Part shown: positions 1 to 64,000 of the stretch, piece after piece
Position numbering within the stretch: the first letter of the stretch is position 1
How the letters are laid out: each line of letters begins with the position of its first letter
From: Eledone cirrhosa
Taxonomy: Eukaryota
Assembly (NCBI GenBank): GCA_964016885.1
Contig: OZ024744.1
Coordinates: forward strand, 90,334,001-90,398,000
Length of the DNA: 64,000 bases
Direction of reading: 5' to 3'
The notes under the pieces: model-generated
Database searches by the model: none
What the model was told of the DNA's origin: nothing
What the model saw: only the letters and a program-made list of their open reading frames with translations
Translations under genes and position numbers: made by a program

Positions 1-16542: not shown

Positions 16543-18475
16543 TATATATATATATATATGAAAGAGTCTTTCATATTACCACACTCTACTACCCCAAGTA
16601 TCTAGTACTTTGGTGAGTAATGGAGTAATGGTCTAACACGTTTTTACTGCATCTATTCTGATTAATATATATATATATATATATAAAAACACACGTCAGC
16701 GTCCCACTATATTTATTGCATTAATACTGTCACCAACATTTTGGATACTTGATTAGCTTATAGAGAAAATCTACATCAAGTATAATCTTCCATACAAAAA
16801 ATTAGCCTCTGTTTCTGTCTGGTCGTCTGTTGCTCTCCCTCTCTCAGAAGAAGAAATGATATGGAAAGAGGGTTAACTACATTTCAAATGAAATACATTG
16901 TATTTCAATTATTTAATGAAGAATTTGTTAGGATTTATTCAAATTATTTCAGTATTAAAATGGTATTTATAATAGATCTAAACAAATGGTTCTTATATAA
17001 AAATTATGCTGTAAAGGTTTAATTTAAATAGGACTCCTTTAAAATAGGTAGTTTTTATTTCATAGAACCAGTGGCGATTTTAGTTGGTAATCAAAAGGGT
17101 TAAGATTTGCAGAGACAGCATTTGAGAGTTGTATGATATCACTCAGACTATCTGCTAAATGATGGCAGCAAAGACAACTCAACTAATTGCAATAAGTGAA
17201 GAAAATAGCATCTTATGGGATCAGTAGGGAATTCCTCAGGAAGTATCCAGTTCCCATTGACATTCCAACCCTTACTAGCAGGGAAAGTGGATGTTAAATG
17301 ATAATGATGATGATTCCATGTTACCCCAGAACTGCTGGTTATGCACAGGCATGCTTCTTGGTAATATTGACAGGAAATGTAGCCACATGTCTAACCTTTA
17401 TATCATGTAATTTTGAAAGTTGTGCTTTTAAATTTCAAGACAAGATATAGCTACTAGATACTTGTCCAAAAAGAGACAGGAAAATGATATGTCCAGAAAT
17501 GTTAAGTCAATTCTCTGTGGAAAATATTACATATGCAATCAACAATGGCTGATAAAAAAAAACTCAAACCCTCAATGTATCATGATGTTTCTAAAACAAT
17601 ATACAATGCCATCCGTGTTGAGGGAACATTACCAAATGCAAACATAATGGGCCGAGTGTAGTTGTTTGGAACATCATCATCATTATTACTGTTTAATGTC
17701 TATTTTTCATGCTTGCATAGATTAGCCAACTTGTCACATGCTGAGGCCAGACCGGTCCTGCTCATATGCAATGTTTTGGCTTTGTTTAAGGAAGATCATC
17801 ATCTGTTTATAGAGGTGAGCTGCCCATTAGGTGTGAACAATTTTGTAAAAATCATTGAGAAATTGTAATTGTTTTTACACATCTATTTTACATTTTCCCA
17901 TATTTACATAAGTTAGACAAGCCCTTTCCAGTACACCATCACCCTGCTTGTTTTTTTGTCATCTCCTTTGTGAGCTTCAGTTTCTTGAAATCAGCTTTCT
18001 GCTCATGTCTTTCTTGGCTTTCTTCCATTTGGAATTCCTAGCATTCTTCACCCAATGATCATCATCCATACACATAACATGACTATACCAACACAACCTT
18101 CCCTATCCTACATGCTATATCTGATTCTTTTTATGTCTTTTTTTTTTTTTCTCAGTTCATCTGTGCTTCATCATTTATGCATATTTAACATTGCACATCA
18201 AATATTTAGTGACTATTTAATGGGGAACACCTTTATAACTTACAGCCTCACTTCCCAAATTATTATTTTATTTACATTTATACCTACAATCGCTGGAGCA
18301 CTAAGTATTATTACTAAATGTCCAAGAAGTATTTTGAAAAGCTGTGGTTTTCATGCAAAGAAAATGATCACCTGCAAATACCTGTACTTTGCAAATACAG
18401 CCTGTAAATGGAATAGTAAAATATGTAGCACTTTTCTTTTTAAATTCATCATGCTGTTTTTATAAATGTTCTTAT

Positions 18476-18691
18476 TTAACCATTTACCATTTACATTACT
18501 CAATATATACTACCGTATTTTCGTGGTAAATGTTTTTCCTTACATAATATCAAATCTATGAGATTTTTATATTATTTATTTTGAGAACAATACCCCAACA
18601 TAAGTATGAGCAGCTGGTTACGGCCAGTTTGAACAGAGAGAGGTGAGAGAATTCTGGCTGGATACAGCTGGTATAAGTGCTAAAGGGTTAA
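18476..18691. mobile_element. TTAA-flanked MITE (piggyBac-like ends); copies at ~19200-19412, ~20852-21056, ~60665-60860
   Basis: Ends TTAACCCTTTAGCA...TGCTAAAGGGTTAA and shared internal GGTATTGTTCTCAAAATAAATAATATCAAAATCTCATAGATTCGATATTATG. Confidence 0.75.
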
Positions 18692-19934
18692 ATTCAAGAG
18701 ATTGTGTTTGATTTCTTTGTTAGCCCTTTTCTTGTACCAAACTACCAGAAACCACCCTGGTACTATAGTATGCAAAACTGTTTATCTAAAAATCTTCCAT
18801 CATAAATCTGTGGAAGGACCTTTATGTTCCAAACATCAGCTTAATAATGAGAAATTTAGTTATATTACTAAATTCCCCCCTCCTCACCAAATTCTTGAAT
18901 ATTTTCAAAACCATAAGCAGTATATTTCATTAGAAATATAGAAATGAAAGGGTTAAAAATCAAGTTCTTTATAGGATGAATTAAAAAATTAAAGAAAATG
19001 CACATATACAGGAATACTACTGCATGTTCAAATATTGGGGTTTGTAATAGGAATAAAAAAAAAACTCACAAAAAACCCTGACCAATTAGGTGAACATATA
19101 TACCAGATAGACTTTATTCCCACCAGGAAACAGAATAAGCAGATGATTGTAAATGTTTTTGTTTTTTCTGCTGGTGAAGAATGTACCACACAACATAGAT
19201 TAATCCTTTAGCATTTAAACCAGCCATATCCAACCAGAACTCTCACCTCTTTCTGTTCTAACCAGCTGTAACCAGCCGCTCATACCTACATTAAGGTATT
19301 GTTCTCAAAATCAATAACATAAAAATCTCATAGATTCGATATTATGTAAGATAAAGCCTTTACTGTGAAAATACAATAGTAAATATAGAGTAATGTAAAT
19401 ACTAAAGGGTTAATGATTGACTTTGGTGTAAGAGCTAGGACACAAAGACAAAAGACCTTTAAGAGAAACTGAAAATTTCTTGTGTAGTTTAAGTAGGGGC
19501 CTACTTTCCTATTATGAAAAACAATGTGAAATGAAGTGTTTTGCTTGGTCCAGGGATTGAACCCATGATTTTATCATTGTCAGTCCAACACCCTAACCAC
19601 CTGGCTATATTTTAATATATTTCTAATGAAATATATTATTTCTATGATATTCAAATAATTTTGAAAATCAAGAATTTGCGGGATTTAGTAATATAAGTAA
19701 CTTTCTCATTATTAAGTTGGTGTTTTGAACATAACAAAGATTCTTACATAAAACTATGATGGAAGGTTTTTTTTTTAGATAAATATAAGCATTTTAAAGC
19801 AAGGAGTTCTGCATCACATAATTTTGGGTGATTTCAGGTGGCTTCGTATGAAGTGTTAAGTACGGAATACATACCACACCCCACTCTTCCATACATCACC
19901 CTTGAGGACAGGCTGAAGCATACATCTAGTGAAG

Positions 19935-20310
19935 CCTCCAGTCCACACTGTAAAGTGGTTGTGATGGTGACACAACAAAAAGCAGCCAGTCCACACTGTA
20001 ATGTGGTTGTGATGGTGACACAACAAAAAGCGCCCAGCCCACACTGTAAAGTGGTCGTGTAGGTGTCACAACAAAAAGCACCCAGCCCACACTGTAAAGT
20101 GGTCGTGTAGGTGCCATGACAAAAAGCACCCGGTACTCACTGTAATCATGGTTGGCGTTAGGAAGGGCATCCATCTGTAGAAACCAAGCCAAAATCAGTT
20201 CTGTATGAGCAAGACATGGTCACATGGCCTGGCATTTCTCACAACAGGACAGCTCATGTAACTCGGGCTAGCATCGAAAAATGGACATTAAACAGTGATG
20301 ATGGTGATGA
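19935..20310 (+). mobile_element. Composite SINE-like repeat with internal ~55-bp tandem modules
   Basis: CAG(T/C)CCACACTGTAAAGTGG...ACAACAAAAAGC repeated 3-4 times, then GGTTGGCGTTAGGAAGGGCATCCA and RTE-like tail GGACATTAAAC..(TGA)n. Many relatives in the window. Confidence 0.7.
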
Positions 20311-20490
20311 CACATAAAAATAACTGTTGTAAATGTAGTTGGCATAAAGAAGGACATCTAGCCGTAGAAACCAAGCCAGAAATAGTTCTATTTGAGCAAG
20401 ACACGATCATCTGATTTGACTTGTCTCACAACAGGACAACTAGTCTAACCTATGCTAACGTGGAAATATGAACATTAAACGGTGATGATA

Positions 20491-20522
<32 letters not shown>

Positions 20523-21628
20523 TATGATTAAAAAAATTCTTTCAGAAATGGTACCATGATATAGCTTTGACAAACAATACAAATTGCATCAGGTTACTGG
20601 TAACTGGGCCATTTTGATTTGCTTATTCATTTCCAGAGTATTTAATCCCGAAGAGCCCAATGAGGTAGAATGGTTGAAAAGAGTGTGTCGCTGACTGTAT
20701 TCTGCTGTAATGCCTTCATCATTTTGTCTGTCTGTGGGTTGCAGCTGAGATATAATGCCTTGATTTCACTGAAAAGTCTGTCAATCCCTGCCCCCCTTCC
20801 ACTTTCGTTATATAATTTTTTGGTTTTCACTTTCTAGTGTATTACCTACCTTTAACCCTTTAGCATTTAAAGTGACCATATCCGACCAGAATTCTCCCAC
20901 CTCTTTCTGATCGTACTGGTTGTAACTGGCCGCTCATACTGATGTTAAGGTATTGTTCTCAAAATAAATAGTATCAAAATCTCGTAGATTCGATATTATG
21001 TGAGGTAAAGCCTTTACAATAGTAAATATAGAGTAATGTAAATGCTAAAGGATTAAAGACATTTCTTTAATTTGCCATGTGGTGTAAATTTATTATTATT
21101 AAAGTGCTATGATGGTGGTATTCTGTAGAGCGCTTGAGTATTTTGTATGTCCTTGTTCATTCTGAATTAAAATCTAGCTCTCATCTCCCAGGGAACAATA
21201 CCAACTAAGTTCTTCCTTCATTTACTCTTTTTCTTTTATTTTTTTTATTTTTCTTCAAATTGATGACCTTGTCCCAGAATTAGAAGACTTTATTATTACT
21301 AGAATTTTTAAAAATATAAATGCGCAAACACACACACTTGCAAAAATACACACTCACACAAACACACACATACATTCACACAAACACACACATATATTCA
21401 TACACATAGTCACATACAGTGTAGGTTTTCACTATCCCCTTCCTTCCTTTTACAAACATACATTCATGTAGGCAGTAGATGTAAAGTGAGAGGAGTAGTA
21501 TGAGGTAGTCAAACTACTCCTCTCTCTTTACTTGTGAACAATTGTAGAAATTTATATATAGTTCCCGTCCCACACTTGCAAGCAGGGAAAAGCGGACGTA
21601 AAATGATGATGATGATGATGATATCTTT

Positions 21629-21850
21629 AGCGGTGAATTGGCAGTATCGGTAAAGCTCCTGACACCCTGCTTTGCAGCATAAAGTTATGGTCCTTTACGT
21701 TCTGAGTTCAAATCCTGCCGAGGTTAGCTTTGCCTTTCAACCTTACGGGGGTCAATAAAATTAAATACCAGTAATGCACTGGTGTTGATTTAATCCACTT
21801 TCCCTTCCCATTCAAATTGCTGGCCTTGACCCTAAAGTAGAAACAATTAT
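21629..21850 (+). mobile_element. tRNA-derived SINE family A (also ~25527-25745 +, 33345-33535 -, 49442-49635 -, 58105-58310 +, 60985-61150 -, 61815-62165 - twice)
   Basis: A-box-like TGGCAGTATCGGTA, B-box GAGTTCAAATCC, conserved core TTTGCCTTTCATCCTTACGGGGTCGATAAAAT..AGTACCAGT and (ATT)n tail. Confidence 0.85.
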
Positions 21851-21904
21851 TATTTCTTCAACAATTTCATGTGAATTTTTACTGCATCACCAGGTTCACC
21901 TCTG

Positions 21905-24900
21905 CATAATGCTCCCAGAGTGGGAATATATTATTTTTTAAAGTTTTTCCTATCATTGTTTATTGCAAATTTTCTGTTGAATAAGTCCTTTAGGGAGATA
22001 AAGCAAAAAAAAAAAAAAAACAGGGCTAAAAAGATTGTGTATAGAATTTTATGATAAAATTTAAAGTTAGTAATTTTGAAGTTCTTTTGCACAAAAAATT
22101 AGTTAACAAAAATCCTCAAAATATCTTGAAAAATCATCCAAAGTAAATAGGCCCTAAAATATCAAAGCCAGTAAACCAGAGATTAAACTGGCACTTTTAT
22201 GAAAGATAATTTATTGAATTTTACCCTACTAAGTGAAGTTTTTTAAACAAGTCTAACAAAAATCAGGCAGATTTTAGAAATGTAATAGTTTGTTGTAATG
22301 AAATTATTCCATTTTTGCTCTAAGAAAGTCTTCAGCAAACCAAAATGTTTAAAATTCCACGTCATTTTACACTATAGAGTTAGTACTTTCTGGAATCATC
22401 TGGCTATAGTAAACTTTTGAGCAAAAATTCAATGGATTGAAATGTTTAATATAGATATTTAGTGACATTTCATTATCCCAGTGTCCAATCCAGGGTAGTC
22501 AGGAGCTTTTGACACTGTTGACAAGAAAACTTTGTGCTGGCTGAAAAAGAACAGTACATGTACAAAATGTCTAAAACCCTGAAATTAGAGGGGCAACTCT
22601 ATCTAAAATAGTCACCATGTGATAGGGACTTGGTGTTGAGCAATAATTGATATTTAGAAAGAGGTAAGATAACCTCAGGAGAGCTACACTGCAGAAGGTC
22701 TTCATAGAAGAAACTCCGCTCAAACGAATGTTTTGGTCCTTGCAGTAACCAATACATATATAAAACTTAGAAAAGATTATACATTTTGAAACTGAATACA
22801 TGTATTAGTACAGACTTTTAAACTAATACAAAGATAATATTTTCTAGTGCTCCACAAATTCAATACTCAATATAGTTATACTCAATGTCTATGTAAAATA
22901 CATGGAGGTAATTTTGCTTTTCTCGTGCATTGAAACTGAAACATTCTTATGTTTGAGTAATTGAGCTGTATGTCTATTTCTCTACAAATGGAACAGCTAG
23001 GGTGAGGTCTTTTTGATGAAATGTCTGGATGAGACATTATAAGCATCCTTTGGAAGATGTCATGAATATTCTCTTTTACTGAAAACTGGCAAGATCTTGC
23101 AGCTGCCCCACTCAGGAATGACCTAACATGTTTGTTCCCCCTTTCAAGTAGCTTTTCACTTTATTTCGCAATTGACTGTCTACCATTCCATTCAAAGAGT
23201 TCCTAGCTGTAAGCACACATTTGATGAAATTATAGCACTCCATGAGAAACCTCTCTCACCAATAAATTAGTTTTTTTAGGTGTAACATTAAATATATCCC
23301 AAGAGCCTTAAGTCTGTCAGACCTTACTTTCTTCTGCACTGATTGTGTAACATGGAGTATACCGTTGGTCAGAGACAAGAATATTTCATAATTGCCCTTG
23401 TCTTCCTGGTTCAAAATGAGAGAACATATTTTGGTAGTTTTTCAGCCTGAAAAATCAGTCAGCCAATGGTCCCATATTGGTGTTGCCACCTATTCCATTG
23501 GGTGAATACATTACCATTCTAGTGATTCACCTGATATGGTCAATGCACTGTTGCTTGGAATGCTGAATAGACCAGCAACCAAGTGATACAAAATCTTTTG
23601 AGCAAAATCTAATGATCTCAGTTTGAAGTGAAGAACTGAGAAACAATGCAAATCTACTTTTATAATGTTTTCATGGCACTGAGCCTGTCTTTCACTGCTA
23701 GGATATGGTATCTCACCAGCAACCAATGTTTCCCATGCTTCCTTGAAGGAATTATAATCCTTTGGTATCTGGAATACATTAGATATTCATGAAGAATCAT
23801 TTGCATTAGCTCACGTGGCATGGCATAAATGACAGAAACAGAATGCACCACTGTCACCTTGAAGAAGAGATACCACCTTGCCATCAATCACTGAACACTT
23901 TTTTTCATATGACATTCACATTTATGTCATTCACTGTGACACATGAACCAAACCTTTCCTTGATAGTATCCAAAGAAGGCTCGAGTTCTACAGTCAACAC
24001 ATCTCGATTCTCTCAACGAAACTGGACAAGTAAACACAGTGCTGTTTGGATTAGGGTTTGTTCAAATGTTGTTAGCAAGCCTTAATTCTAATGGTTTATA
24101 ACATGATAATATAAATGTCTTTTTTGCTGGGTCCAGATGTGCAGTTTCAATAGCAACAACAGATGTTAACCAATTGTCAGATTTTGAGGGACCCTGGACC
24201 ATCAACACCAATTTTACTCTAGACTTCATATTGTGCTTCTTTTCTGATTTCACAGCTTGATATTCTAATCAATGCACTGGCTGTTTTTGCAAGTAAAGCT
24301 GTAATATCCACCAAAGATTTCAATTGAGAACTTTGAATCGGTGGATAGTAAGACTTCATTATCATTTTACGTCAGCTTTTCCTTGCTTGCAATTTTGTTT
24401 CTGGTTGGAAAAACAATATTATGAGGCAAACTCAATTTTTTAATCTTCTGATATTGGTGTGTGGACAAATTAACATGGAAAATGAGTGCGGTTGCATCAA
24501 TCTTGGGTAAGATTGCTTTCACAGTTGTTCCTGTGGATGAGCCTTTTCCTTCAGTATATTTTGCTCAGAAGCAAACTGCTCCATGCACAAAATGGCTTCC
24601 TTCAAAATCAATTGTGCCTTTTTTTTAAGGCAAAGTCAGTCACTTAACAGGACACTTGATGTGCCCTTCCTCTTCTCTTGTTCACAAATTTCAAATTCAA
24701 AGAAAGTCTTTTTTTTGCTATGTTTCAAGATCAGATGGTCAAGATTGGTCAAGACTGCTTCTCTAAGTATGCCAAATCCACCCCTATGAAGTAATTGATC
24801 AAATTTACAAATCTAACACATTTATTTTTCCACCAACCACAAATCATAGCAAGTAAACAATTTTTGTAGCAAATACCAGAAAAAGAAATCAAGTTATGTC

Positions 24901-25052
24901 TTCAAAATAAGATGCATTCTTTGAATAGTTTTAACTCCATCAGTTGCTGCTTGCCAAAAATGCTTCGAATGAGCTATAAATGATTTCTCTGCGTCAATTT
25001 TTTTGTGAAGATATGAATTTATTCCCATATTTGTCATTCTGGGTACACTGTG
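21905..25052 (-). mobile_element. Full-length decayed Transib/RAG1-like DNA transposon
   Basis: 5-bp TSD CTCTG at 21900-21904 and 25053-25057. Ends read CACAGTGTACCCAGA (from 25052, -) and CATAATGCTCCCAGA (from 21905, +). Encloses a RAG1/Transib transposase pseudogene. Confidence 0.88.
22950..24800 (-). pseudogene. Transib/RAG1-core-like DDE transposase pseudogene
   Basis: Hand translation across stops and frameshifts: ALIFHVNLSTHQYQKIK..VFP; KIGVDG (D at 24201-24203); TNPNPNSTVFTCPV; SVIDGK (D at 23883-23885); CHLC; VLHFKLR; GGNTNMG..D*FF; FHQMCA; SEKLLERGNK (E at 23143-23145); NIHDIF..ML..SHPDIS; CSIC. Order and content match known RAG1/Transib core motifs. Confidence 0.88.
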
Positions 25053-25860
25053 CTCTGTGCTCCAGAGATGTGTGTGTCAGTGTGGCTACATAAATTTTGT
25101 TTGCTGTTTCCAGTGTTTGTTCTGTTATGTAGTGTGAGTTGTGTTATTTTGTTTGGTGATAAATATGATTTGTCCGATGCTAACATGGAAAATGGACATT
25201 AAATGGTAATAATAATAATGATGATATGTTGTGTAATTAATAATGGGACGTGTAGCATTAATATGAAGTAAGTTTGTCTAGCATGTTGCTTGAATGATTT
25301 ATTGGTGTTGCAGTATCAATTATGTGTGTATGTTGTGTTATTTTAGTGGTTGTTAAGCCTGTAGAGTATTTGGTGTGTGGAAATTGTACTGTTTCAGTCG
25401 TGCTATTGAATCAATAGCGTTTTGCATAGAACGTTGGCTGTTCCTGACAGAGCTATTTTTTGTACACTATGTTGCATTGTGAGTTCTGGTTTGACTTCTA
25501 AGTTTTTGTTTATATTATTTTTATAAGGGTGGTGGATTGGCAGTATCGGTAGAGCATCAGACACCATGTTTTTCAGCATAGAGTTACGGTCCTTTATGGT
25601 CTGAGTTCAAATCTTGCTGAGGTTAGCTTTGCCTTTCATCCTTAGGCGGTCTTTAAAATAAAGCACCAGTCATGCATTGGGGTCAATTTCATCGACTTTT
25701 TCCTATCCCTTCAAGTTGCTGTCCTTGTGCCTATAATAGGAATGATTATTATTATTGTTGTTGTTACTATTATTATTGTTGTTGTTACTATTATTATTGT
25801 TTTTGTGTTTATTTTTATTATAATTATTATCATCTAGGTAGTTTTATTTGTGTTTTTCAG

Positions 25861-26120
25861 ATTTCAAGAAAATTCGGTGACACCTAGTTGACAAGGAAAT
25901 ATTTATATATATATTCACTCTCTTTCTTTCTCTCACACAAACACATACACACACACACACATATATATATACCTACATATCTACACAAACATACACACCT
26001 ATAAACATATATATTCGAACTGAAATAGATTTACTTACACAACACAACGTGCACATACACAAACACACATACAACTAATTTCGCACATCCACTTTTCGTC
26101 ACTACAGCAGAAAAGAAACA
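25861..26120 (+). other. ACBD3: 5'UTR portion of first coding exon of ACBD3
   Basis: Polypyrimidine acceptor GTTTTATTTGTGTTTTTCAG ending at 25860 upstream of ATG 26121. Confidence 0.5.
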
Positions 26121-26277
26121 ATGACAGATATTGCCGGGGTCTCAGAGACCATGGCAACAACACGGTTGAATGAAGAGGAACCCGAGATTACAGATGCATC
26201 TCTTGATGAGGACTGTGTCATCAGGTGGGGTTTCAGGCTCGCTGAGTTGTATCGGCTTGCCCTGTTGTTTTTTAAAG
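26121..26277 (+). CDS. ACBD3: ACBD3/GCP60 coding exon 1
   Basis: MTDIAG...RWGFRLAELYRLALLFFK resembles ACBD3 RWGFGLEELYGLALRFFK; donor AAG|GTATGT, phase 1. Confidence 0.9.
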
Positions 26278-26425
26278 GTATGTTAGTGTCTATTCTCTAT
26301 TTATATGGCTATTTCTTTATATGTTTGTATGTATATATATATATATAATCAAGATGGATTCATTTAGAAACATGTTAGACCATTATTCACCAGAGTACTC
26401 GATACTTATTGTAGTAGAGTATGGT

Positions 26426-26515
26426 TATATTATAAAGAACTGGGACCCCGGCAGCTGAGCTCTTGCCTGAAATGGCAAGAGCTCAGCTGTTGGGGTCCTG
26501 ACTCTTTATAATATA
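26426..26515. repeat. ~90-bp palindrome
   Basis: TATATTATAAAGA..GGACCCCGGCAGCTGAGCTCTTGCC-TGAAAT-GGCAAGAGCTCAGCTGTTGGGGTCC..TCTTTATAATATA. Confidence 0.9.
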
Positions 26516-26645
26516 TATCCAGGGAGTCTAACGCGAAGTTACTGTAGGTTCACCCAGGTGAACACTCGATGTTTAGGTTCACGTCAGTAGCGAGGTGTAG
26601 AGCTAGGCAGAGTGTAATATAATAATAATAATAATAATAATAATA

Positions 26646-27370
26646 CAAGGATGATTTGTTAAGCCTTCATTACGTTTATTAATTGGTGACGCGCGTTTCG
26701 CTATTGATCAGCTCAAGGTTTGATCTGTATCGATCTGGCCCGACTCTGGAATCAAAAGCTCGTTGGACTTCTGTTGTAGTAGTGACAGAGGTCCGAAGAG
26801 CTTTTGATTCCAGAGTTGGGCCAGATCGATATAGATTAAACATTGAGCTGATCAATAGCGAAACGCGCATCACCAATCAATCTGAACTATAATAAAGAAA
26901 GGAGTGCGGGACTGCATCCAGAATCTAATTTTTTTATCCTGTTTGTAAAACAAGTTGGATTACTTTGAATAAATAATGAATGAATATTACATAATTTATC
27001 TGCTAAATTTCGTAGCTTTTGATTAAATATATTTTATAGCTTATTTAAAGATTCACTTCTTTAAAATTTTCAAATGTCAACACTTCCGGTTAGCGATCGC
27101 TTAAATAAGCATTCATATATTTCTGTCACTAATTTTCTCCTAATGCAGTTTATATATATCGTCTTTTTTAATGTATCATGGATTACGTTACTGATTACAT
27201 AAGACAGTGTAACGCAGTCTTCGTTCAATTTCTGTGTATATTGTCAATTACGATTTTATTTGATGTATCATATCTACATGTATATATACTTGCGTATAAT
27301 ATCAATATACACACTACACATGCTAACAGAAAACCACCAAACGTAATGAAGGCTTAACCAATCGTCCTTG
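26646..27370. mobile_element. Tc1/mariner-type MITE, ~32-bp TIRs
   Basis: CAAGGATGATTTGTTAAGCCTTCATTACGTTT (26646-26677) is inverted at 27339-27370 with 2 mismatches; TA flanks. Confidence 0.8.
26682..26877. repeat. ~196-bp palindrome with hammerhead-like remnant
   Basis: Arms ~95 bp, loop TAGTAG; left arm reads TGA-GCTGATCAATAGC-GAAA-CGCGCG-TC-ACCAATTAATAAA on the - strand. Confidence 0.9.
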
Positions 27371-40623: not shown

Positions 40624-40838
40624 TATAATGGCATCCAGCTGTAGAAACCAAGCCAGAAACTGTTCTGTATGAGCAAGACACAATCACCTGACCTGACATG
40701 CCTCTAATCAGGCAACCTGCATAACACATGCTAGCACAGAAAAATGGATGTTAAATGATTTAGATGATGATGATGATGATGATGATGATGTGTGTTCTAT
40801 ATACATATATACATAATTTATTCAATTTCTACATCTAG

Positions 40839-40926
40839 GATGCAGATCCGAGCAGCCCTTAACCAGCAAACAGCAGTTCAGTTCCAACAATATGCTGAAG
40901 CGCAATATCCAAAGAATCGGCAACAG
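40839..40926 (+). CDS. ACBD3: ACBD3 coding exon 5 (Q-rich, PI4KB-binding domain)
   Basis: [29 protein letters not shown] resembles human [28 protein letters not shown]; phase 2 to 0. Confidence 0.96.
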
Positions 40927-42459
40927 GTTTGCTACCTTTATGTTTATCTTACATACATTCCTTCATTTAGTTCTCTGTTTGTGTGTGTATGTATGAATGA
41001 AAATAAATCAAAATTGATGCAGTAAAAACCTGTAAGACTAAAGGTTCTCAAAGTGGGTGCTGCCCCCCAGGAGGGGGGGGGGGATAGAGATGATATAATA
41101 GTATCCTATATATCAAATGATACATAGTATATATAAATATAGTAAAATAAAAAATATATAATATTTATTTGTACATAATATATATTATATATAAATTAAC
41201 AATTTTATTTATTATATACTACTTCAATGATCCGGGTTGCTCGGGTTACTGCTGTTCTTATTCAGATTAGTAAACAATAAATATGAATATATATTTTTTT
41301 TCTCATAATTATTTCAAAATATCTATATTTTATAAAACAAATATCAAAATTGTAATGATAATAGAATTTAAAAATGAAAATCTGTCAATCTATAAAAATT
41401 ATTCCTCTTTGTCTCTCTTTCCTTGATCAATTCTCTTTTGCTCTCTATACTTGTACTAGCTATATTATCCCCTCATCTGTTTTCTGTCTTTCTTTTTTCT
41501 TTCCTCTTTCTTCAATAATTTAAATTATTTGAACCTCTAAAAGTTATGTAAATTGCTGTTATGTACTTTTAAGCTTTCTCACACGCACCCTCTGTATTAT
41601 ATGTATTATATGTAAGTTTTTTCATGTCTCAATCTTAAGGTATATAAATATTGAGTTTTGTCATATCTTACTCACTACCATGACTGAATCTTAACCATCT
41701 ACTATGTCAGGGTATGTCATGCATCATCTTATTTTATTTGATAAGGACGTACTGTTGAAGTTAGCTCAGTACCTCTGAAATATGTATAATCAAATATACT
41801 TGATCATAAGCAAGAATGTCTATTTTTGTTAATATTTTGAATTAATATTAATAACCACACTGTAAATGTGGTTGGTGTTAGGAAGGGCATCCAGCTGTAG
41901 AAAACCCGCCAGACAGTCCTATGCGAGCAAGACAATCACTCTTGCCTCAAGTGGGAAAACCCCCGTCCAAACCCATGCAAGCGTGGAACACGGACGTTAA
42001 ACAATGATGATGATGATGATGATGAACTCCGGAAAACCATTACTGTTGAGTGCTTCCAATGTAATGTAAAACTCATTCTTTGATTTATTCATTGAACCTT
42101 GTTTAACCTTTAAATAAATATATATATATATATGAAGGCACATGGCTTAGTGATTGCAATCGAAAGGTTGTGAGTTCAATTCTCAGACTGGGTGATGTGT
42201 TGTTTCCTTGAGCAAGACACTTTATTTCACATTGCTCCAGTTTACTCAGCTGTAGAACTGAGATGATAGGGACTGGGGTCCCTATCATTCCACTGCAAAG
42301 TGGTCGTGGAGGTGCCACGGCAAAAAAGTACCCAGCACTCACTGTAAATGAGGTTGGTGTTAGGAAGGGCATCCAGCTGTAGAAATCCAGCCAGAATCAG
42401 TTCCCGTCCAACCCTTGCAAGCAGGAAAAAAGCGGACGTAAAAATGAAATGATATATAA

Positions 42460-42495
<36 letters not shown>

Positions 42496-42659
42496 ACCAC
42501 AAACTATCAATATATGCATGTATTTATGTGTGTGTGTTTGATTACCATAAACTATCAATATATGTTTTATATATATATATATGTAAATACAGAGAGAGAG
42601 AGAGACACACACACTCGTTCACACACACATGTACTCATACAGTATCTTTCTACACACAG

Positions 42660-43983
42660 CAAGAAGAGCTGATTGGCCAGCTGCAGGAACAGCATTTTCA
42701 CCAATATATGCAGCAAGTCTATCGTCAACAGTTGATGCATCAACAGCAGCAATATATCCAGTTGCAGTCCCTGAATAGGCATTCTACAGTTCCTTGTTAC
42801 GACAACGCCGGTCCTTCGTCAACGCCTACAGCTTGCTCCAGCGGTGTCAATGGTAGTAGTAGTAATAGTAGTATTAATAATAATAATAATGATGGTTTGG
42901 CAAGCAGTAGAACTCGAGGAGCTGGTAGTAAAGCAGTGTCAGTGTGCGGTAATTCTGCAACGACTGCTAACCAGTTTGCTCACACTAACCACATCAACAG
43001 CAATAGTAATATTAGTAACAGTTGTGGTGTAAATAGTCATGATAGGAATCATAACAAAGCTGAGCTAGCTGGTGGTGGTGGTGGTGGTGGTGGTGGTGGT
43101 GGTGCAGTAAGTAGTAGTAATAATAATAGCATTAATGATAATCACTGGGCTGGTGGTGGTGGTGGTGGTGATGGTGGTAGTGGAATTAATCATAATATTA
43201 TGCAAAGTGGGGCTTGCCCAACGGCAGCCGAAGCCGGAAGTTGTGGTGTTGGATTGACAGGCATGAGTGCACCTACAATGGGAACAGTGCCACCAACTGC
43301 GATGACAGCTGCAGCTGAGGCTAATGTTAGTTCTGCTGCCGTTGCTGACCACACACAACAGGGCCCACCATTAGCATACACTTACAATGAAGGCCTCGAC
43401 GACAAAGCTAACTTCAACTGTAATAATATGTACGTAACAAAGACAAACAACAGCACCGCTATTACTACTACTACTACTACTACTACTACAGCAGCAGCAG
43501 CAAGTTCAACTAGTAATGCAGTGCACACTGAACAACAGGCTGAAAGGGCTGTAGTCCTGCATGCTAACAGTTTGTTTGGCGTCCCAGTTTCTGTAAGCCA
43601 TGACCAAGGCAGTAACATCTCCGCTGCTGCTGCCGTGCCTGGCAGCGTACCAGCTTTATCATTATTATCATCATCATCATCAGCGGCAGCAAACAGTACA
43701 CTACAGCCACACCAACACCAACACCAACAGCAACAGCAGCAGCCTATATTACTCTCACAAATCCCGCAACCGCCACACCCTGGCTTCTCACAGGAAAACG
43801 ATGGGATATACAACAACAACAACAACAGCTACTCAGCAAACAACAACAACAGCAGCACAGCAACACCACCCTCTCGTAATCCAGTGGTAACTGAGGAAGT
43901 TGGTGGTGGTGGTGGTGGTGGGGGGGAAGAGGAGGCTGTTGTCCATGGGAACCCAGATACTGTCGATGGCTATGGCGATATGG
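42660..43983 (+). CDS. ACBD3: ACBD3 coding exon 6 (end of Q domain plus long low-complexity linker)
   Basis: QEELIGQLQEQHFHQYMQQVY resembles [21 protein letters not shown]; frame open for 1324 nt to G|GTAGGT, and phase 1 matches the next exon. The 3' boundary is less certain. Confidence 0.8.
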
Positions 43984-44014
43984 GTAGGTCTCTTTCTCTC
44001 TTTATATACATGTG

Positions 44015-44085
<71 letters not shown>

Positions 44086-44563
44086 AAAGTATACCTAACA
44101 TGCATGGAATAAATAACCCTCAACTGATTGTAGAGCCAAAATAATATTACTAGATGCGAGTGATGTTGTCTTCTCCCCCTCTCTCTATCTATGTGCATTT
44201 CTTTCACTTGGCGCTCCTCTTTTCTCTATAAAGATAAGAGTGACATCATAACTTTCTGTCACTCTGGAAATACACAGGGGTTCCCTTTTCTCTCACTTGA
44301 CACTCCACTCCCCCCCTTTTATATAAAGTGAGCATGACATGGAGAGAGAGAGACGGACAGATAGACCACTCTTTTGTAATAGTAGTGACTGTTTATTTTA
44401 AAGTTTGGCTAATACTGACTTACCAAAACGTTAAGACTCCTCCTGCTATTTCAAGTGTTAAACTAATATATTCCTTCCGTGTACTGTGCTATTTGTTTTG
44501 TTATTTCTGTTTACCTTTTACACACATATTATATATATATATATATATATATATTTACTTTAG

Positions 44564-44685
44564 GTGAACTACCCCCACTTGCTGCAGCTTCTCTTTGGAC
44601 CAGAGGTGAGATGAAAGAGTTCAAAGCTGGCCTTAGTCAGGAGAAGGATTGCGTCATCAGGGTTGGCTCAGGCGAGACTGTCACG
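44564..44685 (+). CDS. ACBD3: ACBD3 coding exon 7 (unique region / start of GOLD)
   Basis: ELPPLAAASLWTRGEMKEFKAGLSQEKDCVIRVGSGETVT resembles human [48 protein letters not shown] donor. Confidence 0.96.
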
Positions 44686-44926
44686 GTAAGTGTTTAAAAT
44701 TTGTTTGTATTTATCATCATCATCATATGTCTGCTTATCCATGGTGGCCTTTTCTAGAGTAGAGGTTTTTAAAGAGGGTGTTAAGAAGGTCCAGAGGGCA
44801 CTAGGACCTAAGGGGGTTGGGGTGGTTAGAGATGATACAATAGTATATCAAATGATATATTGTATATATAGTAAAATTAAAAAATATACAATATTTATTT
44901 ATACATAGTATATATTATATTATTTA

Positions 44927-45458
44927 TCTATATATCTAAAACAGAATGTCTGTCTGACTCCCTAAAACTCGAGAACCACCCAACCTATTTTTTTCAAACT
45001 TTACACATGTAATACTTATGGTCGTGTGAGTGTTTTGAGCAAAAAATATTTCAAATTTTCAATACCCTAGGCACCGCATTAGGCGCCAGTTAGCGATCTC
45101 TCTCTTTCTTAGTCTGTCTTTTTAGATAGATACATAGCTATAACGTCGTGCCCCAGTTGGCTTAGCAATTATATAGTCAACGGTTCGGAAATCACATGCA
45201 TCACTGATGAGTTTACTCCTTACTCTACCAGTAGTCTTAGTGTACTTTGTCCTGCTTTTAGGTCATGCCTCGCAGGAAGAGATACTCCATTGGCCGAAAT
45301 ACTGCGAAAGCGGCAAGAAAAAGAACAAGGCGCGCAAATGAATTGTCAGTGGAATTTGCTATTCGATGGTCGCAAGGCCGAGGTAGTCCGTATTTCTCTG
45401 AACTGTTTCAGAAAGGAGGGATAAACATGCCAATCTATCTTTAGAATCTCGAGCAACG
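44927..45458 (+). mobile_element. Non-autonomous Helitron, 3' end truncated (related copy ~63870-64000 -)
   Basis: A|TCTATATATCTAAAACAGAATGTCTGTCTG 5' end; stops inside the hairpin CGAGCAACG. Confidence 0.7.
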
Positions 45459-45472
45459 ATTTTATTTATATT

Positions 45473-46775
45473 CTAGCAGTTTAGCCCGGCGTTGCTCGGG
45501 TTTGTTCATTTGCTATGAAAAGTTACATACAGGTAAACGTGGCTTGAAAGCAAATAAGCTTATCAATTAGGTGCATAAAGCAGTTGTTAAAGCAGTTATT
45601 AAAAGTTACGAACCAATTAGCATTTTGGACAATCAATGATGGGTTAATAATCTTCCAATAGCGAATTTAGCAGACCAAAGTTGCAAGATAGTGGCCCTGA
45701 TACCGCTGGGTGACCCTACCAGGAAATAGTTTTCCAGACGGCATAGCTCCAACACCTCCAACACCTGCACCAACATATATAGCACCTCTTTGTAGACGAT
45801 ATTGCGTGTCATCCCTTGAGGAGTGTAAGCAAAAAGTCCATTCCTGCTCCCTATGCGGGAACAGGCAACATAAAGTTGGCCATGGGAGAAGCATGGTACC
45901 CCCAAATGGATGCCCGCCCCGATAATGTTTGCCCTTGTGACTTGTTATTGGACATGGCAAAACATGGTCTTACTGGGAATTGGGATCGCCGGAAATCGAA
46001 CGGGATATCTGACGTGAAGGGAAAAGGTTCTTCCTTGGCAGGGTATTCGGCAGAATTGCCAGAAGTACAACACTATGGGTGTTGTCATATTAATATTTAA
46101 CCAGTGAAAGTCGTAAAAAATAAATAATTTAAACATTCCAATACATATGTCTATAGCAATAATCTGTTATATGAAGTGTTATTTTGCGGGTTGTTATTTG
46201 CAATAAGCCGATTTAAAATACCCCAGAAAAGCCATATGTCAATACGGAACTCCAATGACTCCCCCAGCAGTTAAATTATAGAGAGGGGGAATAATCTATT
46301 ATAGAAAGAGGGAAGAGCGATGGAGAGAGTAAAGCTAAGAAACTATAGAGAGGTGTGTAAAACAGTGTTGTCATATAGAGAGTGAAGAGCGACAGAGAGA
46401 GTAAAGCAGTTAAATTATAGAGAGGGGGAATGATCTATTATAGAGAGAGGGAAGAGCGACGGAGAGAGCGTTATGACTATGTTTGTTGTATAAAATGACG
46501 TGTTGCTTAGTTTTCAAAGTTTGTCGCGTTCCTGAATGAAGATGTGTCACTGTTGGGTAGTAGAGAGTGAATAAGCATGTAAGAGAGAGGGTTACAGCAT
46601 GTATTTAGTTTTATCGATTTTTTTCATAGAAGCAGGACATTTTTGGCAAAGTTTATTACGCGTTTGGAGCACATTGGAAAAAAAAAATCATCAAAATCGG
46701 TAGAGAAATGTGGAAAGGCATAAAAATCATACACACACACACAGACAGACATCTTTCGTTTTATATATATAGAGA
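45473..46775 (-). mobile_element. Helitron with PIF1-helicase C-terminal fragment
   Basis: 5' TCTCTATATATATAAAAC; 3' CCCGAGCAACGCCGGG hairpin plus CTAG; peptide QFPVRPCFAMSNNKSQGQTL...PCFSHGQLYVACSRIG...TRNIVYKEVL at ~45780-46000; ~138-bp internal duplication at 46268/46406. Confidence 0.92.
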
Positions 46776-48363
46776 TTATTTACAATTGGTGTGTAGGCAG
46801 GTCTCTGGAAATAGGGTTGGGGGCGCTGAGGGTATTATGTGGCTGTGAGGCGGGTGGTGGCTTAAAAAGTTTGAAAACCTGTCCTTGAGGACCACTACAG
46901 ACCAAATCAGCACTCAGAATCACTGATCTTTGACTTGCTGAGGGCTATGTCTTGCTTACACACACACACGTGTATGTGTGTGTGTTGGCATGAGGAAGGC
47001 CATCCAGCGTTAGAAATCTCTGGAAACAAATGGTCAAATGGACCATTCAGTTGTGTCAAGGATTCAACAAATTCCCCCTAATGCTAGTGACCTGATAAAA
47101 TGCACCCACTATATTGTGTAATGTGTAGGAACATATGCAAGCGGGATGCTGTCTTATGTGAAAAGACTAGAAATTTTTATTCAGGTACGTATATACTGTT
47201 CAGAATTTGTACAGTGTACCTCTGTGTTGTAAGAGGGAACTGAAAGGGTTAGGGTCAGAAAGGCTTCTCAGCAGTAAAACATTACCTCAAAAAGGGTCCT
47301 AGCCTTTTTGAGAGGTCAGTATTTTTGATTAAGTTCTGACTTGGTCTGTGACAACCAGTTCACACCTTGCTAGCAGGGAAAGCATGCTTTAAATGATGGT
47401 GATGCTCTACTCTGTCAAGTGCTTGACAATCAATCAAGGACAATGTAGGGTCAAAGGACCCTTTACTCCAGCTTTGCATGTTCTATAATAAGATGAATGA
47501 ACTTCTCAGGGAAACAGAATTTCTATTTGATTTATTATTCATTTGTTGTTGGTCAGATGCTATGATTTAGGGTACATTGTTGGAGCATGCTGTGTAATAT
47601 TACAAGGCTGTTTATAGTTTGAGGTGTAGGAGTCAATTGGTCAAGTGATTTATCATTTGTACGATGTGAGGGAGGAACTTGTGTGAGGACTGGTAATTAG
47701 GGATATATTGAATTAACTTTGAACAAGTGTATGTTTATATATTGCCATCATAACCACCTCCGGCCCACTGTAAAGTGGTCGTTTAGGTGTCATGACAAAA
47801 AATGCCCAATACTCACTGTAAATGAGGTTGGCGTTAGGAAAGGAATCCTGCTGTAGAAACCAAGCCAAAATCAGTTCTATATGTGCAAGACATGGTCACC
47901 TGACTTGACATTGCTCACAACAGGATAACTCATCTAACCCATGCTAGCATGGAAAAATGGACGTTAAACAGTGATGATGATATTGGAAAGGAGAAATGGA
48001 TCTTTGCTGGATTCGATGATGAATTTTCTAGCTGTTTGATCAGCCTGTGAAATTAATGTGTAAATAGATGAGCAGTCCACAGACATGTGTATCTTTGATG
48101 TAATTCTGAGAGATTCAACATGACACAGTGTGACAAAGCTGGCCCTTTGAATGAGAAGTACAATCCATCCGACATGATTCCAAACACTTTCCCCTCTACC
48201 AAATTTCACTGACATGGCTTAGGTTGACCAAAGACTATGGTGGATGGCTCTTGCCGAAGATGTCCTGCAGTGATATCGGACCCAGGATCTCAAGACTGCT
48301 GCAGAAGCAAACTTCTTAACCATTCACCCATGATTATATATGTGTTTATTTTCTATATTGTAG

Positions 48364-48550
48364 GTGAGAGTACCGACCCACCAGGATGGCAGCTGCCTGT
48401 TCTGGGAGTTTGCTACGGACAGCTATGACATTGGCTTCGGAGTCTACTTTGAGTGGACCATCTCTCACTCGAATGCTGTCAGCATACATGTTAGTGATTC
48501 AAGCGATCCTGAGGATGATGATGATGAGGAGGATGACCTGGATGATGGAG
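48364..48550 (+). CDS. ACBD3: ACBD3 coding exon 8 (GOLD domain)
   Basis: [32 protein letters not shown]...[18 protein letters not shown] resembles human [32 protein letters not shown]; phase 0 to 1. Confidence 0.97.
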
Positions 48551-48699
48551 GTAAGATATAGTTTAGTTACTGTTAATCTTGTGTAGTATGGGGTGTGGTG
48601 TGGTGATCATTCAGTATTTGTAGTGTCGTGGTGTGGTGTCTGGAGTTGTTGAGTTTATGTGAAATTGAGAAGTGAGATGTTTTTGTGTTCTTATGTACA

Positions 48700-48735
<36 letters not shown>

Positions 48736-50312
48736 CTTTGCTTAACTCTAGTGGTGTTGTGAAAAGTGATCTTGTGTTCGTCATTGTGTGTGGTTTGGTG
48801 AAGTGCAGAATGTTGTGTGGTGTGTGTGTGTGTCCGTGTCTGTATTATGAGTGGAAGGTTTATGTACCTCTTGTGTGTGTGTCTTCGAGTGTGAGTGAGG
48901 GTAACTTGTGAAGATATATGTGACTGCCACACTCGGCATATGGAGTGATAGAATGTCGACTGGTTTCATCTGGATAGCTTGTTAGGCATATTTGTACTTG
49001 GAAAAGTGTGTGTGTGTGTGTTTTCTGTTTGCTTTCGTTCATCTAAAAGTTGCACCTGTGCTAACGCAATGGCAGTTTCCTTTCATCCTGGGTTCAACTC
49101 CCAGTTTTTCTTTGTAGAACAAACTTAACTGTTTTTGTTTTATTATTTTAAAAAATATATCCCCGACATATACAATTTTCCTTAAACCTCTATTTATTCC
49201 ATCTATAAACATTTTCTATATGTATTTCAAACTTCCAAATAATCCCCCCTCCTTTCACTGTAACTTTCCTCAATATTTTTTCTTTTTCCTCCTCTTTCTT
49301 TATATCCCCCCCCCCCCACCACCATCACATTTATTTTCTTTTGTCTCTCATCTTTCTCTTTTTCTTAATTTCCACTTCCTCAGCCTCTCTAGTTTCATCT
49401 ATTTCTATGTTTGTTTTATGTTTTCTTTTGCCTTATTTCTAATAATTGTTTCTACTTTTTGGCACAAGGCCAGCAATTACCCAGTGCATTACTGGTACTT
49501 TATTTTATCGACCCCGTAAGGATGAAAGGCAAAGTTAACCTTGGCGGGATTTGAACTCAGAATGGCAAGGGCCGTAACTCTATGCGTCAAAGCATGGCGT
49601 CCGACTCTCTACCGATACTGCCAATCCACCGCCTTATTTCTAATAATGATACATAATAGATTCATAGAATCAGTTATTTAAATTTCGTCTGAATAGTTGG
49701 GTTGGCCAAATTGTAAGGAAAAATCAAGTCAAATACACCTATTTTTTTTATATTGAATTCTTCATTTTTGAATTTTTTGATATTATGTTATATATCAGTT
49801 ATAAAATATTTACTCGTTGTAACCCAACAATCTTAAATAAAACTTTTGCATATATATGTGTGTATATATATATATACTTATAATATATATATATTTACAT
49901 GTATATATGTGTATATATATATGTGTGTATATGTGTGTATATGTGTATATATGTATATATATATATATATATATGAAGGCGTGTGGCTGAGTGGTTAGAG
50001 AATTGGATTCGCAATCGTAAGGTTGTGAGTTTGATTCCTGGACCAGGCGATGCGTTATGTCCTTGAGCAAGACACTTTATTTCACGTTGCTCCTTCTACC
50101 TGGAGTTGCGACCGATAGATAGTATTAGCAATTGGAAAGACCAACGGAAACATTGTTCCCTCGGTCCGATTTGACGAAAGTCGATCGTTTCAAAAATATA
50201 TATATGTGTGTGTGTGTGTAAGTAAAAGGTAAACAGAAATAATGAAAATAACAAAACAAAATGGCACAGTACATGGAAGGAATATATTAACACATTCATC
50301 TTTCTCTTTCAG

Positions 50313-50608
50313 ATGCCAAATCACCAAACTCTGATCCAGAGAAAGGCCACCCTTCTGCTACAAACATTGCCTCCTCTAGCAGCACTCAATCAGCATCAAC
50401 GCCTACAACGGGTTCAGGTAGTGGTAGCAACCAGCATCGTCCGCCCACTGATGAGATAATTCCTGTTTACAGGCGAGACTCCCACCAGGAGGTTTACTGT
50501 GGAAACCATGCATATCCCGGACGGGGTGTCTATTTGTTGAAGTTTGACAATTCCTATTCGCTGTGGCGTTCAAAAACACTTTACTATAGGGTGTATTATA
50601 CGGGTTGA
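50313..50608 (+). CDS. ACBD3: ACBD3 coding exon 9 (GOLD C-terminus, stop TGA 50606-50608)
   Basis: [52 protein letters not shown] closely matches the ACBD3 C-terminus. Confidence 0.97.
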
Positions 50609-51208
50609 ATGAGTGGTTGGGTGAAGTGTGGGTGTTCAAGTTTGATAATTCCTATTCTCTGTGGCATTTTTAAGTCGCTCTACAGGGTGGGTGTACTATG
50701 TGCTGAGTATGTATGTATGTGTCTGTCTGTCTGTGTGTGTGGTGTTGAGTTTGTCAGTGTACTATATAAGTTGTGTCTGTTGTTGGAGTGATTGGTATGG
50801 CAAAGTATGTCAGTTGCATACAGATGATGTGGGTGTCGATATTTTGGTAAAAGGAAAAATATGTGTAGCTGTTGTGTTAGGTCACAATTTAATATAGGAT
50901 TGTACTATATACTGTTTTGAGTGTCTTCTTGAGTGAAATTGATATGAATTGTGAATTGAATTGAAGTTCAACACTTCCTACTTGCTGTGACATGCAAAGT
51001 CATGCTCCTACAGGGTGTACAGTATGTGTTGAGTGAATGTTGGGGGCTGTAGATTGATCATTCCTATATGCTATAGGATAGGTGTACCATATTAGTTAAG
51101 TAGAGGGTTATCTACAGGTGTTATATGTTTACCGAGGGCTTGTTGCTGTTTGAGGGATTGTTATTGCTCTAAGGTTTATTTTTTAGGGGCTGTCTTAAGA
51201 ATTTATTT

Positions 51209-51289
<81 letters not shown>

Positions 51290-51309
51290 GTGTGTGTGTA
51301 TATCACAAC

Positions 51310-52975
51310 ACCATTTTATGTCTGCTTTTCTGTACTTGCATAGGTTGAACACATCACATGAACATACCAGTGCAGTCTTCTCTCTTGCACACTACATCTT
51401 ATACCCAGTTTTTCTCTTAGCACATCTATGCTTTGGCTTTCGTGCATATTAACATTGCACATCCATCAAAGCATGTTTGCTTCATTTCTCTCCTGCCTTC
51501 ATATATCCTCTGCATTCAGTGCCCATGTCCCACTACCATGCAACATTGCACATCACACACAGTTGTCAAACAGCTGACCTTTCATTGGCAAATAGAAAAC
51601 TTTTGTTGTCAACAGAGGTAGCAGTTCCCTTAACTTTTTCCATCCTTTCTTTATTCTAGCTACTATGCTTTTGGAGTACCCTCTTTCACTCTTAATTAGG
51701 TTACCTAAGTAGCAGAAGCTATCAACCAGTTCTATAGATCCTTCCTGGGATTGGAAATGATTTATTTTGTTAATGCTCTTACTACCAACATCTGGCTGAT
51801 TTTCAGTCAGCCGTATTTTGTCAGATATTTTCAGTATCTCAGCAACTGTCCTTGTTGGGCTGACATCTTTCTCTGCTTTCGTATCCTTAATGGCCATAAA
51901 CTGTTTACCACAATAGCTTGTCCCTCTGTTGAGTCCACTCAGAGCAGTCCAGTTTTCTCCCACTTTTTATAAAATTTTTCAAGTTTCTTTCTTTACATGT
52001 AAATAAGTATGCCACTGTCGTTTGGAATACACTTTCCTTCCAACATCTTGATTGTACCTGACACATTGCTGTACAATCTGGAAAACCTCATATCTCTAAT
52101 TTTTTCAACACAGAACATTGGCAAAACTCCTACTTTCAGCTTCTCCCATAGCTATGTAAACCTGACATCTAGCTTCTCTTCTAGCTACTTGAAATTTCAC
52201 TCTTTCTGAGCCTGTCTTTTAATTTTCATAGCTCTTTCTACAGTATTATTCCATCATCATGTGACCTACTTACTATCTGGCTGGTACCTTGCTCTTGCCA
52301 CATATCTCATCTATGGTTTGAACAGGTTGCCCCCTACAAACTCCCAGTTGTTGCCATGTGTTACAGCTTTTTATCTCTTCCTTTTTGTCATATGCATCAC
52401 CTAAAACCTCCCTGAACTTATGTTTAGCAGAGTGTTCTTTTAATTACCATACTTTACTTCTCCATGTTGTCTTATTCCCCTGTATCTGTTTAGCTCTTAC
52501 TCTGATTTTACCAACCACTAGTCTATGTTGGGTGGTACATACATCACCATCTGTCTATCCTGTTTCTGACTTGCATGTTCACCTTATTTATAGGTGATAA
52601 AGTGGTTGGCTGGTTTCCTTAAGTTAGTGTTGCAGGTGGATCATTTGCATCACAAAACCTCAGAAGTCTTGATCCCTCTTCACTTCTTGTACTGTAACTA
52701 TACTATAGCTACCTTGTAGCCATCATGGTGTTGCTCCACGTGTCACTGTTATTTGTTATCGGGGTAGTCTGCAAAAATATCTCATCATAATGGTCCTTTT
52801 GTTTATCAGACAGTTTTGATTGTAATGTGTAAGCAGAGACATGTTATTGTAGACTTGCATCTGGCTAAGCTAACCTTAATTATTTTGTCACTCACTCTAT
52901 CTCACTCCATTTCCTTTACTTTATCTGTCCATCTCTGATAAATGCATGGCCATTCCACCAGTCCACCTGCTTCTT
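51310..52975 (-). mobile_element. Decayed RTE-clade LINE with APE endonuclease remnants
   Basis: IELVDSFCYLGN..IVARIKKGWKKLRELLPLL..KGQLFDNCV (51553-51963); endonuclease-like remnants (TQHRLVV, SAYTLQS) at 52.5-52.95 kb. Confidence 0.8.
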
Positions 52976-53266
52976 CAGTATATATATATAAATTGCAGAC
53001 TGAATGAGTTGGTGTTAAAGTATCTGTATGCCACTGTTGTAACTGATTATAAATATATATATATATATCATCATCGTTTAACGTCCATCTTCCACGCTAG
53101 CATGGGTTAGACGGGTTTGTCCCATTTAGAGGCAAGTTGGGTCGGCTGACCGTGTCTCGCTCATATAGGACTGTTTCTGGTGTCTTTTACACGACCACTT
53201 TACAGTGTGGGCTGGGTGCTTATATATATACATATATATAATCATCATAGGTCTGCTATGTATATA

Positions 53267-53300
<34 letters not shown>

Positions 53301-53388
53301 CTCTATAACGAAGGAGTTATGGTAAGGAACCAGATGGACCATAATGCCCCAGAGGTCTCAATACTTAGGGTAGAAGAGTGGGTAATAG

Positions 53389-53496
53389 GAGAAAGTATGA
53401 CCCCGACGGCAGAGCTCAAGCCGTTTTGACGGCTGTTTCAGTCCAGAAATAGCCGTCGAAACGGCTTGAGCTCTGCCGTCGGGGTCATACTTTCTC
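53389..53496. repeat. 108-bp palindrome abutting (TA)n
   Basis: GAGAAAGTATGACCCCGACGGCAGAGCTCAAGCCGTTTTGACGGCTGTTTC-AGTCCA-inverse arm; 2 mismatches. Confidence 0.95.

Positions 53497-64000: not shown

Follow-up and report, generated by a model that had tools for sequence, protein, structure and literature searches.

Subgroup I Transib transposons were defined by Tao et al. (2022) by an alpha11-alpha12 region, a CTT1 tail, asymmetric ends and the lack of RAG2L (PMC9435367). The classical Subgroup II element HzTransib (6pqn) has spacings of 99 (D1-D2), 211 (D2-E) and 31 residues (CxxC-His, counted by hand), and no Cx2Cx3GH tail in its aligned region. ProtoRAG/BbRAG1L (6b40) and the protostome RAGL elements (PMC7204232) carry RAG2L, a long N-terminal non-core region, a Cx2Cx3GHx4C tail and another end consensus, while vertebrate RAG1 is domesticated, RAG2-dependent and has an acidic tail. 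All solved Transib structures that we found were of HzTransib, without the RAG1-like region. A 12/23-like layout of the ends was noted for insect Transibs as early as 2005 (PMC1131882). Transib elements are rare in molluscs, with one element with an ORF of >300 aa among 14,275 DDE elements according to the accessible text of PMC10294476.

In a 64,000-nt stretch of the Eledone cirrhosa genome (contig OZ024744.1, here called the window), a 3,148-bp element was located on the minus strand at 21905-25052 (Table 1). It was very probably a dead, nearly full-length, single-gene cut-and-paste transposon, likely a Transib of Subgroup I type, whose enzyme of ~710 aa would resemble the RAG1 core in its predicted fold and would likely have cut two unequal CAC-type ends without RAG2. 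The element seen in the preliminary description is real, and CTCTG direct repeats enclose it as reported there. The chance of a 5/5 match of target-site duplications (TSDs) at the exact element ends was ~0.0015. TSDs were perfect at four loci including the window copy and matched at 4/5 positions at three or more others; most of the 20 two-ended loci had no matching TSDs, for which mis-called ends were partly to blame. Contigs of sequencing run X1 matched most of the element and its right junction with zero differences, on which an assembly artefact was rejected; X1 may itself underlie the assembly and so does not count as independent support. The features of the Transib superfamily were found together: a 5-bp TSD, CAC ends with an inner A-rich box, and a DDE transposase that has a C2H2 zinc site and is homologous to the RAG1 core.

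The 5′ terminal repeat comprised a 15-bp outer box starting with CACAGTG, a 10-nt spacer and a 12-bp inner box, and the 3′ terminal repeat a 15-bp outer box with the heptamer CATAATG, a 1-nt spacer and a 12-bp inner box. CACAGTG, read on the minus strand at the right end, was the family consensus heptamer at both ends (30 ends each), from which the left heptamer had decayed. An exact V(D)J heptamer had been taken as a special sign; this was dropped, since Transib ends often carry CACAGTG, as do those of MleTransib_3931 and PbaTransib_0868, and since it occurs eight times within the window. The A-rich boxes matched the nonamer given in PMC1131882 at 7/9 and 6/9 positions. Their distance from the heptamer, 22 nt at the 5′ end and 12-13 nt at the 3′ end, gives a 12/23-like layout. 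At the 5′ end the inner box was set 9 bp deeper than at the 3′ end. Its identity between the two ends was 11/12 in the window copy (p 0.0045, 2000 shuffles) and 10/12 in the consensus (p 0.027, 2000 shuffles), the consensus asymmetry being only modestly significant (p 0.03-0.04). This 9-bp asymmetry of the E. cirrhosa family, observed in the window copy and the family consensus, is new here.

Table 1. Features of the E. cirrhosa element and its flanks (window coordinates)
Feature	Position	Strand	Remarks
TSD, left copy (CTCTG)	21900..21904		perfect 5-bp TSDs also in three other copies (L047/L062, L065, L053/L063)
3′ terminal repeat, short end	21905..21932	+	outer box 21905-21919, inner box 21921-21932
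3′ non-coding part	21933..22888	-	without 147 nt present in other copies
54-nt insertion	22686..22739		private to the window copy; bin of very high read-contig depth
Fossil transposase gene	22889..24716	-	matches residues 74-711 of intact relative P0004
C-terminal tail motif	22950..22995	-	Cx2Cx3(G)H, then His where RAG1L CTT1 has its fourth Cys
Catalytic Glu codon (LLERGNK; ESWNK in relatives)	23143..23145	-	aligned with the active-site Glu of HzTransib and RAG1
Zinc site, CxxC to His, 65 codons	23628..23834	-	RAG1-length alpha11-alpha12-equivalent region, absent from HzTransib
Second catalytic Asp codon (SVIDGK)	23883..23885	-	
First catalytic Asp codon (KIGVDG)	24201-24203	-	
~600-nt segment, N-terminal half of gene incl. 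first catalytic Asp	24144..24753	-	deleted in most other copies
~40-nt insertion	24356..24397		very common repeat tail; occurs at window 21571-21612 as well
5′ terminal repeat, long end	25016..25052	-	outer box 25052-25038, inner box 25027-25016
TSD, right copy (CTCTG)	25053..25057		

The fossil gene shared 337 of 593 aligned residues (57%) with the intact relative P0004, whose residues 1-73 had no recognisable counterpart in the window copy. All catalytic and zinc-site motifs described earlier were present: KIGVDG (Asp codon at 24203), SVIDGK (23885), CHLC, FHQMCA (His at 23226) and LLERGNK (Glu at 23145); so was SVLHFK (His at 23630). The element had been called complete, which holds for its two ends and TSD. 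Its ORF was broken by 12 stops and by 10 frameshifts (near 24541, 24390, 24173, 24013, 23907, 23575, 23436, 23276, 23230 and 22973), 11, 37 and 147 nt of the family consensus were missing, and insertions of 54 nt, which likely derive from a high-copy repeat, and of ~40 nt had been gained. Nothing useful came from Pfam and PDB searches that used the fossil reading frame itself, and homology was established through the intact relatives instead. No match was found in Rfam.

More than ten intact proteins of ~710 aa (702-723 aa) were found among the relatives. As shown by their alignment, the distance from CxxC to His was 62-69 residues in 26/26 relatives and exactly 65 in 19 of them, compared with 65 in mouse RAG1 by manual count, 61 in BbRAG1L and 33 in a classical-type protein. 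The RAG1-like extra length pointed out in the preliminary description was thus a trait of the family. The spacings given there for the window copy were also reproduced (D1-D2 106, D2-E 246.7 against ~247, CxxC-His 65 codons), but their intermediate character was not, since the intact relatives (D1-D2 107-120, D2-E 257-264) reach or exceed RAG1 lengths, their D2-E being longer than in RAG1 (254) and BbRAG1L (252). The 106/247 spacing of the window copy resulted from small deletions in it. A classical Transib of the HzTransib type (Subgroup II) carrying a copy-specific insertion would agree with HzTransib being the best sequence match; it is extremely unlikely, and was largely refuted by the CxxC-His length, as the ~34 extra residues occur in all 26 relatives and in other genomic copies, whereas the classical-type protein P0254 has 33 residues in this place and reaches 256 bits with HzTransib, compared with the 78 bits of P0004. 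Nor were the loss of alpha11-alpha12 and the CTT2 tail of Subgroup II found.

A profile of the 26 relatives matched HzTransib at 165 bits (E 2e-47), BbRAG1L at 61 (6e-16) and RAG1 at 57 (1.5e-14), the D, D, C, C, H, H and E residues being aligned. P0004 as a single sequence scored 78 bits to HzTransib and 15 to RAG1, and BbRAG1L was absent at E<=1. It scored 123 bits to the ctenophore protein P0251 and 56 to P0254; its identity to the ctenophore-type protein P0201 was 22% in the alignment. P0251, judged by eye, resembles MleTransib_3931 of Tao et al.

The AlphaFold model of P0004 (pLDDT 83.8) gave a different order. RAG1 was matched at Z 28.2 (527 aligned, rmsd 10.2; second match Z 26.8, rmsd 3.3), BbRAG1L at Z 26.0 (494 aligned, rmsd 3.5) and HzTransib at Z 22.4 (429 aligned, rmsd 6.4), the next best match having Z 10.6. 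Identity in the fold alignments was 18-19% for RAG1 and 17% for BbRAG1L. The match with RAG1 placed model residues 106-677 on RAG1 405-1008, reaching into the NBD region, and that with BbRAG1L reached into the tail. The predicted fold would therefore fit RAG1/RAG1L better than HzTransib, although the HzTransib structure compared is a DNA-free crystal form, whose conformation may partly lower its Z. In a quick-mode tree, the 26 relatives formed a clade separate from the ctenophore-type proteins, on a branch that was long and starred; this tree contained one classical Transib and no RAG1 or RAG1L anchor, and had an unresolved base and long-branch warnings.

That branch, the fold match reaching the NBD region and the BbRAG1L tail, and the 65 residues shared with RAG1 by most relatives would suit the strong form of the earlier claim, a new lineage nearer to RAG1L than all known Transibs are. 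Such a lineage is improbable, because the scores of P0004 to RAG proteins are lower than those of P0251 (BbRAG1L 49 bits, RAG1 37 bits), the profile favours HzTransib by ~100 bits, and the RAG-like traits were all already listed for Subgroup I. By sequence comparison, the ctenophore Subgroup I-type protein is at least as close to RAG1/RAG1L as the family.

The tail was located at the same place as CTT1 and contained Cx2Cx3GH, the fourth Cys of Cx2Cx3GHx4C being replaced; in the window copy it was frameshifted at its Gly. His was found at +7/+8 in 36/36 distinct tail motifs without this Cys and in 1/16 with it, counts that are not independent, as kin share the state. The sister subclade kept the full CTT1 motif, and the exact CCGHC motif was not found in the fossil's subclade. 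The apparent exchange of the fourth Cys for His, read from aligned proteins, is new here. In such a tail the likely zinc ligands are Cys-Cys-His-His, in place of Cys-Cys-His-Cys, and the swap would be an evolutionary hint that CTT1 binds zinc.

The motif GRP was found in 15/18 full-length relatives, preceded by ~90 residues. With the RAG1-like fold, the tail and the asymmetric ends, this region might suggest a RAGL transposon that had lost its RAG2L, a route raised in PMC7204232, and RAGL elements are known in molluscs. Against this, the sequence was of Transib type and not of the RAG1L type with N-terminal non-core zinc motifs, no RAG2L was linked to the element, and the ends differed from the consensus of protostome RAGL elements, which has AAA at positions 8-10. 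No RAG2L-sized frame was found in the 3′ part, the longest stop-free stretch in the family consensus being 63 codons, and six-frame Pfam searches of this part gave no match. Loss of RAG2L is thus highly improbable.

The Subgroup I-type reading is in line with the known elements. Like MleTransib_3931, MleTransib_2823 and PbaTransib_0868, the family has a single gene without RAG2L, an alpha11-alpha12-length zinc domain, GRP, a Cx2Cx3GH tail and CACAGTG ends with the inner box deeper at the 5′ end (offset 10 nt in MleTransib_3931 and PbaTransib_0868 by eye, 9 nt in E. cirrhosa); DGSG-H and HSWEL-type motifs were also common to both, as judged by eye. Unlike them, it forms a separate clade and has His as the putative fourth tail ligand, where Subgroup I has Cys. 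With HzTransib it shares the IDGK and G-T--G motifs, a single gene, CAC ends and the 5-bp TSD; with ProtoRAG the core length, fold, tail position and 5-bp TSD; and with the vertebrate RAG1 core (4wwx, 6dbi, 6cij), its top fold matches, the NBD region, the CxxC-His length, CACAGTG and the 12/23-like layout. Placement in Subgroup I was based on traits and pairwise scores because the tree contained no RAG1 or RAG1L and one classical Transib. The idea of an element between Transib and RAG1L was right in kind but not new, this grade being the Subgroup I Transib already in print.

Whether the family itself has been catalogued, be it in Repbase among the Hydra-type Transibs or in Dfam under octopus, for example, bears on novelty only and is compatible with the Subgroup I-type reading. 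We consider it somewhat unlikely. Tao et al. used 67 Repbase Transibs, with HvuTransib-9_HMp among their aligned representatives, but the clade motifs GHTARS, QGDSGA and GSGSHK and cephalopod names were absent from the readable supplement text of PMC9435367, and no description of a cephalopod Transib family was found in the accessible portions of the literature searched.

About 40 relics of the family were found in the 3-Gb genome, the window copy being the most complete. Divergence from the consensus was 0.060-0.125 (median 0.085, about 8.5%). The junction of the ~600-nt deletion was common to 28/34 tested loci, and part of the deleted segment was shared with the window copy by L022/L064 only among the other copies. 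No intact copy was found in the E. cirrhosa genome by protein search (79 matches; 63/106 candidates scored under a stricter first look), whose incomplete coverage does not prove absence. A Pfam RAG1 search of the genome gave no match, nor did its controls, and was uninformative; no RNA run was listed among the sequencing runs with the element, which says nothing on expression. Elsewhere, DNA of the relatives was detected at one locus in metagenome contigs, without recognisable ends, and not in prokaryote genomes or viral contigs.

By analogy with HzTransib, ProtoRAG and RAG, a transposase dimer would have bound the 15-bp outer box, and the N-terminal GRP helix region, or else the tail, would probably have recognised the inner box. 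By homology, the D-D-E triad may be assumed to have cleaved at the heptamer through a nick and a hairpin (accessible text of PMC10462144), and insertion would have occurred with a 5-bp stagger, preferably at C-A-N-T-G-like sites. We infer one burst, during which the derivative without the first catalytic Asp was presumably moved in trans and became more numerous than the full-length form, and after which all copies would have decayed. A precise common internal-deletion derivative also outnumbers the autonomous form in the Drosophila Nozomi/Kodama Transib pair (10.64898/2026.08.26.747230), which differs in being recent, having autonomous copies and being modelled on HzTransib, whereas the E. 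cirrhosa copies found were all broken. Horizontal transfer was considered, with regard to the consensus being 70% identical to P0004 over 433 residues, the single burst and the low copy number.

The window copy is a dead repeat of a grade already in print, and its value is that of a pointer. It may point to a large uncatalogued clade of RAG2-free transposases in which a core of RAG1 length and a nonamer-binding-like GRP region go together with ends spaced 22/13 and a tail of a new type, Cys-Cys-His-His, a proposal that we rate as unlikely in full. If it is true, the intact members would offer working models of the enzyme before RAG2 joined, and might combine a long and a short end in the way that the 12/23 rule prescribes for RAG. 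As stated by Martin et al. in the accessible text of PMC10462144, biochemistry on further Transib transposases could reveal how the first RAG-like enzyme cut DNA. The intact proteins together with an asymmetric pair of ends would provide the means to ask whether RAG1-type end pairing predates RAG2.

The preliminary description reported a complete Transib transposon, and the CTCTG repeats, the length of 3,148 bp and all of the motifs it quoted were present in the window. The minus-strand end of the element started with CACAGTG at 25052 and the opposite end with CATAATG. Codon spacings in this copy also agreed: 106 between the catalytic acids D1 and D2, 246.7 between D2 and E, and 65 across the zinc site (CxxC-His). 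In a frameshift-aware alignment, the element covered residues 74–711 of its closest intact relative, the 711-aa protein P0004 (337 of 593 residues identical). The fossil ORF is broken by 12 stops and 10 frameshifts, and no recognisable counterpart of P0004 residues 1–73 was found in the element. The window copy was without 11, 37 and 147 nt present in other genomic copies, and had a 54-nt insertion and a separate ~40-nt repeat-tail insertion. The transposon stands as observed, although this copy is dead and falls just short of complete.

Features of the window around the Transib element
Feature	Position	Strand	Remarks
AT-rich microsatellite	60–5050		several kb; GC 10–18% in first 4 kb; yields long meaningless open frames
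Left flanking repeat	~21540–21899		very high copy (contig depth 1e5–1e6); looks like a SINE ending near the insertion site; no Rfam match
Target-site duplication, CTCTG	21900–21904		
Transib element	21905–25052	−	
Target-site duplication, CTCTG	25053–25057		
Right flanking repeat	~25490–25600		very high copy (contig depth 1e5–1e6); no Rfam match
158-codon frame	28594–29067	−	putatively akin to the C-terminal portion of a LINE-encoded reverse transcriptase; no convincing Pfam match
Long stop-free frame	42660–44000	+	532 codons from 42453; its likely exon opens with a glutamine-rich stretch, putatively ACBD3/GCP60-like, then long homopolymer runs; no Pfam match

A whole-element search of the 3.0-Gb source genome, in which 40 of 594 candidates were scored, gave at least 131 matches, most of them 72–90% identical. 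With the 5′ 303 nt as query at least 41 matches were obtained (40 of 44 candidates scored), indicating a lower bound of ~40 family loci. A ~600-nt deletion, which takes out the gene's N-terminal half together with the first catalytic Asp, was common to 28 of the 34 distinct loci matching a junction probe; outside the window copy, part of this segment was kept only in L022/L064. In a protein search of the genome only the window copy matched before residue 271. Thus the window copy is the fullest relic found among the family copies. No intact copy was found by the protein search (63 of 106 candidates scored). Copies diverged from the family consensus by 0.060–0.125 (median 0.085 over 40 rows, including two or more that duplicate a locus) and the window copy by 0.082, consistent with one old burst of the family.

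Perfect target-site duplications were seen in the window and at three other loci, and four of five positions matched at several more; most of the 20 two-ended loci were mismatched, partly from decayed or mis-called ends. The flanks favoured C at −5 (18/30) and G at −1 (17/30), resembling the CASTG/CAWTG target preferences given for Transib in the available text of PMC1131882. Three two-ended derivatives were MITE-sized and had no clear duplications (L090, 801 bp; L104, 616 bp; L110, 942 bp).

The first 15 nt were identical at both ends of the family consensus. A second, 12-nt box followed after a gap of 10 nt at the 5′ end and of 1 nt at the 3′ end, and was 11/12 identical in the window copy (shuffle p 0.0045; 0/2000 real-window controls) and 10/12 between the consensus ends (p 0.027 and 0.039). 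At the 5′ end the Transib nonamer was best matched (7/9) 22 nt past the heptamer; at the 3′ end the best match (6/9) lay 12–13 nt past it. This unequal layout was absent from the preliminary description. By eye, a like layout with a 10-nt difference occurs in MleTransib_3931 and PbaTransib_0868 in the supplement of Tao et al. (PMC9435367), and a 12/23-like layout was reported for insect Transibs in 2005 (PMC1131882, available text).

Searches with the protein gave 338 cluster representatives at E ≤ 0.001. Of 18 relatives of at least 514 aa, 14 had 702–723 aa, mostly on 2.6–3.7-kb contigs. D, D, C, H and E were kept in 26/26 aligned relatives, with spacings of 107–120 (D1-D2), 257–264 (D2-E) and 62–69 (CxxC-His). 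Hand counts from the profile alignment gave 99/211/31 for HzTransib and 110/252/61 for BbRAG1L, and D2-E 254 and C-H 65 for mouse RAG1, matching the values in the preliminary description for HzTransib (about 99, 211) and for the D2-E and C-H spacings of mouse RAG1. Against these, the extra length is a family trait and not specific to one copy, but it is RAG1-sized or longer and not intermediate as proposed. The 26-relative profile scored HzTransib at 165 bits, BbRAG1L at 61 and RAG1 at 46–57. An AlphaFold model of P0004 (pLDDT 83.8, pTM 0.70) matched RAG1 (Z 28.2, 527 aligned, rmsd 10.2; 26.8, 485, rmsd 3.3; and 26.4), BbRAG1L (Z 26.0, 494, rmsd 3.5) and HzTransib (Z 22.4, 429, rmsd 6.4; the entry is DNA-free, which may lower the score), with the next family at Z 10.6. 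From the profile bits and modelled fold, the family is Transib-like in sequence and RAG1-like in predicted architecture. No trace of RAG2L was found in the 3′ part of the element by six-frame Pfam search or in the consensus frames.

Stored relatives carried 52 distinct Cx2Cx3GH tail motifs. The canonical x4C ending occurred in 16 (one also with a later His), and all 36 others carried a His seven or eight residues past GH, as did the window copy and the family consensus. In the tree, the His form marked the starred 16-row branch holding the window copy; its 8-row sister had the Cys form in those rows that include the tail. The Cys-to-His change was therefore probably one event, not 36. Such compensation at the fourth ligand suggests that the tail binds zinc. 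No description of the His variant was found in the available literature text (PMC9435367 and PMC10462144 included). A metagenome contig of the sister subclade (L036, 2,728 bp) had an intact 718-codon frame with a full Cx2Cx3GHx4C tail, and no terminal repeats were found on it. P0019/P0020, which branch off first within the 26-row clade, had lost the Cx2Cx3GH tail entirely and kept the long zinc domain.

Tao et al. (2022) defined Subgroup I Transibs by asymmetric ends, the alpha11-alpha12 region and the CTT1 tail, and called them intermediates between Transib and RAG1L (PMC9435367). The family has the first two features and a variant only of CTT1. According to Martin et al. (2023; PMC10462144, available text), asymmetric ends, the CCGHC tail and the GRPR/K motif are each known from Transibs. 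P0004 matched P0251, a Bolinopsis protein by eye like MleTransib_3931, at 123 bits and the classical-type P0254 at 56. P0251 scored 49 bits with BbRAG1L and 37 with RAG1; for P0004, BbRAG1L was not among the matches listed and RAG1 scored 15. These scores speak against the stronger claim, a lineage closer to RAG1L than any known Transib. Lacking a RAG1L sequence as anchor, the tree does not settle the branching order of Transib, this clade and RAG1L. The literature as available (including PMC7204232, PMC10294476, PMC9885083 and 10.64898/2026.08.26.747230) yielded no account of a Transib family from cephalopods. The grade to which the family belongs is already known; the clade, the change in its tail and its occurrence in this genome seem to be undescribed, yet could be in Repbase. 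The element is a real fossil of a RAG1-shaped Transib.

Its anatomy, decay, family structure and homology are matters of observation. By analogy with HzTransib, ProtoRAG and RAG, a dimeric transposase would bind the ends, the D-D-E triad would cut by nick-hairpin, and insertion would follow with a 5-bp stagger. More speculatively, the unequal inner boxes may serve pairing of a long end with a short end, and the Cys-Cys-His-His tail may bind zinc. The family consensus was identical to P0004 at 303 of 433 positions, and the family may, speculatively, have arrived in this genome horizontally.
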